Positions 1 to 64,000 of a stretch of 64,000 nucleotides of DNA are shown piece after piece. Where the stretch lies: contig JAXLTA010000009.1 in the NCBI GenBank assembly GCA_046330305.1, positions 7,349 to 71,348 on the forward strand. The letters are read 5' to 3'. The DNA is from Solirubrobacterales bacterium (GTDB taxonomy: Bacteria > Actinomycetota > Thermoleophilia > Solirubrobacterales > 70-9). A model generated the notes under the pieces. That model was not told the origin of the DNA. It searched no databases and was given only the letters and a program-made list of their open reading frames with translations. Every line of letters begins with the position of its first letter. The first letter of the stretch is position 1. The translations under genes were made by a program, and so were the position numbers.

Positions 1-3000
1 GCGCCATTCATAGAGCGCGCCCTCGACCCGTTCGGCGAGCAGGCCGGCCTGCTCGGAGTCGAGCTCGACGCCGGTGACCGAGAGCCGGCCGCCGCGGAAC
101 TCGACGCTGCGGGCGCCGGCCAGGCCGAGCTCGATCCGCGCCCGCTGCAGCTTCAGCAGGTTCTCGGCGGCGCTCGGCAACGGCCCGAAGCGGTCGCTCA
201 GCTCGTCGGCGATCGCCCGCAGCTGTCCCGGCTCGCGGGCGGCGACGATGCGGCGGTGGACGTCGATCTTGGCCGCCTCGAAGGGGATGTAGGAGGCGGC
301 GAGGTAGGCGTCGACCGGGACGTCGAGGCGGACCGGCTCCGGCGCCTCCTCCTCCGCCCCGCTCTCGGCGGCGGCGGCCACCGCCTCGTCGATCATCTGG
401 CAGTAGAGCTCGAAGCCGACCGCGGCGACGTGGCCGGACTGCTCGTCGCCGAGCAGGTTGCCGGCGCCGCGGATGTCGAGGTCGCGCATCGCGATCCGGA
501 AGCCCGAGCCGAGCTCGGTGTTGTCGGCCAGGGTCGAGAGCCGCGCCGCCGCCTCCTCGCTCAGCGCCTCGGCCGAGGGGTAGAGCAGGTAGGCGAAGGC
601 GCGCTCGCGCGAGCGCCCGACCCGGCCGCGGATCTGGTAGGCCTGGGAGAGGCCGAGCTGGTCGGCGCGCTCGACGATCAGCGTGTTGGCGGTCGGGATG
701 TCGAGCCCGGACTCGATGATCGTCGTCGTCACCAGGCAGTCGGCGTCGCCGCGCAGGAAGCTCAGCATCGTCTCCTCCAGCTGGTGCTCGTCCATCTGCC
801 CGTGGGCTTCGAGGAACCGGGTGCCCGGCAGCAGGCCGCGCAGGCGCTCGGTCGCTTCCGGCAGCGAGTCGATCCGGTTGTGGAGGACGAAGGCCTGGCC
901 GCCGCGCTCGACCTCGCGGGCGATCGCCTTGCGAACCAGGTCCTCGTCGTAGGGCCCGACGTAGGTGCGGACCGGCCGCCGGCCCTCCGGCGGCGTCTCG
1001 ATCACCGAGATGTCGCGCAGCCCGGCGAGGCTCATCTGCAGGGTGCGGGGGATCGGCGTCGCCGAGAGCGCGAGGACGTCGACCTTCAGCTTCAGCTGCC
1101 GCAGCAGCTCCTTCTGCTTGACGCCGAAGCGCTGCTCCTCGTCGACGACGACGAGGCCGAGCTGCTTGGCGCGGACGTCGCGCGAGAGCAGCCGGTGGGT
1201 GCCGATCAGGACGTCGACCTTGCCGGCCTCGAAGTCCTTCAGGACCGCTTTGACCTCCGCCGCCGGGCGCAGCCGGGAGACGCCCTCGACCCGGAAGGGC
1301 AGGTCGGCGAGGCGCTCGCGGAAGGTGCCGTAGTGCTGCTGGGCGAGGATCGTGGTCGGCACCAGGACCATCACCTGGGTCCCGTCGGAGGCCGCCTTGA
1401 CCGCGGCCCGCAGCGCCACCTCGGTCTTGCCGAAGCCGACGTCGCCGCAGACCAGCCGGTCCATCGGCCGCTCGGCTTCCATGTCGGCCTTGACCGCCTC
1501 GATCGCTTCCAGCTGGTCGGCGGTCTCGCGGTAGGGAAAGGCGGTCTCCAGCGCGATCTGCCACTCGCCGTCCGGCGGGAAGGCGTGGCCGCGGCGGGTG
1601 CGGCGCTCGGCGTAGAGGTTGAGCAGCTCGCCGGCCAGGGCGCCGGCCGCTTTCCGCGCCCGCGCCTTCATGTTCTGCCAGCGTTTGCCGCCGAGCGCCG
1701 AGAGCGAGGGTTCGGCGCCGGCGCCGACGTAGCGGCTCAGCTTCGCGAGCTGATCGGTGGGGACGTAGACACGGTCCTCACCCTTGTATTCGAGGTAGAG
1801 GTAGTCGCGGGTGACGCCGCCGACCTCGCGGGTCTCGAAGCCGGCGAAGCGGGCCACCCCGTGGTCCTCGTGGACGACGTAGTCGCCGACCCGCAGGTCG
1901 CTGAAGGCGAGGCGGCCGCGCCCGCCGCCGGGCGCCGGCTCCTCGGTGCGGCGGCGGTGGACGAGGCGGCGGAACGGATAGACGGCGAGTTTCAGCTCCG
2001 GGCTGACGAAGCCCTCGCGCAGGCGGGCCTCGGCGAAGGCGACGCCGGGATCGGGCGAGACGCGGCCGCCGTCGAGCAGGCGGGCGTCGAGCCGGTCGAG
2101 CCCGTAGCGGGCGCGCTCGGCCTCGCCGCGGGCGTCGAAGGCGACCACGGTGCGATAGCCGGAGCGGACCAGCTTCTCCAGCTCGCCCTCGGCCTCCTTG
2201 ACGCTGCGGGCGGGCGACTCGGCGCGCGAGGCGCGGAAGGCGTCCTCGTCCTCGTCGCCGACCGCGGTCAGCGAGAGCGCGGCGCGGCCGGCGAGCGGCT
2301 CGGCGACGTCGACGTAGAGGTGGCGGGCGTCGTCGGCGTGCATCGCCGTCGTCGCGTCCTCCCAGGCGTCGCGCAGCGCCGGCTCGATCTCCTCGCTGGC
2401 GGCGAGGACGACCGCGGCGGACCCGGGAACCAGGTCGAGCGGCGCCCGGAAGCGGTCGAGCGGCAGCGCTTCGGCCAGGTTCGGCGCCTCGGCGCCCTCC
2501 TCCTCGGCGGCCATCGCCGCCAGCTCGGCCAGCTCGCGGTGCTCGGCGTCGAGCTCGGCGGCCGGCGCCAGCTCGACCCGCTCGGCCTCCCCGAGCGAGC
2601 GCTGGGTGAAGGTCGAGAACCAGCGCATCGAGTCGACCTCGTCGCCGAACAGCTCGATCCGCACGGCCCGCTCCTCGGTTGCCGGGTAGACGTCGAGGAT
2701 GCCGCCGCGGACCGCGAACTGGCCGCGCTCGGTGACCTGGTCGACGCGCTCGTAGCCGGCTCCGACCAGGTCGTCGGCGACGGCATCGAGCTCGACCTCC
2801 TCGCCCCTGGCGATCGCGAAGCCGGCGGGCCGCAGGGTGGCGTCGGGGACCGCCTCGGCGAGGGCCGTGGCGGAGGCGACGACGACCGCGTCGGGCTCGC
2901 GCGAGAGCGCCTCGAGCGCGTCGATCCGGAGCCCGACCAGGTGCGGCGGCGGGGTCACGCTCGATGCGTAGCCGGTTCCCCGGGAGGGGTAGAAGCGGAC

Positions 3001-3258
3001 CCGGCGCGGGGCCAGGTAGGCGCGCAGGTCGGCGGCGAGGTCGCGGCCGGAGCGATCGTCGGCGGCGACCAGCAGGGCCGGCCGGCCGGCCAGGCCGCGG
3101 TCGTCCTCGAGCAGCGCCGCGAGCAGCAGCGGCCGCAGCGTCGGCGAGGCGCGGACGACCTGGGCCTCCCCCCCGTCGGCCGCCGAGCGCACGCGGCCGC
3201 AGAGCGCGTGGAGGCGCTCGTTCTCGGCGGCGATCTCGACCAGTGGACGCAGGCTCAT
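1..3258 (-). CDS. mfd: Transcription-repair coupling factor Mfd. The N-terminus is present; the C-terminal end runs off the left edge of the window.
   Basis: Absent from the ORF track because no stop codon lies inside the window. My reverse-strand translation from the ATG (complement of 3256..3258) reads MSLRPLVEIAAENERL. Further on it contains RPMDRLVCGDVGFGKTEVALRAA (Walker A), LVVVDEEQRFGV (DEEQ box), LSATPIPRTL, TTIIESGLDIP and QIRGRVGRS. The + ORF 256..3309 is its antisense shadow. Confidence 0.93.
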   Translation of the reverse strand, partial: MSLRPLVEIAAENERLHALCGRVRSAADGGEAQVVRASPTLRPLLLAALLEDDRGLAGRPALLVAADDRSGRDLAADLRAYLAPRRVRFYPSRGTGYASSVTPPPHLVGLRIDALEALSREPDAVVVASATALAEAVPDATLRPAGFAIARGEEVELDAVADDLVGAGYERVDQVTERGQFAVRGGILDVYPATEERAVRIELFGDEVDSMRWFSTFTQRSLGEAERVELAPAAELDAEHRELAELAAMAAEEEGAEAPNLAEALPLDRFRAPLDLVPGSAAVVLAASEEIEPALRDAWEDATTAMHADDARHLYVDVAEPLAGRAALSLTAVGDEDEDAFRASRAESPARSVKEAEGELEKLVRSGYRTVVAFDARGEAERARYGLDRLDARLLDGGRVSPDPGVAFAEARLREGFVSPELKLAVYPFRRLVHRRRTEEPAPGGGRGRLAFSDLRVGDYVVHEDHGVARFAGFETREVGGVTRDYLYLEYKGEDRVYVPTDQLAKLSRYVGAGAEPSLSALGGKRWQNMKARARKAAGALAGELLNLYAERRTRRGHAFPPDGEWQIALETAFPYRETADQLEAIEAVKADMEAERPMDRLVCGDVGFGKTEVALRAAVKAASDGTQVMVLVPTTILAQQHYGTFRERLADLPFRVEGVSRLRPAAEVKAVLKDFEAGKVDVLIGTHRLLSRDVRAKQLGLVVVDEEQRFGVKQKELLRQLKLKVDVLALSATPIPRTLQMSLAGLRDISVIETPPEGRRPVRTYVGPYDEDLVRKAIAREVERGGQAFVLHNRIDSLPEATERLRGLLPGTRFLEAHGQMDEHQLEETMLSFLRGDADCLVTTTIIESGLDIPTANTLIVERADQLGLSQAYQIRGRVGRSRERAFAYLLYPSAEALSEEAAARLSTLADNTELGSGFRIAMRDLDIRGAGNLLGDEQSGHVAAVGFELYCQMIDEAVAAAAESGAEEEAPEPVRLDVPVDAYLAASYIPFEAAKIDVHRRIVAAREPGQLRAIADELSDRFGPLPSAAENLLKLQRARIELGLAGARSVEFRGGRLSVTGVELDSEQAGLLAERVEGALYEWR

Positions 3259-3391
3259 GGCAGGAAAAGAGCCCGGATCGGGCGATCCGGGCGGCCCGTC
3301 CGATTCTAGGGAGGCACCTCCGTAGTCGGCCCGGCCAGGTTCTGGGTCCTGTGCGGATGCGGGGCGCGGCCGCCGGGCGCACCATCCTCGT

Positions 3392-4270
3392 ATGGACCCC
3401 CGGCTCCGACCCCGCGCCGCTGCGGCCACCGCGACCCTCCTCCTCCTCGCCCTCGCCGCGGCGCTGGCGCTGGGCGGCGGCGGGGCGGCCGGCGAAGGCC
3501 GCACGGCGGCGACCTGCACCGGCGCGATCGAGGGCACCGCCTTTCACTTCAGCTGCGACAGCGCGATCGGCGGCAACGCCCAGGGCTGGCTCTTCACCGT
3601 CACCTCCGCCCGCATCAGCGGCGTCAGCGTCGCCGAGCCGGCCGGGATCGCCTGCTCGGGCAAGATGCGGCGGCTGCTCTGCAAGGGCCCGGCGATCGCG
3701 GCCGGTACCAGGGTCGCCGGCTCGCTCACCCTCGGCGGCGGCAGCGGCGGCGGCGGCGAACTCGAAGGCGAAGGGGAAGGAGAAGGGTCCTGCCCCGGCG
3801 AGGTCAGCGCCGCCCTGCTGCTCTACGGCCGCGAGGAAACGGCGAACGAATTCGGCGAAGAAGAACTCGAAGAAGGCGGCGAAGAAATGGCCTCGACCCC
3901 GGTCCCGATCGGGCGCTTCGGCCTCTCCTCCTGCCGCGCCGCCGAGAACGAAGGCGGCGGTGAGGAAGCTGCCGCCGGGCTGCGTCTCGGCAAGCCGAAG
4001 CTGCGGCCGCACAGCGGCACGGCGCTGCTGCCGGTGAGCGTGCCCGACGCGGGCATGGTGACCCTCGGCGGCGAGGGCCTCGTCAAGGCCTCGCTGCTGG
4101 CCCGCGCGGCGAAGTCGATGACCCTCCCGGTCCGCCCCAAGGGGACGAAGAGGCAGCAGCTGCATCGCGCCGGCAGGGTGGCGGTCCGGGCCCGGGTCAG
4201 GTTCACGCCGCTGCGCGGACCCGCGGTCGTCAGGACGAAGAAGATCGTGCTCCGTTACGCGCCCGGCTGA
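3392..4270 (+). CDS. Secreted hypothetical protein with a Gly/Glu-rich linker
   Basis: The N-terminus MDPRLRPRAAAATATLLLLALAAALALGG looks like a signal peptide. GC3 is high in this frame. The C-terminal segment (LRPHSGTALLPVSVPDAGMVTLGGEGLVKA...VRARVRFTPLRGPAVVRTKKIVL) resembles the tail modules of secreted proteins in high-GC Actinomycetota. I recognise no named family. Confidence 0.55.
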   Translation: MDPRLRPRAAAATATLLLLALAAALALGGGGAAGEGRTAATCTGAIEGTAFHFSCDSAIGGNAQGWLFTVTSARISGVSVAEPAGIACSGKMRRLLCKGPAIAAGTRVAGSLTLGGGSGGGGELEGEGEGEGSCPGEVSAALLLYGREETANEFGEEELEEGGEEMASTPVPIGRFGLSSCRAAENEGGGEEAAAGLRLGKPKLRPHSGTALLPVSVPDAGMVTLGGEGLVKASLLARAAKSMTLPVRPKGTKRQQLHRAGRVAVRARVRFTPLRGPAVVRTKKIVLRYAPG

Positions 4271-5453
4271 CGGCCGGCCGCAGGCGGCGCAACGGCTCGG
4301 TGAGCCGCCACGAGCGCGAGCCGACGAGCCCCCGCAGCTGGGCCTCGGCGGCGAGGCGCCTCCCGCGCTCGGCCTCGGCCGCGGCGCGCGCCGTCGCGGC
4401 GGCCTCCGTTTCGGCGTCGACCAGCAGGCGCAGTCGCACCACCTCCTGCTCGAGGCCATGGACGTGCCCCAGCGCCCGGGTGTGAGCCCGCACCATCAGC
4501 GCCATCGCCTCGGCGGCCTCGTGGTCAGGCGCCTGCCGCGGCTCGGCCTCCTCGAGCAGCCGCACGAGCGCCTCGGTGTGCTTGGTGGCGAGGTGGTGGG
4601 TGCGAACCAGGTCGTAGCCGAGCAGGCCCAGCTCGGGCGTGTAGGCGGCGAGGTCGGCGCGCAGCCGCTCCGCGTCGATGATCGTGCCGGTGGCGCTGCC
4701 GCTGAAGCCGTCGGCCTCGAGGCTCGCGTAGTTCTCGGGGGTGACCCAGCCGTCGCCGCCCCAGCGCTCCCAGACGTAGGCGGGCTTGCCCATCGCCATC
4801 GCCTCGAGCACCGAACGGCCGTAGCCGACGACGATGTCGGCGTCGGCGATCACCTGCTCGGGGGCGGCGGTGCGGCACTCGAAGCCGCCGACCCGGACCA
4901 GCTCCAGCCCGAGGTCGGCACAGGCCGCTTCGAGCATCGCCAGACGGTCGCCGGCGATGCTGTTGCTGAGCGCGAGCAGGCGCTTGGCGCGGCGGCGGTT
5001 GGCGGATCTGGGTCGGAAGCGGTCGAGGTCGATCGGCTGCCGCAGCCGCACCGGCGCGGGCCGCGGGGCCAGCGCCTCGATCCGCCCGCGCATCCGGTCG
5101 TTGAGAACGACGACGGGCGTCTCGGTGCCGCTGCCGCCGACAAGCGGCGTCTCGAACGGGGCGAGGCCGTGGACGACGAAGGCGCGCCGCAGCTCCGGGC
5201 GCCGCGCCAGCAGGTAGGCGCTGCCGAGCTCCTGGACGAGCGCCGCGTCGATCTCGGCGAGGTCGCCGATCTGGTGGTCGCCGCTGGTCAGCCGCAGCCC
5301 GCGGGCGGCAGCCAGCTCAGCGCCGCCGGGGCCGACGTGGACGGCGTGGATGCGGACCGAGTGGCCGAGGCGCTCGAGCTGCTCGGCGACCGTGGCCGTG
5401 TAGGACTCGGTGCCGCCGAGGCCGAAGCTGAAGAGGGTGATGAGGACGCGCAT
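4230..5453 (-). CDS. Glycosyltransferase (GT-B fold, GT4-like) with a C-terminal Ala/Glu/Arg-rich coiled-coil tail
   Basis: The N-terminus MRVLITLFSFGLGGTESYTATVAEQLERLGHSV is typical of GT4-type enzymes. The reading frame is clean, with native codon bias. Confidence 0.7.
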   Translation of the reverse strand: MRVLITLFSFGLGGTESYTATVAEQLERLGHSVRIHAVHVGPGGAELAAARGLRLTSGDHQIGDLAEIDAALVQELGSAYLLARRPELRRAFVVHGLAPFETPLVGGSGTETPVVVLNDRMRGRIEALAPRPAPVRLRQPIDLDRFRPRSANRRRAKRLLALSNSIAGDRLAMLEAACADLGLELVRVGGFECRTAAPEQVIADADIVVGYGRSVLEAMAMGKPAYVWERWGGDGWVTPENYASLEADGFSGSATGTIIDAERLRADLAAYTPELGLLGYDLVRTHHLATKHTEALVRLLEEAEPRQAPDHEAAEAMALMVRAHTRALGHVHGLEQEVVRLRLLVDAETEAAATARAAAEAERGRRLAAEAQLRGLVGSRSWRLTEPLRRLRPAVSRARNGARSSSS

Positions 5454-5573
5454 GCTCAGGCCGACGCGCTCCGGCCCTCGTGCGGGCGGAGGCGGGCGCG
5501 CGGGCGCGACCGCTGGGGGGTCTCACGGTTTGCGCACCATGCCCAGGATGCCGGGTAACGCTGGACGAGCATG

Positions 5574-5612
5574 CAACAACATCGTAAACACTCGCCGGCG
5601 GCCGCCGGCGAG
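5574..5612 (-). terminator. Putative intrinsic terminator after the 5624..7078 gene
   Basis: On the minus strand, 11 nt after the stop codon, lies CTCGCCGGCGGCCGCCGGCGAG. This is a perfect 22-nt GC palindrome at 5591..5612. It is followed by the T-rich run TGTTTACGATGTTGTTG. Confidence 0.5.
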
Positions 5613-5623
5613 CCTCGGCGAGC

Positions 5624-5894
5624 CTATTCGAGCACCGTGAACCTGCGGGTCACGGCGGCGCCGAGGTTGCCGGCCGCGTCGGTCGCCCTGACCTTGAACA
5701 CGTGCCTGCCGGGCTTCAGTTTCCTGTAGGTCTTCGGCGACCGGCACTTGGCGAACTTCCTCTTGTCGAGCCGGCACTGGAACGAGGAGCCGCTCTCGTC
5801 TGAGCTGAAGACGAACTTCGCCGTCGTGCTCTTGGACTTGGCCTTCGGGGCCTTCTTGATCGTCACCTTCGGCTTCTCCGTGTCGGGAGTCGGC
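5624..5894. repeat. 271-bp near-identical block, copy 1 (3' end of the short beta-helix gene)
   Basis: By eye it differs from 7102..7372 at only 5 positions, starting exactly at the stop codon. The sequences upstream of the block within the genes, and outside the stop codons, are not alignable at DNA level. Confidence 0.9.
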
Positions 5895-7078
5895 ACGCAC
5901 GCAGCGCAGGGTGGCGCCGAATGGGCGACAGTGCCCGCCGTCGCACTCAGTTCTGACGTTCCGCCGCCCAGCGTTTGTGTGGCGGCGATCAGAGTTCCCA
6001 CCGCAACCGGGCCGAACCCCACCCTCCAACTGCCCGCTGCGTCGGCGACGGCTTCGCCGAGAAACCCAGCGAGCTCTCCTGTTCGTGCAGTGGCCTTGCG
6101 GAAGACCCTCACCCTCGCCCCCGGTCGGGCCGTACCCGCGGCACTCGACTGCCCGGCGTCTTCGATGCGCGGGGGCGCGATTGCGTTGGGGCGGTTCGGT
6201 TCACCTGCGTTGGCCTTGAGCAGGCCGATGAACTTGCCACCGTTGTCGCCCCGGTTGCGTCCGACCTCGTTGCGAGTGGCTTCTGGGAGAACCAGCGAGA
6301 CCGCGCCGTCCAGGAACCCTTCGATCACGTTTTCGGAGGCGACGCTGTCGCCGCCAATCCGATTACCGTCGGCCGCGCCTTCGAGCGTGACGCCGGGGTA
6401 GCAGCATCCTTCTCCTTCGATTTCGTTCCCGTAGACCCTGTTCGGTCCGTTGGTCAACGTGATCCCCGAGTTGAAGCCGGGTTCGACGAGAATCAAGTTG
6501 CCTTCGATCAGGTTGCCGGAACCTTCGATCGGGCCGGTTGTCGCGATGCCGGTGCCGGCTTCCGCCACCAAATTCTCACGGATTCTGGCGCCGGCGGCGG
6601 GGGAGCCCGAGCCGATCACTTCGATGCCGACGGATCCACCGAAGATCGCCAGATGTTCGACCACGGCTTCGTCAGCTTCTACCGAGATCCCCGGAAAGTA
6701 CGGCGGGACTTCGATTTCCACGCAGAAGATGAGTTCGAGAGCGCGGCTCACGCAAAGGCTGTCGTGAAGTTCGACGGGTTGCGTGATCGTCGGCAGAGGC
6801 GTAGCGGGCGTAATGATCGCGTCGCCTTCGCCGTGGAACATGGGGAACTCGAACCTGATCCAGCTTTGGTCTGGGCTGGCATTCGCGGCTTCAATCGCCG
6901 CCCGCAATGTGCACTGGCCCGGCGTCGCGGTTTCGCAGATTGCTCCCGGCGCCGCCTTTGCCCCATCAGCCTTGCTGTTGACGACGAACTCGCCGGCGAC
7001 GGCCGGTGCCGTCCAGATCAGAGGGACGCAGGCGAGCGCGATGACCAGGGAGGACGCAGTCCGGCAGCGCGGGGACAC
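5624..7078 (-). CDS. Secreted CSLREA-motif / right-handed beta-helix repeat protein with a C-terminal Lys-rich Ig-like domain (short paralog)
   Basis: It has a signal peptide (MSPRCRTASSLVIALACVPLIWTAPAVAGE) and a GQCTLRAAIEAANA motif like the CSLREA N-terminal domain. PbH1-like repeats include NLIEGNLILVEPG and VYGNEIEGEG. The C-terminal domain reads PDTEKPKVTIKKAPKAKSKSTTAKFVFSS...HVFKVRATDAAGN. Confidence 0.8.
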   Translation of the reverse strand: MSPRCRTASSLVIALACVPLIWTAPAVAGEFVVNSKADGAKAAPGAICETATPGQCTLRAAIEAANASPDQSWIRFEFPMFHGEGDAIITPATPLPTITQPVELHDSLCVSRALELIFCVEIEVPPYFPGISVEADEAVVEHLAIFGGSVGIEVIGSGSPAAGARIRENLVAEAGTGIATTGPIEGSGNLIEGNLILVEPGFNSGITLTNGPNRVYGNEIEGEGCCYPGVTLEGAADGNRIGGDSVASENVIEGFLDGAVSLVLPEATRNEVGRNRGDNGGKFIGLLKANAGEPNRPNAIAPPRIEDAGQSSAAGTARPGARVRVFRKATARTGELAGFLGEAVADAAGSWRVGFGPVAVGTLIAATQTLGGGTSELSATAGTVAHSAPPCAACVPTPDTEKPKVTIKKAPKAKSKSTTAKFVFSSDESGSSFQCRLDKRKFAKCRSPKTYRKLKPGRHVFKVRATDAAGNLGAAVTRRFTVLE

Positions 7079-7101
7079 CCGCGTACCTTACAGCGCCCAC
7101 G

Positions 7102-7372
7102 CTATTCGAGCACCGTGAACCTGCGGGTCACGGCGGCGCCGAGGTTGCCGGCCGCGTCGGTCGCCCTGACCTTGAACACGTGCCTGCCGGGCTTCAGTTT
7201 CCTGTAGGTCTTCGGCGACCGGCACTTGGCGAACTTCTTCTTGTCGAGCCGGCACTGGAACGAGGAGCCGCTCTCGTTTGAGCTGAAGACGAACTTCGCC
7301 GTCGTGCTCTTGGACTTGGCCTTCGGGGCCTTTTTGATCGTCACCCTCGGCTTCTGCGTGTCGGGAGTCGGC
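7102..7372. repeat. 271-bp near-identical block, copy 2 (3' end of the long beta-helix gene)
   Basis: Same as for 5624..5894. Confidence 0.9.
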
Positions 7373-9396
7373 TGCGGCCCCGGCGGCGGGCAGGCGGAGG
7401 GCACCGCGGGGCAGCCCGAGGGCGGGTCGGGCGGCACGCTCGCCGTGGCGCCGACCTCCGAGGTCCCGCCTTCGGTGTTGGTCTGCGTGGCGGCGACCAG
7501 CGTGCCGCCGGCGACCGGGCTGAGGTAGGTCAGCTTCCAGGCGCCGCTGCCGTCGGCGGTCGTCTTGCCGAGATAGGCGCCCAGCTCACCCGCGGCCGAG
7601 CTCGACTTGGCGAAGACCCTCACCACCGCTTCCGGGGCCGCCGTGCCGCTGGCTTCGGCTTTGGTCGCGCTGGCCACGGTCGGCGGTTTGATGCCGCCGT
7701 TGGGACCGGCAGGTTCGGTGAGCGGTTCGGTGGCTTTGAGGCGGATGAACTTGCCGCCGTTGCCGGACCCCGCATTGCGGGCGACTTCGTTCTGCGAGCC
7801 TTCGACGTCGACGATCTCGATCGCGTTGCCCTGGCTGGTGTTGATCGTGTTGGCTTCGCCGCTGCCGTCGCCGCCGATCCGGTTTCCGGTGGCGGCCAGG
7901 CCCGAGAAGTCCTCGATCGCGATCCCGGTCTCGTTGCCGGTGAGGAAGTTGCCGGTGAGGACGTTGAGGTCGTTCTGGATGTAGACGCCGGTCTGGGCTT
8001 CGCCGATCGCGTTGTTCCTGATCGTGTTGCCGATTCCGGGCCCTTCGGTGTCGCCCCAGACGTGGATGCCGCGGTTGCCGCCGAAGATGTAGTTGCCGGC
8101 GATCGTCGCCCCGGTCGAGTGGCTTTCGACGCCGGTTCCTTCGGCCGAGACCCAGTTGGCTTCGACCACGGCCGCGTCCGCCGCCAGCGTGATCCCTTCC
8201 GAGAAGATCCCCAGCCCGATGTCGGGGGGGAACTGCGCGCCGCTGTTGTCGAGCTTGCGGCCGATCGAGTTGCCGAGGATCCTGAGCCGCTTCGCCGGCG
8301 AGGGGCCGGCACCGCTGACGACGGCGTAGTTGCCGCCGTTGATCAGGTTGCCGCCGCCGGCTTCCTTGCTGCCGACCGTGACGTCGCCGGCATTGCCGAC
8401 TTCGATGCCGGCGTCCGCCGCGCTGGCCGCGACCGCGCCGCTCGCGTCGCGGCCGATGTAGTTGCCGACGATCGTCGTCGGCCCGGTCGCCGGTTTCTCT
8501 TCGAAGGCGACCTGCCCCTTCAGGTCGATCGCCGCGACCGACGCCGCGTCGCTGAGGAAGACGTTGCAGCCGAGGTCGCAGGCGCTCGTCCCGGCGCCCT
8601 GGGCGCCGACCACGGCGCCGACGGTGTTGCCGGTCGCCTGGACGCCGCCCCCCGAGTCGGCGATCACCAGGTCGCGCAGATTCTTCACCGCGGTGGTCCC
8701 GTCCGGGGCGGCGCCGAAATAGTTGCCCGCGACGGTGTTTTCCTTCGAGCCGCGGAGCAGGAGGCCGGTCCGGAAGCCTGCGACGACGTTGCGCTGGACG
8801 GCCGCGGTGCCGCCGATCTGGCCCTTTTCGGTGTTTGGTTCGACCCTGATGCCGTAGCTGCCGGCGTTGGCTTCCTCGCCCGCCGCGGGCTGCCCGTCGA
8901 GCTTGATCCCGAGCCAGTCGCCGGCGGCGGTGAAGTTGGAGGCGTTGACCAGGATCGCGCCGAAGGCGTCGGAGATCGAGAGGTCGAGGATCGAGACGTC
9001 GTCCTCCTGCACGACGAAACCGGTGGCGAAGGTCGCTGGATTGATGCCGGCGCAGGGGCCGTTGATTCCGGCGGCGGTCAGGCAGGTGCCGGCGTCGATC
9101 GTGACCGGGGCTTCGATGTGCGGGAGTTCGGAGGTGAGCGCGATCGTGTCGGCCAGCCGGCCTTTGAAGACGCTGCCGTCGAAGAGGATGGTGTCGGCGA
9201 CCCCCGCCAGGTTGGTGACTTCGATCGCCGCCCGCAGGCTGCACTTGTTGGCGGCGGTCTTGCATTCGCCACCGGCGACTTCGTCGGCTTCGTCGGCTGT
9301 CGTGTTGACGATCTGCGCCGCCGAGGCGGCGGCCGGGACGGCGAGCAGCGCGGTGGCGAGCAGGGCCAGGACGAGGAGCCAGCGAGGCGTTTTCAT
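7102..9396 (-). CDS. Secreted CSLREA-motif / right-handed beta-helix repeat protein with a C-terminal Lys-rich Ig-like domain (long paralog)
   Basis: It has a signal peptide (MKTPRWLLVLALLATALLAVPAAASA) and an NKCSLRAAIEVTN motif. It carries many PbH1-type repeats (GNYIGRDASG, ILGNSIGRK, IAGNYIFGGNRGIHVW, IRNNAIGEAQTGVYI, LTGNFLTGNETGIAIE, ATGNRIGG). Its C-terminal 87 aa are nearly identical to those of the downstream paralog. Confidence 0.85.
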   Translation of the reverse strand: MKTPRWLLVLALLATALLAVPAAASAAQIVNTTADEADEVAGGECKTAANKCSLRAAIEVTNLAGVADTILFDGSVFKGRLADTIALTSELPHIEAPVTIDAGTCLTAAGINGPCAGINPATFATGFVVQEDDVSILDLSISDAFGAILVNASNFTAAGDWLGIKLDGQPAAGEEANAGSYGIRVEPNTEKGQIGGTAAVQRNVVAGFRTGLLLRGSKENTVAGNYFGAAPDGTTAVKNLRDLVIADSGGGVQATGNTVGAVVGAQGAGTSACDLGCNVFLSDAASVAAIDLKGQVAFEEKPATGPTTIVGNYIGRDASGAVAASAADAGIEVGNAGDVTVGSKEAGGGNLINGGNYAVVSGAGPSPAKRLRILGNSIGRKLDNSGAQFPPDIGLGIFSEGITLAADAAVVEANWVSAEGTGVESHSTGATIAGNYIFGGNRGIHVWGDTEGPGIGNTIRNNAIGEAQTGVYIQNDLNVLTGNFLTGNETGIAIEDFSGLAATGNRIGGDGSGEANTINTSQGNAIEIVDVEGSQNEVARNAGSGNGGKFIRLKATEPLTEPAGPNGGIKPPTVASATKAEASGTAAPEAVVRVFAKSSSAAGELGAYLGKTTADGSGAWKLTYLSPVAGGTLVAATQTNTEGGTSEVGATASVPPDPPSGCPAVPSACPPPGPQPTPDTQKPRVTIKKAPKAKSKSTTAKFVFSSNESGSSFQCRLDKKKFAKCRSPKTYRKLKPGRHVFKVRATDAAGNLGAAVTRRFTVLE

Positions 9397-9468
9397 CAGG
9401 AGACCCTATTCGGCAAGGCAAGGGCCACCAAATCGCGGCGTGCCGGGTTCAGCCCGAGGCTGGAGCGG

Positions 9469-10215
9469 CTATCCCGGGAAGCCCGTGGAGCGGACGTGCT
9501 CGACCTGCCCCCGGCCCTCGACGGCCGAGCGAGCGACGACGTCGTCCCACCCGTGCAGCAGCCGCTTCAGGCGGGCGACGCCCTCGGGCGGGTGGGCGGC
9601 GACTTCCCCGGCCAGCTCGAGCGCGGCGGCCTCGGTCGCGGCGGCGGGCGCGACCCGGTTGACGAGGCCGAGACGGAGCGCCTCGTCGGCGCCGACCGTG
9701 CGCGAGGAGAGCAGCAGGTACTTGGCGGTGGCGAGGCCGCAGAGGGTGACGAGGCGGGCCGCGCCGACCGGCATCGCGAGGGCGGCGCCGGGGAAGCGCA
9801 GGCGTAGGTTCGAGCCGCCGACCCGCATGTCGCAGGCGGTCGCGATCTCGGCGCCGCCGCCGACGACGTCGCCGTGGCAGACGGCGATCGTCGGCTTCGG
9901 GAAGGCGACGATCCCGTCGTAGAGGTCGGAGAACATCTGCATCCGCCGCACATGGCCCTCCGGGTCGAGCTGCTCGCGGACGTCGGCGCCGGCGGAGAGG
10001 CTGAGATGGTCGGCCGAGCTGAAGACGAGGACCCGCACCGCCTCGTCGGCCCGCGCCACCGCGAGGTGCTCGAGCAGCTCGCTCAGCATCTGGGTGTCCA
10101 TCGCGTTGCGCGCCTTCTCGCGTTCGAGGCGGATCAGCGCGACGCCGTCCTCCCGCACCCGGTAGCTGGTCCGCGACTCCTCGCCGTTGCCGTTTGAGGC
10201 GGCCTCAGTGCTCAT
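9469..10215 (-). CDS. Enoyl-CoA hydratase/isomerase (crotonase) family protein
   Basis: Crotonase-type segments are present: VALIRLEREKARNAMD, VLVFSSADHLSLSAGADV and VCHGDVVGGGAEIATACDMRV. Confidence 0.85.
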   Translation of the reverse strand: MSTEAASNGNGEESRTSYRVREDGVALIRLEREKARNAMDTQMLSELLEHLAVARADEAVRVLVFSSADHLSLSAGADVREQLDPEGHVRRMQMFSDLYDGIVAFPKPTIAVCHGDVVGGGAEIATACDMRVGGSNLRLRFPGAALAMPVGAARLVTLCGLATAKYLLLSSRTVGADEALRLGLVNRVAPAAATEAAALELAGEVAAHPPEGVARLKRLLHGWDDVVARSAVEGRGQVEHVRSTGFPG

Positions 10216-10807
10216 CGTCCGCGGAACCTAGCCGTTCGACCAGGCGCTCGGCCTCACGGGCGGCATCGGCGAGGAGCTCCTCGACCGCTGACCGCGGCTC
10301 GCGGAAGCGGCCGAGCACGTAGGCGGCGACGATCTCCGGGTCGGTCGAGTCGGGCCGCCCGACCCCGATCCGCAGCCGCCAGAACTCGGCGCTGCCGAAG
10401 CCCCGCTTGAGGCTCTTCAGCCCGTTGTGACCGGCGAGGCCGCCACCGAGGCGGCTGCGGATCTCGCCGAAGGGCAGGTCGATCTCGTCGTGGAGGACGA
10501 CGACGCGATCGAGCGGCACCTTGAGCGAGCCGCGGGCCGGCCCCGCCGAATCGCCGGAGGCGTTCATGTAGGTCTGTGGCAGCAGGACCGCGACCCGCGG
10601 TCCACCCGGCCCGCTGCGGCCCTCGTAGAGCAGGCCGCCGAACTTCTTGCGCGCCTTGCCGAGCTGCCAGCGGCGGGCCAGCTCCTCGGCGACGTCGAAG
10701 CCGACGTTGTGCCTGGTTCGCTCGTGCTCGGGCCCGGGGTTGCCGAGACCGACGATCAGGACGCGGTCCTCGCCGCCGCCCTCCTGGCGACGGCGAAACA
10801 GGGACAT
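10205..10807 (-). CDS. pth: Peptidyl-tRNA hydrolase
   Basis: Contains VLIVGLGNPGPEHERTRHNVGFDV and HDEIDLPFGEIRSRLGGGLAGHNGLKS. It sits in the conserved pth-ctc-prs-glmU neighbourhood. Confidence 0.93.
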   Translation of the reverse strand: MSLFRRRQEGGGEDRVLIVGLGNPGPEHERTRHNVGFDVAEELARRWQLGKARKKFGGLLYEGRSGPGGPRVAVLLPQTYMNASGDSAGPARGSLKVPLDRVVVLHDEIDLPFGEIRSRLGGGLAGHNGLKSLKRGFGSAEFWRLRIGVGRPDSTDPEIVAAYVLGRFREPRSAVEELLADAAREAERLVERLGSADDEH

Positions 10808-10840
10808 CGAGAGCGCTCCCGGGCGAGCGGAGCCGGGGGC

Positions 10841-11539
10841 CTAGCCCTCGGAGTCGCCGGAGTCGCCGCCCTCGCCCTCGCCCGCCTCGGCGCCCTCGGC
10901 CTCGGCCTCGCCGACCAGTTCGGCCTCCTCCTCGATCTCGGGCTCGGGAGCCTCTTCGACGCGGGGCGGCGAGAGGGTGACGATCGTGACCTCGTCGGGC
11001 TCCTCGGCGACGAAGGTGACGCCCTCGGGCGCCTCGACCGCGGAGAGCTGGAGGGTGTCGTTGATCTCCATCGCGGAGACGTCGACGACGATCCGGTCGG
11101 GGATCGCGGTCGGCAGCGCTTCGACCGTGATTTCGCGGGTGACGTGCTCGAGCACGCCGGAGGCGCGCACGCCGGGAGCGTCGTCGACGCCCTCGAGCTC
11201 GAGCACGACGTCCGCCTGGATCGCCTCGTCGAGTTTCACCTGCTGCAGGTCGAGGTGCTGGACGGTGCCCCGCACGGGGTGCAGCTGCTGTTCCTTGATC
11301 ACGACCGGGACCGCTTTGCTGCCCTCGATTTCGAGGTCGAAGAGAGCGGCGCCCTCCTGCAGGATGTTGCGGATCTCGCGTTCGGCGACCTGGAAGGGCC
11401 TGGCCTCCTCGCCGCCGGAGTAGACGACGCCGGGGACGACGCCCTCGCGGCGCAGGCGGCGCGAGCTGCGCGAGCCGAAATCGGCGCGCGGAGCGACCTT
11501 CAGTGTCGAGCGGGAACCTGCCATCGGACGGGAGAGCAT
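10841..11539 (-). CDS. rplY: 50S ribosomal protein L25 / general stress protein Ctc
   Basis: Contains RADFGSRSSRRLRREGVVPGVVYSGGEEA...VVIKEQQLHPVRGTVQHLDLQQV and an acidic C-terminal tail typical of Ctc-type L25. Confidence 0.9.
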   Translation of the reverse strand: MLSRPMAGSRSTLKVAPRADFGSRSSRRLRREGVVPGVVYSGGEEARPFQVAEREIRNILQEGAALFDLEIEGSKAVPVVIKEQQLHPVRGTVQHLDLQQVKLDEAIQADVVLELEGVDDAPGVRASGVLEHVTREITVEALPTAIPDRIVVDVSAMEINDTLQLSAVEAPEGVTFVAEEPDEVTIVTLSPPRVEEAPEPEIEEEAELVGEAEAEGAEAGEGEGGDSGDSEG

Positions 11540-11583
11540 AGAGAAACGGCGGCGCGAAGGGCGCGCTGTGAGACCCTTCAGGC

Positions 11584-13002
11584 GTGACTGACGACTCGAA
11601 GATCCCCAAGGGGCGAATCCGGCGCTCCGCCAAGCTGGGCTCGATCGTCGGCCTGCAGGGCGCCCGTTACGCGGGCACCAAGGCGACCAACGTGGGCCGC
11701 TCGGAGGAGGGCGCGCAGGAGCGGCTCGAAGAGCGGCACCTGGAAACCGCGATGAAGATGGTCGGCGCGCTGGGCCAGATGAAGGGGGCGGCGATGAAGC
11801 TCGGCCAGTTCGCCTCTTTCATCGACACCGAGTTCATCCCCGAGGAGTACCGCGAGATCTACCAGGAACAGCTGGCGAAACTGCGCACCGACGCGCCCTC
11901 GATGCCCTGGGAAAAGGTCGAGGCGGTGCTCGCGGAGGAGTACGACGACGAGCCGCTCTCCGAGTACTTCGCCGAGATCGAGCCGGAGGCGTTCGCCGCC
12001 GCCTCGATCGGCCAGGTCCACCGGGCCGAGCTGCTCGACGGTCGCGAGGTCGCGGTCAAGATCCAGTACCCGGGGATCGCCGAGGCGCTGGAGGCCGACC
12101 TGCGCAACGCCGGCACGATCGTGCGGCTGGCGCGGGCGATCGCGCCGGGGATCGACGCCAAGGCGATCGCCGAGGAGCTGCGCGAACGGGTGATGGAGGA
12201 GCTCGACTACGAGTACGAGGCCCAGAACCAGCGCGCCTTCGCCCGCGCCTACCGCGAACACCCGTTCATCTACGTGCCGGAAGTGGTGACGCGGCTCTCA
12301 CGGCGGCGGGTCCTGGTCACCGAGCTCGTCAGCGGCCGCGACTTCGAGGAGATCAAGCAACTGGCGCACGAGGAGCGCAGCCGGTTCGGCGAGATCGTCT
12401 TCCGCGGCAGCTTCGGCTCGATCTACCACCTGCAGCAGTTCAACGCCGACCCCCACCCCGGCAACTACATCCTGATGGACGACGACCGCGTCGCCTTCCT
12501 CGACTTCGGGATGACGAAGAAGCTCGACCGCGAGCAGATCCTGCTCGAGCAGCAGGCCTTCGACGCCGCCTCGCGCAACGAGCCGGAGGCGGTGCGGCAG
12601 GCGCTGCACGACCTCGGCTTCATCAAGAAGCCCTCGAAGCTGGACGCCGAGCGGCTGCTCGACCACATGCGGGCGGTCGGAGGCTGGTACCTCGAAGACC
12701 GCGAGATCGAGATCACCCCGCGCCGGGTGATGAAGATCATCGAGTCGACCAACGACCCGCGCTCGGAGTACTTCGACCTGATGCGGCGCGAGTCGATCCC
12801 CGCCGACGAGCTGATGGGGCGCCGGATGGAGATCGGCGTCGTCGCCGTGCTCGGCCAGCTGCGGGCGAAGCGCAACTGGCACCGGATCGCCCGCGAGTGG
12901 GTCTACGCCGAGGAACCGGCGACCGCGCTCGGTCAGGCCGAGTGGGAGTATTTCGAGGAGCGGGGGGTAAAGCGAACCCCCGGTTTGGCCGAAACTGCCT
13001 GA
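11584..13002 (+). CDS. ABC1/UbiB-family atypical protein kinase
   Basis: Contains AAASIGQVHRAELLDGREVAVKIQYPGIAEALEADLRN and FNADPHPGNYILMDD, which are ABC1 kinase-like motifs. Confidence 0.88.
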   Translation: MTDDSKIPKGRIRRSAKLGSIVGLQGARYAGTKATNVGRSEEGAQERLEERHLETAMKMVGALGQMKGAAMKLGQFASFIDTEFIPEEYREIYQEQLAKLRTDAPSMPWEKVEAVLAEEYDDEPLSEYFAEIEPEAFAAASIGQVHRAELLDGREVAVKIQYPGIAEALEADLRNAGTIVRLARAIAPGIDAKAIAEELRERVMEELDYEYEAQNQRAFARAYREHPFIYVPEVVTRLSRRRVLVTELVSGRDFEEIKQLAHEERSRFGEIVFRGSFGSIYHLQQFNADPHPGNYILMDDDRVAFLDFGMTKKLDREQILLEQQAFDAASRNEPEAVRQALHDLGFIKKPSKLDAERLLDHMRAVGGWYLEDREIEITPRRVMKIIESTNDPRSEYFDLMRRESIPADELMGRRMEIGVVAVLGQLRAKRNWHRIAREWVYAEEPATALGQAEWEYFEERGVKRTPGLAETA

Positions 13003-13038
13003 GACCAGCAATTTCGAGCGCTCGCGAAGGGGAAGACG

Positions 13039-13902
13039 ATGAACAGGATCAGGCGCGGTTGGGGACTGACCAAGAAGAGCTGGGCGCTCCTCAACAGCCA
13101 TCGCGAACTGATCCGCTTCCCGCTCTACGGCGCCGTGGCGATGATCCCGCTGGCGATCCTCTTCTTCGCGCCGGGCCTGTACCTGCTCGACCAGAAGACC
13201 TACGGCGGCGCCGTGCCGCTGCTGATCATCGGCGTCTACGTGCTCAGCGTGATCAGCTTCTACTTCAGCGTCGGCCTCGCCGCGGCAGCCAACCTGATCT
13301 TCGGCGGCCAGGAGGCGACGGTGGCCGACGGCCTCGCGGTCGCCCGCAGCCGCTTCGCCCAGATCTGCGGCTGGGCCGCGCTCTCGACCGCGATCAGCGT
13401 CCTGATGGCGGCGCTCGAGAACCAGGGCGGGGCGCTCGGCGACATCGCCGCCCGCCTGGTCGGCACCGCCTGGGCGCTGGTCACCTTCCTCGCGGTGCCG
13501 GTGATCGCGATCGAGGGCACCGGCCCGTTCCCGACCCTGAAGCGCTCGGCCTCGATCTTCAAGGCGAAATGGGGCCAGCAGATCACCGGCAACCTGGCGA
13601 TCGGCGCCGCGATCTTCCTGCTCGGCTTCCTGCCGGCGGCGATCCTGATCGTGGCCGGGATCCTGATCTGGTCCTCGGCCTCCTTCATCGGCGCCCTCCT
13701 GGTCGTGATCGGGGCCATCGTGCTGGCGGTCGCGATGCTGATCTCCAAGGCGCTGAACGGAGTCTTCGGTGTCGCTCTCTACCGCTATGCCACCGGCGGC
13801 GAGGCGGTCGGCGGCTTCACCACCGAGGAGCTCGAGTCGGCGGTCAAGGTCAAGGGCCGCCACCGCGGCGCGCCGCCGACCGCGACTCCCGGCACCGTCT
13901 GA
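13039..13902 (+). CDS. Multi-pass membrane protein (DUF6159-like)
   Basis: The N-terminus reads MNRIRRGWGLTKKSWALLNSHRELIRFPLYG and is followed by about 6 hydrophobic spans. The family name is from memory only. Confidence 0.7.
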   Translation: MNRIRRGWGLTKKSWALLNSHRELIRFPLYGAVAMIPLAILFFAPGLYLLDQKTYGGAVPLLIIGVYVLSVISFYFSVGLAAAANLIFGGQEATVADGLAVARSRFAQICGWAALSTAISVLMAALENQGGALGDIAARLVGTAWALVTFLAVPVIAIEGTGPFPTLKRSASIFKAKWGQQITGNLAIGAAIFLLGFLPAAILIVAGILIWSSASFIGALLVVIGAIVLAVAMLISKALNGVFGVALYRYATGGEAVGGFTTEELESAVKVKGRHRGAPPTATPGTV

Positions 13903-13924
13903 GCGGCTACCGGGCGCACGGTTT

Positions 13925-13980
13925 CTGCTTTGCACCCCCCATAGGGGGTGAAATGCGGAAGCGAGCGGCGAGCGCGGGCG
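13925..13980. repeat. Small palindromic 3'-flank motif, copy 1
   Basis: Sequence CTGCTTTGCACCCCCC-ATA-GGGGGTGAAATGCGG followed by AAGCGAGCGGCGAGCGCGGGCG. It ends directly at the stop codon (13981) of the minus-strand GDPD gene. A second copy lies at 43159..43211. Confidence 0.6.
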
Positions 13981-14769
13981 TCAGGCGCGGAGGCGCTGGA
14001 AGAGGCGGGGGTCGTTGGAGACGAGGCCGGTGACCCCCTGCTCGACCAGGGTCCGCATCCGCATCTCCTCGTCGACCGTCCAGGCGATCAGCTCGACGCC
14101 GGCGAGGTCGCAGATCCGCGCCAGCCGCGGGCTGACCAGCGGGTGGTAGACCCACATCGCGGCGACGCCGAACCTGGGCAGCTTTTCGGCGGCGAGGCCC
14201 GGCAGGCGGTAGCGCATCCCGACCAGGGCGGCGGCCATCGGCGCCTTCGCCCAGCGCCGGCGGGTCCAGTCCTTGGTGACCTTCGGGTAGGTCCAGCCGC
14301 GGCGCAGCTTCGGTTCCAGCTCCAGCACCCGTTTCAGGGTGTGCATCTCCATCGTCGAGATCATCGCCCGCTCGACCAGCTCCCGCTCGACCAGCGCCCC
14401 GACCAGCTCCTCCTCGCGCCCCGGCAGCTTCACGTCGAGGTCGATCTCGACCCGGTCCAGCGGCGGCTCGAGGAACGCGTCGAGCGCCTCGGTCAGCGCC
14501 AGCAGCGGCCGGCTCTCGGCATCCTCCCAGTCGTGCGCGACCACCAGCGGCGCCCGCTCCTCGATCGGCAGGTGCGAATCCGGCAGCCAGACCACGTCGA
14601 GCTCGACCGTGTCCACCCCCAGCTCCACGGCCTTCGCGAAGCTCGCCACCGTGTTCCCCGGCACGATCGCGTCGGCTCCCTTGTGCCCGACCAACCGCAG
14701 GCTCCGCCGCCCCCCATCCCTCAACGCCGGCTCCGGCGACAGCCCTGAATCACTCTCACTCATCCCCAA
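13981..14769 (-). CDS. Glycerophosphodiester phosphodiesterase (GDPD) family protein
   Basis: Contains LVGHKGADAIVPGNTVASFAKAVELGVDTVELDV (GDPD catalytic His/Glu region) and LIAWTVDE near the C-terminus. Confidence 0.8.
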   Translation of the reverse strand: MGMSESDSGLSPEPALRDGGRRSLRLVGHKGADAIVPGNTVASFAKAVELGVDTVELDVVWLPDSHLPIEERAPLVVAHDWEDAESRPLLALTEALDAFLEPPLDRVEIDLDVKLPGREEELVGALVERELVERAMISTMEMHTLKRVLELEPKLRRGWTYPKVTKDWTRRRWAKAPMAAALVGMRYRLPGLAAEKLPRFGVAAMWVYHPLVSPRLARICDLAGVELIAWTVDEEMRMRTLVEQGVTGLVSNDPRLFQRLRA

Positions 14770-14835
14770 ACCCTCTCAATGCCATCTCGCCAGCGGTCGG
14801 CAAGGTCAGACGTGGCGACTGACCGCAGCCGCCCG

Positions 14836-15861
14836 CTAGAAGAGCTGGTTCTCGCCGGCGAAGATCTCGCTCACCGAGTCGTCGGTGAAGATGCGGCGGA
14901 TCGAGTCGGCGAAGGTGCTCGCGGTCGAGAGGACCGTGACGTTGTCGGGCGCGTTCGGGCGCAGCGGCAGGGTGTCGGTGACGACGATCCGCTCGATCGC
15001 CGAGTCGGTGATCCGTTCGAAGGCGGGGCCGGAGAAGACGCCGTGGGTGGCGCAGGCGATGACCCGGGCGGCGCCCTCGTCGAGCACGGTCTGGGCGGCG
15101 GCGCAGAGGGTGCCGGCGGTATCGATCATGTCGTCGACCAGGACCGCGGTCTTGTCCTTGACGTCGCCGACCACGTAGCCGATCTCGGCCACCTGCTGGG
15201 CCGGGCGCTCCTTCTCCATCACCGCCCAGTGGGTGCCGACGCGGCGGGCGAAGTTGCGGGCGGTCTTGACGCGGCCGGCATCGGGGGAGACGATCACCAG
15301 GTCGTCCTGCATTTCCTGGTCGACGAACCACTGGGTCAGCATCGGCATCGCCGTCATGTGGTCGACCGGGACGTGGAAGAAGCCCTGCACCTGCCCGGCG
15401 TGGAGGTCCATGGTGAGGATGCGGTCGACGCCCACGGCCTCGAGCGTTTTGGCGACGATCCGGGCCGAGATCGGCTCGCGCGGGGCCGACTTCTTGTCCT
15501 GGCGGGCGTACCCGTACCAGGGCATCACGGCGATGATCCGGTGCGCGGACGCGCCCTGGGCGGCGTCGATCATCGTCAGCAGCTCCATCAGCGAGTCGTT
15601 CGGGGTCATCGCGCTCTGCTCGTTGGCGCAGGTCGACTGGACGATGAAGACGTCGGCGCCGCGGATCGACTCCTCGTAGCGGCAGTAGACCTCGCCGTTG
15701 GCGAAGGTCTTCAGCGTCACCTGACCGAGGTCGAGGTCCAGCTTGCCGGCAATCTTCGCGGCCAGGTCCATCGAGCTGCGGCCCCCGAACACCATCGCCC
15801 GCTTCTCGTAGGCGTGCGGGATGGCGGTGGACGCCTGCGGACGATCGTCGATCATGCTCAC
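14836..15861 (-). CDS. prs: Ribose-phosphate pyrophosphokinase
   Basis: Contains FANGEVYCRYEESIRGADVFIVQS, MPWYGYARQDKK, DLHAGQVQGFF and VLVDDMIDTAGT. Confidence 0.95.
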   Translation of the reverse strand: MSMIDDRPQASTAIPHAYEKRAMVFGGRSSMDLAAKIAGKLDLDLGQVTLKTFANGEVYCRYEESIRGADVFIVQSTCANEQSAMTPNDSLMELLTMIDAAQGASAHRIIAVMPWYGYARQDKKSAPREPISARIVAKTLEAVGVDRILTMDLHAGQVQGFFHVPVDHMTAMPMLTQWFVDQEMQDDLVIVSPDAGRVKTARNFARRVGTHWAVMEKERPAQQVAEIGYVVGDVKDKTAVLVDDMIDTAGTLCAAAQTVLDEGAARVIACATHGVFSGPAFERITDSAIERIVVTDTLPLRPNAPDNVTVLSTASTFADSIRRIFTDDSVSEIFAGENQLF

Positions 15862-17264
15862 TCGCTTTTGTCCTCTCGCATGCGCGCGGCCTTGGCAGCC
15901 GCGTATCCGTCGATATTCCTCTGCGCGTTCTCGCTGACGGCCAGCGCCCCGTTGGGCACGTCGTCCTTGATCACCGCGCCAGCGCCAGTGTAGGCGGAGT
16001 CCCCGACTTCTACCGGCGCGACGAGCATCGTGTCAACGCCGATGCGGACGTCGACCCCGATAACCGTCCGGCTCTTGCGGAAACCGTCGTAGTTGGCGGT
16101 GATCGTGCCGGCGCCGATATTGGTGCCGGCGCCGAGGTCGGCGTCGCCGATGTAGGAGAGGTGCGGGACTTTCGCGCTCTGGCCGATGTGGGAGTTCTTG
16201 ATCTCGACGAAGGTGCCGGCCTTGGCGCCGGCCTCGAGCAGGGCGCCGGGACGCAGGTAGGCGAAGGGACCGACCGAGCAGCCGTCGCGGACCTCGCACT
16301 CGACCAGGTGGGAGTGGACGACGTGCGACTCGACGCCGACGACGCTGTCGATCAGGGTGGTGTGCGGCCCGACCACGGCGCGGGCGCCGACGCGGGTGGC
16401 GCCTCGCAGAGTGCTGCCGGGCTCGATGCGCGCGTCGGCCTCGATCTCGACGCCGGCGTCGACCCAGGTCGAGCCCGGGTCGACGACCGTGGCGCCGGCC
16501 AGCATGTGGGCCTCGAGCAGGCGGCGGCGGCCCTCGGCCTCGACCGCGGCGAGGTCGACGCGGTTGTTGACCCCCATCGTCACCGCGGGGTCGCGGGCGA
16601 GGTGCGCGGCAACCGCGTGGCCGGCCGCGTGCAGCGCGGGGAAGACGTCGGGGAGGTAGTACTCGCCCTGCGCGTTGTCGTTGGAGAGGCCCGAAAGGGC
16701 GGCGGCGAGCGGCGCCGCGTCGAAGACGTAGGTGCCGGCGTTGACCTCACGGATCGCGAGCTGGGCGGGATCGGCATCGCCGGCGGCTTTCGCCTCGACG
16801 ACCCGTTCGACGGCGCCGCCGGCGCCCCGCACGACGCGGCCGTAGGAGCCGGGGTCCTCGAGCTCGATCGTCAGCATCGTCGCCGCCGCGTCGGTGGCAG
16901 CGTGCGCGGCGAGCAGCTCGGCGATCGTCTCGGCCGAGATCAGCGGCACGTCGCCGGAGAGGACGAGGACCGTCTCGCTCTCGGCGACCAGCGCCGCGGC
17001 GGCGCGGATCGCGCCTCCGGTGCCGTCGGCCTGCGGCTGCTCGACCACCTCCACCCCGTCCGGGAGCGCGGCGGAGATGTCGCGGCCCGGCGAGACGATC
17101 ACCGCCACGCGCCCGGCGCCCGCCTCACGGGCGGCCAGGATCGGCCAGGCGACCATCGGCCGCCCGCAGACGGGATGCATCATCTTCGGCAGCGAGGAGC
17201 GCATGCGCGTGCCCTCGCCCGCCGCCATGACCAGGACCAGAGGTGGCGAACTCACTGGCGCCAT
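15858..17264 (-). CDS. glmU: Bifunctional UDP-N-acetylglucosamine pyrophosphorylase / glucosamine-1-phosphate N-acetyltransferase
   Basis: Contains LVMAAGEGTRMRSSLPKMMHPVCGRPM plus C-terminal left-handed beta-helix hexapeptide repeats (NIGAGTITANYDG). It overlaps the prs start by 4 nt. Confidence 0.95.
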   Translation of the reverse strand: MAPVSSPPLVLVMAAGEGTRMRSSLPKMMHPVCGRPMVAWPILAAREAGAGRVAVIVSPGRDISAALPDGVEVVEQPQADGTGGAIRAAAALVAESETVLVLSGDVPLISAETIAELLAAHAATDAAATMLTIELEDPGSYGRVVRGAGGAVERVVEAKAAGDADPAQLAIREVNAGTYVFDAAPLAAALSGLSNDNAQGEYYLPDVFPALHAAGHAVAAHLARDPAVTMGVNNRVDLAAVEAEGRRRLLEAHMLAGATVVDPGSTWVDAGVEIEADARIEPGSTLRGATRVGARAVVGPHTTLIDSVVGVESHVVHSHLVECEVRDGCSVGPFAYLRPGALLEAGAKAGTFVEIKNSHIGQSAKVPHLSYIGDADLGAGTNIGAGTITANYDGFRKSRTVIGVDVRIGVDTMLVAPVEVGDSAYTGAGAVIKDDVPNGALAVSENAQRNIDGYAAAKAARMREDKSE

Positions 17265-17351
17265 CGTAATGGGACGCGTCCGGGACGGCGGCTGGCGCGC
17301 CCCCCGGTCGCTGGGGTGCAGGGGGCGGCGCCCGCCCCGGCCGCCGGTGGT

Positions 17352-17939
17352 TCAGACGTGGCCCGCGGCGCCGCCGCGGGCGAGCTCTCTGCCGGCGAGG
17401 GCGATGGACGTCAGCGTCCAGCCGGCGAAGATCAGGTCGATCCCGACCAGGAGCCCGATCGCCCAGTCGGCCGAGGAGGGGAACTTGGCGAGCACCAGGA
17501 TTCCGATCAGCAGGCCGAGGACGCCGCTGAGGCCGACCCAGCCGGCATTCGGCTGGCCGCGGCCGATGAAGGCGACGGTGATCCGCGTGATTCCCATGAA
17601 GAGGAAGTAGACGCCAAGGACGAAGGTCAGCGTCAGCGTGCCGTTGTGCGGTTCGACGATCAGCCAGAGGCCGACGATGACCGTGATCGCCGCCCAGAGC
17701 AGCCGCAGCAGCAGGGAACCCACCGTGCGCGCCGAGAAGGCGGCGGCGACCAGAAAGGCTCCGGCGATGACCAGGATCCAGCCGATGAAGATCGCGGTCC
17801 CGACCGAGGCGACGGCTGGCACGAGGATCGCGATGCAGCCGATCACGATCGCGATGATCCCGATCGTCATCAGGGCCTTCCAGCTGCGGGCGAGCCCCGC
17901 CCGCAGCTCTGGATCCATCGACGCTCCTCCGAACTCCAC
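17352..17939 (-). CDS. HdeD/DUF308-family membrane protein
   Basis: Six hydrophobic spans with the repeated pattern G(I/V)xxIxxG typical of DUF308. Confidence 0.7.
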   Translation of the reverse strand: MEFGGASMDPELRAGLARSWKALMTIGIIAIVIGCIAILVPAVASVGTAIFIGWILVIAGAFLVAAAFSARTVGSLLLRLLWAAITVIVGLWLIVEPHNGTLTLTFVLGVYFLFMGITRITVAFIGRGQPNAGWVGLSGVLGLLIGILVLAKFPSSADWAIGLLVGIDLIFAGWTLTSIALAGRELARGGAAGHV

Positions 17940-18061
17940 GGCCGCAGCGTATGGGCCCCGCCGGACGCCGCGGGAGACGCGAACGATCCCTTCGCCGTCG
18001 CTGGGCGCAGCGCGGATCGCACGATCGGCGGCGATCGCGAGCGCTAGGCTCGCGGGGCCGA

Positions 18062-18134
18062 TCCGGGGTGGTGTAATCGGCCAGCACGCCAGGTTTTGGT
18101 CCTGGAAGAGAGGGTTCGAGTCCTTCCCCCGGAA
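18062..18134 (+). tRNA. tRNA-Gln (anticodon UUG)
   Basis: Folded by hand into a 73-nt cloverleaf. The acceptor is TCCGGGG/CCCCGGA, the D stem GTGT/GCAC, and the anticodon stem CCAGG/CCTGG with loop TT-TTG-GT. The T arm is GAGGG-TTCGAGT-CCTTC and the discriminator is A. No CCA is encoded. It follows glmU, as in many Actinomycetota. Confidence 0.9.
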
Positions 18135-18149
18135 TGCGGCCGCCTGGCG

Positions 18150-19391
18150 CTACTCCTCGCCGCCGCGCGTCACCTTGCCGCCCTTGGCGCCCGGCTCGAG
18201 CGCCGGGCCCCTGGGCGAGGCGATGCCGAGGACGCGCATCGCCTTGAGGCCGAGGCCGAGCTTCTCGCGGCCTTCGGTCGCCGAGACGTCGTGGCCGCAG
18301 AGCTCGCGCACGCGCTCGAGCCGGTAGCGGATCGTGTGGCGGTGGGTGAAGAGCTGTTTGGCGGTGGCGGCGACGTTGCCGTCGTTGTCGAGATAGGCCT
18401 CGACGGTGGCGACGAGCTCGGTCTCGTACTGCTCGTCGTAGTCGGAGAGCGGTTTGACCGTCTCGGCGTAGAAGCGTTCGAGCTCGCCCGGGTCCTCGCT
18501 CATCGCCGGCAGCAGCAGGCGGTAGGCGCCGGTGTCCTCGAAGGCGAGCACCGGGTGGCCCTCGGCCTCGCCGACGTTGACCGCGAGCCGCGCCTCCGAG
18601 CCGGCACGGTAGAGGTCGACGGGGTCGGCGCAGCGGCGGCTGCGGCCGGTCGTCAGGTGAAAGCCGGGCAGGCCGTCCTCGAGCTCGCGGGAGAGGCCGG
18701 CGGCGGCGCGGGCGAGGCGCTCGTCGTCCTCGGCGGGAACGATCACGGCCAGGTTGGCGGCGCCGTCCTCCCCCGGCTCGAGCGTCGCCAGCGAGCCCGG
18801 CGCCAGCGAGCGCAGGGCGCGCATCGCCAGCGTCATCACGCGCTTGCGCCACTCACCGCTCTGGGCGGCGCGCGGGGCTGCCCGCAGCACCAGCACCCCG
18901 GCGCCGCGGTCGAGGTCGGCGCCGAGCTCGGCGCCGCGGGCGACGATGTCGCCGCGGTCGGTGACGTCGCGGTCGAGCACCGCCGCGACGAAGGCGCTGG
19001 CGACCTCCTCGCTGGCCCACTCGGGCGAGCGCGAGCGCTCCAGCTCCAGTGCCAGCAGCGTCGCCACCATCCGGGCGAGCACCGGATCGGGCGGGGCGCC
19101 GGCCCGGTAGCGCAGCTCGCCCACCGCGGCATCGGCGACCCGCAGCTCCACCCTGGTCACGCCCTCGCCGGCGGAGAGCAGCCGCTGCTCCTGATCGGGG
19201 GAGGCTCCGGCGACGGCGAGAACCGCGCTGGAGCGGTCGATCAGGGCGACGCTGGCGTCCAGCACGCGCGCCGCGGCGCGCGCCACCGCGGGCAGTCCGG
19301 CCCCCGACTCGACCGCTTCGGAAAGCGCCTCGAGCAGGCCGGGATCAGCCGCCCGTGCAGCGCTCTCGCTCTCTTTCGAGGTTGCCGGCAT
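18150..19391 (-). CDS. PucR/CdaR-family transcriptional regulator
   Basis: The C-terminal HTH segment reads LVATVEAYLDNDGNVAATAKQLFTHRHTIRYRLERVRELCGHDV. Confidence 0.8.
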   Translation of the reverse strand: MPATSKESESAARAADPGLLEALSEAVESGAGLPAVARAAARVLDASVALIDRSSAVLAVAGASPDQEQRLLSAGEGVTRVELRVADAAVGELRYRAGAPPDPVLARMVATLLALELERSRSPEWASEEVASAFVAAVLDRDVTDRGDIVARGAELGADLDRGAGVLVLRAAPRAAQSGEWRKRVMTLAMRALRSLAPGSLATLEPGEDGAANLAVIVPAEDDERLARAAAGLSRELEDGLPGFHLTTGRSRRCADPVDLYRAGSEARLAVNVGEAEGHPVLAFEDTGAYRLLLPAMSEDPGELERFYAETVKPLSDYDEQYETELVATVEAYLDNDGNVAATAKQLFTHRHTIRYRLERVRELCGHDVSATEGREKLGLGLKAMRVLGIASPRGPALEPGAKGGKVTRGGEE

Positions 19392-19432
19392 CGCTCCATT
19401 ATCCCCCCGCTGCCCCGCGACCGGGCAGGTGG

Positions 19433-19696
19433 CTACTTGCCGTGGATGAAGTTGAGGATGTCGTTGTAGTAGTAGACGACCGCCAGCCCGATCACGACCC
19501 CGCCGACCAGCAGCGCGGCGAGGACGAAGAGGGCGAGGAAGCCGGCGGCGGTCTTTTCCCAGACCCGACCGTGGGCGCTGAGCGCCGGGCTGAGGATGAA
19601 GACGACGAAGGTGACAAGGCAGATCAGCCCGGCGGCGCCCCAGAGCAGGTACTGGTGCCCGATCCTGGCCAGCGCGTATGGGATGGCGGCGCTCAT
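19433..19696 (-). CDS. Small (87 aa) two-span membrane protein
   Basis: The in-frame ATG is the complement of 19694..19696, inside the junk ORF 19433..21904. The product MSAAIPYALARIGHQYLLWGAAGLICLVTFVVFIL...VVYYYNDILNFIHGK has two hydrophobic spans. Its ATG overlaps the TGA of the upstream gene (ATGA). Confidence 0.5.
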   Translation of the reverse strand: MSAAIPYALARIGHQYLLWGAAGLICLVTFVVFILSPALSAHGRVWEKTAAGFLALFVLAALLVGGVVIGLAVVYYYNDILNFIHGK

Positions 19697-21189
19697 TGGC
19701 GTGGATTGTGGCGCACTCCGGAGATGACCAACCCGACCAGGGCGCAGAAGGAGAAGGCGGCCGCCCCCAGCGCCCAGCCGGCGCTGACGTCGCTGAGGTA
19801 GTGGACGTTGAGGTAGACGCGCGAGAGGCCCACGAGCACGGTCAGGGCGACACCGGTGACGACGACCGCGGTCGCCCGCGCCATCCCGGGCCGCAGCCGC
19901 AGCACGATCGTCACCGCCAGCCAGACGTAGATCACCGAATGCGCGGCGTGGCCGCTGGGGAACGAGGAGCCGGTCGTGTCGACCAGCCGGTCGGGCGGCC
20001 GCGGCCGGTCGACGAGGGCCTTGATCTCGGGGAAGGCGAGCTGGATGATCGTCATCCCGGCGAGCAGGACCCAGAACTCGGTCCAGCGCCGCCGCAGCGC
20101 CAGCAGCACCGCGCAGAGCGCGGCGAGCGCCCAGGTGAAGACGCCCGAGCCGAGCACGGTGACGACCTTGGCCAGCGCCAGCAGGAAGCCGCCGCGCAGC
20201 TGGTCGACCACTTCGAAGGCGGTTTCGTCGCCGGGCGTCGCCCCGGGGTCGCGGCCGACGACGACGGCGTAGGCGATCAGCACGAAGAGCGCCACCGCCA
20301 GCGTCGCCACCAGCGAGGTGAATTCGAGGCCGAAGGTGCCGCCCGGCGTCACCCGGTTCCAGAGGAAGCGCAGCTGCGGCTCGTAGCGGCGGCCGAGCAC
20401 GACCAGCCAGCGCGCCGCAGCGTGCGCCTCCATCCAGCGCACCGCCGCGCGGCGGTTCTCGGCGACGCGGAAGTGGCGGTACAGGAAGACGGTTCCGGCG
20501 ACGATCGCGATCAGCAGGCCGAGCAGGAAGGCCCCTTTGGCGGCGTACTTGCCGGCGGTCTCGATGCTGCGCGAGAAGAGGTAGCCGATCAGGATGTGGG
20601 CACTCGCCCAGAGGCCGGTGCCGAGGATGCTGTAGGGGACGAAGGCGCGGTACCCCATGCCCGAGCTGCCGGCGATGAACGGGGCGAAGGCGCGGACCAG
20701 GCTGATGAAGCGCCCGATGAAGATCGTCTTGCCGCCGTGGCGGGAGAAGTAGTCCTCGACCTTCTCGAAGCGCTCCTGCCCGATCCCGAAGCGCGGGCCG
20801 TGGCGGAGGACGAACTCGCGGCCGAGGCGGCGGCCGAGGAAGAAGCTGGTCGTGTCGCCGAGCCAGGCGGCAAACCAGGCGACGGCGATCAGCAGGTAGA
20901 TGTTGATCACGCCCTGGCCGGCGACGGCTCCGCCGAGCAGCATCACGGTCTCGCCGGGGACGACGAGGCCGACGAAGGCACCGGTCTCGGCGAAGGCGAA
21001 GACCCCGACCAGCAGGTAGGTCCAGCCGCCGAGCGCGTTGGAGACGTCTTCGAGCAGCGACTGCAGGTTGACGCTGCCGAGCTCGCGGCTGAGGAAGAAA
21101 TAGCCGACCGCGACGGCGATCGCCGCCGCCCCGATCAGCAGCTGTTTGCGCCGTCCCTTGCCGCCCCCTCCCTCGCCCGGCAGCTTCAC
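19693..21189 (-). CDS. DedA-family membrane domain fused to a PAP2 (type 2 phosphatidic acid / undecaprenyl-PP phosphatase-like) domain
   Basis: The DedA region reads FAETGAFVGLVVPGETVMLLGG...GRFISLVRAFAPFIAGSSGM. The PAP2 motifs are SFPSGHAAHS and SRVYLNVHYLSDVSAGWALG. Confidence 0.85.
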   Translation of the reverse strand: MKLPGEGGGGKGRRKQLLIGAAAIAVAVGYFFLSRELGSVNLQSLLEDVSNALGGWTYLLVGVFAFAETGAFVGLVVPGETVMLLGGAVAGQGVINIYLLIAVAWFAAWLGDTTSFFLGRRLGREFVLRHGPRFGIGQERFEKVEDYFSRHGGKTIFIGRFISLVRAFAPFIAGSSGMGYRAFVPYSILGTGLWASAHILIGYLFSRSIETAGKYAAKGAFLLGLLIAIVAGTVFLYRHFRVAENRRAAVRWMEAHAAARWLVVLGRRYEPQLRFLWNRVTPGGTFGLEFTSLVATLAVALFVLIAYAVVVGRDPGATPGDETAFEVVDQLRGGFLLALAKVVTVLGSGVFTWALAALCAVLLALRRRWTEFWVLLAGMTIIQLAFPEIKALVDRPRPPDRLVDTTGSSFPSGHAAHSVIYVWLAVTIVLRLRPGMARATAVVVTGVALTVLVGLSRVYLNVHYLSDVSAGWALGAAAFSFCALVGLVISGVRHNPRQ

Positions 21190-22031
21190 GCGAGCGCCTC
21201 CGGAGCGACGATCCCCGCCGCGCAGACGATCGCGTCCTCACGGCCGAGCTCGGCGGCGGCGGCGCGGGCCGCGCCGAGGTCGGCGAAGAGCCCGACCGCG
21301 GTCGGGCCGGAGCCGCTGAGCAGGGCCAGCGGCGCGCCGGCGCCGCGCAGCGCCGCCAGCGCCTCGCCGATCGCCGGCCGCAGCGAGCGCGCCGCCGGCT
21401 CGAGGTCGTTGACGAGCAGCTCGGGATAGGCGAGCGGCGAGGCCCCCGCCCCGGCGACCTCGCGCAGCTGCCCGGCGAGGTGCTCGAGCTCCGCCTCGGG
21501 GCGGCCGAGGCCGAGCCGGTCCGCCTCGGCGAAGACCGCGGCGGTGCTGAGGCCGCCGCCGTCGGGCAGCAGCAGGGCGGCGTGCCCGGCCGGCGCCGGC
21601 AGCGGCTCGACCCGCTCACCGAAGCCGCGTACGAGGGCGAGCGCGGGGCGCAGCTGGGAGGGGACGTCGGCGCCGAGCCGGGCGGCGATCGCCGGCAGCT
21701 CGGCGACCTCGCCGGCGGCCAGCCGCAGCACCGCGGCGGCGTCGCCGCTGCCGCCGCCGAGCCCGGCGGCGACCGGGACGCGCTTCTCGATCTCGATCCG
21801 CAGCGGCCCCCGCGCCCAACCGGCCTCGCGCAGCGCCGCCAGCGCCCGCGCCGCCAGGTTCTCGCCGGCGACGCCGGGACAGCGGACCTCGTCGCGCTCG
21901 GCATCGGTAATCGTGATCAGGTCGGCGAGCGCCAGTGGCTCGAACAGCGAGCAGAGCTCGTGCAGGCCGTCGCCGCGGCGGCGGCCGAGGTAGAGGCAGA
22001 GGTTCAGCTTGGCGGGGGCGTGGACGAGCAT
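21186..22031 (-). CDS. ispE: 4-diphosphocytidyl-2-C-methyl-D-erythritol kinase
   Basis: Contains APAKLNLCLYLGRRRGDGLHELCSLFEP and KRVPVAAGLGGGSGDAAAVL (GHMP kinase motif). It lies immediately downstream of rsmA, as is usual. Confidence 0.9.
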   Translation of the reverse strand: MLVHAPAKLNLCLYLGRRRGDGLHELCSLFEPLALADLITITDAERDEVRCPGVAGENLAARALAALREAGWARGPLRIEIEKRVPVAAGLGGGSGDAAAVLRLAAGEVAELPAIAARLGADVPSQLRPALALVRGFGERVEPLPAPAGHAALLLPDGGGLSTAAVFAEADRLGLGRPEAELEHLAGQLREVAGAGASPLAYPELLVNDLEPAARSLRPAIGEALAALRGAGAPLALLSGSGPTAVGLFADLGAARAAAAELGREDAIVCAAGIVAPEALA

Positions 22032-22034
22032 CGC

Positions 22035-22799
22035 TCAGGCGTCGCCCCCAAGCTTCGCGGACAGGGCGGCGAACTGGCGCGGCGAGAGCGCCTCGGCGCG
22101 GGCGTCCTCGGGCAGGCCGAGCGCGGAGAGCGCCGCCCGCGCCGGCGCCAGGCTGCCGGGCCGGCGGTGCTCGAGCGAGCGGGCAAGCGACTTGCGGCGG
22201 TGCGCGAAGGCGGCGCGGACGAGCTCGCGGGTCGCCGGGTCGGCCGCCGGGCCGCGGCGGCGCAGCCGCAGGATCGCCGACTCGACGCGCGGCCGCGGCT
22301 TGAACACGGCCGGGTCGACGGTCCGCACCAGCTCGACCTCGCAGGCGAGCTGGGCGAGGACGCTCGGCGAGCCGTAGGTGCGGCTGCCGGGAGCGGCTCG
22401 CAGGCGGTCGGCGATCTCACGCTGGACCATCACCGTCCAGCGCGCCAGCGTCGGCAGCTCCTCGATCGTGCGCAGGATCAGCGGCGTCGCCACCGAGTAG
22501 GGCAGGTTGGCGACCATCGCGGTCGGCGCCGGGCGCAGGGCGGCGAGGTCGAGCCGCATCGCGTCGCCCCAGTGCAGGTCGACGCCGGGGTGGGCGGCGA
22601 GTGGCGCCAGCGCCGGCTCGAGCCCGCGGTCGATCTCGACCGTGTGGAGATGGGCGGCGGCCGCCGCCAGCCGCTCGCTCAGCACCCCTTCGCCGGCGCC
22701 CACCTCGAGCACCACGTCCGCGGGCGCCAGCTCGGCGTCGCGGACGATCGCGTCGAGCAGGTTGGGGTCGGCGAGGAAGTTCTGGCCCAACCGCACCAC
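22035..22799 (-). CDS. rsmA: 16S rRNA (adenine1518/1519-N6)-dimethyltransferase
   Basis: Contains LGQNFLADPNLLDAIVRDA, VLEVGAGEGVLSERL and NLPYSVATPLIL. Confidence 0.93.
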   Translation of the reverse strand: MVRLGQNFLADPNLLDAIVRDAELAPADVVLEVGAGEGVLSERLAAAAAHLHTVEIDRGLEPALAPLAAHPGVDLHWGDAMRLDLAALRPAPTAMVANLPYSVATPLILRTIEELPTLARWTVMVQREIADRLRAAPGSRTYGSPSVLAQLACEVELVRTVDPAVFKPRPRVESAILRLRRRGPAADPATRELVRAAFAHRRKSLARSLEHRRPGSLAPARAALSALGLPEDARAEALSPRQFAALSAKLGGDA

Positions 22800-22828
22800 G
22801 GCGTCAGCTTCCTCCGGTCCGCCCGTGC

Positions 22829-23596
22829 CTACCAGCGAAAGAGGCGGCGGGCGTTGGCCTGCACCGTCGCCTCGAGCTCGGCGTAGGAGACGCCGCGAAC
22901 CTCGGCGAGGAGGCGGGCGGTGGCGGTGACATAGGCGGGCTCGTTGCGGCGGCCGCGCATCTCCTGCGGGCTGAGGAAGGGGGCGTCGGTCTCGACCAGG
23001 ATCTGGCTCTCGGGCACCGCGGCGGCCGCCTCCCGCAGCGCCGCCGAGCGCGGGTAGGTGACGTTGCCGGCGAAGGAGCAGTACCAGCCGCGCTCGGCCG
23101 CGTCGCCGACCCGCGCCGGGGCCGAGAAGCAGTGGAGGACGACGGTGACGCCGCCGGCACGCTCGTCGAGGGTGGCAAATATCTCGTCGGTGGCGGCGCT
23201 CTCGCCGTCGGCGTCGCGGGCGTGGATGACCAGCGGCTTGCCGAGCTCGCGGGCGATCTCGATCTGGGCGGCGAAGGCGCGCCGCTGGTCGGCGGGGTCG
23301 GCGGTGTCGCGGTAGAAGTCGAGCCCGGTCTCGCCGATCGCCCGCACCAGCTCGTGCTCGCCGAGCCGGGCGATCGCGGCGGCGGCCGCATCGTCGAAGC
23401 CGCCCGCGTCGTTGGGGTGGCGACCGACCGCGGCGAAGACGGCGGCGTGGCGCTCGGCGGCCGCGACGACCCCCTCGTTGGTCGCCTCGTCGAGGCCGAC
23501 GTCGAGCATCCGCTCGACCCCGGCGGCGGCGGCGTCGGCGACCGCGTCCTCCTCGCTCTTCTCGCAGAGGAAGAGGTGGGTGTGCGAGTCGATCAT
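22829..23596 (-). CDS. tatD: TatD-family metal-dependent hydrolase/DNase
   Basis: Contains MIDSHTHLF, IGETGLDFYR, PLVIHARDA, VLHCFS and ILVETDAPFLSP. Confidence 0.9.
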   Translation of the reverse strand: MIDSHTHLFLCEKSEEDAVADAAAAGVERMLDVGLDEATNEGVVAAAERHAAVFAAVGRHPNDAGGFDDAAAAAIARLGEHELVRAIGETGLDFYRDTADPADQRRAFAAQIEIARELGKPLVIHARDADGESAATDEIFATLDERAGGVTVVLHCFSAPARVGDAAERGWYCSFAGNVTYPRSAALREAAAAVPESQILVETDAPFLSPQEMRGRRNEPAYVTATARLLAEVRGVSYAELEATVQANARRLFRW

Positions 23597-23602
23597 CGCC
23601 AG

Positions 23603-23659
23603 AGCATAGGAACGACGAGACCCCGCGCGCGGGCAGCGCGGGGTCTCGTCGTTCCTATG
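23603..23659 (-). terminator. 25-bp perfect inverted repeat (7-nt loop) between metG and tatD; putative I-shaped terminator or regulatory hairpin
   Basis: GCATAGGAACGACGAGACCCCGCGC (23603..23627) is the exact reverse complement of 23635..23659. On the minus strand the hairpin ends 6 nt before the tatD ATG and begins 60 nt after the metG stop. Confidence 0.4.
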
Positions 23660-23719
23660 CGCCGGTTATCGCCAGCTATCCGCTTGCGCTGAATCGCACA
23701 AGCGTCCAGATCGGAGTCT

Positions 23720-25237
23720 TCAGGACTCGATCTTGGGGAAGAGCGGGGGCACCCGCTCGACCGCCTGGCCGCCGGGGCGCGAGCCGAGCTCGGCCAGGGC
23801 GCGGCCCTCTTCGCCGAGCGCGTCGAGCAGCCTGGCCGCGGTCTCGGGCAGGTAGGGGACGAGCAGCAGAGTCGTCACCCGCAGGCCCTCGACCAGGTTG
23901 TAGAGGACTTCGTCGAGCCGCTCGGGGTCGGCCTCGTCCCGGGCCAGCTCCCACGGCTTCGATTCCTCGACGAAGCGGTTGAGGCGCCGGACCAGGCCCC
24001 AGGCGAGCTCGAGGGCCTGGGTCAGCTCGGCGGTGTCGAGCAGGGCGCTGAAGCGGCCGAGGGCGCCTTCGAAGTCCTCGGCGAGGGTCGCGTCGACCTG
24101 GGCCGGCGGCACGGTGCCGGCGCGGTAACGGTCGACCATCGCCAGCACCCGGCTGGCTAGGTTGCCGAAATCGTTGGCCAGCTCGGTCTCGTAGCGGGCC
24201 TCGAAGCCGGCGGTGGAGATCGAGCCGTCCTGGCCGAAGCTGACCTCGCGGAAGAGATAGAAGCGCAGCGCGTCGGCGCCGAAGCGCTCGATCACCTCGA
24301 ACGGGTCGAGCACGTTGCCCAGGCTCTTCGACATCTTTTTCTCGCCCATCAGGAGGAAGCCGTGGATCACCATCCGCCGCGGCGGCTCGAGGTCGGCGGC
24401 GAGGCAGAGCGCCGGCCAGATCACGGCGTGGAACTTGAGGATGTCCTTCGCCATCACGTGCAGGTTCGCCGGCCAGAAGCGCGGCGTCAGGTCCTCGCCC
24501 TCGCGGGCGAAGCCGAGCGCGGTGACGTAGTTGAGCAGCGCGTCGAACCAGACGTACATGCGCTGCTCGGGGTCCCAGGGCAGCGGCAGGCCCCACTTGA
24601 GGCTCGGCCGCGAGAGCGAGACGTCCTCCAGGCCCTGCTTGATGAACGAGACCGCCTCGTTGCGGCGGAACTCGGGGACGACGAAGTCGGGCCGCGCCTG
24701 GTAGAGGTCTTCGAGCTGCGCCTGGAAGGCGGAGAGGCGGAAGAACCAGTTCTCCTCGCGCACCTTCTCGAGCACGATCTCGTGGATTGGGCAGGTGTTG
24801 CCTGGCCCCAGCTCGCGCTCGGTTTTGAAGTCGGCGCAGCGGGGGCAGTACCAGCCTTCGTAGATCCCCTTGTCGACCCAGCCGTTGTCGTAGACCCGCT
24901 GCATGATCCGCGCCACCCGCTCTTCGTGCCGCGGGTCGGAGGTGCGGATGAAGAAGTCGTTGGAGACGTCGATGATCGGCATCAGCGCTTCGAACTTGGC
25001 CGCGTTGCGGTCGGCCAGCTCCTGCGGCGTGATCCCCTCCCGCTCCGCCGCCGTCTCGATCGGCTCCCCGTGCTCGTCGGTGCCGGTGAGGAAGAAGACG
25101 TCCGCCGCGCGCTGGCGCATGTGCCGGGCGAGCACGTCGGCGGCCATCGTCGAGTACGCGTGCCCGAGGTGGGGCTCGGCGTTGACGTAGTAGATCGGCG
25201 TGGTGACGTAGAAGCTTCCGCTACTCATGCTCGCCAC
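23720..25237 (-). CDS. metG: Methionine--tRNA ligase (short form, no C-terminal tRNA-binding appendix)
   Basis: Contains [31 protein letters not shown] (HIGH region), CPRCADF/CPIH zinc knuckle remnants and KMSKSLGN. Confidence 0.95.
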
Positions 25238-25329
25238 GGCACGCTATCGACTCGTCGGACGCTCCCCAGCTGACCCCGACTGGCCCGGCCGTTCTGATCG
25301 GGCCCGCGTTCTCGGCGGTCCCGCCGCCC

Positions 25330-25971
25330 CTACCCGCAGACGGGGCTCTCCGCAACTCTGTCGAGAGGCAGGGAGAAGCTGAACGACCCCAACGCGGTCT
25401 TGCCCGAGATGGTCGAGTCCGTTGACGGGATTTCGGCTACGTAGACATTCGCGTTTGCCGTGATCTGAGTCGGCCGAGCCGCTGTCGTGGCCACCGTGCT
25501 GACCCCGCTCGCGCTATCGGGAAGGACGCCGACGACCACCGACGTCTGACAACCCGGGAAGAGGAGGAACATGCGTCCTTCTTCGGCGCTCGTCAGCGAT
25601 CCACATGTTTCGGCCTGATACTCGGTCGCCACCGAGATGCACAGTTCCTGCCCGAACCGCGCCACCGTCACCTCCCCGGCGGAGGTTTCCGTCGTACCGA
25701 CACTGGAGAGCGGTTCCGCGACGGGCCTGAGCCCGTTGGGGTCTCGGCGCTCGGCGAGCAGCTCTTGAGCCCCCGGAGACAGCGCCGCCTTCGCCGCAGA
25801 GCTGGGATCCGCCAGGATGCCGAATTCCTGCCTCTTGGGACTCGAGGCCGCGTCGCTCGCGCCCGAGGTGAGCGTCACGAGAAGCACCGTGGCCGCGGCG
25901 ACGCCCAGGAGTGCGACGAGGGCCCCGGTGACGCGCGGAGACTTGAGGACGTCAGTCATCGTATTTCCCAT
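25330..25971 (-). CDS. Hypothetical N-terminally membrane-anchored protein
   Basis: One TM span (VTGALVALLGVAAATVLLVTL) is followed by a Ser/Thr/Ala-rich extracytoplasmic domain with 4 Cys. GC3 is visibly lower than in flanking genes. No family recognised. Confidence 0.55.
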   Translation of the reverse strand: MGNTMTDVLKSPRVTGALVALLGVAAATVLLVTLTSGASDAASSPKRQEFGILADPSSAAKAALSPGAQELLAERRDPNGLRPVAEPLSSVGTTETSAGEVTVARFGQELCISVATEYQAETCGSLTSAEEGRMFLLFPGCQTSVVVGVLPDSASGVSTVATTAARPTQITANANVYVAEIPSTDSTISGKTALGSFSFSLPLDRVAESPVCG

Positions 25972-25977
25972 CCCTTC

Positions 25978-26274
25978 CTAGATGCCCGGGCCGTACCAGC
26001 GCTTGCCAAGGCCGGCGATCACGCGCGGCCCGTTGGCCCACTGTTCGACGAAGATCCAGGACCGGGGATACGCTTCGAAGCCAGCCCCGACCACCGCTTG
26101 CGTCCCGCACGCGACCCAGGTGCCGACACCCGAGCCTTCCCGATTCGGGTTCGTGTATTGGGTACAGCCGTCCGCAGAGGCGGACGCTGCATTCGCCGCC
26201 GCCAACCAGGCCCACAGCAATGCCGTCGCAGCGAGGGCGAGGCGGCCGAGCCTCAACACCCCGGTCCCTTGCAT
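25978..26274 (-). CDS. Small secreted protein (~98 aa precursor). The start is uncertain, and the ORF is open up to 26337.
   Basis: Contains MQGTGVLRLGRLALAATALLWAWLAAANAASASA, a signal-peptide-like segment with an AxA site. The mature part is ~65 aa, Trp/Gly-rich, with 2 Cys. GC3 is lower than the genome norm and there is an AT-rich upstream region at 26338..26400. Confidence 0.45.
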   Translation of the reverse strand: MQGTGVLRLGRLALAATALLWAWLAAANAASASADGCTQYTNPNREGSGVGTWVACGTQAVVGAGFEAYPRSWIFVEQWANGPRVIAGLGKRWYGPGI

Positions 26275-26484
26275 CTCCCCTTGCCTTTCTGATCGCGCCT
26301 CGATGACGCCCCTACGGGTCTCGCGCATCGAAGGCATTCGGTGCGCTCAGATAAATCTTATCAATCGGTGTACTCACGTTCATTAAGGCTTGCTTAACCC
26401 AACGCTCGACGTGACCCGTGGCCTGGGGTCCCCAGAGACCGCTGCTCATTGGAGTGCCGTGCCCCCTGAGCGGGGGCGCCTACG

Positions 26485-27312
26485 TCAACGCCTCGCCTCG
26501 CGCCCGGTCAGCGCCTTGTAGAGGTCGTTGGCGCGGGTGCCGGTGAGGGCGGCGACGACCGAGGCGGCGGCGCGGGGGCGGGCGCCGGACTGGACCAGGT
26601 GGCGGAGGGCGTCGACGGCGAAGGCGACGTCCTTGTCGTGCTCGGCGGTGGCGGCGGGGCCGATCACGAGGACGATCTCGCCCTTGACGTCGCCGCGGAA
26701 GCGGCGGGCGAGCTCGCCGAGGGTGCCGCGGGCGACCTCCTCGTGGACCTTGGTCAGCTCGCGGCAGACGGCGGCCTCGCGGTCGGGGGCGAGCTGGGCG
26801 AGGGCGGCGAGGCTCTCCCCCACCCGTCGCGGGCTCTCGAAGGCGATCACGGTCTCGGCCGAGCGCAGGACCCGCTCCATCTCCCCCGCCCGGCGCGGCA
26901 GGAAGCCCTCGAAGCGCCAGCGGTCGGTCGGCAGGCCGGAGGCGACCAGGGCCACCGGGACGACCGAGGGGCCCGGCAGGACGACGACCTCGAGGGCGCG
27001 GTCGATGCAGCGGCGGATCAGCTTGAAGCCGGGATCGGAGATGCCCGGCATGCCGGCGTCGGAGACGAGGGTGACGACGTCGCCGCGCTCGATCCGCTGG
27101 GAGAGCTCGGTCGCCCGGGAGCTTTCGTTGCCCTCGTGGTTGGAGACCAGCCGCGGGTGAGGGCGGATGCGGAGGCGGTCGAGCAGCGCGCCGGTCTTGC
27201 GGGTGTCCTCGCAGGCGATGTAGTCGGCGCTGACCAGCGCCTCGCGGATCCGCGGGGTGACGTCGTCGAGGTTGCCGATCGGAGTGGGACAGACGACCAG
27301 CCGCCCCGGCAT
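26485..27312 (-). CDS. rsmI: 16S rRNA (cytidine1402-2'-O)-methyltransferase
   Basis: The in-frame ATG (complement of 27310..27312) lies inside the junk-extended ORF 26485..28188. The product reads MPGRLVVCPTPIGNLDDVTPRIREALVSADYIACEDTRKTG...LVSDAGMPGISDPG. Confidence 0.92.
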   Translation of the reverse strand: MPGRLVVCPTPIGNLDDVTPRIREALVSADYIACEDTRKTGALLDRLRIRPHPRLVSNHEGNESSRATELSQRIERGDVVTLVSDAGMPGISDPGFKLIRRCIDRALEVVVLPGPSVVPVALVASGLPTDRWRFEGFLPRRAGEMERVLRSAETVIAFESPRRVGESLAALAQLAPDREAAVCRELTKVHEEVARGTLGELARRFRGDVKGEIVLVIGPAATAEHDKDVAFAVDALRHLVQSGARPRAAASVVAALTGTRANDLYKALTGREARR

Positions 27313-28268
27313 CAGCTTCCCTTCCCGAGCTCGGCGCGAGCCAGCGCGGCGGCGCCGATCATGCCGGCGTCGTTGCCCATCGTCGCCGCCAGCACCGGCG
27401 TCTTGTTCATCGGCTTCAGGGCCCGCTCGCGGACTTCGCGGCGAGCCGGCTCGAGCAGCAGGTCGCCGGCGGCGATCACGCCGCCGCCGATCACGATCGC
27501 GTTCGGCTCGAAGATGTTGGCGTAGCTGGCGCAGGCGACGCCGAGGCGGCCGCCGATCAGCTCGAAGACGCCGATCGCCGTCCTGTCGCCCGCCAGCGCC
27601 GCCTCGGTGACCGCGCGGCCGTCGATCGTCTCGCCGGCCGCCAGCCGCCGTCCGATCTCCGAGTCGGGGTTGCTTTCGGCCGCCGCCAGCCCCTCGCGCC
27701 CGAGCGCGGTGCCGGAGGCGAGCGACTCGACGCAGCCGTGGTTGGGGCAGTTGCCCTGGCAGGGCGGGCCATCGGCCTGGATCACCATGTGGCCGAGCTC
27801 GGCGCCGGCGCCGGTGGCGCCGCGGTAGAGCCGGCCGCCGAGGATCAGGCCGCCGCCGATCCCGGTGCCGATCGTCAGCATCACGATGTTCGGCAGCCCC
27901 TTGGCGGCGCCGAACAGGTACTCGGCGTAGGCGGCGACGTTGGCGTCGTTGTCGACGACGACCGGCAGCCCGACGCGCTCCGCCACCAGGTCGCGCAGCG
28001 GCAGGTCGTTGAGCGGCAGGTTGACGGCGGAGACCGCGATGCCCTTCTCGTGATCGATCGTCGCCGGCACCCCGAGGCCGACCGCGGTGACGCCGGGTCG
28101 CGCCTCGCGGGCCTCGCGCACCTCGCGCACCAGCAGCTCGACCAGCTCGTCTTCGCTCTGGCCGGTCGAGCGCTCGCGGCTCTCCCACAGCGACTCGGTC
28201 CCCGCGAGCACCCCGACCAGCATCTTCGTGCCGCCGAGATCGACGCCGATCGTCTCGGCGGAACTCAC
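27312..28268 (-). CDS. ROK-family glucokinase
   Basis: The GTG start (complement of 28266..28268) gives VSSAETIGVDLGGTKMLVG. Other motifs are VVVDNDANVAAYAE, GTGIGGGLILGG and the zinc motif GHMVIQADGPPCQGNCPNHGC. Its stop overlaps the rsmI ATG by 1 nt. Confidence 0.88.
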   Translation of the reverse strand: MSSAETIGVDLGGTKMLVGVLAGTESLWESRERSTGQSEDELVELLVREVREAREARPGVTAVGLGVPATIDHEKGIAVSAVNLPLNDLPLRDLVAERVGLPVVVDNDANVAAYAEYLFGAAKGLPNIVMLTIGTGIGGGLILGGRLYRGATGAGAELGHMVIQADGPPCQGNCPNHGCVESLASGTALGREGLAAAESNPDSEIGRRLAAGETIDGRAVTEAALAGDRTAIGVFELIGGRLGVACASYANIFEPNAIVIGGGVIAAGDLLLEPARREVRERALKPMNKTPVLAATMGNDAGMIGAAALARAELGKGS

Positions 28269-28310
28269 GGGCAGCAAGAGGTTTTTAGGCGGGCGACCGA
28301 GTACATCGCC

Positions 28311-29570
28311 ATGATTTCTAGCCCTTTTATGGCAGGAGATGATCCACAGCGACCGGACGAGTCGCCCGAATACAACGTCTACCGCTCGCGGCGGGGCGGC
28401 CTCTCGCGGCTGCGCAAGCCCGACCTCGGCGGCCTCAAGGACCGCGCGAAGCTGCCTGGAAAGCGGCCTGGCGAGGAGAAGCCGCGGCGCACGCGCGACC
28501 GCCGCGAGCGCCGGCGCGGGACGCCGCGGCCGGGTTGGAAGCGCGGCCTGAAATGGGTCGGCATCGCGATTCTGGGATGGATCTTGCTCAGCTTCCTCGC
28601 CTTCGCGGTCTCCGCTCAGCTGCAGTCGTTCAAGCTCTCGGGGGAAGCGAAGGACGCGTTGCACGGCAACCCGTTCCTGTTGCCGAGCGCGCAGACCATC
28701 CTGGTGCTCGGCACCGACGCGCGGCCGCCGAACACCAAGGAACCGAACGCGCCGCACCGGAAGGTCTGCTTCGAACAGCAGGAAAAGGGCGAGGCGCCGC
28801 ACGCGCCCTGCTCGCAGGGCGAATACCGCGCCGACACGCTGATGCTGATCCGGGCCGGCGGCGGGACCTTCAACAAACTCTCGATCCCCCGCGACACCTA
28901 CGCCGAAATCCCCGGCTACTCGCCGACCAAAATCAACGCCGCCTTCGCCTACGGCGGCGCCGCGCTGCAGATCAAGACCGTCGAGCAGTTCCTCGGCATC
29001 CACGTCGACCACGTCGCGATCGTCGACTTCACCGGGTTCGAAGACCTGATCGACGCCGTCGGCGGGGTCGAAGTGAACCTGCCGCACAAGCTCTGCGCCG
29101 ACATCGCCGGCGGCGCCGGCCATGGCCAGGGCGGGATCACGCTGCGCCTGCACAAGGGCTGGAACACGCTCGACGGCCAGAAGGCGCTCGCCTACTCGCG
29201 GATCCGCGAGCCCAGCGAATGCCCCGGCCCCGGCAAGAGCGCCTACAGCTTCGCCTACGACGACCGCAACCGCGCCGCCGCCCAGCAGGCGGTGATCAGC
29301 GGCATCAAGGACCGGCTCACCGACCCCCTGCGCCTCCCCTACAACTTCATCAAGGGGCCGATCATCGGCTGGACCGCACCCCAGGCCTTCGTCAGCGACA
29401 TGGGCTTCTTCACGATGCCGCAGCTGGTGCTGGCGGCGGCGATCGGCGGCGAAGCGGCGACCAACGTCCTCTGCAGCCGGCCGAAGGAAGAATGCGGGAT
29501 CGGGCCGGGCGGCTCGATCGAAGTCCCCGACAGCGTCCGTCGCCAGGCCGTCAGGAAGCTGATGGGCTGA
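28311..29570 (+). CDS. LytR-CpsA-Psr (LCP) family cell-envelope phosphotransferase
   Basis: A basic cytoplasmic N-terminus and one TM span (WVGIAILGWILLSFLAFAV) are followed by ILVLGTDAR, RADTLMLIR, SIPRDTY and NAAFAYGG. The ATG at 28311 is in frame within the longer junk ORF. Confidence 0.85.
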   Translation: MISSPFMAGDDPQRPDESPEYNVYRSRRGGLSRLRKPDLGGLKDRAKLPGKRPGEEKPRRTRDRRERRRGTPRPGWKRGLKWVGIAILGWILLSFLAFAVSAQLQSFKLSGEAKDALHGNPFLLPSAQTILVLGTDARPPNTKEPNAPHRKVCFEQQEKGEAPHAPCSQGEYRADTLMLIRAGGGTFNKLSIPRDTYAEIPGYSPTKINAAFAYGGAALQIKTVEQFLGIHVDHVAIVDFTGFEDLIDAVGGVEVNLPHKLCADIAGGAGHGQGGITLRLHKGWNTLDGQKALAYSRIREPSECPGPGKSAYSFAYDDRNRAAAQQAVISGIKDRLTDPLRLPYNFIKGPIIGWTAPQAFVSDMGFFTMPQLVLAAAIGGEAATNVLCSRPKEECGIGPGGSIEVPDSVRRQAVRKLMG

Positions 29571-29602
29571 GCCAGGGCGGCGGGCGGACCTCGCCCGGCG
29601 CC

Positions 29603-29902
29603 TCAGTCGGCGGTGGCGGGTGCCTTCGAGTCGGACTTCGACTCGCTCGACTTCGAATCCGAGGAGCCGGAGTCGGACTTCGACTCAGAGGAGCTCTCGC
29701 CGCCGGCGGCGGAGGCGCCCTTCTTCTTCTTGCCGTAGTCGGTGTTGTAGAAGCCGGAGCCCTTGAAGTGGACCGCGGGCGAATGGAGGACGCGCCGGGC
29801 CGGAGCGCCGCACTCGACGCACTCGGTGAGCGGGTCGTCGCTGATCTTCTGCATCACGTCGAAGACGTGGCCGTTGTCGCACTTGTACTCGTAGATGGGC
29901 AC
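29603..29902 (-). CDS. FmdB-family zinc-ribbon putative regulatory protein
   Basis: MPIYEYKCDNGHVFDVMQKISDDPLTECVECG matches the CxxC...CxxC FmdB signature. The C-terminal tail is Ser/Lys-rich. Confidence 0.85.
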   Translation of the reverse strand: MPIYEYKCDNGHVFDVMQKISDDPLTECVECGAPARRVLHSPAVHFKGSGFYNTDYGKKKKGASAAGGESSSESKSDSGSSDSKSSESKSDSKAPATAD

Positions 29903-29937
29903 GGGCGGATGATTATCGCAGCCGCTACGGTTCCGCC

Positions 29938-31329
29938 ATGGCGACGACCGAACCGGGCAGCCCGGCGACCGAGGCGACGATGGAGGAGATCGTCGCGCTC
30001 TGCAAACGCCGCGGCTTCGTCTTTCCCTCCTCGGAGATCTACGGCGGGGTCGGCTCGACCTACGACTTCGGCCATTACGGCGTCCTGCTGAAGGGCAACG
30101 TCAAGGCCGAGTGGTGGCGGTCGATGCTGCAGGACCGCGACGACATCGTCGCCCTCGACTCGGCGATCATCCAGAACCCGCGCGTCTGGGAGGCGTCCGG
30201 GCACCTCGAGGGCTTCACCGACCCGCTCGTCCAGTGCCTCGGCAAGTGCAAGAAGCGCTGGCGCGAGGACCACCTGCGCGAGGACCTCGAACGCGAGGGC
30301 AAGGACCCCGACGGGCCGCTTCTCTGCCCCGAGTGCGGCGGCGAGCTCTCCGAGCCGCGCCAGTTCAACCTGATGTTCGAGACCCACGTCGGGCCGGTCG
30401 CCGACGCCGGCTCGACGGTCTACCTGCGACCCGAGACGGCGCAGGGCATCTTCATCAACTTCAAGAACGTGCTCAACTTCGCCCGCAAGAAGCCGCCTTT
30501 CGGGATCGCCCAGATCGGCAAGTCCTTCCGCAACGAGATCACCCCCGGCAACTTCATCTTCCGCACCCGCGAGTTCGAGCAGATGGAGATGGAGTTCTTC
30601 GTGCCGCCGGCGGAGGCCGAGCGCTGGTACCGCGAGTGGATCGAGCTGCGCGAGTCCTGGTACACCGAGCTCGGCATCCGCCCGAGCCACCTGCGCGTCC
30701 GCGCCCACGAGTCGCACGAGCTCTCCCATTACTCGTCGGGCACCAGCGACGTCGAGTACCTCTTCCCGATCGGCTGGTCGGAGCTGGAGGGGATCGCCAA
30801 CCGCGGCGACTTCGACCTCACCCAGCACGCCCGCTTCTCCGGCGAGAAGCTCGAGTACTTCGACCAGCAGACCAAAGAGCGCTACGTGCCGCACGTGATC
30901 GAGCCGGCCGCCGGCGCCGACCGCGCCACGCTCGCCTTCCTCGTCGACAGCTACGAGGTGGAGGAGGTCGAGGGCCGCCAGCGCACCGTCCTGCGCCTCC
31001 ACCCGCGCCTCGCGCCGGTCAAGGTCGCGGTGCTGCCGCTGGTCTCCAAGGAGGGGATGCCGGAGAAGGCGCGCGAGATCTTCGGGGTGCTGCGGCGGCG
31101 GATGAGCGCCGAGTTCGACGAGGGCGGCTCGATCGGCAAGCGCTACCGCCGCCAGGACGAGATCGGCACCCCGTGGGGGATCACCGTCGACCACCAGACG
31201 ATGGAGGACGACACCGTCACCCTGCGCGACCGCGACTCGCTCGAGCAGGCCCGCGTCCCGATCGAGGGCCTCGCCGAGGACCTCGCCGCCAGGCTGGAGG
31301 CGCCCTGGCGCAGCCCGAAGCTCGGCTAG
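29938..31329 (+). CDS. glyQS: Glycine--tRNA ligase (alpha2 homodimeric type)
   Basis: Contains IVALCKRRGFVFPSSEIYGG, LRPETAQGIF, FRNEITPGNFIFRTREFEQMEMEFF and IEPAAGADRA. Confidence 0.95.
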   Translation: MATTEPGSPATEATMEEIVALCKRRGFVFPSSEIYGGVGSTYDFGHYGVLLKGNVKAEWWRSMLQDRDDIVALDSAIIQNPRVWEASGHLEGFTDPLVQCLGKCKKRWREDHLREDLEREGKDPDGPLLCPECGGELSEPRQFNLMFETHVGPVADAGSTVYLRPETAQGIFINFKNVLNFARKKPPFGIAQIGKSFRNEITPGNFIFRTREFEQMEMEFFVPPAEAERWYREWIELRESWYTELGIRPSHLRVRAHESHELSHYSSGTSDVEYLFPIGWSELEGIANRGDFDLTQHARFSGEKLEYFDQQTKERYVPHVIEPAAGADRATLAFLVDSYEVEEVEGRQRTVLRLHPRLAPVKVAVLPLVSKEGMPEKAREIFGVLRRRMSAEFDEGGSIGKRYRRQDEIGTPWGITVDHQTMEDDTVTLRDRDSLEQARVPIEGLAEDLAARLEAPWRSPKLG

Positions 31330-31447
31330 CCGCGGCTGGGCCGCCCGCTTCACCGCCTCAAGTTCGCGTCCGCACGGCCGATGATGCTGGTCAGCGCCGC
31401 CCGCACCTGGGCAGGACGCATCACTACTGAAAGGGAGAGCCATCGCG

Positions 31448-31906
31448 ATGGCCTACGAGATGAAAATCCGCGGTACCGAGGACGAGGTCAAGGTACGCAG
31501 CATCTGGGCCGTGGCCCTGCTGCCGATCGTCACCCTCGGGATCTACCACCTCGTCTGGTGGTACAAGATCAATAAGGAGCTGAAGGGGTTCGGCGAGGCC
31601 AAGGGCTACGACCTCGGCCAGAACCCGACCAACTCGGTCCTGGCACTGTTCCCGGGCGGGCTGATCATCGTGCCGGCGCTGATCACCTACTGGCGGGGGA
31701 CGAAGCGGATCATGGGGGCGGCGAAAATCGCCGGCCGCGAGCCGGTCAGCGGCTGGATCTCGGTGATCCTCTACCTGCTGCTCGCGCCCGCCTTCTGGGC
31801 CTACCTGCAGAACTCGCTCAACCACATCTGGGCGCAGGAAGCAGAGCCGCTCCCCGGCCACGAGGCGCCGCCGGTCAGCGAGGAGATGCCGCCGAAACTC
31901 GGCTGA
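31448..31906 (+). CDS. DUF4234-like small membrane protein
   Basis: TLGIYHLVWWYKINKELKGF is characteristic of DUF4234. Three hydrophobic spans. Confidence 0.65.
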   Translation: MAYEMKIRGTEDEVKVRSIWAVALLPIVTLGIYHLVWWYKINKELKGFGEAKGYDLGQNPTNSVLALFPGGLIIVPALITYWRGTKRIMGAAKIAGREPVSGWISVILYLLLAPAFWAYLQNSLNHIWAQEAEPLPGHEAPPVSEEMPPKLG

Positions 31907-31952
31907 GCGCCGGTCGCGGGCTGCCGCTCCGGTCGGGGCCGACCCACGTCGC

Positions 31953-32996
31953 CTAGGGACGGGGGTCGGTGAAGAAGGCCTCGACCGCGGCGGCTTCGCG
32001 CCCGAGCGCCGCGGCAGCCCGCTTCGGCACCTCCTCGAGGTACTCGATCGCGACCCGGCCGCGCTGCAGGCGCCAGGTGGCGACGGCGCGGCCGCGGACC
32101 AGCGCGAAGGGGCGGAAGAGGCCGTTGTCGCTGACCAGCAGCCGGTGAGGACCGACGATCTCCTCGCGCGAGGTCCAGCCGAGCAGCAGCGGGTCAAAGG
32201 CGCCGAGCAGCAGCGGCGGCGGCAGGGCGGGCGCCCGGTCGGGCGCCTGGGCCGCGAGCTGGAGGAGGCCGTCCTCGCGCCGGCGCAGCTCGGCGGCGAT
32301 CGCCTCGAGCCCTGCCCGCGCATCGCGCAGCGGCAAGCCCGCCCAGCGGGCGAGGTCGCGGTCCGTCGCCGGGCCGTGGCCGACCAGGTAGCGGCGCGCC
32401 AGCTGGGCGAGGGCGGCCGCCCGGTCGGGCGGGCGGGGGGCGCCGAGCCACTCGCGGACGAGGACGTAGGCGTGCTCGCCGCCGAGCATCGGTCCGCGCA
32501 CGATCAGGCCGCGGATCGCAGCGAGGAAGAGCAGGTGGACCAGCGCCTGGCCGCCGGTGGGGATGCCGGCGGCCTCGAGCCGCGAGCGGAGCTGGGCACG
32601 GGTCAGCGGCCCGGCGGCGTCAAGCGCGCACTCGATCACCTCCATCGCGCGCCCGGCCTGCTCCTCGCTGACTCCCTCCTGGCGCAGCCGGCGGGCCGAG
32701 GAGCTGAACAGAGGCGGCGTGGTCAACAGCTGCAGGAACGGATAGTCGGCGCTGCGGACGAGGTGCAGGGTGCCGCGGTTCAGCCAGGTGATGATCAGCT
32801 CCCGCTCGTCCAGTGCCCGGTCGACGTCGACGGCGAGCAGGCGGTCGCCGCGGGCGCGGATCGCGAGCCGCGCGCCGCGCGGGTCCTGCGCCTGGACCGC
32901 CAGCAGGCGGTTGACGACCGCCACCGGGCTGGCTCCCCGCGTCTCTCCCAGTCCCTGGGCGGCGATCCGTTCGGCCAGCACTGCGGGCGCGCTCAT
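31953..32996 (-). CDS. Winged-helix DNA-binding domain protein of the HTH_42/AlkZ-YcaQ-like family (putative DNA glycosylase)
   Basis: The N-terminus RIAAQGLGE...VVNRLLAVQAQDPRGARLAIRAR...ELIITWLNRGTLHLV matches the family signature as I remember it. Confidence 0.8.
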   Translation of the reverse strand: MSAPAVLAERIAAQGLGETRGASPVAVVNRLLAVQAQDPRGARLAIRARGDRLLAVDVDRALDERELIITWLNRGTLHLVRSADYPFLQLLTTPPLFSSSARRLRQEGVSEEQAGRAMEVIECALDAAGPLTRAQLRSRLEAAGIPTGGQALVHLLFLAAIRGLIVRGPMLGGEHAYVLVREWLGAPRPPDRAAALAQLARRYLVGHGPATDRDLARWAGLPLRDARAGLEAIAAELRRREDGLLQLAAQAPDRAPALPPPLLLGAFDPLLLGWTSREEIVGPHRLLVSDNGLFRPFALVRGRAVATWRLQRGRVAIEYLEEVPKRAAAALGREAAAVEAFFTDPRP

Positions 32997-33038
32997 CGGA
33001 GCGATGATCGCCGATCCGGGGGCTCCCGTCCCCGGCGC

Positions 33039-33818
33039 TCAGCCGTAGATCGCGTACAGCTCGGGAAGCAGCGCCGCCAGGTTGGCGTACTCCTCCGCGC
33101 AGTGGCGCGCGAGCGCCCGCTCGAGGCCGCGGGGCAGAGCCGCGTCGCGGACGCGTCGGCGGTTGAGCAGCCGCGCGAGCGGGCCGGCGAGCGGCGCCGG
33201 CAGATAGGGCCGAATCGCGGCGCCGAGCCAGAAGTGGCTGCGCAGGCGGAGGCCGTCGCCGTCGCGCAGGAAGACGTGGACCATGAGCGAGTGCTGGGTG
33301 CGGCGACGGTCGTCACCGACCAGGCCGCCGACGACCGTCGCCACCTCCCGCTCGTCGAGGGCGTCGGTCGAGAAACCGAGCCGGCTCGGCGGCTGGAAGG
33401 CGATCCGGGCGTGGACCGTGCCGGTGCCGACGTCCTCGACCGGGTGGTGCACCGCGCCCCAGTGAGCTTTGCGCCCCGGCGCGCGAGGCGGCTCGAGCGA
33501 GTTGTCGCGGTGCGCGAGCGGGTGCCAGACCCGGTAGCGGAGCGCCTCGCGCGGATGCCAGTCAAACCACCAGTCGACCATCTCGCCGTTGACGCCCGGC
33601 ATCGGGGTGGCCACTGCGACGAAGCGGACGCCGCCGGGCAGGGTGCACCACCCGGTCTCGAGCGGCAGCGGCGCCGGATCGAGCAGGCGGTCGAGATCGC
33701 TCGGGCGCAGCGCCGTCGCCGGGTCGGCGGGACCACGCTCGACCGCCGCCAGCACCGCCGGGTCGGCGGCCGCCAGCGGCCGCTCGAGGTAGGCGGCGAG
33801 CCCCGGCGTGCCGCTCAC
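33039..33818 (-). CDS. Hypothetical hydrolase, possibly DAPG-hydrolase (PhlG)-like
   Basis: Clean ORF with native codon bias. The segment GEMVDWWFDWHPREALRYRVWHPLAH resembles my recollection of PhlG-family proteins. The family assignment is tentative. The GTG start overlaps the stop of the upstream gene (GTGA). Confidence 0.6.
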   Translation of the reverse strand: MSGTPGLAAYLERPLAAADPAVLAAVERGPADPATALRPSDLDRLLDPAPLPLETGWCTLPGGVRFVAVATPMPGVNGEMVDWWFDWHPREALRYRVWHPLAHRDNSLEPPRAPGRKAHWGAVHHPVEDVGTGTVHARIAFQPPSRLGFSTDALDEREVATVVGGLVGDDRRRTQHSLMVHVFLRDGDGLRLRSHFWLGAAIRPYLPAPLAGPLARLLNRRRVRDAALPRGLERALARHCAEEYANLAALLPELYAIYG

Positions 33819-35131
33819 AGCCGGCCCATCCAGGGATGGAAGAGGCCGCCCGGGTCATACGCGGCCCGCACCGCGTCGAGCTTCGCCATGCTGGCGTCGG
33901 TGGCGAAGCGCGCCGGCCGGCGCCCGAGGTTCTCGTCGGCGAGCTGGATGCCGCTGGCGAGCCCCTCCATCTCCCGCATTCGCCGCTCCACCCAATCGAC
34001 GTGCTCGGCGTCACGCCCGGCATCGCGCCAAATCCCGTAGAGGGCGATGTAGGTCTCGTCCTCGACGCTGTAGGCCATCTCCGGCCGCGGCGGGCTCTCA
34101 CCCCAGTTCATCCACAGCATGTGGGAGGGAGCCTCGGGCAGCGTCGCGGCGATGTGCCGCAGGCCCGGCAGCAGGTCCTCGACCGGCGCGTGCGTCCACA
34201 TGTTGTCGACGGCGTAGCGGTGCGCGTCGGGATAGGACTCGTGGACCGCGGCGTACAGATCGTCCAACGTGACCTCGACATTCGGCACCACCAGCCTTGC
34301 CCGGCTCTGGTCGGGGGCGGTGGCTAGGAATGAGAGCGCCTCGGCCGCCTCCGCGGCGCTGCCGACCAGGGCCGGCGCGGTCACCGCGACCTCGGGCTCG
34401 CCCTCGAGGTCGCGGTGGACGATCACCATCAGCTCGACCGCCCGCGGCACCCGCGGACCGACCTCGTGCGCCCAGCGGAAGACGTCCTCGAGCATCTCGA
34501 TCGGGTAGAGCAGGACCCCGTTGGCGATGTGGCGTGGGAGCGGCTGCAGGCGCAGGTGGAAGCGGACGACGGCGCCGAAGAAGCCGGGACCGGCGCCGCG
34601 GGCCGCCCAGAAGAGATCGGGCTCGCAGGTCTCGTCGGCGCGGAGCAGGTCGCCGGCGGCGGTGACGACGTCGATCGCCTCGACGCTCAGGCAGGCAGGG
34701 CCGTGGACGCGGCCGTTCCAGCCGAAGCCGCCCTGCAGCAGGTAGCCGCCGAGACAGACGCCCTGGCAGTGGCCGGCGGGGAAGAAGAGGCCGTGCTCGG
34801 CCAGCGCCGCCAGCGTCTCGTTGCCGCGGGCGCCGGGGCCGACGACCGCGGTCATCGCCCCGGGATCGATCGCCACCTCGTCGAGGCGCGAGAGGTCGAG
34901 CAGCAGGCCACCGTCGCGCAGATGGTTGGCGGCCCAGCTGTGGCCGCCCGAGCGCACCCCGATTCGCATCCCGGCCTCCCGCGCCAGTCGCACCGCCGCG
35001 ATCACGTCGGCCTCGCTCTCGGCCAGCGCGATCGCGTCCGGGTAGCGCGCCGGGGTGCGCGCGTTCCAGACCGCGGCGCGCCGCGCCTGCTCGTACCCGT
35101 CCTCCCCGCGCCGCAGCAGCTTGCCGGTCAT
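33815..35131 (-). CDS. FAD-linked oxidase (FAD_binding_4 / berberine-bridge-like C-terminus)
   Basis: Contains VIAAVRLAREAGMRIGVRSGGHSW and PAGHCQGVCLGGYLLQGGFGWNG. The C-terminus reads KLDAVRAAYDPGGLFHPW. Confidence 0.88.
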   Translation of the reverse strand: MTGKLLRRGEDGYEQARRAAVWNARTPARYPDAIALAESEADVIAAVRLAREAGMRIGVRSGGHSWAANHLRDGGLLLDLSRLDEVAIDPGAMTAVVGPGARGNETLAALAEHGLFFPAGHCQGVCLGGYLLQGGFGWNGRVHGPACLSVEAIDVVTAAGDLLRADETCEPDLFWAARGAGPGFFGAVVRFHLRLQPLPRHIANGVLLYPIEMLEDVFRWAHEVGPRVPRAVELMVIVHRDLEGEPEVAVTAPALVGSAAEAAEALSFLATAPDQSRARLVVPNVEVTLDDLYAAVHESYPDAHRYAVDNMWTHAPVEDLLPGLRHIAATLPEAPSHMLWMNWGESPPRPEMAYSVEDETYIALYGIWRDAGRDAEHVDWVERRMREMEGLASGIQLADENLGRRPARFATDASMAKLDAVRAAYDPGGLFHPWMGRL

Positions 35132-35137
35132 CTCGTC

Positions 35138-35161
35138 GTGAAACTATAGCTGTAGTTTCAC
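35138..35161. promoter_or_regulatory. AT-rich palindrome GTGAAACTA-N6-TAGTTTCAC overlapping the -10 box (candidate operator)
   Basis: Perfect 9-bp arms. It stands out as an AT-rich island in GC-rich DNA and lies 7 nt upstream of the start codon. Confidence 0.4.
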
Positions 35162-35171
35162 TGCCCTTCAA
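35143..35171 (-). promoter_or_regulatory. Near-consensus sigma-70-type promoter for the FAD-oxidase operon
   Basis: The minus strand reads TTGAAG-17 nt-TATAGT. The -10 hexamer ends 11 nt before the ATG, so the transcript would be leaderless or nearly so. Confidence 0.45.
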
Positions 35172-35228
35172 GGCAGGCAAACGCGAACCGCCCCGGGGGG
35201 CGGGTGGGAGCGAGGACTGGGCGGGGCC

Positions 35229-35594
35229 TCAGCCCCTGCCGGTGAGCAGGTTCCAGAAGCGGCGCAGGGCGCCCGGCGGGCGCTCGCCGGCGACGTCGTC
35301 GGGTGAGACGTTCAGAGCGCCCGGGTTCTCCCCGGGCTTGCCGAGCCGCGCCGCTTCGGCGGCGTCGATCTTGAGGATCACGCCGCGTTCGTAGATCTCC
35401 CCCACCTCCGGGGCGTCGACGAAGAGGTTGCCACCGGGCCCGACGCGGGCGCTGAAGACGATGCCGTCGAAGATGTCGTCCTTGGCGTCGGTGCGCACGT
35501 TGACGACGTGGCCGACCTGCTCGCCGTCGCTGGAGTAGACGGGGACGCCCTTGCCGACGACGAGGTAGGAGCTGCGCTGGCCGAGGTCGTCCAT
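35229..35594 (-). CDS. PRC-barrel-like (DUF2171-type) small protein
   Basis: VVGKGVPVYSSDGEQVGHVVNV...IFDGIVF fits the PRC-barrel pattern. The family name is from memory. Confidence 0.6.
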   Translation of the reverse strand: MDDLGQRSSYLVVGKGVPVYSSDGEQVGHVVNVRTDAKDDIFDGIVFSARVGPGGNLFVDAPEVGEIYERGVILKIDAAEAARLGKPGENPGALNVSPDDVAGERPPGALRRFWNLLTGRG

Positions 35595-35759
35595 CCCGCC
35601 AGCCTAGATGATTGATTCCGGCGATCAGGGCGTCGTTGATGACTCGCCCTGGCGGGGAATCGGTCCTCCAGCCGAGCCCTCGCGCCCCGGGCCGCGCCCC
35701 GGCCGCGGTCGGTTACGCTGCCGCCGGGGGGGCGAGACCGGCGAACGAACGGAGGGGAG

Positions 35760-37253
35760 ATGGGCCTCAACCTTGCAGCGAGCCTGACCGAGACCGCGGC
35801 GCGGGCGCCGGAGCGCGTCGCCGTCCGCCTCGGCGAGACCGCGCTCACCTACGCCGCGCTCGACGAGCGGAGCGCCCGCCTCGCCAGCCTCCTCCGCGAC
35901 CGCGGGCTGGCGGCCGGCGACCGGGTCGGGGTGATGCTGCCCAACGTGCCCGAGTTCGCGATCGCCTACTACGGCGTGCTGCGCGCCGGCGGCATCGTCG
36001 TGCCGATGAACGTGCTGCTGAAACGGCGCGAGATCGCCTTCTACCTGGAGGACTCCGGCGCCGGCACCCTGCTCGCCTGGCACGGCTTCGCCGACGAGGC
36101 GCGGGCCGGCGCCGCCACGGCGGGGGTGGAGCTGATCGAGATCGAGCCCGCGGCCTTCGCGGAGCTGCTGGCCGGCGCCGAGCCGAACCGGGAGCTCGCC
36201 GAGACCGAGCCCGAGGACACGGCGGTGATCCTCTACACCTCCGGCACGACCGGCCGGCCGAAGGGCGCGGAGCTGACCCACTTCAACCTCTCGCGCAACG
36301 CGGAGATCGCCTCGCGGACGACCTGCGAGGTCGCCGACGGCGACGTCGTCCTCGGCGCCCTGCCGCTCTTTCACTCCTTCGGCCAGACGGTGGGCATGAA
36401 CGCCTCGGTGCGGGTTGGCGCCACCCTCACGCTGGTCCCGAAATTCGATCCCGGCGAGGCGCTGGCGACGATCGGGCGCGACCGGGTCACCCACTTCTAC
36501 GGGGTGCCGACGATGTTCGGCGCGCTGCTGCACCACCCCGCGCGGGCGGAGACCGACACCTCCTCGCTGCGCACCTGTGTCACCGGCGGCGCCGCGATGC
36601 CGGTCGAGGTCCTGCGCGGGTTCGAGGAGGCCTTCGAATGCGTGGTGCTGGAGGGCTACGGGCTCTCGGAGACCTCGCCGGTCGCCAGCTCCAACCATCC
36701 CGGCATGGAGCGCAAGCCGGGCTCGATCGGGACGCCACTCGAGGACGTCGAGATGAAGGTGGTCGACGAGAACGACGAGGAGGTCCCCCAGGGCGAGATC
36801 GGCGAGATCGTGATCCGCGGGCACAACGTGATGAAGGGCTACTGGCGCCAGCCGGAGGCGACCGCCGAGGCCATGCGCGGCGGCTGGTTCCACAGCGGCG
36901 ACATGGCGCGGGTCGACGAGGACGGCTACTTCTTCATCGTCGACCGCAAGAAGGACCTGATCATCCGCGGCGGCTACAACGTCTACCCGCGTGAGGTCGA
37001 GGAGATCCTCTACGAGCACCCGAAGGTCCGCGAAGCCGCCGTGCTCGGCCTGCCGGACGAGGAGTGGGGCGAAGAGATCGGCGCCGCGGTCGTCCTCCAC
37101 GAGGGGGAGGAGATCGCGCCGGAGGAGCTCAGCGCCTACGTGCGGGAGCAGATCGCCGCCTACAAGTACCCGCGCGTCGTCTGGTTCCTCGACGAGCTGC
37201 CGAAAGGGCCGACGGGCAAGATCCTCAAGCGCGAGATCGCCGCTCCGGCCTGA
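35760..37253 (+). CDS. fadD: Long-chain-fatty-acid--CoA ligase (AMP-binding superfamily)
   Basis: Contains ILYTSGTTGRPKGAELTH, EGYGLSETSP, GWFHSGDMARVDEDGYFFIVDRKKDLI and PKGPTGKILKRE. Confidence 0.92.
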   Translation: MGLNLAASLTETAARAPERVAVRLGETALTYAALDERSARLASLLRDRGLAAGDRVGVMLPNVPEFAIAYYGVLRAGGIVVPMNVLLKRREIAFYLEDSGAGTLLAWHGFADEARAGAATAGVELIEIEPAAFAELLAGAEPNRELAETEPEDTAVILYTSGTTGRPKGAELTHFNLSRNAEIASRTTCEVADGDVVLGALPLFHSFGQTVGMNASVRVGATLTLVPKFDPGEALATIGRDRVTHFYGVPTMFGALLHHPARAETDTSSLRTCVTGGAAMPVEVLRGFEEAFECVVLEGYGLSETSPVASSNHPGMERKPGSIGTPLEDVEMKVVDENDEEVPQGEIGEIVIRGHNVMKGYWRQPEATAEAMRGGWFHSGDMARVDEDGYFFIVDRKKDLIIRGGYNVYPREVEEILYEHPKVREAAVLGLPDEEWGEEIGAAVVLHEGEEIAPEELSAYVREQIAAYKYPRVVWFLDELPKGPTGKILKREIAAPA

Positions 37254-37274
37254 AACTGGCTGCCCAGCCAGTTT
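37253..37274 (+). terminator. Short hairpin overlapping the fadD stop codon (weak terminator candidate)
   Basis: AAACTGGCT-GCCC-AGCCAGTTT has a 9-bp perfect stem. There is no U-tract beyond the TTT in the stem. Confidence 0.3.
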
Positions 37275-37320
37275 CCGCTAGGCTGGCCCGGACAGGGGAC
37301 CGCACGGCAAAGGAGCAGAG

Positions 37321-38607
37321 ATGAGCGTCGCTTCTCAGAGCTTGATGGACAACGTCACCTACGAGGACCTCTACCGCCGCTGGGAGCACGGCAACTGGAG
37401 CGCCTACGACCTCGACTTCAGCGGCGACCGGCCCGGCTGGGAGGGGCTGAGCGAGATCCAGCGCCGCTCGGCGATGTGGATCTACTCGATGTTCTACTAC
37501 GGCGAGGACCGGGTGGCCGACACGCTCGCGCCCTACGTGACCGCCGCCCCGACCGAGGAGCAGTCCTACTTCCTCGCCACCCAGCAGGTCGACGAGGTGC
37601 GCCACTCGATCTTCTTCCACCGCTTCTTCAAGGAGGTGATCGGCGTCGGCGGCGAGACCGTGGAGCAGACGCTGGCCTCCACCCTGCCGCAGCTGAACTG
37701 GGGCTACCGGGGGATCTTCGACCGCCTCGACCGGATGGCGGAGGAACTGCGCAGGGATCGCTCGCTGCCGAAGTACGCGCAGGCGATCACCCTCTACCAC
37801 CTGATCGTCGAGGGCAGCCTCGCCCAGCCGGGCCAGCACTTCATCGAGGACTTCTTCGCCTCGGCGGAGACGATGCCGGCCTTCAGCGCCGGCATGGCGA
37901 ACGTCTCGCGCGACGAGCAGCGCCACATCGGGTTCGGCGTCAAGGTCCTCTCCGAGCTGCTCGCCGAGGGCACGCCCGGGTGGGAGGAGAACCGGGCGGC
38001 GGTGGTCGAGCTGCTGCGGGAAACGCTGCCCTACGGGCCGGCAGTCTTCTCGCCGCCCGGGCTCGACCGCGAGTACACCGAGTGCTACGGCTTCCGCCTC
38101 GAGGACATCTTCGCCTTCGGCCTCAAGCTGATTCGCCAGCGCTGGCGGACGATCGGCTTCCCGACCGAGGAGATGCCGCCCGGGGTCTTCCCCTTCGACC
38201 CCGAGGAGAGCGCCGAGGCGGTCGCCGAGCGCCAGGTGAAGCTGATGATGGGCGGCATCCTCGGCGCGCCCGACGGTCCGCCACCGCAGTCGACCCCGGA
38301 GCTGCAACGCCTCTACTTCGACCTGATCGCCCGCGTCGCCGACCCGGCAGCCGCCAACGGCGAGCAGCTCGTCTACCAGTGGCGCTTCACCGATGCCGAC
38401 CCCTGGCACCTGATCCTCGACAACGGCTCGACCCGTGCCGAGCCGGGCCTGGCCCCCAACCCCACGGTGACCGTGGAGACCAGCTGGGCTGACTGGATCG
38501 CCTCGGGCAAACCCGATGCCAACCAGCTGAAGATGCTGCTCCAACGCCGGATCCGGCCGCGCGGCAAGGTTCGCGAGCTGGCGCGGATGCGGCGGGTGTT
38601 CGGGTAG
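37321..38607 (+). CDS. Ferritin-like di-metal carboxylate protein of the R2 (ribonucleotide reductase small subunit)-like / R2lox-like type, fused to a C-terminal SCP2-like domain
   Basis: Two ExxH motifs (QVDEVRHSIFF and SRDEQRHIGFG) plus the carboxylates GEDRV and IVEGSL. Phe sits at the position 4 residues after the first ExxH His. The C-terminal ~100 aa (WRFTDADPWHLILDNG...ETSWADWIASGKPDANQLKMLLQRRIRPRGKV) look like SCP2. Confidence 0.85.
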   Translation: MSVASQSLMDNVTYEDLYRRWEHGNWSAYDLDFSGDRPGWEGLSEIQRRSAMWIYSMFYYGEDRVADTLAPYVTAAPTEEQSYFLATQQVDEVRHSIFFHRFFKEVIGVGGETVEQTLASTLPQLNWGYRGIFDRLDRMAEELRRDRSLPKYAQAITLYHLIVEGSLAQPGQHFIEDFFASAETMPAFSAGMANVSRDEQRHIGFGVKVLSELLAEGTPGWEENRAAVVELLRETLPYGPAVFSPPGLDREYTECYGFRLEDIFAFGLKLIRQRWRTIGFPTEEMPPGVFPFDPEESAEAVAERQVKLMMGGILGAPDGPPPQSTPELQRLYFDLIARVADPAAANGEQLVYQWRFTDADPWHLILDNGSTRAEPGLAPNPTVTVETSWADWIASGKPDANQLKMLLQRRIRPRGKVRELARMRRVFG

Positions 38608-38651
38608 TCGCGGCGGGCGAGGGACGGGCCAAGGGACGAAGGCTTCGCGAG

Positions 38652-38774
38652 GGGGAGGGGTGGGGTGTCCCTCTTCACTCGGCCGTGTCGTCGGCGAGAA
38701 GCTTTCAAGCTCCTCGCCCGCAGCCCAGCCCTCCTCAGCCGCAAAACGATCAGAGGAACACCCCACCCCTCCCC
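38652..38774. repeat. Element copy A, left-arm rod hairpin
   Basis: 38652..38674 (GGGGAGGGGTGGGGTGTCCCTCT) pairs with 38752..38774 at 22 of 23 positions. The apical stem is GGCGAGAAGCTT-TC-AAGCTCCTCGCC. Confidence 0.75.
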
Positions 38775-38933
38775 TGGCAACAGGAACCACCGCCCGCGCC
38801 CGCTCCCAAAGCTTCAAAGGGACGAAGGCGCCCCGCCGAAAACGCAGTTCCGCTCGCTATGCGAGTGAAAGTGCGTTCTCAACGGGCGGTGATGGAAGCG
38901 CGCTCTCAAGCACCATTGAAAGCGCCAAGGCAT

Positions 38934-38978
38934 CCCGTGGTTCCTTGTGGACGCTCTGGGTCCGCAAGGAACCACGGG
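38934..38978. repeat. Element copy A, core hairpin H2
   Basis: CCCGTGGTTCCTTG (38934..38947) pairs perfectly with CAAGGAACCACGGG (38965..38978), with a 17-nt loop. Confidence 0.8.
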
Positions 38979-39004
38979 ATGGGAAAACGCCGGCTTTGCG
39001 GAGG

Positions 39005-39047
39005 GCGTGGTTCCTAACGGTCGCCAGGCGACCGTTAGGAACCACGC
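39005..39047. repeat. Element copy A, core hairpin H3 (43-bp perfect palindrome)
   Basis: GCGTGGTTCCTAACGGTCGCC-A-GGCGACCGTTAGGAACCACGC has 21-bp perfect arms. Confidence 0.85.
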
Positions 39048-39210
39048 GATTGGAGGCCGGTCCGGCTCTTCGAGAACGCGGGGCTGGGGTGCTCGTCCCT
39101 TGCCGCTCTTCGAGAGACGCTGGGCCTGGTCCCTTTCAAGCTCTGGGCAAGGGGGCGGGGCCTCGTCTTTGTCCGGGAGCTCCCGGGGTTGGGGGGCCGT
39201 GGAGCCTTCA

Positions 39211-39329
39211 GGGAGGGTCGGGTGACCCTCTGAACGTTTTGCGGCTGAGGAGGGCTGGGCTGCGGGCGAGAGCTCTCCCAACTCCCCGACGACGACACGG
39301 CCGAGTGAAGAGGGTCACCCGACCCTCCC
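39211..39329. repeat. Element copy A, right-arm rod hairpin
   Basis: 39211..39231 (GGGAGGGTCGGGTGACCCTCT) pairs with 39309..39329 at 21 of 21 positions. Confidence 0.8.
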
Positions 39330-39389
39330 GACCAGCCTCTCGTCCCCCACCCCCCTGCGAGCCCCCGTCCCTTACAGGGGGCCCGGTGC

Positions 39390-40805
39390 TCAGGCGATGG
39401 GCGGCCGAGCCGCCGCCCAAGGCCGCTCGGTCTCGAGCTGGCCGGCCAGCGAGAAGAGGGTCGCCTCGTCGCCGGGGCGGGCGACGACCTGGACGGCGAG
39501 CGGGAGGCCGTCGGCGGCGAAGCCGGTGGGCACCGACATCGCCGGGTTGCCGAGATGGTTCCAGGGGATGCAGTAGGGATAGAAGCGGCTCATCCCGAGC
39601 ACGGTGTAGAGGGCGCCGCGACCCTCCCACTTGCGCACCGGCAGCGCGGTGCCGCCCATCACGGGCATCACCAGGACGTCGAACTCGTCGAAGATCGCGT
39701 TGATCCGGAGGGCGTCCTCCTCACGGCCCGCCAGTGCCCGCTGGTAGACCGCCTCCGGGAGCAGGGAGCCGAGGCGGCCGAAGCCGCGCGTGCGCCGTTC
39801 CAGTCGGTCGGGGTGAGGCACCTCAGCGACGGAGTCGGCGACACCGCGCAGGAAGCGGGGGGTGATGTTGTTGGCGACGTTCCCCCAGTCGGGGTCGCGT
39901 TGCTGCACCTGGTGGCCGAGCGCGGTCAGCATCCGCGCCGCCTCCTCGACCGTGGCCGCGACCTCGTCGGAGAGGACCGGCGGCGCCAGCGCCCGCGGCG
40001 GCTTCGTCGACCAGGCGACGCGCAGCTTGCCGGGCGGGGATTGCGCCGACTCGACGAACGGCCGCTGCGGGGGCGGCGGCGCGCCGGGCTCCTTCGACCC
40101 ACCCGAGACGACGTCGAGCCAGAGGGCGCTGTCGACGACGTTACGACTGAGACAGCCGAGCGCGGCGAGACCGTGCCAGCCATCCAGTTCCGGCGCCAGC
40201 GAGACGCGGCCGCGCTGGGGCTTCAGCCCGAACAGGCCGCAGGAGGCCGCCGGCAGCCGGATCGAGCCGCCGCCGTCGCCGGCCAGGGCGACCGGGACGA
40301 GGCCGGCGGCGACCGCCGCGCCCGAGCCGCCGCTGGATCCGGCCGGGGTGCGCTGCGGGTTCCACGGATTGCGGGTGACGCCGTAGGTCGCCGACTCGGT
40401 GAAGCCGCAGATCGCCAGCTCGGGCAGGAGCGTGATGCCGACGATGATCGCGCCCGCCTCGCGCAGCCGGCGGACGACCTCGGAGTCGGCCTTGGCCGGG
40501 CGGTCGAAGGCATCGGTCCCCCAGGTGCGAACCTCGCCGGCGATCTCGACTTCGTCCTTGATCGCGATCGGCACCCCGAGCAGCGGCCGCGTCTCCCCCG
40601 CCCGCAGCCGCGCCTCGGCCTGCTCGGCTTCCAGCATCGCCTTCTCGGCGAAGACCTTGCGGAACGAGTTCAGCTGCGGGTCCAGGCGGGCGATTCGGTC
40701 GAGGCAGATGCCGACCAGCTCAGCCGGAGAGACCTCGTGCTCGCGGACCATCTCCGCCATCCGCGCGGCGCCGGCAAAGGCGATCTCCTCGGCTCCCTTG
40801 GCCAC
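39390..40805 (-). CDS. Amidase (amidase-signature family)
   Basis: Contains GGSSGGSGAAVAAGLVPVALAGDGGGSIRLPAASCGLFGLKP (AS Gly/Ser-rich signature) and the KD..E region LLGVPIAIKDE. Confidence 0.9.
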   Translation of the reverse strand: MAKGAEEIAFAGAARMAEMVREHEVSPAELVGICLDRIARLDPQLNSFRKVFAEKAMLEAEQAEARLRAGETRPLLGVPIAIKDEVEIAGEVRTWGTDAFDRPAKADSEVVRRLREAGAIIVGITLLPELAICGFTESATYGVTRNPWNPQRTPAGSSGGSGAAVAAGLVPVALAGDGGGSIRLPAASCGLFGLKPQRGRVSLAPELDGWHGLAALGCLSRNVVDSALWLDVVSGGSKEPGAPPPPQRPFVESAQSPPGKLRVAWSTKPPRALAPPVLSDEVAATVEEAARMLTALGHQVQQRDPDWGNVANNITPRFLRGVADSVAEVPHPDRLERRTRGFGRLGSLLPEAVYQRALAGREEDALRINAIFDEFDVLVMPVMGGTALPVRKWEGRGALYTVLGMSRFYPYCIPWNHLGNPAMSVPTGFAADGLPLAVQVVARPGDEATLFSLAGQLETERPWAAARPPIA

Positions 40806-40823
40806 GGAGCCAATCCTACGTGC

Positions 40824-43079
40824 TCAGGCCTCGACCGGCTCGGGCTCGGCGCCGCCCTCGAAGCTGAGGTTCGGCAGCGCCCGGTCCAGCCAGGCCGGCA
40901 TCCACCAGTTCCAGCGACCCATCAGCTTCATCGCCGCCGGCACCAGGATCAGCCGCACCAGGGTCGCGTCGAGGGCGATCGCCACCGCGCAGCCGAGGCC
41001 GAGCTCCTTGATCGAGGGCACACCGGTGAGGACGAAGACGGCGAAGACCGCGGTCATGATCAGCGCCGCCGAGGAGATGGTCCGCGCGCTCGAGGCGAGG
41101 CCCTCGGCGACCGCGAGCTCGTTGTCGCCGTGGCGCATGTAGCGCTCGCGGATCCGCGACATCAGGAAGACCTCGTAGTCCATCGAGAGGCCGAAGACGA
41201 CGGCGAAGATCAGCGGCACGTTGATCGTGTCGATCGCGCCCTGGCCTTCGAAGCCGAGCACGCCGTCAAGCCAGCCCCATTGGAAGATCGCGACCAGCAC
41301 CCCGAAGGCGGCGCCGATCGAGAGCAGGTTCATCAGCACCGCCTTCAGCGGCAGCAGCAACGAGCGCAGCATCACCATCAGGACGACGAAGCTGAGCGCG
41401 AGGACGAAGAGGACGATCTTCCACATCGAGCCGGCGATCTGCTCGCGGACGTCGTGGCTGCGCGCGGTTTCACCGCCGACGCTGACCGTCGCGGTGCGCG
41501 CCAGGGCGCTGGCGGGGACGACCGTCTCCCGCAACCGCTCGACCAGCGCCGTCGCCGCGTCGGACTCGCTGCCGGCCCGGGGGGTGGCCTGCAGGAGGAC
41601 GCTCTGCGCCGAGTAGGCCGGCGGGGCGACCGAGCTGATCCCCGGCGTGGCCCGCAGCTCCCGGGCGAAGGCGGCGACGGCTGCGCGGTCCGCACCGCCC
41701 GGCGGATGACCGAGGTCGGCGACGATCTGGATCGGGTCGGTGCCGCCGCCGAGCGCCCGCGAGGCGAGCTCGTTGCCGACCCGGACGTCGCTGCTCGGCG
41801 GGAACTGCCGCAGCGCCTCGGTCCCGGTCTGGATCGAGAGCAGCGGCGTGGCGAGGAACAGCAGCAGCGCCGAGACCGAAAGCACGGCCGTCCAGGGGTG
41901 CGCCATTACCGCGGCGGTCCAGTGCCGCCAGAACGGGCTCGCCCCCGCGCCGGCGGCGCCCGCCCCCGCGCCCACGCCCACGTCCGTGCCCCCCGCGCCG
42001 CGCTCGGGGCGGCGCACCACCCGGCGCCGCACGAAGCTCTCGATGCGGCCGACCACCCCGCCCGGCAGGACCCGGTCGCCCAGCATCGCGATCAGCGCCG
42101 GCAGCAGCGTCGTCGCGGTCAGGATCGAGACCGCGACGACGGTCATCGCCCCGAGCGCCATCGAGCGCAGCGCCTGGTTGTCGACCATCCAGAGGCCGGC
42201 CAGGGAGATGATCACGGCGAGGCCGGAGAAGGTGACGGCGAGGCCGGAGGTCGAGAGCGAGCGGGCCCGAGCCTCCCGCTTGGAGAGCCCGGCCTGGCGC
42301 TCCTCGCGGTAGCGGGCGAGGATGAAGAGGGAGTAGTCGATCGCCACCCCGATCCCGATCATCGACGCCATGTTGGTGACGAACACCGACATCGTCATCT
42401 GCAGCGAGATGAGGTAGATCAGCGCGCCGGTGACCAGCACGCTGACGAACCCGAGCGCCAGCGGCAGCGCCGCGGCGGCGAGCGAGCCGAAGACGACGAG
42501 GAGGATGATCGCGACCAGCGGGAAGCCGCTCGCCTCCGCCTCGCTCAGATCCCGCTTCGAGATTTCCTGCATACCGGCCCAGATCGTCGGCTGGCCGACC
42601 AGGTACGGCGTGACCCCGCCCACGGCGCTGCCGGGGTCGAGGTCGCCGCGCAGGGTCGCCGCCGAGTCGATCAACCGGTCCGAGGAGAGGTCGCTGCGCA
42701 GCGCCAGCAGGGCCGTCCCGGTCCGCTGCAGACGAGCACGGCCGGCGCGCGCGGCGCGCGGCGGCAGGACGACGTCGGGCACGCCGGCGATCTCACGCCG
42801 GACCCGGGCGACGGCAGCGGCGCGCTCTGCCGCGCTCGCCCCCGGCGCCGCCCGCAGCAGCACCGCGATCCCGTCCCCGCGGGCGCTGAACTCGTCCTGC
42901 AGGGCTTCGGAGACGCGCTTGGACTGGCTGCCGGGAACGTCGAACCCGCCGCCGGTCAGGTGGTCGGTCTGCCGGGCCGCGAACGGCAGCGCGGCCAGTA
43001 CGATCACCACCCAGACGGCGAGGACCCAGCGCCGGCGCCGGCCGACCGCGGCGGCAAGCCTTTCCATCGTGCTCCTCAT
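40824..43079 (-). CDS. MMPL-family (RND superfamily) membrane transporter
   Basis: Two 6-TM bundles are separated by soluble domains. The N-terminus RRRWVLAVWVVIVLAALPFAARQTDHLTGGGFDVPGSQS and the motifs GIGVAIDYSLFILARYREE and VFGLSMDYEVFLMSRIRE are MMPL-typical. Confidence 0.9.
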   Translation of the reverse strand: MRSTMERLAAAVGRRRRWVLAVWVVIVLAALPFAARQTDHLTGGGFDVPGSQSKRVSEALQDEFSARGDGIAVLLRAAPGASAAERAAAVARVRREIAGVPDVVLPPRAARAGRARLQRTGTALLALRSDLSSDRLIDSAATLRGDLDPGSAVGGVTPYLVGQPTIWAGMQEISKRDLSEAEASGFPLVAIILLVVFGSLAAAALPLALGFVSVLVTGALIYLISLQMTMSVFVTNMASMIGIGVAIDYSLFILARYREERQAGLSKREARARSLSTSGLAVTFSGLAVIISLAGLWMVDNQALRSMALGAMTVVAVSILTATTLLPALIAMLGDRVLPGGVVGRIESFVRRRVVRRPERGAGGTDVGVGAGAGAAGAGASPFWRHWTAAVMAHPWTAVLSVSALLLFLATPLLSIQTGTEALRQFPPSSDVRVGNELASRALGGGTDPIQIVADLGHPPGGADRAAVAAFARELRATPGISSVAPPAYSAQSVLLQATPRAGSESDAATALVERLRETVVPASALARTATVSVGGETARSHDVREQIAGSMWKIVLFVLALSFVVLMVMLRSLLLPLKAVLMNLLSIGAAFGVLVAIFQWGWLDGVLGFEGQGAIDTINVPLIFAVVFGLSMDYEVFLMSRIRERYMRHGDNELAVAEGLASSARTISSAALIMTAVFAVFVLTGVPSIKELGLGCAVAIALDATLVRLILVPAAMKLMGRWNWWMPAWLDRALPNLSFEGGAEPEPVEA

Positions 43080-43117
43080 CGCTGCGCCAGCCTCTCGCCT
43101 GAGCGAATTGACGGACT

Positions 43118-43148
43118 GTGAGTGGGGTCACAGGGTGACCGGGCTCAC
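43118..43148. promoter_or_regulatory. Imperfect 31-bp palindrome between tetR and mmpL (candidate TetR operator)
   Basis: GTGAG-TGG-GGTCAC-AGG-GTGACC-GGG-CTCAC has perfect 6-bp inner and 5-bp outer arms. It lies 39-69 nt upstream of the MMPL start codon. Confidence 0.3.
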
Positions 43149-43158
43149 GCGGCGGTTA

Positions 43159-43211
43159 CCGCATTTCACCCCCCAGAGGGGGTGAAACGAGGAAGCCGCG
43201 GAGCGCGGGCG
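43159..43211. repeat. Small palindromic 3'-flank motif, copy 2
   Basis: CCGCATTTCACCCCCC-AGA-GGGGGTGAAACGAGG followed by AAGCCGCGGAGCGCGGGCG. It ends 4 nt before the stop codon (43216) of the minus-strand tetR gene and aligns with 13925..13980. Confidence 0.6.
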
Positions 43212-43215
43212 GGCG

Positions 43216-43824
43216 CTACTCGGAGACGAGCAGGTAGCGCGCGGTGGCGGCGCCGACCTCGAAGGCGTCGGCGGAGTCGCGCTCGGGGTCGGAGAGGACC
43301 TGGAGCGCGAGGCCGTCGGCGAGGGCGAAGAGGTAGGAGACGACGGCCTCGGCGCCGAAGCGGAGGCTGATCACGCCCTCGCTCTCCTTCGCCCGCAGCA
43401 CCTCGGCGACGTGGGAGCGGGTGCGCTCGAAGAGCTGGCCGACCTCGCGCTGGATGTCGGGGTTGCGGCGGCCGGCGCTGAACAGCTCGAAGAGCAGGAG
43501 GAAGAAGCCGGGATCGTTGTCGATCATGTCGGTGAGGCTGGCCACCAGGCCGTCGAGGACGTCGTCGACGGTGCGCGCCTGGGCGAGCAGCTCGTCGAGG
43601 CGCGCGATCCGCAGCTCGGCGTCGCGGCGAACCACCTCGACCAGGAGCCGCTCCTTGGTGCCGAAGTAATAGTGGAGCAGGCCGCGGCTGACGCCGGCCT
43701 CGCGGGCAACGTGCTCGAAGGTGGAGCCGGCGGCGCCGCGCTGGGCGACGCTGGTCCGCATCGCGTCGACGATCCGCTGCGCCTTGTCGCCGCTGAGCTC
43801 GCGCTCCTTCGTCGCCGCCTCCAC
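43216..43824 (-). CDS. TetR/AcrR-family transcriptional regulator
   Basis: Contains STFEHVAREAGVSRGLLHYYFGTKERLL (TetR HTH). Confidence 0.92.
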   Translation of the reverse strand: MEAATKERELSGDKAQRIVDAMRTSVAQRGAAGSTFEHVAREAGVSRGLLHYYFGTKERLLVEVVRRDAELRIARLDELLAQARTVDDVLDGLVASLTDMIDNDPGFFLLLFELFSAGRRNPDIQREVGQLFERTRSHVAEVLRAKESEGVISLRFGAEAVVSYLFALADGLALQVLSDPERDSADAFEVGAATARYLLVSE

Positions 43825-43839
43825 CTTCCAGTCCTCCGG

Positions 43840-44283
43840 CTAGGAGCCGTTGATGCTGGTCGTGCTGGTGTACTCGAACTCCTCTTCGGCGCCGAAGAGG
43901 GCGTCGAGCACGGCCTTGCGGGCGCCCTCGCTGACGATCAGAGCGACGATGCCGCCGACGATCGCGAGCAGGAGGAGGCGGCCGAGTCGGCTGCGGCGCT
44001 TGGGCGGCTTGCGCAGGCGCTCGCTCGCCTCCTGCAGGTTCTCGGCAGCCTTGCGCAGTTCCTTCTGGACCTTCTTGTCGCTGGTCACGGCCTTGACCGG
44101 GCCCTTGCCGTTGCCGGTCGCCCGGCCGTAGGCGGTGCGCGCCGATTCGAAGGCGTCGCGCAGGTTGTCGCGCAGATCTTCGTCCTCGATCAGGCGCTGC
44201 ACGTAGGGGTTCTCCCGCGCCGCGGAATACATGTCGCCGGCCTTGCCTGCCGCCGCCTTCTTGGTCTTCGCCATCCCGTTCAC
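43840..44283 (-). CDS. Hypothetical protein with a charged helical N-terminal part and one C-terminal TM span
   Basis: Clean ORF. Contains LGRLLLLAIVGGIVALIV as the TM span. No family recognised. Confidence 0.6.
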   Translation of the reverse strand: MNGMAKTKKAAAGKAGDMYSAARENPYVQRLIEDEDLRDNLRDAFESARTAYGRATGNGKGPVKAVTSDKKVQKELRKAAENLQEASERLRKPPKRRSRLGRLLLLAIVGGIVALIVSEGARKAVLDALFGAEEEFEYTSTTSINGS

Positions 44284-44365
44284 TCCCTCGCTGGTCTGCA
44301 GTTCGCTCTCGCAGGATATACCCGGAAAGCGCAGGGGCTAGCCCGATGTCCGACGGGTGGCGGGG

Positions 44366-45901
44366 TCAGCCGGGGCCGATCCCGTCGAGGAGGACCCCGT
44401 TACTGCGGAAATTGAGGCGCGCGTCGCGAAGGTGGCGCAGGCGCAGCGGCGCCAGCCCCGGGCCGGGCAGGCGGTAGCGGCGGATGAACAGCGGGCCGGC
44501 GGCTTCGTGGCCGGCTTCGCGGAAGCCCGGCCCGAGGACGTGGCGCCCCGGCGGCGGCACGTGCCCCTGCGAGATCAGGTCGATTTCACCGACCCGCCAG
44601 CGGAAGCGTTCGGACGCGCGCACCTGGAAGGAGCCGGTCGAGAGGTAGTGGCGGAGCGGCGCCTCGCCCAGCGTCCAGGTCACCAGCGCCCGCGGCCGCT
44701 GTGGTTCGCCGAGGCGGGCGGCGACGGCGTCCCAGTTCGGCCGCTGCAGCTGCGCCATCGTGCTGGCGGCGACGCAGAAGCCGAGCGAGTAGACCAGCAG
44801 CGCGGCCGCGAGGACAGCGCCGAGCCAGCCGGCGCGGCGCACCGTGAGCCCGATCGCGACGAGGACGAGCAACGGCACCAGCGCCGGGATCAGGTTGCGG
44901 GCGAGGACGTAGTCCTTGCTGGTGGAGAGCAGCGCCAGCGCGATCGGGATCCCGAGCGCGGCCAGCGCCGCGGTCAACGGCAGCGCCGCCGCCCGGCGCT
45001 CGTCGCGGTCGCCGCGCCAGAGCAGCAGGCCGAAGGCGGCCAGGCACAGCGCCAGCGGCGCGAAGGCGAGCCCCGGCCGCTCGGGCTGGCCGATGATGTC
45101 GCCGGTCTCGCCGGTGACGAAGGTCGCCGCCGTTTCCCAGAGCCGGTGGCCGAGCGAGTACTCGCCGATCCATTCGGCGTGCCCGAGCGAGGCCTGGTGG
45201 ATCGCCAGCGGCGCCAGCAGCAGCGCGCCGAGCCCGACGATCGAGAGCCCCGGCAGCGCCTCCCGGCCGCGCCGGCGCAGCAGCACCGCGGCCTCGCCGG
45301 CGATGAGGAAGGCGGCGAAGTAGTGGGTGGCGAGGGCGAGGGCGGAGACGGCGCCCCACCAGATCAGGTCGCGGCGGCGGCCGTAGCGAACGGTGCGCAC
45401 GCAGTAGAGCAGCGAGACCGCGCAGAGCAGCGTCACCAGCGCGTAGGCGCGCGCCTCCTGCGAGTACCAGAGCAGCATCGGGTTGACGGCGGCCAGCGCC
45501 GCCGCCATCAGCCCGGCGCGGCGCCCGCGCAGCTCGGCGGCGAGCAGGTAGACGACGGGGACGGTCGCGACCCCGGCGACGGCCGAGAGCGAGCGCAGCC
45601 CCCACTCGCCGGTGCCGGTCGCCTGCACCCAGACCCAGGCCAGCGCGTAGTAGAGCGGCGGCGTCGACTCGCTGAACCCGACCGCGTCCATCGCGTGGCC
45701 GAAGCCGCCGCGCAGGACCCGGCTGGCGGTGACGATCTCGTCGTGGTGGTAGCTCTGGTCGCCGAGGGTGAGGAAGCGCAGCAGCGCCGCCGCCGCGGTC
45801 AGCCCGGCGACGATCCAGAAGACCCGTGAGCGCGCCCGCGCCGCCTCCGCGAGCGCGGTCAACGGCGCCGGGGCACCGCGCCGGAGGGCTCCCGCCTCCA
45901 C
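44366..45901 (-). CDS. Polytopic membrane glycosyltransferase (GT39/GT83-like, PMT_2/ArnT-type)
   Basis: About 10 TM spans. The N-terminal LRFLTLGDQSYHHDEIVTASRVL...STPPLYYALAW is typical of ArnT/PMT-like enzymes. Confidence 0.75.
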   Translation of the reverse strand: MEAGALRRGAPAPLTALAEAARARSRVFWIVAGLTAAAALLRFLTLGDQSYHHDEIVTASRVLRGGFGHAMDAVGFSESTPPLYYALAWVWVQATGTGEWGLRSLSAVAGVATVPVVYLLAAELRGRRAGLMAAALAAVNPMLLWYSQEARAYALVTLLCAVSLLYCVRTVRYGRRRDLIWWGAVSALALATHYFAAFLIAGEAAVLLRRRGREALPGLSIVGLGALLLAPLAIHQASLGHAEWIGEYSLGHRLWETAATFVTGETGDIIGQPERPGLAFAPLALCLAAFGLLLWRGDRDERRAAALPLTAALAALGIPIALALLSTSKDYVLARNLIPALVPLLVLVAIGLTVRRAGWLGAVLAAALLVYSLGFCVAASTMAQLQRPNWDAVAARLGEPQRPRALVTWTLGEAPLRHYLSTGSFQVRASERFRWRVGEIDLISQGHVPPPGRHVLGPGFREAGHEAAGPLFIRRYRLPGPGLAPLRLRHLRDARLNFRSNGVLLDGIGPG

Positions 45902-45903
45902 CG

Positions 45904-48291
45904 CTACCTGAGGGCGACGTCGAGCGCCTGGGAGACCTCGTCGACGAAGACGAACTCCAGGCCACCGAGCTCGTGCTCGGGTATCTCAGCGACGTCCCCC
46001 GCGTTGCGCTCCGGAACTATGACCCGCTTGATCCCCGCCCGCTGGGCCGCCAGCGACTTCTCCTTGAGGCCGCCGATCGGCAGCACCTGTCCGGTCAGGG
46101 TCACCTCGCCGGTCATCGCCACATCGTTGCGCACCGGCCGGCCGCTGACCAGGGAGGCGAGCGCGACGGTCATCGCCACCCCCGCCGAGGGACCGTCCTT
46201 GGGCACCGCTCCCGCCGGCACGTGGACGTGGATGTCGTGCTCGGCGAACCACTCCTCGCCGAGCTTCGGCGCGACCTCGCGCCAGTGGCCGCGGACGTAG
46301 GAGAGCGCCGCCTGCGCCGACTCCTTCATCACCTCGCCGAGCTGGCCGGTGATCGTCAGCTTGCCGCCGCCGGGCATCGCCGTCGCCTCGATGAAGAGGA
46401 CGTCGCCGCCGACCGGCGTCCAGGCGAGCCCGGTGGCGACGCCGGGGACCTTGGTGCGGCGCCGCTGCTCGGCGAAGACGCGGCGGCGGCCGAGCAGCTC
46501 ACGAGCCCGTTTGGCGGAGACCGTGACCTTGCGCTTGACCCTGCCCTCGGCGACTTCGCGGGCGACTTTGCGGCAGACGGTGCCGATCTGGCGCTCGAGG
46601 TTGCGGACCCCGGCCTCACGCGTGTACTCCTCGGCGATCGCTTTCAGGGCGGCGTCGGAGAAGGCGATCTGCGAGGGCTTCAGCCCGTTGGCGGCGATCT
46701 GGCGGGCGACCAGGTAGCGGCGCGCGATGTGGAGCTTCTCGTCGAGCGTGTAGCCGGAGAGCTCGATCGTCTCCATGCGGTCGAGCAGCGGTCCCGGGAT
46801 CGTGTCGAGGACGTTGGCGGTGGCGATGAAGACGACGTCGGAGAGGTCGAACTCGAGGTCTAGGTAGTGGTCGCGGAAGCTGTCGTTCTGCGCCGGGTCG
46901 AGGACCTCGAGCATCGCCGAGGCGGGGTCGCCGCGGAAGTCGGCGCCCATCTTGTCGATCTCGTCGATCATGAAGACCGGGTTCTTCGAGGCGGCGTCGC
47001 GGAGGGCGCGGACGATGGTGCCGGGGAGGGCGCCGATGTAGGTGCGGCGGTGGCCGCGGATCTCCGCCTCGTCGCGGACCCCGCCGACCGAGATCCGCTC
47101 GAAGTTGCGGCCGAGGGCCCTGGCGATCGAGCGGCCGAGGCTGGTCTTGCCGACGCCGGGCGGTCCGACGAAGCAGAGGATCGGGCCCGGGCTCTCCGGG
47201 TTGAGGCTGCGCACGGCGAGGTACTCGAGGATCCGGTCCTTGACCTTCTCGAGGTCGTAGTGGTCGGCGTCGAGGACCTCGCGGGCGTGGCCGATGTCGA
47301 GGTCGTCCTCGGTCTTGACCGACCAGGGCAGCTCGACCAGCCACTCCAAATAGGTGCGGATGACCCCGTGCTCGGCGGCCGCGGGCGGCAGCTTCTCGAG
47401 CCGGGAGAGCTCGCGATCGGCGGCCTTGCGGGCCTGCTCGGGGAGCTGGGCGGCCTCGATCCGCTCGCGCAGTTCGTTGACTTCGGCCTGCTGCTCGTCG
47501 CCCTCCCCCAGCTCCTCCTGGATCGCTTTCAGCTGCTGGCGGAGGACGAACTCGCGCTGGCCCTTGTCGACTTCGGACTGGACCTGGGACTGGATCTGGG
47601 TGCCGAGCTGGATCACCTCGAGCTCGCGGGCGAGGATCCGCGAGAGGTGGCGCAGGCGCTTGCCGACGTCGACCTCTTCGAGCAGCTTCTGCTTCTCCTC
47701 GGTGCCGATCCGCAGCGAGCCCGCGATCAGGCTGCCGAGCGAGGCCGGGTCATCGATGTTGGCGACCGCGAGGCGCAGCTCCTCCGGCAGGTAGGGGATG
47801 TGCTCGACGATCTCCGAGAAGGTGCTCTGGACGTTGCGGGAGAGCGCCTCGAGCTCGGCACTGGGCTCGGAGACGTCGGGCTGCTCGGTGATCCGGGCGA
47901 CCAGGTAGGGCCGCTCGGTTACGAAGGAGTCGAGGCGGACGCGCTGCATCCCCTGGACGAGGATCCGCAGGCTGCCGTCGGGGACCTTGACCATGCGGGC
48001 GACGACGCCGACGACGCCGACCTCGTAGAGGTCGTCGGGGCCGGGCTCCTCGACCTCGGGATCGCGCGAGGCCACCATCACCAGCATCCGGTTGGTGCCG
48101 AGGACGTCGTCGACGAGGCGGATCGAGCGCGGCTGGCCGACCGCCAGCGGGTTGAGCGTTTCCGGGAAGCTGACCGAGTCGCGCAACGGCAGCACCGGCA
48201 GGGCGTCGGGCAGGGGCTGGTTGGCGCGGATCGCCTCCTCTGCCTCGAACGGCGACTCGACTACCTCCAGGACCGGGCTCCCCTCCATCAT
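45904..48291 (-). CDS. lon: ATP-dependent Lon protease (LonA)
   Basis: Contains LPVLPLRDSVSFPE (LON N-domain), GPPGVGKTSLGRSIA (Walker A), VFMIDEIDKM and PKDGPSAGVAMTVALASL (catalytic Ser). Confidence 0.95.
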   Translation of the reverse strand: MMEGSPVLEVVESPFEAEEAIRANQPLPDALPVLPLRDSVSFPETLNPLAVGQPRSIRLVDDVLGTNRMLVMVASRDPEVEEPGPDDLYEVGVVGVVARMVKVPDGSLRILVQGMQRVRLDSFVTERPYLVARITEQPDVSEPSAELEALSRNVQSTFSEIVEHIPYLPEELRLAVANIDDPASLGSLIAGSLRIGTEEKQKLLEEVDVGKRLRHLSRILARELEVIQLGTQIQSQVQSEVDKGQREFVLRQQLKAIQEELGEGDEQQAEVNELRERIEAAQLPEQARKAADRELSRLEKLPPAAAEHGVIRTYLEWLVELPWSVKTEDDLDIGHAREVLDADHYDLEKVKDRILEYLAVRSLNPESPGPILCFVGPPGVGKTSLGRSIARALGRNFERISVGGVRDEAEIRGHRRTYIGALPGTIVRALRDAASKNPVFMIDEIDKMGADFRGDPASAMLEVLDPAQNDSFRDHYLDLEFDLSDVVFIATANVLDTIPGPLLDRMETIELSGYTLDEKLHIARRYLVARQIAANGLKPSQIAFSDAALKAIAEEYTREAGVRNLERQIGTVCRKVAREVAEGRVKRKVTVSAKRARELLGRRRVFAEQRRRTKVPGVATGLAWTPVGGDVLFIEATAMPGGGKLTITGQLGEVMKESAQAALSYVRGHWREVAPKLGEEWFAEHDIHVHVPAGAVPKDGPSAGVAMTVALASLVSGRPVRNDVAMTGEVTLTGQVLPIGGLKEKSLAAQRAGIKRVIVPERNAGDVAEIPEHELGGLEFVFVDEVSQALDVALR

Positions 48292-48301
48292 CGGCCGCCC
48301 A

Positions 48302-48802
48302 TCACTTGCGCCCGATCGGCACGCGGCGGGTGGTCTCGCCGGGGTCGCGCAGGGGCAGCTCGATGCGCAGCACTCCGTCCTCGTAGGTGGCGCTGGCGGC
48401 TTCGGCGTCGACCTCGACCTGGAGCTCGATCAGCCGCCGGAAGGGGCCCGAGGGGATCTCGATCTGCTGGTAGACGCGGCCCTCGGTCTCCTGCAGCTGG
48501 CGTTCGCCGGTGATCGCGACGTGGCGGCTGCCGACCTCGATCCCGACCTCTCCAAGGGCGACGCCGGCGAGGTCGACTTTGACGACCGCGCGCTGCGGCT
48601 CGCCGCAGTAGTAGACGTCGACGCTGGGCGAGAAGCCGCTGCTGCGGCGCTGCACGTAGCGGGCGCGGCCCCAGGCGTCGCCGAGCATCTGGTCCATCTC
48701 GCGGCGCATGCGGGCGAAGTCCGAGAAGAGGTCGCGCTGGGGCACGACCAAAACATAGCCAGCGGCCGCGGTCCGGCGGCTGGTGGCGGAGCGGCCGGGC
48801 AC
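48302..48802 (-). CDS. Hsp20/alpha-crystallin small heat-shock protein (the true start may be downstream of the ORF maximum)
   Basis: FSPSVDVYYCGEPQRAVVKVDLAGV...ATYEDGVLRIELP is an alpha-crystallin domain. Its stop lies 10 nt upstream of the lon start. Confidence 0.88.
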   Translation of the reverse strand: MPGRSATSRRTAAAGYVLVVPQRDLFSDFARMRREMDQMLGDAWGRARYVQRRSSGFSPSVDVYYCGEPQRAVVKVDLAGVALGEVGIEVGSRHVAITGERQLQETEGRVYQQIEIPSGPFRRLIELQVEVDAEAASATYEDGVLRIELPLRDPGETTRRVPIGRK

Positions 48803-48836
48803 GAGGCGCCGGCGACGAGGCTGGCCGGCGGCGTGC

Positions 48837-49037
48837 CTAGGCGGCCTGGGCGCGGGAGGCCCAGCGCGGGGCCCGCATCAGCAGAACCGGCTGCTTCGGC
48901 GGGACCAGGCCCTCGGGCCGGTTGGGACGGAAGGTCGCGCAGGGCTCGCCCAGCTCCAGGGCGCAGAGCAGATTGCGGTGGAAGTAGCAGTCCTCGCAGG
49001 TGGGGGGCTTCGGCTTGCGCGGCATCGGGGTCGCCAT
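48837..49037 (-). CDS. Small (66 aa) Cys-containing hypothetical protein
   Basis: The in-frame ATG is the complement of 49035..49037. The product is MATPMPRKPKPPTCEDCYFHRNLLCALELGEPCATFRPNRPEGLVPPK. The four Cys could form a metal site. Support is codon bias only. Confidence 0.4.
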   Translation of the reverse strand: MATPMPRKPKPPTCEDCYFHRNLLCALELGEPCATFRPNRPEGLVPPKQPVLLMRAPRWASRAQAA

Positions 49038-49208
49038 CCAAGCACTCCGGCCCGTCCGTCGCGAGCAGGGAATTCGCAAATCGCAACCTTCTTGTGAACG
49101 GCTCGGCAACATCTTCCCCGCGTCTTGCGGAGGGGCGGGGAAAACCCGCATCGCGGCCGGCGGCAGGACACCCGGACCCCGGAGCCGGCGGCGCTAGAAT
49201 TCCCGCCG

Positions 49209-49850
49209 ATGGAGGCTCATACCACCCCGAGCCGGCGCAGCGAAAAGCTCGCCGCCTCTCCCCCGCTTTTCAAAAGCGAGTTCCTCAACTTCTTCTCCCG
49301 CGTCCACCCGGCGATCCCGGCGCTGATCTTCGTCCCGGTCGTCGTCGTCATGGAGTGGCTTGCCTTCGACAAGGGCTGGGACCTCTGGCAGGTCGTGGTC
49401 CTGACCCTGGCCGGCATCGCCTTCTGGACGCTGACCGAGTACTGGCTGCACCGGCTGGTCTTCCACTGGGAGCCGGACAACGCCTTCGGTCGGCGGATGC
49501 ACTTCATCATCCACGGCATCCATCACGACCACCCCAACGACAAGCTCCGCCTGGTGATGCCCCCTTCGGTCTCGATTCCCCTGGCCGCCCTCTTCTTCCT
49601 CGTCTTCTGGCTGATCCTCGGCAACGCCGCCTTCCCCGTCTTCGCCGGCTTCATCGGCGGCTACCTCGCCTACGACTACACGCACTACTACGTCCACCAC
49701 TTCGTGCCGAAGACCCGCTTCGGCAAACGCCTGCGCGAACACCACATGCGCCACCACTTCCAGGACCACCGCTACGGCTACGGCGTCTCCTCGCCCGTCT
49801 GGGACGTCGCCTTCAAGACCCTGCCGAGGCAGCGGAAGCAGCGGGACTAG
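49209..49850 (+). CDS. Fatty acid hydroxylase / sterol desaturase superfamily membrane protein
   Basis: Histidine boxes are present: WLHRLVFHW, IHGIHHDHPND, HYYVHH and HHMRHHF. The ATG at 49209 is in frame within ORF 49125..49850. Confidence 0.85.
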   Translation: MEAHTTPSRRSEKLAASPPLFKSEFLNFFSRVHPAIPALIFVPVVVVMEWLAFDKGWDLWQVVVLTLAGIAFWTLTEYWLHRLVFHWEPDNAFGRRMHFIIHGIHHDHPNDKLRLVMPPSVSIPLAALFFLVFWLILGNAAFPVFAGFIGGYLAYDYTHYYVHHFVPKTRFGKRLREHHMRHHFQDHRYGYGVSSPVWDVAFKTLPRQRKQRD

Positions 49851-49908
49851 GCGGTCGGGGCGCTCGCGGGCAGTGCCCCCGACGGCCAAGGGACGGAGGT
49901 TCGCGAGA

Positions 49909-50030
49909 GGGAGGGGTGGGGTGTCCCTCTTCACTCGGCCGTGTCGTCGGGGGGAAGCTTTCAAGCTTCTCGCCCGCAGCCCAGCCCTCCTCAGCCGCAA
50001 AACGTTCAGAGGAACACCCCACCCCTCCCC
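49909..50030. repeat. Element copy B, left-arm rod hairpin
   Basis: GGGAGGGGTGGGGTGTCCCTCT (49909..49930) pairs with AGAGGAACACCCCACCCCTCCC (50008..50029). The apical stem is GAAGCTT-TC-AAGCTTC. Confidence 0.75.
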
Positions 50031-50259
50031 TGGCAACAAGAACCGCCGCCCGCGCCCGCGCCCAAAGCTTCAAAGGGACGAAGGCGCCCCGCCGAAAACG
50101 CAGTTCCGCTCGCTATGCGAGTGAAAGTGCGTTCTCAACGGGCGGTGATGGAAGCGCGTTCTCAAGCACCGTTGAAAGCGCCAAGACATCCCGTGGTTCC
50201 TTGTGGACGCTCTGGGTCCGCAAGGAACCACGGGATGGGAAAACGCCGGCCTTGCGGAG

Positions 50260-50302
50260 GCGTGGTTCCTTACGGTCGCCTGGCGACCGTTAGGAACCAC
50301 GC
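50260..50302. repeat. Element copy B, core hairpin H3
   Basis: GCGTGGTTCCTTACGGTCGCC-T-GGCGACCGTTAGGAACCACGC has one T-T mismatch (50271/50291) relative to the perfect copy A. Confidence 0.8.
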
Positions 50303-51799
50303 GATTGGAGGCCTTGGTCCCTTGGGGGCTCTTCGAGAGACGGTGGCCCTGGTCCCTTTCAAGCTCTGGGCAAGGGGGCGGGGCCTCGTCTTGTCCGGGA
50401 GCTCCCGGGGTTGGGGGGCCGGTGGACTCTTCAGGGAGGGTCGGGTGACCCTCTGAACGTTTTGCGGCTGAGGAGGGCTGGGCTTCGGGCGACAGCTTTC
50501 CCCACTCCCCGACGACGACACGGCCGAGTGAAGAGGGTCACCCGACCCTCCCGACCAGCCCCTCGTCCCCCGCCCCTGCGAGCCCCCGTCCCTTACAGCG
50601 GCCCCCCTCAACGCCAGCTCCAACTCGAACCGTCGGTCCGGATCGACGAGCGAATCGCCGAGCAGCTCGCGAAGCCGGGCGATCCGGTAGCGGGCTGTCT
50701 GCGGATGGATCTGCAGCTCGGTGGCGATCGCCACCGCGTTGCCGCCGTGGCGGACGTGGGCGAGGGCGGTCTCGCGCATCCGCGCTCTGGCCTTTGGCGT
50801 GAGGTCAGCAAGCGGGGCGAGGCGGATGGCGGCGATGCGGGCGGTGAGGGCGGCGCCCTGGGCCAGCAGGAGTGCGGCGAGGTGGTCGTCGGCGCGCAGG
50901 AGGCCGGCCGGGGGGACGGCGCCGCTCTCGGACGCGCGCAACAGGGCGCCGGCGAGGGCCCATGAGTCGGCCAGCCCCGAAGGCGCGGCGGCCGGGCCGA
51001 GAGCCAGGCGCGAGGAGACGGCGGCGCGCTCCAGGACGGTGGCGCGGCCGGGACCGTCGGGGTCGGGGATGACCAGGCAGCCGACCCCCTCCCGCGCCAC
51101 CGCCAGGGTCTCCGGCGGCAGGCGGCGCGCCAGCGCCGCCAGGTCGGCCTCGGCGCAGGCGGCAGCGGCGGCGAGCCGGGGCAGCCGCCAGGCGGCGGCT
51201 CGAGCGGCGGCGGTCAGCTCGTCCGGCGCGGCCGGGGGCTCGGCGAGGAGCAGTCCGGCGAGCCGGCGACGGCGCTCGCGGCGCTCGTCCTCGACCTCGG
51301 CCTGGGCCGCGGCGTACCCCTCGGCCGAGTCGGCGGACAGCTCGTCGATGTAGGCGAATATCGCCTCGGCCAGCAGGATCAGCGGCTGGGGGCCGATGCC
51401 GGCCTCACCGCAAGCCGCGGCGATCCGGCGCCAGGCCACGCGGGCGCCGGAGCGATACGCGGCGAGCAGCGAGTCGAGCGCTCTGCCCTCGCGCTGCTCG
51501 CCACGGCCGAGCTCCACATAGACCTCGCGCCCCGTCCCCCGGCCGGCGTCCGGATCGCGGATCAGGGCGACGAACTGCCGCAGCGCCTCGCCTACCCCCG
51601 TGCGGAGGTTGCGGCCGAAGTTGCCCTCCAGCGGCCGGGCGTACTCGGGAACCTGGAGGGAGATCGTCGCCAGGATCTCGCCGGTGATGGCGGGCAGCTC
51701 CGGCTCGATCACGTCGGCGACGGCGGCGGGCAGGTCGCGCCACGGCTCGGCTGCCACTCCGGCCCCGCCGCGGGTCGCGGTATCGGACTTTTTTGGCAT
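50270..51799 (-). CDS. PucR-family transcriptional regulator. The ORF as it stands reads about 111 codons into repeat copy B.
   Basis: The C-terminal HTH reads GNAVAIATELQIHPQTARYRIARLRELLGDSL...RRFELELALR. After that point (about 50604) the frame continues through the repeat (GAAVRDGGSQGRG...PIAWFLTVARRP) to a TAA at 50270..50272. Confidence 0.75.
   Translation of the reverse strand: MPKKSDTATRGGAGVAAEPWRDLPAAVADVIEPELPAITGEILATISLQVPEYARPLEGNFGRNLRTGVGEALRQFVALIRDPDAGRGTGREVYVELGRGEQREGRALDSLLAAYRSGARVAWRRIAAACGEAGIGPQPLILLAEAIFAYIDELSADSAEGYAAAQAEVEDERRERRRRLAGLLLAEPPAAPDELTAAARAAAWRLPRLAAAAACAEADLAALARRLPPETLAVAREGVGCLVIPDPDGPGRATVLERAAVSSRLALGPAAAPSGLADSWALAGALLRASESGAVPPAGLLRADDHLAALLLAQGAALTARIAAIRLAPLADLTPKARARMRETALAHVRHGGNAVAIATELQIHPQTARYRIARLRELLGDSLVDPDRRFELELALRGAAVRDGGSQGRGTRGWSGGSGDPLHSAVSSSGSGESCRPKPSPPQPQNVQRVTRPSLKSPPAPQPRELPDKTRPRPLAQSLKGTRATVSRRAPKGPRPPIAWFLTVARRP
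50434..50552. repeat. Element copy B, right-arm rod hairpin
   Basis: 50434..50454 pairs perfectly with 50532..50552. The stem sequence is the same as in copy A. Confidence 0.8.
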
Positions 51800-51867
51800 T
51801 TACCTTACAAATATAGCTACAAAAGCTTGGGAAATACGCGATTTAATGGCATCAAGACACGGGTACC
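51800..51867. promoter_or_regulatory. AT-rich divergent promoter region between the PucR-family regulator and the desaturase
   Basis: This is the only AT-rich stretch locally (TTACAAATATAGCTACAAAAGCTTGGGAAATACGCGATTTAATGG). It contains a direct repeat, TACAAA-N6-TACAAA. I could not place hexamers confidently. Confidence 0.4.
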
Positions 51868-52845
51868 TTGGTGTCGATGACCGAGACGGCGCAGATCGAG
51901 ACTCGCCCGCCCGCCGAGACGCGGGTGCAGGCAGCCGCGCCCGCGCCGGCGATCGGCGAGATGTCGCGAGCTGAGAAGCTCGTCAACCTCGGCGCTGTGG
52001 TGGTGCCGTTCCTGGCGACGATCGCCGCGATCGTGCTGCTCTGGAACAGCCTCGTCTCGGTGACGGACCTGGCGATCGCGGCGGTGATGTACCTGCTGAC
52101 GGCGGTCGGGATCACCGTCGGCTTTCACCGTCTTCTCACCCACCGTTCCTTCCAGACCTCCAAGCCGCTCGAATACACCTTCGCGGTGCTCGGCTCGATG
52201 GCGGTGCAGGGCCCGGTCAACGCCTGGGTCGCCGACCACCGCAAGCACCACGCCCACACCGATGAAGAGGGCGACCCGCACAGCCCGCACGTCGGCGTCG
52301 ACGGCTCCGGGGTGCGCAACGTGTTCACCGGCCTCTGGCACGCCCATTCCGGTTGGCTGATGTCGACCCAGGGTCGCGCCGACTGGAAGCGCTACGCGAC
52401 CGACCTCTACGAAGACCGCGGTATGCGGTTCATCAGCCGTCACTTCCCCTGGCTGGTGCTGGCGACGCTGGCGCTGCCGGCGCTGGCGGGCTACCTGCTG
52501 ACCGGCACCGCGCTCGGCGCGCTGACCGGGCTGCTCTGGGGCGGCCTGGTGCGGATCTTCTTTGTCCATCACGTGACCTGGAGCGTCAACTCCGTGTGTC
52601 ACTTCCTCGGCAGCCGCCGCTTCGACACCGATGACCGATCGACCAACGTCTTCTGGTTGGCGATCCCGTCGTTGGGGGAGTCCTGGCACCACAACCACCA
52701 CGCCTTCCCCCGCTCGGCCGTACACGGACTGAAACGGTGGGAGCCCGATCCCTCGGGAATGATCATCGCCGCGATGGAGCGCGTCGGCCTGGCCCGCAAC
52801 GTGGTCCGGATCTCACCTGAGCGCCAGGCCGAACGTTCCGCTTAG
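51868..52845 (+). CDS. Membrane acyl-CoA/acyl-lipid fatty acid desaturase (DesA3-like delta-9 type)
   Basis: Histidine boxes are present: HRLLTHRSF, HRKHHAHTDEEGDPHSP and SWHHNHHAFP. The track start is TTG at 51868; GTG at 51871 or ATG at 51877 are alternatives. Confidence 0.92.
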   Translation: MVSMTETAQIETRPPAETRVQAAAPAPAIGEMSRAEKLVNLGAVVVPFLATIAAIVLLWNSLVSVTDLAIAAVMYLLTAVGITVGFHRLLTHRSFQTSKPLEYTFAVLGSMAVQGPVNAWVADHRKHHAHTDEEGDPHSPHVGVDGSGVRNVFTGLWHAHSGWLMSTQGRADWKRYATDLYEDRGMRFISRHFPWLVLATLALPALAGYLLTGTALGALTGLLWGGLVRIFFVHHVTWSVNSVCHFLGSRRFDTDDRSTNVFWLAIPSLGESWHHNHHAFPRSAVHGLKRWEPDPSGMIIAAMERVGLARNVVRISPERQAERSA

Positions 52846-52993
52846 AACGCGACGCCGTTCGGGACGTCGGTACCCGTGTGATGTCCCCAAGATGATCGTC
52901 GAGATCCACTTGACTAAACGATGAGTCACAGTGAGTGTTTGTCTGCAACACTGATCTGTAACACGATTGCCCAGTCTTCTGGATTGAAAGGAA

Positions 52994-53374
52994 ATGATGC
53001 CCAGCACGTCTAACGTTCTCGAGGAGGCGCGCGAGCTGCTCCACCGGCGGATCGCGGATCTCGACGAGGAGCGCCAACGCCTCGAGCGCGCACTCGCGGA
53101 GCTCGGCGGCAAAGTCGCCCGGCGCGCGCCCGGCCGCCCCCGGGGCAGCAGCGCGAAAGCATCGGGCGCCGCTCCGAAACGCCGCCGCAAACGGCGCGGC
53201 GGCACCCGCGCCGACCAGGCCGTCGACCTGATCGCGAAAAACCCGGGGATCAGCGCCTCCGACGTCGCCAAGACGATGAAAATCAAGCCGAACTACCTGT
53301 ATCGCGTGCTCGGCGACCTCGAGAAAGAGGGCCGGGTCAAAAAGGACGGCCGCCAGTACTACCCGGCGGGCTGA
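52994..53374 (+). CDS. Small DNA-binding protein: N-terminal coiled coil, Arg/Lys-rich linker and C-terminal winged-helix domain
   Basis: Contains LEEARELLHRRIADLDEERQRLERALAELG, then KRRRKRRGG, then AVDLIAKNPGISASDVAKTMKIKPNYLYRVLGDLEKEGRVKKDGRQYY. An AAAGGAA ribosome-binding site lies 5 nt upstream, and the region upstream is AT-rich. Confidence 0.6.
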   Translation: MMPSTSNVLEEARELLHRRIADLDEERQRLERALAELGGKVARRAPGRPRGSSAKASGAAPKRRRKRRGGTRADQAVDLIAKNPGISASDVAKTMKIKPNYLYRVLGDLEKEGRVKKDGRQYYPAG

Positions 53375-53418
53375 GCAGCCCTCTCGTCCAGCCCGGGCCG
53401 GAGCCGGGCCTACGGAGA

Positions 53419-53488
53419 ACGGGCCCCGGTGAGGGTCCTCCAGACACTCAGCCCGAAGGGCGTCTGGAGGACCCTCGCCGGGGCCCGT
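53419..53488. terminator. 27-bp-stem hairpin between convergent genes (putative bidirectional I-shaped terminator)
   Basis: ACGGGCCCCGGTGAGGGTCCTCCAGAC (53419..53445) pairs with 53462..53488 at 26 Watson-Crick positions plus one G-U. The loop is 16 nt and there is no U-tract. Confidence 0.45.
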
Positions 53489-53499
53489 CCCATGCGGCC

Positions 53500-57481
<3,982 letters not shown>

Positions 57482-57591
57482 GGCGGCGGCCGCCGGCCCG
57501 GCCCTGGCAATCGTTCGTTAAACGCCCGCCGGTTGGGTGTGCCCCGGGACCGCGAGGGTCCCGACAGCCCAACCGAGGAGGTTCGATTCCG

Positions 57592-57948
57592 ATGCAGTCG
57601 AAGATGACGCGCGCGCTGGCGATCGCCGTGGCGCTGGTCGCCGCGCTGGCCCTGGCGAGCGTCGCCAGCGCCGCCCGCCCCGACAAGCTCAGCTACGACC
57701 AGGCCCGGGCCTGGAGCAAGGCCGAAGTCGCCGCCTGGTGCGAAGAAGAGTCCGCCTGCGACAGCTGGAAGGTCGCCACCTGCCACCGCTTCTCCCGCAC
57801 CCGGGTCGACTGCGGCGGCGGCATCCTCTCCCACCGCCTCAACCGCTACTGCTTCGCGATCGTCGTCAACAAGATGATCGCCGAAACGAACCGCTTCGAT
57901 TCCTGGTTCCGAGCCGAACGCTGCGGTGACCTGCCGGCCGCCGAATAG
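57592..57948 (+). CDS. Small secreted Cys-rich hypothetical protein
   Basis: A GAGGAGG ribosome-binding site lies upstream. The signal peptide is MTRALAIAVALVAALALASVASA, and the mature part has 7 Cys. No family recognised. Confidence 0.5.
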   Translation: MQSKMTRALAIAVALVAALALASVASAARPDKLSYDQARAWSKAEVAAWCEEESACDSWKVATCHRFSRTRVDCGGGILSHRLNRYCFAIVVNKMIAETNRFDSWFRAERCGDLPAAE

Positions 57949-57995
57949 GCGGTCGGCGGCGGGGGTGCGAGCCGGCTGCGGGCACCGCGCTCCGG

Positions 57996-58919
57996 TCACG
58001 GTCCGAGCTCGCGGCGACGCATCTCGAGCAGGCGCCCGACCCGGCGCATCACCCGCTCGGGCTCGCGCGCGAGGCGCATCCCGGTGACGTGGATCATCTC
58101 GACGCCGGACAGCTTCAGCTCCTCCTGGCGGACCGGGTCCTGCTCGAAGGAGAGGCGGGAGCCGTGCGTCTCGTAGACCTCGAGTTCGACCGCGAAGCGC
58201 AGGTCGGGCCAGTAGACGTCGAGCTCGTAGCCGGCCTCGACGAAGTTGGTGGCCGGTCGCGGCAGGCCGTGGGCGAGGATCAGCTCGAAGAAGCGGCGCT
58301 CGAGGCCCGAGCGGGTGAACGGCGGCGGCTCGTAGATCGCGACGGCGAGCCGCAGGGGCTTGCGGCCGCGGTGGCCCCGGTTGCGGTCGAGGACGGATTC
58401 GAAGTCCGGCAGGTCGAAGAGCCCGAGCTCTTCGCTGCGCTGGAGCAGCCGGTTGAGGCTGCGCGACCGCACCCGCGCGGCGAGGTCGAGCGCGGTGCGG
58501 GCGACCGAGGTGACCGGGATCCCCTCGCACAGCGCCCGGTCCTCGGCCGCGAAGGTGCGGGAGCGATGGATTGCCAGCCCCAGGCGCCGGTGCCTGGGGA
58601 TCGGCGTCGTCACGTGGATCGGCACCGCGCTGGCCGGCATCAGCCCCCACAGCCAGGCCGCCGACCAGTGGCTCAGCAGCGCCCCCCTGCCGCATCCCAG
58701 AACCGCGCCCAAGCACCTCCCATGCAGCGAGAGATCCGTGTGGCCCACCGCGTAGACGCCGGTATGGAGCCGGTGCAGCTGCCCACGGGCCACCGCGCGT
58801 TCGACGAAGGAGTGCGAATAGCCGAGGGCCCCTCGAAGCTGCCGAATCGACACCACTCCATGCTGCCGACGCGCCAACTCCGCGAGTCGCTGCCCGCGTG
58901 GCAGAGCTTTTCCCTCCAT
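57996..58919 (-). CDS. AbiEi_4-like N-terminal domain plus DUF559 (Vsr/restriction-endonuclease-like) C-terminal domain protein
   Basis: The in-frame ATG is the complement of 58917..58919. The product contains LARRQHGVVSIRQLRGALGYS...LHRLHTGVYAVGH and ends DVYWPDLRFAVELEVYETHG. Confidence 0.8.
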   Translation of the reverse strand: MEGKALPRGQRLAELARRQHGVVSIRQLRGALGYSHSFVERAVARGQLHRLHTGVYAVGHTDLSLHGRCLGAVLGCGRGALLSHWSAAWLWGLMPASAVPIHVTTPIPRHRRLGLAIHRSRTFAAEDRALCEGIPVTSVARTALDLAARVRSRSLNRLLQRSEELGLFDLPDFESVLDRNRGHRGRKPLRLAVAIYEPPPFTRSGLERRFFELILAHGLPRPATNFVEAGYELDVYWPDLRFAVELEVYETHGSRLSFEQDPVRQEELKLSGVEMIHVTGMRLAREPERVMRRVGRLLEMRRRELGP

Positions 58920-58972
58920 ACAGTGAGAAATGACTGCCACGCGGGGGGTTCTCCCCCCCTTCGCGGTCGGGG

Positions 58973-60148
58973 TTAGCGCGTGGTGGCGTCTCGCAGGGCG
59001 CGGCCGACCTGCTCGACGGTGATGACGCCGCTGAGCCGGCCGTCGGCATCGACGGCCATGAGGGCGCCGAGGCGGCGCAGGTTCTGGTTGGAGAGGAGGG
59101 CGTCGAGCGGGGTGTCGTCGCGGACGAAGAGGCCACGGTCGGCGTCGACCAGGTCGGCGACGTTGGAGCTGGCCCGACTGACCTCGGGGACCTCGTCGGC
59201 GCGGTCGCGCTGGAGCAGGCCGAGGAAGCGGTGGGCGGCGTCGACGACCGGGAACCAGGGCCAGCGGTAGCGCAGGAAGTACTCGTCGAGGGCGCGCTCG
59301 ACGCTGATGTCGCCCGGGATCGTGACCGGCTCGCGATCCATCACGTCGGCGACGCGCACGTCGCCGATCCGCTTGGTCAGCGCCGACTGCACGGCCGCCC
59401 CGCGGGCGGCGCCGCCGACGATGACCCCGATCAGGCCCAGCCAGATGCCGCTGAAGAGGTCGCCGGCGGCGACCAGGGCGAGGCCGCCGGCGATGAAGAG
59501 GTAGCCGAAGTAGCGCCCCATCGTCGCCGCGATCCGGGTCGCCTTGTTGCGGTCCTTGGTCCGCCACCAGATCAGCGCCCGGGCGACGCGGCCGCCGTCC
59601 ATCGGGAAGGCGGGCAGCAGGTTGAAGACGAGGACGATGAGGTTGATCGTCGCCAGCCAGGAGAGCATCGCGACCAGGCCCGAGATCCCGGCTTCGGTCT
59701 TGAATTCGACCGCGAGCCGGAACACGTGGGCGAATTCGCCGAACCCGGCGACGATCCCGCCGACGACGTAGAGCACGGCGACGATCGCCAGCGTCACCGC
59801 CGGCCCGGCGATCGCGACCTCGAACTCCGCCTCGGGGCTGTCGGACTCGCGGTCCATGCGGGCGACGCCGCCGAAGATCCAGAGCTGGATCGAGGTGATC
59901 CCGATCCCGCGGCGCAGCGCGGCGAAGGCGTGGCCGAGCTCGTGCAGGAGGATCGAGCCGAAGAAGCCGAGGGCGCTCGCCACCGCCAGCAGGAAGGGCG
60001 TCGAGGCGCTGCTCGACTCCCCGAGCGCATCGCCGTAGGCGCTCGAGAGCGAGACGATCAGCAGGAAGAGGATCAGGAACCACGACCAATCGACCGCGAT
60101 CCGGATGCCGCGGACGTGGAAGAGCGTGATCGAGCCGCCACCCAACAT
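58973..60148 (-). CDS. Site-2 protease (peptidase M50) with a C-terminal CBS domain pair
   Basis: Contains LLHELGHAFAALRRG (HExxH) and NLLPAFPMDGGRV. The C-terminus has CBS-like segments (VADVMDREPVTI... and LMAVDADGRLSGVITVEQV). Confidence 0.88.
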   Translation of the reverse strand: MLGGGSITLFHVRGIRIAVDWSWFLILFLLIVSLSSAYGDALGESSSASTPFLLAVASALGFFGSILLHELGHAFAALRRGIGITSIQLWIFGGVARMDRESDSPEAEFEVAIAGPAVTLAIVAVLYVVGGIVAGFGEFAHVFRLAVEFKTEAGISGLVAMLSWLATINLIVLVFNLLPAFPMDGGRVARALIWWRTKDRNKATRIAATMGRYFGYLFIAGGLALVAAGDLFSGIWLGLIGVIVGGAARGAAVQSALTKRIGDVRVADVMDREPVTIPGDISVERALDEYFLRYRWPWFPVVDAAHRFLGLLQRDRADEVPEVSRASSNVADLVDADRGLFVRDDTPLDALLSNQNLRRLGALMAVDADGRLSGVITVEQVGRALRDATTR

Positions 60149-60198
60149 GCACAGATGGTAGGCGGGCGCCGCGTCGGGGCGCGCGGTCGTCCTCTAGG

Positions 60199-61386
60199 GT
60201 GCCTGGCCAGATGGCCAGTGAGCAGGGTTGGCTGCGCGAGCGCCTGGAAGAACTGGAGAAGATCGACCGCCCCTCCGCCTCCGAGGGCGAGCGGCACGCC
60301 GCCGAGTGGCTGGTGGCGCGCTTCGCCGAGCTCGGCGCCGAGGCGCGGATCGAGGCGGAGCCCGCCCACGGCACCTACTGGTGGCCGCTCGGACTCGGCG
60401 CCGGCCTCGGCGCGCTCGGGGCGCTGGCGACGCTGCGCGGGCGCCGCGCTCTCGGCGCCCTGCTCGGCGCCGTCGGCGCCGCCGGGATCGCCGACGACTT
60501 CCCGCCCGGCCAGCGGCGGCTGCGGCGCTTGCTGCCGCGCCGCACCACCTACAACGTCGTCTGCGAGCTCGGCGACCCCGCCGCCGAGCGCACCGTCGTG
60601 GTCATGGCCCATCACGACTCCGCCCACTCGGGCCTCGTCTTCCACCCGGGGATCCCGCCGCTCGCCGACCGCCTCGGCCTGATCGAGCGCGCCGACACCA
60701 GCCCGCCGCTGATGGCGCCGGTGGTCGGCGGGCCGCTGTTGGCGGCGCTCGGCGCGCTGAGCGGCCGGCGGCTGCCGGCCAGGCTCGGCCTGCTGCTCGG
60801 CCTCGGCTCGGTCGCGGCGATGGCCGAGATCGGCGCCCGCGGCGTCGTCCCGGGCGCCAACGACAACGGCACCGCGGTGGTCACGCTGCTGGCGCTGGCG
60901 CGCCGCTTCGCCGCCGCGCCGCCGCAGGGGGTCCGGGTGATCCTGCTCTCGACCGGCTCGGAGGAGTCGTTCAGCGAGGGGATGAAGGCCTTCGGCGAAC
61001 GCCACTTCGCCAGCCTCTCCCGCGAGAGCACCTTCTTCCTCTGCCTGGAGTCGATCGGCTCGCCGCATCTGCTGGTGCTGCGCGGCGAGGGCTTCCTGAA
61101 GATCCGCCAGTACCCGCGGCGCGCGCTGGCGCTGATGGACGGCCTCGCCGAGGAGCTGGGCATCTGGCTCTACCCCAACCTGCGCCTGCACAACGGCACC
61201 GACGGCCTCGAGGCGGCCGCCGCCGGCTACGAGACGGCGGTGCTCGCCGGCTGCACCGACCTCAAGCAGCCGGCCAACTACCACTGGTCCCACGACCTCG
61301 CCGAGAACGTCGACTTCGACACCCTCGCCGACGCCGTCAGCCTCTCCGAGGCCGCCGTCCGCCGCCTCGGGGAGCGCTGGCTCTGA
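60199..61386 (+). CDS. M28-family metallopeptidase
   Basis: Contains VVMAHHDSAHSG, GANDNGTAVVTLLALARRF and LSTGSEESFSEGM, which are M28 zinc-ligand regions. Confidence 0.8.
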   Translation: MPGQMASEQGWLRERLEELEKIDRPSASEGERHAAEWLVARFAELGAEARIEAEPAHGTYWWPLGLGAGLGALGALATLRGRRALGALLGAVGAAGIADDFPPGQRRLRRLLPRRTTYNVVCELGDPAAERTVVVMAHHDSAHSGLVFHPGIPPLADRLGLIERADTSPPLMAPVVGGPLLAALGALSGRRLPARLGLLLGLGSVAAMAEIGARGVVPGANDNGTAVVTLLALARRFAAAPPQGVRVILLSTGSEESFSEGMKAFGERHFASLSRESTFFLCLESIGSPHLLVLRGEGFLKIRQYPRRALALMDGLAEELGIWLYPNLRLHNGTDGLEAAAAGYETAVLAGCTDLKQPANYHWSHDLAENVDFDTLADAVSLSEAAVRRLGERWL

Positions 61387-61553
61387 CCAAGCCGGGAACC
61401 CCACGGCGAGCATCGGCTCCAACCGATCCGGGGCCGTGCAATCCGGGCCCCCGGCAAGCTGAGAGAGCCGCGAAGCCGAAATTCACGGAGCCGCAACATG
61501 TGTGACGAATTCCGACTACGCCCGCCGACGCATCGTCTATAGGATCAGCCCCC

Positions 61554-63242
61554 GTGCCAACCCATGACGTACTCGTAATTGGGGCCGGGCTCGCCGGCCA
61601 GCGGGCCGCACTGGCGGCCGCCGAGCAAGGCGTCTCGGTCGGGATCATCAGCAAGGTGCACCCGGTCCGCTCCCATTCCAACGCGGCGCAGGGCGGTATC
61701 AATGCGGCGCTCAACCCGGAGGACACCTGGGAGTCCCACGCCTTCGACACCGTCAAGGGCTCCGACTACCTCGGCGACCAGGACGCGATCGAAGTGATGA
61801 CGCGGGAGGCGCCGGAGGAAATCCTGCACCTCGAGCACCTCGGCGTCACCTTCCACCGCAACGAGGAGGGCAAGCTCGGGACCCGCGCCTTCGGCGGCGC
61901 CTCCGCCGCCCGCACCTACTACGTCGCCGACATCACCGGCCAGGCGATCATGCACGTCCTCTACGAGCAGCTGATGAAGTACTCCAACGACGTCGCCCGC
62001 TACGAGGAGTGGTTCTGCACCGCCCTGGCGCTCGACGAGGCCGGCGAGTGCTGCGGCGTCGTCACCCGCAACGTCGCCGACGGCTCGATGGAGCTGTTCC
62101 AGGCGAAGGCCGTGATCCTCGCCTGCGGCGGCAACGGACAGGTCTGGAAGCCGACCACCAACGCCCTGATCTGCACCGGCGACGGGATCGCGATGGCCTA
62201 CCGGGCCGGCGCCAAGCTGATGGACATGGAGATGATCCAGTACCACCCGACGACGCTGGCGGGCAAGGGATTCCTGATCACCGAGGGCGCCCGCGGCGAG
62301 GGCGCCCACCTGCTCAACAAGAACGGCGAACGCTTCATGGAGAAGTACGCGCCGAACAAGATGGAGCTGGCCTCGCGCGACGTCGTCTCGCGCGCCGAGC
62401 AGACCGAGATCAACGAGGGCCGCGGCTTCCCCGACGGCACCGTCGCGCTCGACATCACGGTGGTGCCGCGCAAGCGCGTCCACGAGGCCCTGCGCGAGAT
62501 CGTCCTCGTCGGCCGCGACTTCGCCGGCGTCGACATCACCCGCGAACCGATCCACATCAAGCCCGGCAACCACTACACGATGGGCGGCGTCAAGACCGAC
62601 GTCGACGGCCGCACCGACATCCCCGGGCTCTACGCCGCCGGCGAGACCGCCTGCGTCTCCGTCCACGGCGGCAACCGGCTCGGCGCCAACTCGCTGCTCG
62701 ACACGCTGATCTTCGGCAGGCGCTCCGGCGTCGACGCCGCGGCCCGCGCCAAGCGGATCGCGGGCTCGCGACCCTCCGCCAAGGTGCTCGAGGCCGAGGA
62801 GGCGCTGATCGCCGACATCAACTCACGCGAGAAGGGCTCCGGCCGCCGCGTCTCGGAGATCAAGCTCGAGCTCGGCCAGACGATGGACGCCAAGGTCGCC
62901 GTCTTCCGCGACGAGGCCGGCATCCAGGAAGCGCTGGAGACGGTGCGCCGGCTGAAGGAGGAGGCGAAGACCGCCTACATCGACGACCACGGCGCGATCT
63001 TCAACCAGGACCTGATCGCCGCGATCGAGCTCGGGTACATGCTCGACAACGCCGAGTGCACCTGCATCGCCGCCCTGGAGCGCAAGGAGAGCCGCGGCGC
63101 CCAGTACCGCACCGACTACCCGGAGCGCAACGACGAGGAGTGGCTCAAGCACATCGACCTCGAGCTGGGAGAGGACGGCCCCGAGCTTTCCTACTCTGAG
63201 GTGACGATCACCCAGTGGCAACCGGAAGCGAGGACCTACTGA
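61554..63242 (+). CDS. sdhA: Succinate dehydrogenase / fumarate reductase flavoprotein subunit
   Basis: Contains [31 protein letters not shown] (FAD-linked His), QYHPTT and [13 protein letters not shown]. The start is GTG. Confidence 0.93.
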
Positions 63243-64000
63243 TGGCCGAGTACACGATCAAAGTCCGGCGGTTCCAGCCGGAGAGCGGCGAGGGTCCCTA
63301 CTGGGAGGAGTTCGACGTCGACCTCGAGCCCTCGCTCTCGGTCCTCGACGGCCTGCTCCAGGCCAAGGACCGCGACGACGGCTCGCTCGCCGTGCGCTGC
63401 TCCTGCCGGGCCGCGATCTGCGGCTCCTGCGGGATGAAGATCAACGGCCAGTCCGGGCTCGGCTGCAAGACGCAGATCGGCGAGGCGCAGGAGCAGGCCA
63501 ACAAGATGGCCGCCGCGACCGGCGCCACCGCCGCCGAGGCGAGCAGCCCGATCGGCCCCGAGGCCGACGAAAGCGGCATGGGGACCACCGCCCAGGGTCA
63601 GGAAGGCGGCTCCCGGACGCGGGAGCCCGGCCGCGAGATCTCCGGTGATGATGAGCGCGGCCGGGCGGGAGCGGAGGAAGCCGCGCCGATCGTGATCGAG
63701 CCGATGGGCAACATGCCGGTGGTCAAGGACCTGGTCACCGACATGGAGTCGACGCACTGGACGAAGATCCGCCGCGTCACCCCCTGGCTCCTCCCCCACG
63801 GCGAGCCGCCCGAGCGCGAGTACATCGTCGAGCCGGAATCGATGATCGACATCACCCAGTCGATGGCCTGCATCCAGTGCGGCGCCTGCGTCTCCTCCTG
63901 CCTCTCGATGGAAGCCGACCCGGACTTCATCGGCCCGGCGGCGCTGGCCAAGGCCTACCGCTTCGTCGGCGACCCGCGCGACGGCGAGACCGTCGAGCGC
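63242..64000 (+). CDS. sdhB: Succinate dehydrogenase / fumarate reductase iron-sulfur subunit (3' end beyond the window)
   Basis: Not in the track because it has no stop in the window. The ATG at 63242 overlaps the sdhA TGA by 1 nt. My translation gives [26 protein letters not shown]...CSCRAAICGSCGMKINGQSGLGC (2Fe-2S), then a long insert, then IVIEPMGNMPVVKDLVTDM and CIQCGACVSSC (4Fe-4S). Confidence 0.9.
   Translation, partial: MAEYTIKVRRFQPESGEGPYWEEFDVDLEPSLSVLDGLLQAKDRDDGSLAVRCSCRAAICGSCGMKINGQSGLGCKTQIGEAQEQANKMAAATGATAAEASSPIGPEADESGMGTTAQGQEGGSRTREPGREISGDDERGRAGAEEAAPIVIEPMGNMPVVKDLVTDMESTHWTKIRRVTPWLLPHGEPPEREYIVEPESMIDITQSMACIQCGACVSSCLSMEADPDFIGPAALAKAYRFVGDPRDGETVER

Follow-up and report, generated by a model that had tools for sequence, protein, structure and literature searches.

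Large hairpin-rich repeats at convergent gene ends of Solirubrobacterales resemble oversized miniature transposons

Two copies of a large hairpin-rich intergenic element, here called A and B, are present in the window, which is the 64 kb stretch of DNA through which the source genome was viewed, and both belong to a family of large repeats in soil Solirubrobacterales that is undescribed and has no coding capacity. The family is best compared with known miniature transposons, of which its members appear to be oversized relatives, and does not look like a new type of gene. With moderate confidence, the element is interpreted here as a MITE- or BIME-like mobile repeat of the Solirubrobacterales (class Thermoleophilia, Actinomycetota) that is non-coding and non-autonomous and inserts at TA. 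Solirubrobacterales are abundant soil bacteria, almost all of which are uncultured, and to our knowledge neither their mobile elements nor their RNA biology has been explored.

The first-pass annotation had described A and B as alignable over their whole length in the same orientation with one indel of about 36 nt, and this holds at 93–96% identity (96.1% over 432 nt and 93.5% over 292 nt); the remaining gaps are a few 1-nt indels, and the longer segment is found only in A (Table 1). The distances to the neighbouring stop codons, given as 18, 5 and 33 nt, are all correct, and the amidase-side end of copy A (GGGCC) is orthologous to an end found in L107. Only two copies occur in the window, 11 kb apart, and the source is a MAG, which might suggest that no family exists and that the two copies stem from local segmental duplication or from an artefact of assembly, but this is highly improbable, as the flanks of A and B are unrelated to each other, the copies have diverged by 5% and differ by the 36-nt indel, arm cores of the same kind occur in four other genomes or contigs, and both loci are filled by family members in independently assembled relatives. 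No duplication including the flanking sequence, which the first-pass annotation had named as a possible refutation, was found.

Table 1. Coordinates of the elements, their parts and the neighbouring genes in the window.
Feature	Position	Strand	Details
Copy A, whole element	38626..39384	.	between R2-like stop and amidase stop; boundaries ~+/-10 nt
R2-like gene stop beside copy A	38605-38607		TAG
Amidase stop beside copy A	39390-39392	-	TGA
Copy A left arm core	38652..38774	-	23-bp stem, conserved interior ~77 nt; R1 113.3 bits; inverted repeat I5; fold z = -6.9
Copy A right arm core	39209..39331	+	stem extends 39185-39355; R1 115.7 bits; inverted repeat I3; fold
Left-arm outer AAGGGACGAAGGC repeat	38631..38643	+	direct repeat D3, 100% = 38817-38829, spacing 186 nt; motif scan
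Left-arm inner repeat AGCTTCAAAGGGACGAAGGC	38810..38829	+	direct repeat and motif scan
Hairpin GAAAACGCAG...CGCTATGCG...GCGTTCTC	38838..38880	.	fold
Copy A central hairpin module 1	38931..38981	.	22-bp stem CGTGGTTCCTT...AAGGAACCACG; z = -11
Copy A central hairpin module 2	39005..39047	.	21-bp perfect stem; direct repeat D1, inverted repeat I7; fold
A-only segment, ~36 nt	~39059..39094	.	by eye a duplicated GCTCTTCGAGA...GTCCCTT module
Right-arm inner repeat	39129..39142	-	GTCCCTTTCAAGCT on plus strand; motif scan
Right-arm outer repeat CCCCGTCCCT	39363..39374	-	ends with TA at 39373-39374; motif scan
Copy B, whole element	49884..50604	.	between fatty-acid hydroxylase stop and PucR-type regulator 3' end
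Fatty-acid hydroxylase stop beside copy B	49848-49850		TAG
Copy B left arm core	49908..50030	-	R1 117.2 bits
Copy B right arm core	50432..50554	+	R1 118.5 bits
Copy B central hairpin module 1	50187..50237	.	inverted repeat I23
Copy B central hairpin module 2	50260..50302	.	A/B alignment and inverted-repeat search
PucR-type regulator ORF as assembled	50270..51799	-	509 codons, last ~110 from element B

The absence of a coding signal and the lower GC content of the centre, both noted at the first reading, are confirmed. GC3 is flat at 0.62–0.72 in all six frames of the element, compared to 0.83–0.98 for the genes of the window, the indels between A and B disrupt the reading frame, and ORFs within the element had no Pfam match; the GC content of the centre is 0.59–0.65 versus 0.71 for the window. 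A small ORF in the arm interior was considered and rejected by eye, having neither a start codon nor a conserved frame. The whole element is predicted to fold at -516 kcal/mol compared to -358 +/- 7.5 for shuffled sequences (z = -21), and the opposite strand folds equally strongly (z = -23).

Each copy is a mosaic of two inverted arms of about 200 nt, AAGGGACG repeats and two central hairpin modules of 70 nt, and the nested imperfect palindrome proposed earlier is real. The arms of copy A (38653-38773 and 39211-39329) are 86% complementary over about 122 nt, and each is a hairpin by itself, with 38652-38674 pairing with 38752-38774 on the left and 39185-39231 pairing with 39309-39355 on the right. 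Terminal inverted repeats are present, the outer ends reading GGGCC..AAGGGACG and CGTCCCTT..GGCCC, while the termini of the members in the MAG begin GGGATCAGGGTTGG... Each arm carries one outer and one inner repeat of the AAGGGACG type, which enclose a long GC-rich stem whose conserved interior measures about 75 nt; a further GTCCCTT is located at 39095 on the right side of copy A in the motif scan. The AGCT-N4-AGGGACG motif of the left inner repeat also flanks the centre of the elements in the MAG and is duplicated in L102, and the hairpin next to this repeat resembles the second-arm-type interior of related genomes (hairpin X of the MAG, L064 and L111). A reading of the so-called Z arm of the relatives as an inverted arm interior is unsupported, as the covariance model did not detect it.

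The two central modules of copy A are 70 nt apart and 73% identical. In L102 the module is repeated about 3.7 times at a period of 70 nt, and L103 has one; across the family, the centre consists of one to four tandem hairpin modules. Tandem Repeats Finder run on copy A reported no repeats because the central modules are too diverged, and the A-only duplication was also not reported by it. The element is real as first delimited, but it is not the single unit of 0.75 kb that had been assumed, being instead a mosaic of smaller modules that recombine differently in other genomes; the window copies measure 721–759 nt and the members in related genomes 355–615 nt.

The 120-nt arm core has at least 39 occurrences in five genomes or contigs, of which four lie beyond the source, with 39 matches to the covariance model R1 at 100 bits or more. 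Of these arm cores, 29 are found in a single 3.9 Mb MAG, CAVUUQ01, where they are spread over at least 21 loci. Similarly, an 18-mer of the arm has about 30 sites in CAVUUQ01 and others in a Solirubrobacterales MAG, and a pattern scan of metagenomes gave 59 matches, two of which are real (contigs L064 and L083). Composite elements that share an internal junction, with boundaries in the MAGs drawn by pairwise boundary mapping, are each present at three or more unrelated loci with 94–97% identity, while diverged orthologous arms score 57–67 bits with R1. No match was found in PLSDB plasmids searched in distant mode, in a pattern scan of IMG/VR, or in a full-text literature search for the invariant motifs and for Thermoleophilia repeats.

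The ends of the elements point to TA as the site of insertion. TA abuts about 20 of the 24 delimited ends of the MAG members, where chance would give about 2% per end, and 20 of the 23 adjacent converging ORFs in other genomes stop with TAG, compared to a background of about 31–48% (P = 4e-8 to 1e-4). Most family members start with G, and in 11 cases from other genomes the terminal TA together with this G is the stop codon itself; as TA+G restores the TAG stop, the neighbouring gene survives. In these genomes of 70% G+C, TA is mainly found at TAG and TAA stops and in short spacers. The placement at convergent gene ends that had been noticed in the window is accounted for by insertion at TA, which in many cases belongs to a stop codon.

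Comparison of filled and empty sites leads in the same direction. The spacer between the amidase and R2 genes is 24 nt in L111, in comparison to 759 nt in the window and 295–458 nt in L106 and L107; conversely, a member of about 355 nt separates the MMPL and amidase genes of L111, at a site where the window and L106 have 18–21 nt. The right junction of this filled site lies exactly at the TA of GTAGGATTGG, while on the left the duplication has TG in place of TA. The window copies also lack clean TA flanks, as their left ends read CA|AGGGAC with outermost GGGCC/GGCCC, and the similarity between A and B continues for a few nt beyond any candidate TA. As judged from these junctions, the data of L111 and the MAG are consistent with TA being the insertion target of the family.

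Both window loci are occupied in relatives (79–88% protein identity) by much-diverged versions, and among orthologous loci in general the family is represented by diverged, decayed or IS-interrupted versions. Orthologous elements from different genomes have only pieces of about 30 nt in common, whereas A and B are 93–95% identical over their full length. As both loci would already have carried an element in the ancestor shared with the relatives, the identity of about 95% between A and B points to gene conversion or replacement, and the two copies have probably been homogenised or replaced and did not arise by one simple transposition. Resident elements would persist for a long time, decaying or gaining IS insertions in some lineages, and their likeness within a genome would be maintained by gene conversion or replacement.

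The first-pass annotation had left two readings side by side, a mobile element and a structured RNA gene. Dispersal, TA flanks and filled and empty sites support the former, while the latter, in which selection acts on the arm core or on the entire element as a folded RNA, be it a 3'-UTR or terminator-insulator module or the element's own RNA, with spread being secondary, appears rather unlikely, although the arm core gives it substance. For the arm core, 98.8% of pair cells are paired compared to 34–52% in slid controls, compensatory changes occur in 20 of 27 pairs, 16 of the 19 pairs of the stem covary, and the second inner helix (CGGCU/GGCCG) shows exchanges of C-G to U-A. Furthermore, three interior motifs are nearly invariant across genomes in which the stems are wholly changed, and G.U pairs lie nearly all on one strand (34 cells, compared to at most 5 for A.C). 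Sites directly after stop codons and long occupancy of the loci also fit an RNA. However, covariation of a DNA palindrome may arise by template switching with no RNA function, and the strand favoured by G.U pairs has its 3' end at the tip of the element on both arms, which fits the role of a DNA end equally well. The covariation expected of a structured RNA was found in the arm-core stem, but the interior has no consistent secondary structure across subfamilies.

Additional observations weigh against a host RNA gene. Rfam 15 gave no known family for the element: at gathering score, the sole match for the window and related loci was a tRNA at another place in the window, and relaxation to E <= 10 brought up only generic models of microRNA hairpins. 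A promoter and terminator scan revealed no promoter-like site and no canonical terminator tail, the two terminator-like sites in it being at chance level. In close relatives the arms are decayed, half-lost or IS-interrupted, which argues against strong host selection. For the RNA-gene reading, covariation and the G.U strand bias on one side are set against the missing Rfam match, the missing promoter-like site and a symmetric fold on both strands on the other. A hammerhead ribozyme was dismissed by eye, since CUGAGGA is present but GAAA is missing and the helices are wrongly arranged, and an integron attC site was likewise dismissed, since cassette arrays are absent and the conserved part is located within the stem instead of at the base.

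The preferred reading of a mobile element requires a transposase acting in trans. In agreement with the first-pass annotation, the 34 window ORFs scanned against Pfam encode no transposase domain, including the DDE and Y1/RAYT types. A transposase gene flanked by the same termini, for which the first-pass annotation had suggested a search, was found neither in the window nor in the loci collected from other genomes, where a search for an autonomous parent with inverted termini 1–3 kb apart gave L009 as its only case; this was rejected, as it is a secondary IS481-like insertion into a family member. Ends of IS200/IS605 or an omega RNA were also set aside by eye, given TA on both sides and no TnpB. 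The lack of a transposase with matching ends, the unclean TA flanks in the window and the TG at the left of the L111 site count against this reading. Movement would depend on a cut-and-paste transposase of the TA-duplicating, IS630/Tc1-mariner-like kind, for which the repeated AAGGGACG motifs are putative binding sites, and as RNA, the arms and central hairpins would probably serve for bidirectional termination between the convergent genes or for the stabilisation of 3' ends.

The invariant interior, the covarying stem and the G.U excess exceed the needs of a decaying MITE and suggest that the arm functions as folded RNA or single-stranded DNA; in addition, long-term occupancy of the same loci could reflect a host function. 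The idea that the arm core, with its covarying stem of 19–23 bp, three near-invariant motifs and strand-specific tolerance of G.U, is a functional folded nucleic acid and not transposon debris is put forward only tentatively. One possibility is that the transferred strand folds as single-stranded DNA into a structure that a new TA-inserting transposition system would recognise; the other is a new RNA module carried by the transposon, which might end or insulate convergent transcription, or govern the 3' ends of neighbouring genes, across Solirubrobacterales. If the arm core does function in this way, be it as RNA or in the form of folded single-stranded DNA, it would be a new structured motif and might indicate a new mode of transposon end recognition.

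The family also affects annotation. The PucR-type ORF has no in-frame stop before copy B as assembled and overlaps the right side of B, which had not been remarked at first. Its homologues have 387–405 aa, and deletion of one C from the ORF yields a protein of 401 aa ending LALRGPL-TAA; the frameshift probably lies in the six consecutive C at 50602-50607. Family members can lead to annotation errors, the regulator being annotated about 100 residues too long here, and they are a hot spot for IS insertion and a likely cause of assembly breaks. More generally, bacterial 'miniature' transposons can reach three to five times textbook size, can be assembled from exchangeable hairpin modules, and can be located exactly at stop codons, which they regenerate.

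Among known systems, the arm core is like Rfam RNAs in its covariation and invariant loops, though it matches no Rfam 15 family. The TA-terminus MITEs include Correia/NEMIS of Neisseria, ERIC/IRU of enterobacteria and RUP of S. pneumoniae, which is linked to IS630-Spn1; they are non-coding and intergenic, have TIRs and TA at their termini and target, are often co-transcribed, with predicted long stem-loops at the 5' and 3' ends of the transcripts, and their transposase is often unidentified (PMC2229807). The present family shares with them the lack of coding capacity, the terminal inverted repeats, the predicted long stem-loops and the intergenic site, and TA borders most delimited ends of its members in related genomes. 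However, TA-terminus MITEs are about 100–200 bp long with TIRs of 4–26 bp, whereas the present elements have 0.35–0.76 kb and arms of about 200 nt, and, at 355–759 nt, exceed the MITE size of under about 300 bp. They also differ in the internal tandem hairpin array and the covarying, sequence-conserved arm core, and no sequence similarity was detected or expected.

BIMEs consist of alternating palindromic modules located downstream of genes or between convergent genes, with a likely role in termination or mRNA stabilisation (PMC2817692, PMC3733652). The present elements are similar in their alternating modules, in the variable number of these between genomes and in their gene-downstream and convergent sites. 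A host-maintained REP/BIME-type mosaic, in which palindromic units are spread or kept by RAYT or recombination as in enterobacterial BIMEs, nevertheless seems quite unlikely. It would account for the mosaic of palindromes in alternating orientation with one, two or about four central hairpins, for the strand-biased fold and, as described for REPs (PMC3733652, PMC2817692), for a location outside and downstream of genes, but REP units are RAYT-linked, measure 20–40 nt and carry a GTAG or CGTC tag, whereas the units here measure 50–120 nt and have no conserved tag, with GTAG in just one stem subfamily, and the ends of the elements are TA-flanked. Only the extragenic mosaic array is found, and not the size or tag of a REP. 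Moreover, TA flanks and a filled and empty site at TA are no RAYT signature, and no Y1 transposase is present among the 34 ORFs scanned in the window.

Tc1/mariner elements of the Sleeping Beauty IR/DR type target TA and have inverted repeats of about 200–250 bp with direct repeats at their outer and inner ends, and the bacterial family related to Tc1/mariner is IS630, the present host being bacterial. The elements described here differ from Sleeping Beauty, as they contain no transposase gene and have a long hairpin with a conserved interior between the repeats, but their layout is alike, with AAGGGACGAAGGC at 38631 and, 186 nt further on, at 38817, and a mirrored arrangement in the right arm.

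The two copies of the element, A at the amidase/R2-like locus and B at the PucR/hydroxylase locus, lie in the same orientation and are 96.1% identical over 432 nt and 93.5% identical over 292 nt, differing by a few single-base indels and one segment present only in A, which agrees with the whole-length similarity claimed in the first-pass annotation. The sequences flanking A and B are unrelated to each other, and a segmental duplication or an artefact is refuted as an explanation. The nested palindrome described earlier was also borne out: the arms (two inverted segments, of about 200 nt) are complementary, each folds into a hairpin of its own whose stem measures 23-47 bp, a pair of hairpins occupies the centre, and the fold of the whole element is 21-23 SD better than that of shuffled sequences on both strands. 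Furthermore, the proposed lack of coding signal is supported by a GC3 of 0.62-0.72 in all six frames, compared to 0.83-0.98 in the window genes, by A/B indels that break the reading frame, and by a Pfam scan of ORFs across the element, which returned no match. The centre is indeed poorer in G+C (0.59-0.65 vs 0.714 for the window), the distances to the flanking stop codons (18 and 5 nt for A, 33 nt for B) were correct, and, as noted before, no transposase-type domain occurs in the 34 window ORFs scanned. The GCGAGGGACGGG just beyond the left boundary given for A is shared with the related locus L106, which shows that it belongs to this resident element as one of its older portions. Two further strong intergenic hairpins in the window, unrelated to the element in sequence, might represent terminators or a different kind of repeat.

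Features of the element, its neighbourhood and related loci (window positions unless a contig is named)
Feature	Position	Strand	Description
Copy A	38626-39384		
Copy B	49884-50604		
Arms of A	38653-38773, 39211-39329		86% complementary
Central hairpins of A	38931-38981, 39005-39047		related to each other, 70 nt apart
A-only segment	near 39059-39094		about 36 nt
AAGGGACGAAGGC motif, left arm of A	38631, 38817		outer, inner
AAGGGACGAAGGC motif mirrored, right arm of A	39129, 39367, also 39095		
GCGAGGGACGGG	38614-38625		outside left boundary of A
PucR-type regulator ORF, as assembled	50270-51799	minus	no in-frame stop; 509 codons
Intergenic hairpin	23599-23665		30-nt arms, 93%; between metG-like and tatD-like genes
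Intergenic hairpin	53419-53488		27-nt arms, 96%
tRNA gene	18062-18134		59 bits; adjoins next entry
Second PucR-family regulator gene	18150-19841		HTH_30 and GGDEF_2 domains
Locus B in relative, 85% protein identity	L102		about 3.7 tandem central hairpins, 70-nt period; diverged arms; IS3-type and IS110-type insertions
Locus B in relatives, 79%	L103, L104		392-nt spacer; one central hairpin; arm half lost
Locus A in relatives, 86-88%	L106, L107, L108		295-458 nt; other arm variants
IS interruption	L102 7894-10885		IS3-type and IS110-type
IS interruption	L009 ~1000-2120, L030 ~7650		IS481-like element at AGCTGAC|TAG|GGACG motif
IS interruption	L083 ~530-1000		rve-domain IS

At its right end, B extends over the final codons of the gene for the PucR-type regulator, and the ORF of that gene continues for about 110 codons within the element. 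The protein is annotated by NCBI with 495 aa and all homologues have 387-405 aa. If one C is taken out of the run at 50602-50607, the protein has 401 aa and ends in LALRGPL-TAA; the L102 orthologue is also 401 aa long and ends in LALRGTA-TAG. Either the frameshift is genuine or the assembly contains a homopolymer error here.

Scanning one genome per species with an 18-mer from the arm interior gave about 30 places in CAVUUQ01, a 3.9 Mb MAG ('uncultured Actinomycetes'), and three in a Solirubrobacterales MAG. A metagenome scan added two more contigs, and viral contigs and plasmids gave no match. Only the arm, at 78-82% identity, and not the centre is common to the window and these MAGs. The MAG units are not solitary; they terminate composites 0.39-0.62 kb long whose arrangement matches that of the window element: tip (the outer end), arm hairpin, AGCT-N4-AGGGACG motif, one GTGGTT...AACCAC-type central hairpin, mirrored motif, and a second arm, with the same core or another type, ending in a tip. 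Composites that share an internal junction are each present at no fewer than three unrelated loci, with 94-97% identity. The window element is thus a mosaic belonging to a family.

A TA adjoins about 20 of the 24 mapped element ends, against an expectation of about 2% per end, and the first base of most members is G. In other genomes, 20 of 23 ORFs converging on a tip stop with TAG (background usage 31-48%; P from 4e-8 to 1e-4), and 11 of these stops consist of the flanking TA and the first G of the element. That tips lie next to stop codons in a fixed orientation follows simply from the arms being inverted. TAG serves as a stop more often than is usual at 71% G+C, in 11 of 32 long window ORFs and in 39 of 82 in MAG tiles, and part of the TAG excess stems from TAG regenerated by family members.

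Insertion polymorphism occurs in both directions between the window and L111, a relative with a 79% identical amidase. The amidase/R2-like site, which holds A in the window and other family members in L106, L107 and L108, is empty in L111, where the spacer measures only 24 nt (AGCCTCCTAGCTAGGAGCATCTCC, L111 3917-3940). Conversely, the interval from the MMPL gene to the start of the amidase holds a family member in L111, about 355 nt long, compared to 18-21 nt in the window and L106. The empty sites read TGAGCACG-TA-GGATTGGC and the filled site TGAGCC-TG-(GGCGCTCC...CCTGACCCCA)-TA-GGATTGGC, which places the right junction exactly at a TA and leaves the left copy degenerate. The 24-nt spacer also holds a perfect 14-nt palindrome, CTCCTAGCTAGGAG; as pure speculation, its core TAGCTA might represent TA + G + C + TA, the footprint left by excision of an element whose ends are G...C.

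Between the two possibilities raised at first, a large mobile element or a structured RNA family, the former is the better reading. We favour, with moderate confidence, a non-autonomous element with inverted repeats, unusually large and modular, that would be mobilised in trans by a putative cut-and-paste transposase, a class that we infer along with a role for the AAGGGACG repeats. Insertion would occur at TA at gene ends, where the element would be tolerated because the stop codon is restored, and the resident copy would probably act as a terminator hairpin or stabilise 3' ends.

Closer relatives, too, carry the family at both window loci, in versions very unlike those of the window. Orthologous elements across genomes have only pieces of about 30 nt in common, whereas A and B are 93-95% identical over their full length within the window genome. 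The same contrast is seen at the glmM-glmS spacer, which places the family in front of glmS: CAVUUQ01 has a 560-nt member (L033 2085-2700) and relatives at 88-89% identity a decayed 334-nt version (L109/L110 3821-4154), both with the same central hairpin GTGGTTGTC...GACAACCAC. Two readings suit these patterns: the family may be active or undergoing homogenisation in certain genomes while it decays elsewhere, and A and B may have become alike through gene conversion, or because one variant took the place of earlier residents. One recent transposition into an unoccupied site accounts for them less well. The lack of clean TA flanks in the window copies would follow from conversion or replacement rather than fresh transposition. 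The same LuxR-type gene end (...LKILV-TAG) adjoins a member in two genomes (L015 ~3092, L064 ~5850), which is another orthologous occupancy, and L064 has a tandem TA-GGCGG(G/T)G...TT duplication at a tip. Insertion sequences repeatedly interrupt the family members of relatives, which suggests that these elements offer them safe havens or are preferentially targeted.

The arm core, a 120-nt hairpin, is the feature that could make the family more interesting. Its stem is wholly changed between subfamilies yet still paired, and the interior motifs GAACGTTTTGCGGCTGAGGAG, CGGGCGA(C/G)AG and CGACGACAGGCCGAGTGA are nearly invariant. A covariance model of the core finds 39 cores with at least 100 bits (29 in CAVUUQ01, four each in the window and DASXFL01, one each in L064 and L083), and diverged arms of close relatives score 57-67 bits. 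Standard pairs fill 98.8% of pair cells, compared to 34-52% when the partner is slid, and 20 of 27 pairs show compensatory changes, although these statistics overstate independence, since the copies are relatives of one another and the alignment follows the model. C-G to U-A exchange is seen in a second inner helix (CGGCU/GGCCG). G.U pairs are almost confined to one strand (34 cells vs at most 5 non-pairs), which runs from the element inside to the tip on both arms. This conservation exceeds what a passive transposon remnant would need, and speaks for a selected structured RNA or module. We nevertheless consider that explanation unlikely. Rfam contains no family matching the window or related loci, and a full-text literature search with the invariant motifs gave no match.

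IR/DR inverted repeats are found in some Tc1/mariner transposons, and the arms of the family resemble them. In its way of working the family is comparable to Correia/NEMIS, ERIC and RUP, bacterial MITEs that are flanked by TA (PMC2229807), but its size lies outside that by which MITEs are defined. It is organised like BIMEs (PMC2817692, PMC3733652), which would suit a REP/BIME-type system with a tyrosine transposase; the family departs from REP elements in both unit and tag, however, and such an origin seems more doubtful still than a selected RNA. With no Rfam family matched, the family is a novel version of an already known type of element.

Follow-up and report, generated by a model that had tools for sequence, protein, structure and literature searches.

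Mirrored hairpin arms with compensated stems in a mosaic intergenic repeat of Solirubrobacterales

Two copies of a composite element between convergent genes

The stretch of Solirubrobacterales DNA analysed here, referred to as the window (64,000 nt, 64 kb), carries two copies of a composite element within 12 kb of each other, which together provide four long hairpin arms. Copy A sits in a 782-bp spacer (38608-39389) with convergent genes on either side, and copy B is found within another convergent pair, formed by an FA_hydroxylase gene on the plus strand (49125-49850) and a PucR-like gene on the minus strand. The homology between both copies runs from GGCCAAGGGACG through CGTCCCTTACAG, with a mean column identity of 93% over about 750 bp or, in a second alignment, 90.9% over 761 nt.

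In relatives, the two orthologous convergent genes lie just 8 bp (L032) or 3 bp (L033) apart, so the 782-bp spacer is an insertion. When copies A and B are compared with each other and with these two empty sites, no target-site duplication is evident, the boundaries being placed only to within a few nucleotides. The location of the element is always intergenic, both in the window and in the loci of the relatives. Its neighbours are convergent genes in the window (twice), in L005, in L026/L029 and in L034; in L002 they are tandem genes, which run in the same direction as the type-1 arm. Beside copy B, the PucR-like gene is about 100 aa longer than all 119 homologs among the matches listed, and this extra tail is encoded by the element itself. 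The same intergenic site holds different hairpin types in different relatives; in L034, IS3-family and IS110-family elements are inserted in or beside one arm; and at least three copies in the MAG DASXFL01 are located at or close to contig ends.

Table 1. Coordinates of the two element copies and their parts in the window.
Feature	Positions	Strand	Remarks
Composite element, copy A	38628-39376		about 750-bp non-coding mosaic; homology to copy B
Terminal CGTCCCTT motif, left end of copy A	38631-38638	minus	mirrored at 39366-39373
Left arm of copy A, type-1 hairpin module	38652-38774	sense minus	covariance model 129.5 bits minus vs 33.8 plus
P1 of left arm, copy A	38652-38674 with 38752-38774		
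Left outer stem strand GGGGAGGGGTGGGGTGTCCCTCT	38652-38674		
Left inner stem strand AGAGGAACACCCCACCCCTCCCC	38752-38774		23 nt, 96% complementary (22/23)
P2 of left arm, copy A	38680-38684 with 38737-38741		
Motif 2, left half	38809-38831	minus	CCTTCGTCCCTTTGAAGCTTTGGG; upstream of the left arm (arm sense)
Central small hairpin 1, GTGGTTCC...GGAACCAC family	38931-38981		22-24-bp stem, short loop
Central small hairpin 2, GTGGTTCC...GGAACCAC family	39002-39050		pairs 21/21
Motif 2, right half	39127-39146	plus	GGTCCCTTTCAAGCTCTGGG; mirror partner of 38809-38831
Right arm of copy A, type-1 hairpin module	39211-39329	sense plus	126 bits plus vs 31.5 minus
P1 of right arm, copy A	39211-39231 with 39309-39329		
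Right inner stem strand GGGAGGGTCGGGTGACCCTCT	39211-39231		
Right outer stem strand AGAGGGTCACCCGACCCTCCC	39309-39329		pairs 21/21
5' junction of right arm, copy A	39232-39241		GAACGTTTTG
P2 of right arm, copy A	39242-39246 with 39299-39303		
3' junction of right arm, copy A	39304-39308		AGTGA
Terminal CGTCCCTT motif, right end of copy A	39366-39373	plus	
Composite element, copy B	49886-50597		FA_hydroxylase gene one side, PucR-like gene other side
Left arm of copy B, type 1	49908-50030	sense minus	covariance model 131 bits minus
Two central small hairpins, copy B	50187-50302		50187-50237 and 50260-50302
Right arm of copy B, type 1	50434-50552	sense plus	covariance model 126.4 bits plus

The element is a BIME-like mosaic, in which paired arms are combined with the CGTCCCTT/AGCT motif and with small GTGGTTCC...GGAACCAC hairpins. 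Its general architecture consists of two arms mirrored about a centre that holds these motifs and two to four terminator-like hairpins, the sense strands of the arms pointing outward. The two central hairpins of copy A share their outer stem, and the inner stem of hairpin 2 differs yet pairs. This hairpin unit, of about 45-50 nt and thus nearer to the size of a REP than the arms are, appears solo in L026-L029 and in four tandem copies in L034, and despite its short loop it is not followed by a T-run. A motif similar to motif 2 is present 25-85 nt upstream (in the sense direction) of nearly every arm in all loci, with only its AGCT core constant and the form TAAGCT in just two loci. The CGTCCCTT motif matches eight times in the window, against 2.2 matches expected, and seven of these are placed with mirror symmetry within the two elements.

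The four arms are the only matches of the covariance model in the window, and also its only hairpins that combine a stem of 20 bp or more with 90% or more pairing and a loop of 20-150 nt, for which the chance expectation is a mean of 0.05 per 64 kb (100 first-order Markov simulations). They measure 119-123 nt, 69-77 nt of which form the loop. On the sense strand, the fold starts with P1, an outer helix of 21-25 bp whose sequence drifts while its pairing is kept, followed by an asymmetric internal loop that hardly varies (5' side GAACGUUUUG, 3' side AG[U/A]GA) and by P2, a helix of 4-5 bp reading CGGCU/GGCCG (subtype 1b: CGCC/GGCG). Next comes a variable apical hairpin, flanked by two conserved stretches, GAGGAG and CGACGACA. 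The arms of one pair can differ in their loop type, as in L002 and L011. In neither sense is the 3' strand of P1 followed by a U-run or T-run, and GTAG is missing from both feet of every arm, CGTC being found only within the CGTCCCTT motif, 14-85 nt from the stems.

Several other identities were considered for the arms and rejected. A protein-coding role does not fit a core of 69, 70 or 71 nt, with indels in the variable region, no conserved start and a stop codon in one copy. The stretch CUGAGGA fits the hammerhead consensus CUGANGA, but the GAAA/UH arrangement is lacking and no Rfam match supports such a ribozyme. Readings of the internal loop as a K-turn, a sarcin-ricin loop or an attC site were discarded by eye, as consensus positions are unmet, and a local 5'-strand hairpin with UUUU, taken as an internal terminator, is not kept among copies.

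General searches did not assign the element to any described family. At the gathering threshold of Rfam only one tRNA passes in the whole window, and at E <= 10 the element region returns generic miRNA-hairpin noise, far under threshold. For the whole element, blastn found no match in plasmids, phages or 5,426 E. coli genomes; viral contigs, scanned for exact motifs, had none either, and a literature search on Solirubrobacter and REP found no paper. A sigma-70 promoter scan returned no site, and no conserved promoter was found upstream of the arms; likewise, a terminator scan returned two weak sites, not above shuffles, and no canonical intrinsic terminator.

Compensated changes in the arm stems and their strand asymmetry

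The two arms of copy A are mutually inverted, with 86% identity over 122 nt, and their stems differ by one T-A pair turned into A-T, one G-C pair turned into C-G, and two G-C pairs fewer on the right, all of them mirrored in the partner strand. The original prediction had placed the four stem strands and their degree of pairing as given in Table 1, and had read the differences as compensated within each arm, which our analysis bears out; its tally of one pair fewer has to be amended, since the internal missing G-C pair is real and a second one is missing at the outer end. The same stem states are present in copy B (49909-50029 and 50434-50552), as had also been proposed, with one extra change at the outermost left pair that is wobble-compatible on the minus strand. 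In the left arm of copy A, the sole non-Watson-Crick pair is a U.G on the minus strand.

The comparison was extended to 13 related arms from other metagenomic genomes (about six to seven), several of them of common ancestry. Type-1 copies were collected mostly through an exact loop 20-mer and the others through synteny, the stems playing no part in the search. Thus, stem integrity was not pre-selected, and the conservation of the loop, in the part covered by the 20-mer, is partly a matter of ascertainment. When genomes and metagenomes were scanned with loop 20-mers, most matches were chance ones in coding DNA, and only six loci were real.

In alignment A2, 97.1% of the cells are paired, against 75.7% in shuffles and 43-50% in slid controls, and 20 of the 23 P1 pairs have changed on both sides. 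Alignment A3, which includes the subtype 1b arms and was fitted to the covariance model, gives 97.2% paired cells over 12 arms (75% in shuffles, about 48% when slid), and one P2 pair switches in it from G-C to C-G. The identity of the P1 strands between genomes is only 54-58%, whereas the junctions (GAACGUUUUG and AG[U/A]GA) and P2 reach 87-100%. All 13 arms retain at least about 90% pairing, no decayed copies being found among those collected. At orthologous sites, the right arm of L031 and the left arm of L034 show, respectively, one and two further compensated pairs relative to the right arm of the window. The inner helix P2 and the apical hairpins covary too, and in a second loop type, present at the same intergenic site in L026/L029 and also in L002, 23 of 47 predicted pairs have changed on both sides. 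The covariation count over collected copies, which the original prediction had put forward as its check, therefore favours structural selection, and we hold it to be very probable that each arm stem is under selection as a single-stranded hairpin.

The departures from Watson-Crick pairing point in addition to a particular strand. Among the hand-registered stems there are 18 G.U cells against 0-1 A.C cells, and in the model alignment 25 against 2, where 97.2% of the cells are paired in one sense and 90.1% in the other. As the wobble-type departures are all G.U on one strand, the structure appears to be read on a single strand, which is the minus strand for left arms and the plus strand for right arms. 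Both arms of the L005 pair show G.U on their own outward strand, and this excludes a replication-strand effect. Such an asymmetry between G.U and A.C is expected neither of a palindrome in double-stranded DNA nor from mere descent from two types of unit.

Folding energies favour the same strand. Nine of ten arms reach a lower minimum free energy in their sense orientation, and the RNA folding z-scores of the window arms against dinucleotide shuffles lie between -4.1 and -7.8. Sense/antisense pairs of z-scores are -7.8/-5.3, -5.0/-4.1, -5.4/-2.6 and -6.1/-3.8. Since the sense strand is more stable under DNA parameters as well, these energies do not separate RNA from ssDNA. The G.U pairs originate on the sense strand through C-to-T and A-to-G changes (L003 versus L011), so strand-specific deamination could contribute to them without selection. 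On balance, we lean towards RNA rather than ssDNA as the selected single strand.

Other explanations for the arms

The main rival explanation would be a hairpin needed in an ssDNA intermediate during mobilisation of the element. The structure-specific enzyme recognising it could be an HUH tyrosine transposase of the RAYT/TIRYT type, as in REPINs, or a recombinase of the attC type. Propagation would then be limited to copies whose stems are intact, and the covariation would reflect selection among element lineages instead of a host RNA function. The insertion with empty sites in relatives, the duplication within the genome, the exchange of hairpin types at one intergenic site and the stability of the favoured strand under DNA parameters all agree with this. 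REPIN hairpins have moreover been described in 'ssDNA or mRNA', with compensatory changes being common (PMC3116915), and RAYT-like genes are known that lie between long TIRs, some of them self-complementary, which make up repeat families (PMC3733652). However, no Y1/HUH transposase or integrase lies near any copy in the ten annotated loci (gene tables of L026-L035), the only mobile elements there being the IS3-family and IS110-family ones of L034, and the lack of an evident target-site duplication also speaks against it. REP and IS200/IS605 enzymes recognise short sequence-conserved hairpins with a conserved flanking tetranucleotide, contrary to the long and variable stems described here, where the conserved sequence is inside the loop, and the up to four G.T pairs tolerated in a 24-bp stem (L019) are more typical of RNA. 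An ssDNA intermediate as the target of selection is, in our judgement, unlikely.

Mobilisation could also proceed through double-stranded DNA, the arms being the TIRs of a conventional MITE recognised by a transposase acting in trans, with the internal hairpin as an incidental feature. A short, non-coding unit of about 750 bp with inverted ends of about 120 bp (86% identical), inserted at gene ends and present in two copies within 12 kb, has the traits of a MITE. Nevertheless, the TIR is the conserved part of a MITE, while the stem sequence here drifts and is the least conserved portion, with within-arm pairing kept. Such a model would leave the strand asymmetry unexplained, paired arms can belong to different types (L002, L011), a target-site duplication is not apparent, and no autonomous partner or IS bounded by these ends occurs in the window or the loci, all of which makes a very low probability appropriate.

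Complementarity might instead be maintained without structural selection, by mechanisms that act at the DNA level on quasi-palindromes, either intra-strand template switching in replication or gene conversion between stem strands, one strand being copied from the other so that 'compensated' changes arise in a single event. Template switching has been reported to generate perfect hairpin stems and to keep them perfect, apparent compensatory substitutions included (PMC8794818), and the right-arm stems of the window are perfect. Between the left and right stems of the window there are two pair flips (T-A to A-T, G-C to C-G), for which one templated event would be an easier route, given that they have no wobble intermediate. 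Copying, however, yields Watson-Crick pairs and no preference for G.U over A.C of the kind observed, and it would have to account for the pairing kept in every arm despite such low strand identity, in copies ascertained through loops or synteny and with no decayed ones found. The covariation of P2 and the apical hairpins, and conserved internal-loop sequences that point to function, add to making this account very improbable.

The original prediction had itself named an alternative, namely that the arms belong to two separate palindromic unit families within a BIME-like composite, in which case the compensation would reflect descent only. The architectural half of this proposal stands, as the element is a mosaic of palindromic unit families whose paired arms may differ in loop type (L002, L011), and left-type stems (GGGGAGGGGTGGGGTGTCCCTCT) and right-type stems (GGGAGGGTCGGGTG.CCCTCT) do reappear in relatives, where they keep their side with respect to the flanking genes (site B of L034 and site A of L031). 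Two discrete families, by contrast, were not recovered. Changes within each type are again compensated, as in the left arm of L034 and the right arm of L031, the stems across other genomes form a continuum instead of two classes, and the origin of mirrored palindromic variants would still require a structure-preserving process. Solo left-type or right-type units, whose existence as separate families had been set against structural selection, were seen neither in the window nor in the loci, a thin sample. The left-type and right-type stems represent old variants within a continuous range of compensated stems and not two discrete REP-like families, and descent alone seems quite improbable as an explanation.

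Relation to known repeats, proposed role and significance

ERIC, Correia (NEMIS), RUP and BOX are transcribed MITE-like hairpin repeats, imperfect palindromes of 100-150 nt in transcribed intergenic DNA that fold as long RNA hairpins, some of them being RNase III substrates or affecting mRNA stability; their sequence is conserved and pairing extends over most of the palindrome. Set against this general description, the arms differ in having a variable long helix that closes a conserved multi-part loop. REPINs are likewise non-autonomous and repeated, with intergenic units of about 100 nt made of two inverted strands around a spacer of about 70 nt, and their predicted fold is a long hairpin, in ssDNA or mRNA, that often shows compensatory changes (Bertels and Rainey 2011, PMC3116915). 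In them, however, it is the spacer that varies and pairs, between ends (REP 16-mers) that hardly change, the reverse of the arms, whose ends vary and whose centre is conserved and largely unpaired; in addition, no RAYT is present in the loci studied, and the host belongs to a Gram-positive, high-GC lineage. The REP itself is a short (20-40 bp) imperfect palindrome, much smaller than the arms, and bears a conserved GTAG (or CGTC) tetranucleotide at one foot (PMC3733652). High copy number in the extragenic space of a genome is a further mark of REPs and REPINs; the 64 kb studied here hold two composites, with four arms.

The BIMEs and REPs of enterobacteria match the element in architecture only, as mosaics of palindromic units in alternating orientation with short motifs. 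They share its location at gene 3' ends and between convergent genes, the role as terminator and mRNA stabiliser proposed here is theirs too, and they are reported as targets of IS insertion (PMC1525189), comparable to the IS3 and IS110 cases of L034. They differ in the lack of blastn similarity mentioned above, and the units described here are 4-5 times longer, with a conserved loop of 69-89 nt and without a GTAG tag. Integron attC sites share the conservation of structure over sequence, the recognition of one strand and the variable length, but the stem feet here are without R''/R' core sites (RYYYAAC / GTTRRRY), and the arms form mirrored pairs instead of same-orientation arrays, with no cassettes and no integrase/IntI in the loci. 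The arms are not short same-orientation hairpins on one strand as IS200/IS605 ends are, nor are TnpA/TnpB genes present, and the size of their loop and the absence of a U-run set them apart from intrinsic (Rho-independent) terminators. Structured RNA motifs of the Rfam type offer a further parallel, with covarying helices, invariant junctions, a variable apical hairpin and G.U on one strand; yet the arm matches no Rfam family, is borne in mirrored pairs on a repeated inserted mosaic, and has no fixed position relative to one gene family.

We propose, with a probability of roughly 0.45, that the arm is a structured module of about 125 nt, belonging to an undescribed non-coding, insertion-derived mosaic repeat of Solirubrobacterales and folding on one strand, most likely as a cis-acting RNA. 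The element would be transcribed by read-through from the flanking genes and would act in cis on their transcripts. The central hairpins and the distal, sense-oriented arm may give a stable 3' structure, which, like REP/BIME sequences in E. coli, would stop 3'-to-5' exonucleases and reduce transcription running on into the opposing gene. E. coli REPs have been described as combined terminators and stabilisers, and those between convergent genes correlate with higher expression of both (preprint 10.64898/2026.03.23.713779). Because the arms are inverted, no strand carries both of them in sense. A transcript from either flanking gene meets the proximal arm in antisense, so that only read-through transcripts carry a sense arm, which makes a simple terminator model awkward. 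A role at the 3' end or as an insulator is possible though doubtful. It is improbable that the arm represents a new class of structured ncRNA of about 125 nt, spread by a mosaic mobile element, whose core (the internal loop GAACGUUUUG / AG[U/A]GA, P2 and the GAGGAG/CGACGACA stretches) would serve protein or ligand binding or catalysis; such an RNA may, for instance, arise by processing of read-through transcripts, work in trans or take part in mobilising the element.

Solirubrobacterales are abundant and poorly cultured soil Actinobacteria, for which we know of essentially no described non-coding repertoire. The present element reveals in them a mosaic system of intergenic repeats that bears comparison with REP/BIME/REPIN, with the unusual signature of a long, sequence-free helix closing a strongly conserved and mostly unpaired core, one strand being clearly favoured. 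It makes the choice between RNA and ssDNA as the object of selection on repeat hairpins, long debated, amenable to testing. Insertion exactly between convergent stop codons is open to comparison, since occupied, empty and otherwise-occupied sites are all at hand, and the reshaping of neighbouring genes by such elements can be tested on copy B, which adds about 100 codons to a PucR-type regulator. Finally, the covariance model R1 can be used as a probe for a census of the arms in genomes and metatranscriptomes.

Hairpin arms and their compensated changes

The left and right arms of copy A match one another in inverted orientation (86% identity across 122 nt), and their stems pair as the original prediction described for 38652-39329, at 22/23 positions on the left and 21/21 on the right. 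Between the two stems, one T-A pair is flipped to A-T, one G-C pair is flipped to C-G, and two G-C pairs are missing on the right, one internal and one terminal, with every difference matched by the mirrored change on the partner strand. Compensation within each arm was thus claimed correctly, as were the flips and the internal missing pair, and the terminal missing pair had been overlooked. The identical stem states described for copy B are indeed found there, in a second whole element of ~750 bp with 93% identity by column to copy A. These four arms are the sole long-loop hairpins of such quality within the 64-kb window, with chance yielding on average 0.05 comparable ones per 64 kb (100 Markov simulations), and their RNA folding z-scores range from -4 to -8. 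The window also holds two long short-loop hairpins with 30-bp and 31-bp stems (28 matches each), whose sequences bear no relation to that of the element; they may represent terminators or some other kind of palindrome.

Further copies were sought by searching a loop 20-mer against a genome set with one member per species and against the JGI metagenomes. Its matches were mostly chance ones inside genes, with genuine arms at six loci, and a synteny look-up in close relatives added the arms at the orthologous sites in loci L031 and L034, which belong to loop subtype 1b, with the junctions retained and a different interior. The sample comprises thirteen arms from about seven genomes, several of common ancestry. 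Proteins encoded beside the element in the window have homologs labelled Solirubrobacterales, and the window itself probably belongs to that order.

In the RNAalifold prediction for the 10-arm MAFFT alignment, an outer helix of 23 bp (P1) encloses an inner helix of 5 bp (P2). Pair counting finds 97.1% of the cells paired vs 75.7% in shuffles, a value reached by 0/500 of them, and sliding the partners lowers pairing to 43-50%. Both-sided changes are present at 20/23 P1 pairs. These figures hold up in a model-fitted alignment that includes the 1b arms, where one P2 pair goes from G-C to C-G. Relative to the right arm of the window, the orthologous sites add compensated pairs, one in the right arm of L031 and two in the left arm of L034, and the arms with the type-2 loop covary likewise (both-sided changes at 23/47 predicted pairs). 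Strand identity of P1 between genomes is 54-58%, near the 41% of the variable loop region; the junctions GAACGTTTTG and AG[T/A]GA, P2, GAGGAG and CGACGACA are 87-100% identical. Since the query 20-mer was confined to P2, GAGGAG and a portion of one junction, neither the stem pairing nor the conservation of the remaining blocks is a search artefact.

Coordinates and content of the features (L-numbered loci come from other genomes or metagenomes and have their own coordinates; element ends are precise to within a few nucleotides only)
Feature	Position	Strand	Description
Copy A	38628-39376
Copy B	49886-50597
Left arm, copy A	38652-38674, 38752-38774	sense minus	outer and inner strand, 23 nt each; 77-nt loop
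Right arm, copy A	39211-39231, 39309-39329	sense plus	77-nt loop
RNR-small-subunit-like/SCP2 gene	37321-38607	plus	flanks copy A
Amidase gene	39390-40805	minus	flanks copy A
PucR-type regulator ORF	50270..51799	minus	HTH_30 domain ends at residue 398
Small hairpins, window	38931-38981, 39002-39050, 50187-50237, 50260-50302
Small hairpins, relatives	L034 7409-7660; L026 6480-6530
Type-2 hairpins	L026 11322-11473, 11612-11764; L029 identical positions; L002 3187-3343
L011 structures	5625-5724, 5741-5831		adjoin type-1 arm
Repeated motif, copy A	39066-39120		two occurrences
Short-loop hairpins, window	23599-23665, 53417-53490
tRNA gene	18062-18134
IS3-family element	L034 7865-9447
IS110-family transposase gene	L034 9623-10885
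L001, L003, L005			genuine arms; one Solirubrobacterales MAG
L002			genuine arms; "Actinomycetes" MAG
L011, L019			genuine arms; metagenomes
L031			type-1b element at site A; neighbouring protein 90% identical
L034			arms at site B; neighbouring protein 85% identical
L032			site A empty; RNR-like/amidase spacer 8 bp
L033			site A empty; spacer 3 bp
L026, L027, L029			site A: 508-bp insertion, two mirrored type-2 hairpins
L030	6525-7903		site A: AbiEii-domain gene and second small gene, no hairpin element

Strand asymmetry of the stems

Stems were registered by hand, starting loop-proximal, and the wobble cells were then counted. On the sense strand, which reads GAACGTTTTGCGGCTGAGGAG...CGACGACAGGCCGAG, 18 cells are G.T and 0-1 are A.C, the latter corresponding to a wobble pair on the opposite strand; about four cells are mismatched on both. 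Once shared ancestry is collapsed, roughly a dozen independent G.U-type events stand against none (sign test p < 0.01). The model alignment holds 25 G.U cells in sense, of which one invariant U.G pair in P2 accounts for ten, vs 2 in antisense; it pairs at 97.2% in sense vs 90.1% in antisense. Folding energies and z-scores prefer the sense strand in 9/10 arms. DNA parameters prefer the same strand as RNA parameters, so that energy does not separate RNA from ssDNA.

Sense strands point outward in all arm pairs, being minus for the left and plus for the right arms of the window. A replication-strand bias as the source of this asymmetry is ruled out by the arm pair of L005, where each arm has G.U on its own outward strand. 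Comparing L003 with L011 traces the G.U pairs to sense-strand changes of two kinds, C-to-T and A-to-G, a pattern that fits a selective filter and also fits strand-specific deamination of an often single-stranded strand; under either reading, the sense strand is special.

Insertion sites and mosaic composition

Copy A separates the stop codons of two convergent genes (site A). The element at this site is an insertion, and the RNR-like/amidase junction is an insertion hotspot, with the contents in relatives listed in the table. Copy B (site B) is flanked by a fatty-acid hydroxylase gene and by the PucR-type regulator gene, whose frame enters the copy by about 100 codons as a low-complexity tail (50270-50597, minus strand). 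Homologs of this regulator measure 387-405 aa in all 119 listed, and the insertion seems to have displaced its stop codon. In L034, an IS3-family element (rve, HTH_Tnp_1) has inserted into the right-arm loop and an IS110-family transposase gene begins about 130 nt past the 3' strand of that arm; insertion sequences appear to be drawn to the hairpin element there.

Identity to the orthologous-site elements of L031 and L034 is patchy (70-100%), and copies A and B, 93% alike and thus far closer to each other, are recent duplicates or homogenised. The motif GCTCTTCGAGA[A/G]ACGC, present twice in copy A (about 38 nt apart) and once in copy B, points to an internal duplication in the former or a deletion in the latter. 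Mirror-symmetric CGTCCCTT/AGCT motifs accompany the arms within the element, and 7/8 occurrences of CGTCCCTT in the window lie inside the two copies. Each window copy also carries two small hairpins of a separate family, GTGGTTCC...GGAACCAC, with a conserved outer stem and a variable, still paired inner stem; L034 has a tandem run of four, and L026-L029 have solo units in a different intergenic region.

Paired arms can differ in loop type (L002, L011), a type-2 hairpin being partnered with a type-1 arm in L002. Type-2 hairpins have a covarying stem of 30-36 bp, similar in sequence to type 1 (GGAGGG.TGTCGGT..CCCTCC), and GATATGCAATCTG in the loop. Adjoining the type-1 arm of L011 are a palindrome with a 39-bp stem, formed by two copies of GAGCTGACGAGGGAC, and a short-loop hairpin with an arm-like stem (GGAGGGGTGTCGGGGTGTCCTCT) and without the conserved loop, which may be an "empty" frame. 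In a comparison of window 38628-39376, L034 7204-7893 and L002 2840-3366, window and L034 share an identical left-type stem (100% over 27-28 nt) despite different loop interiors, and the window loop is common to distant genomes having other stems. The histories of stem and loop seem to be distinct, which suggests recombination between copies or loop-cassette exchange.

Nature of the element

No match to the element was found in Rfam, whose sole match within the window is a tRNA gene, nor in viral contigs, plasmids and phages, or E. coli genomes, and the literature search found no paper linking Solirubrobacter with REP-type repeats. In architecture it resembles BIMEs and REPINs. However, it differs from REPs in size, no GTAG tag was found at the feet of its arms, and, contrary to REPINs, which require conserved ends and a variable spacer, it shows the reverse. 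It also lacks the conserved TIRs and any evident target-site duplication of MITEs, as well as the defining features of attC sites, IS200/IS605 ends and intrinsic terminators, and is therefore placed outside all named families, as a "structured intergenic repeat".

The conservation pattern combines helices that covary, junctions that stay invariant, an apical hairpin free to vary and wobbles confined to one strand, as is classical for a functional single-stranded fold. We favour RNA over ssDNA (probability about 0.6), because a single 24-bp stem can accommodate as many as four G.U pairs, a U.G pair is invariant in P2, and all copies occupy probably transcribed positions, either at the 3' ends of genes or in the gap between tandem ones; in L002, the tandem case, the type-1 arm points the same way as both genes. 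In the main rival, the hairpin serves mobilisation through an ssDNA intermediate, a role suggested for REPINs (PMC3116915) and for TIR families around RAYT-like genes (PMC3733652); no RAYT-like mobilisation enzyme was seen in the neighbourhoods of the copies. Templated palindrome repair (PMC8794818) would keep stems complementary and could produce both pair flips of the window, but explains neither the G.U asymmetry nor the absence of decayed copies.

The arm orientation sits uneasily with a simple terminator model, since an arriving transcript reads the proximal arm as antisense and reaches sense sequence only at the distal one. By analogy with REP and BIME sequences, the element would act in cis, as a stable 3' structure that may limit read-through between convergent genes and block exonucleases.
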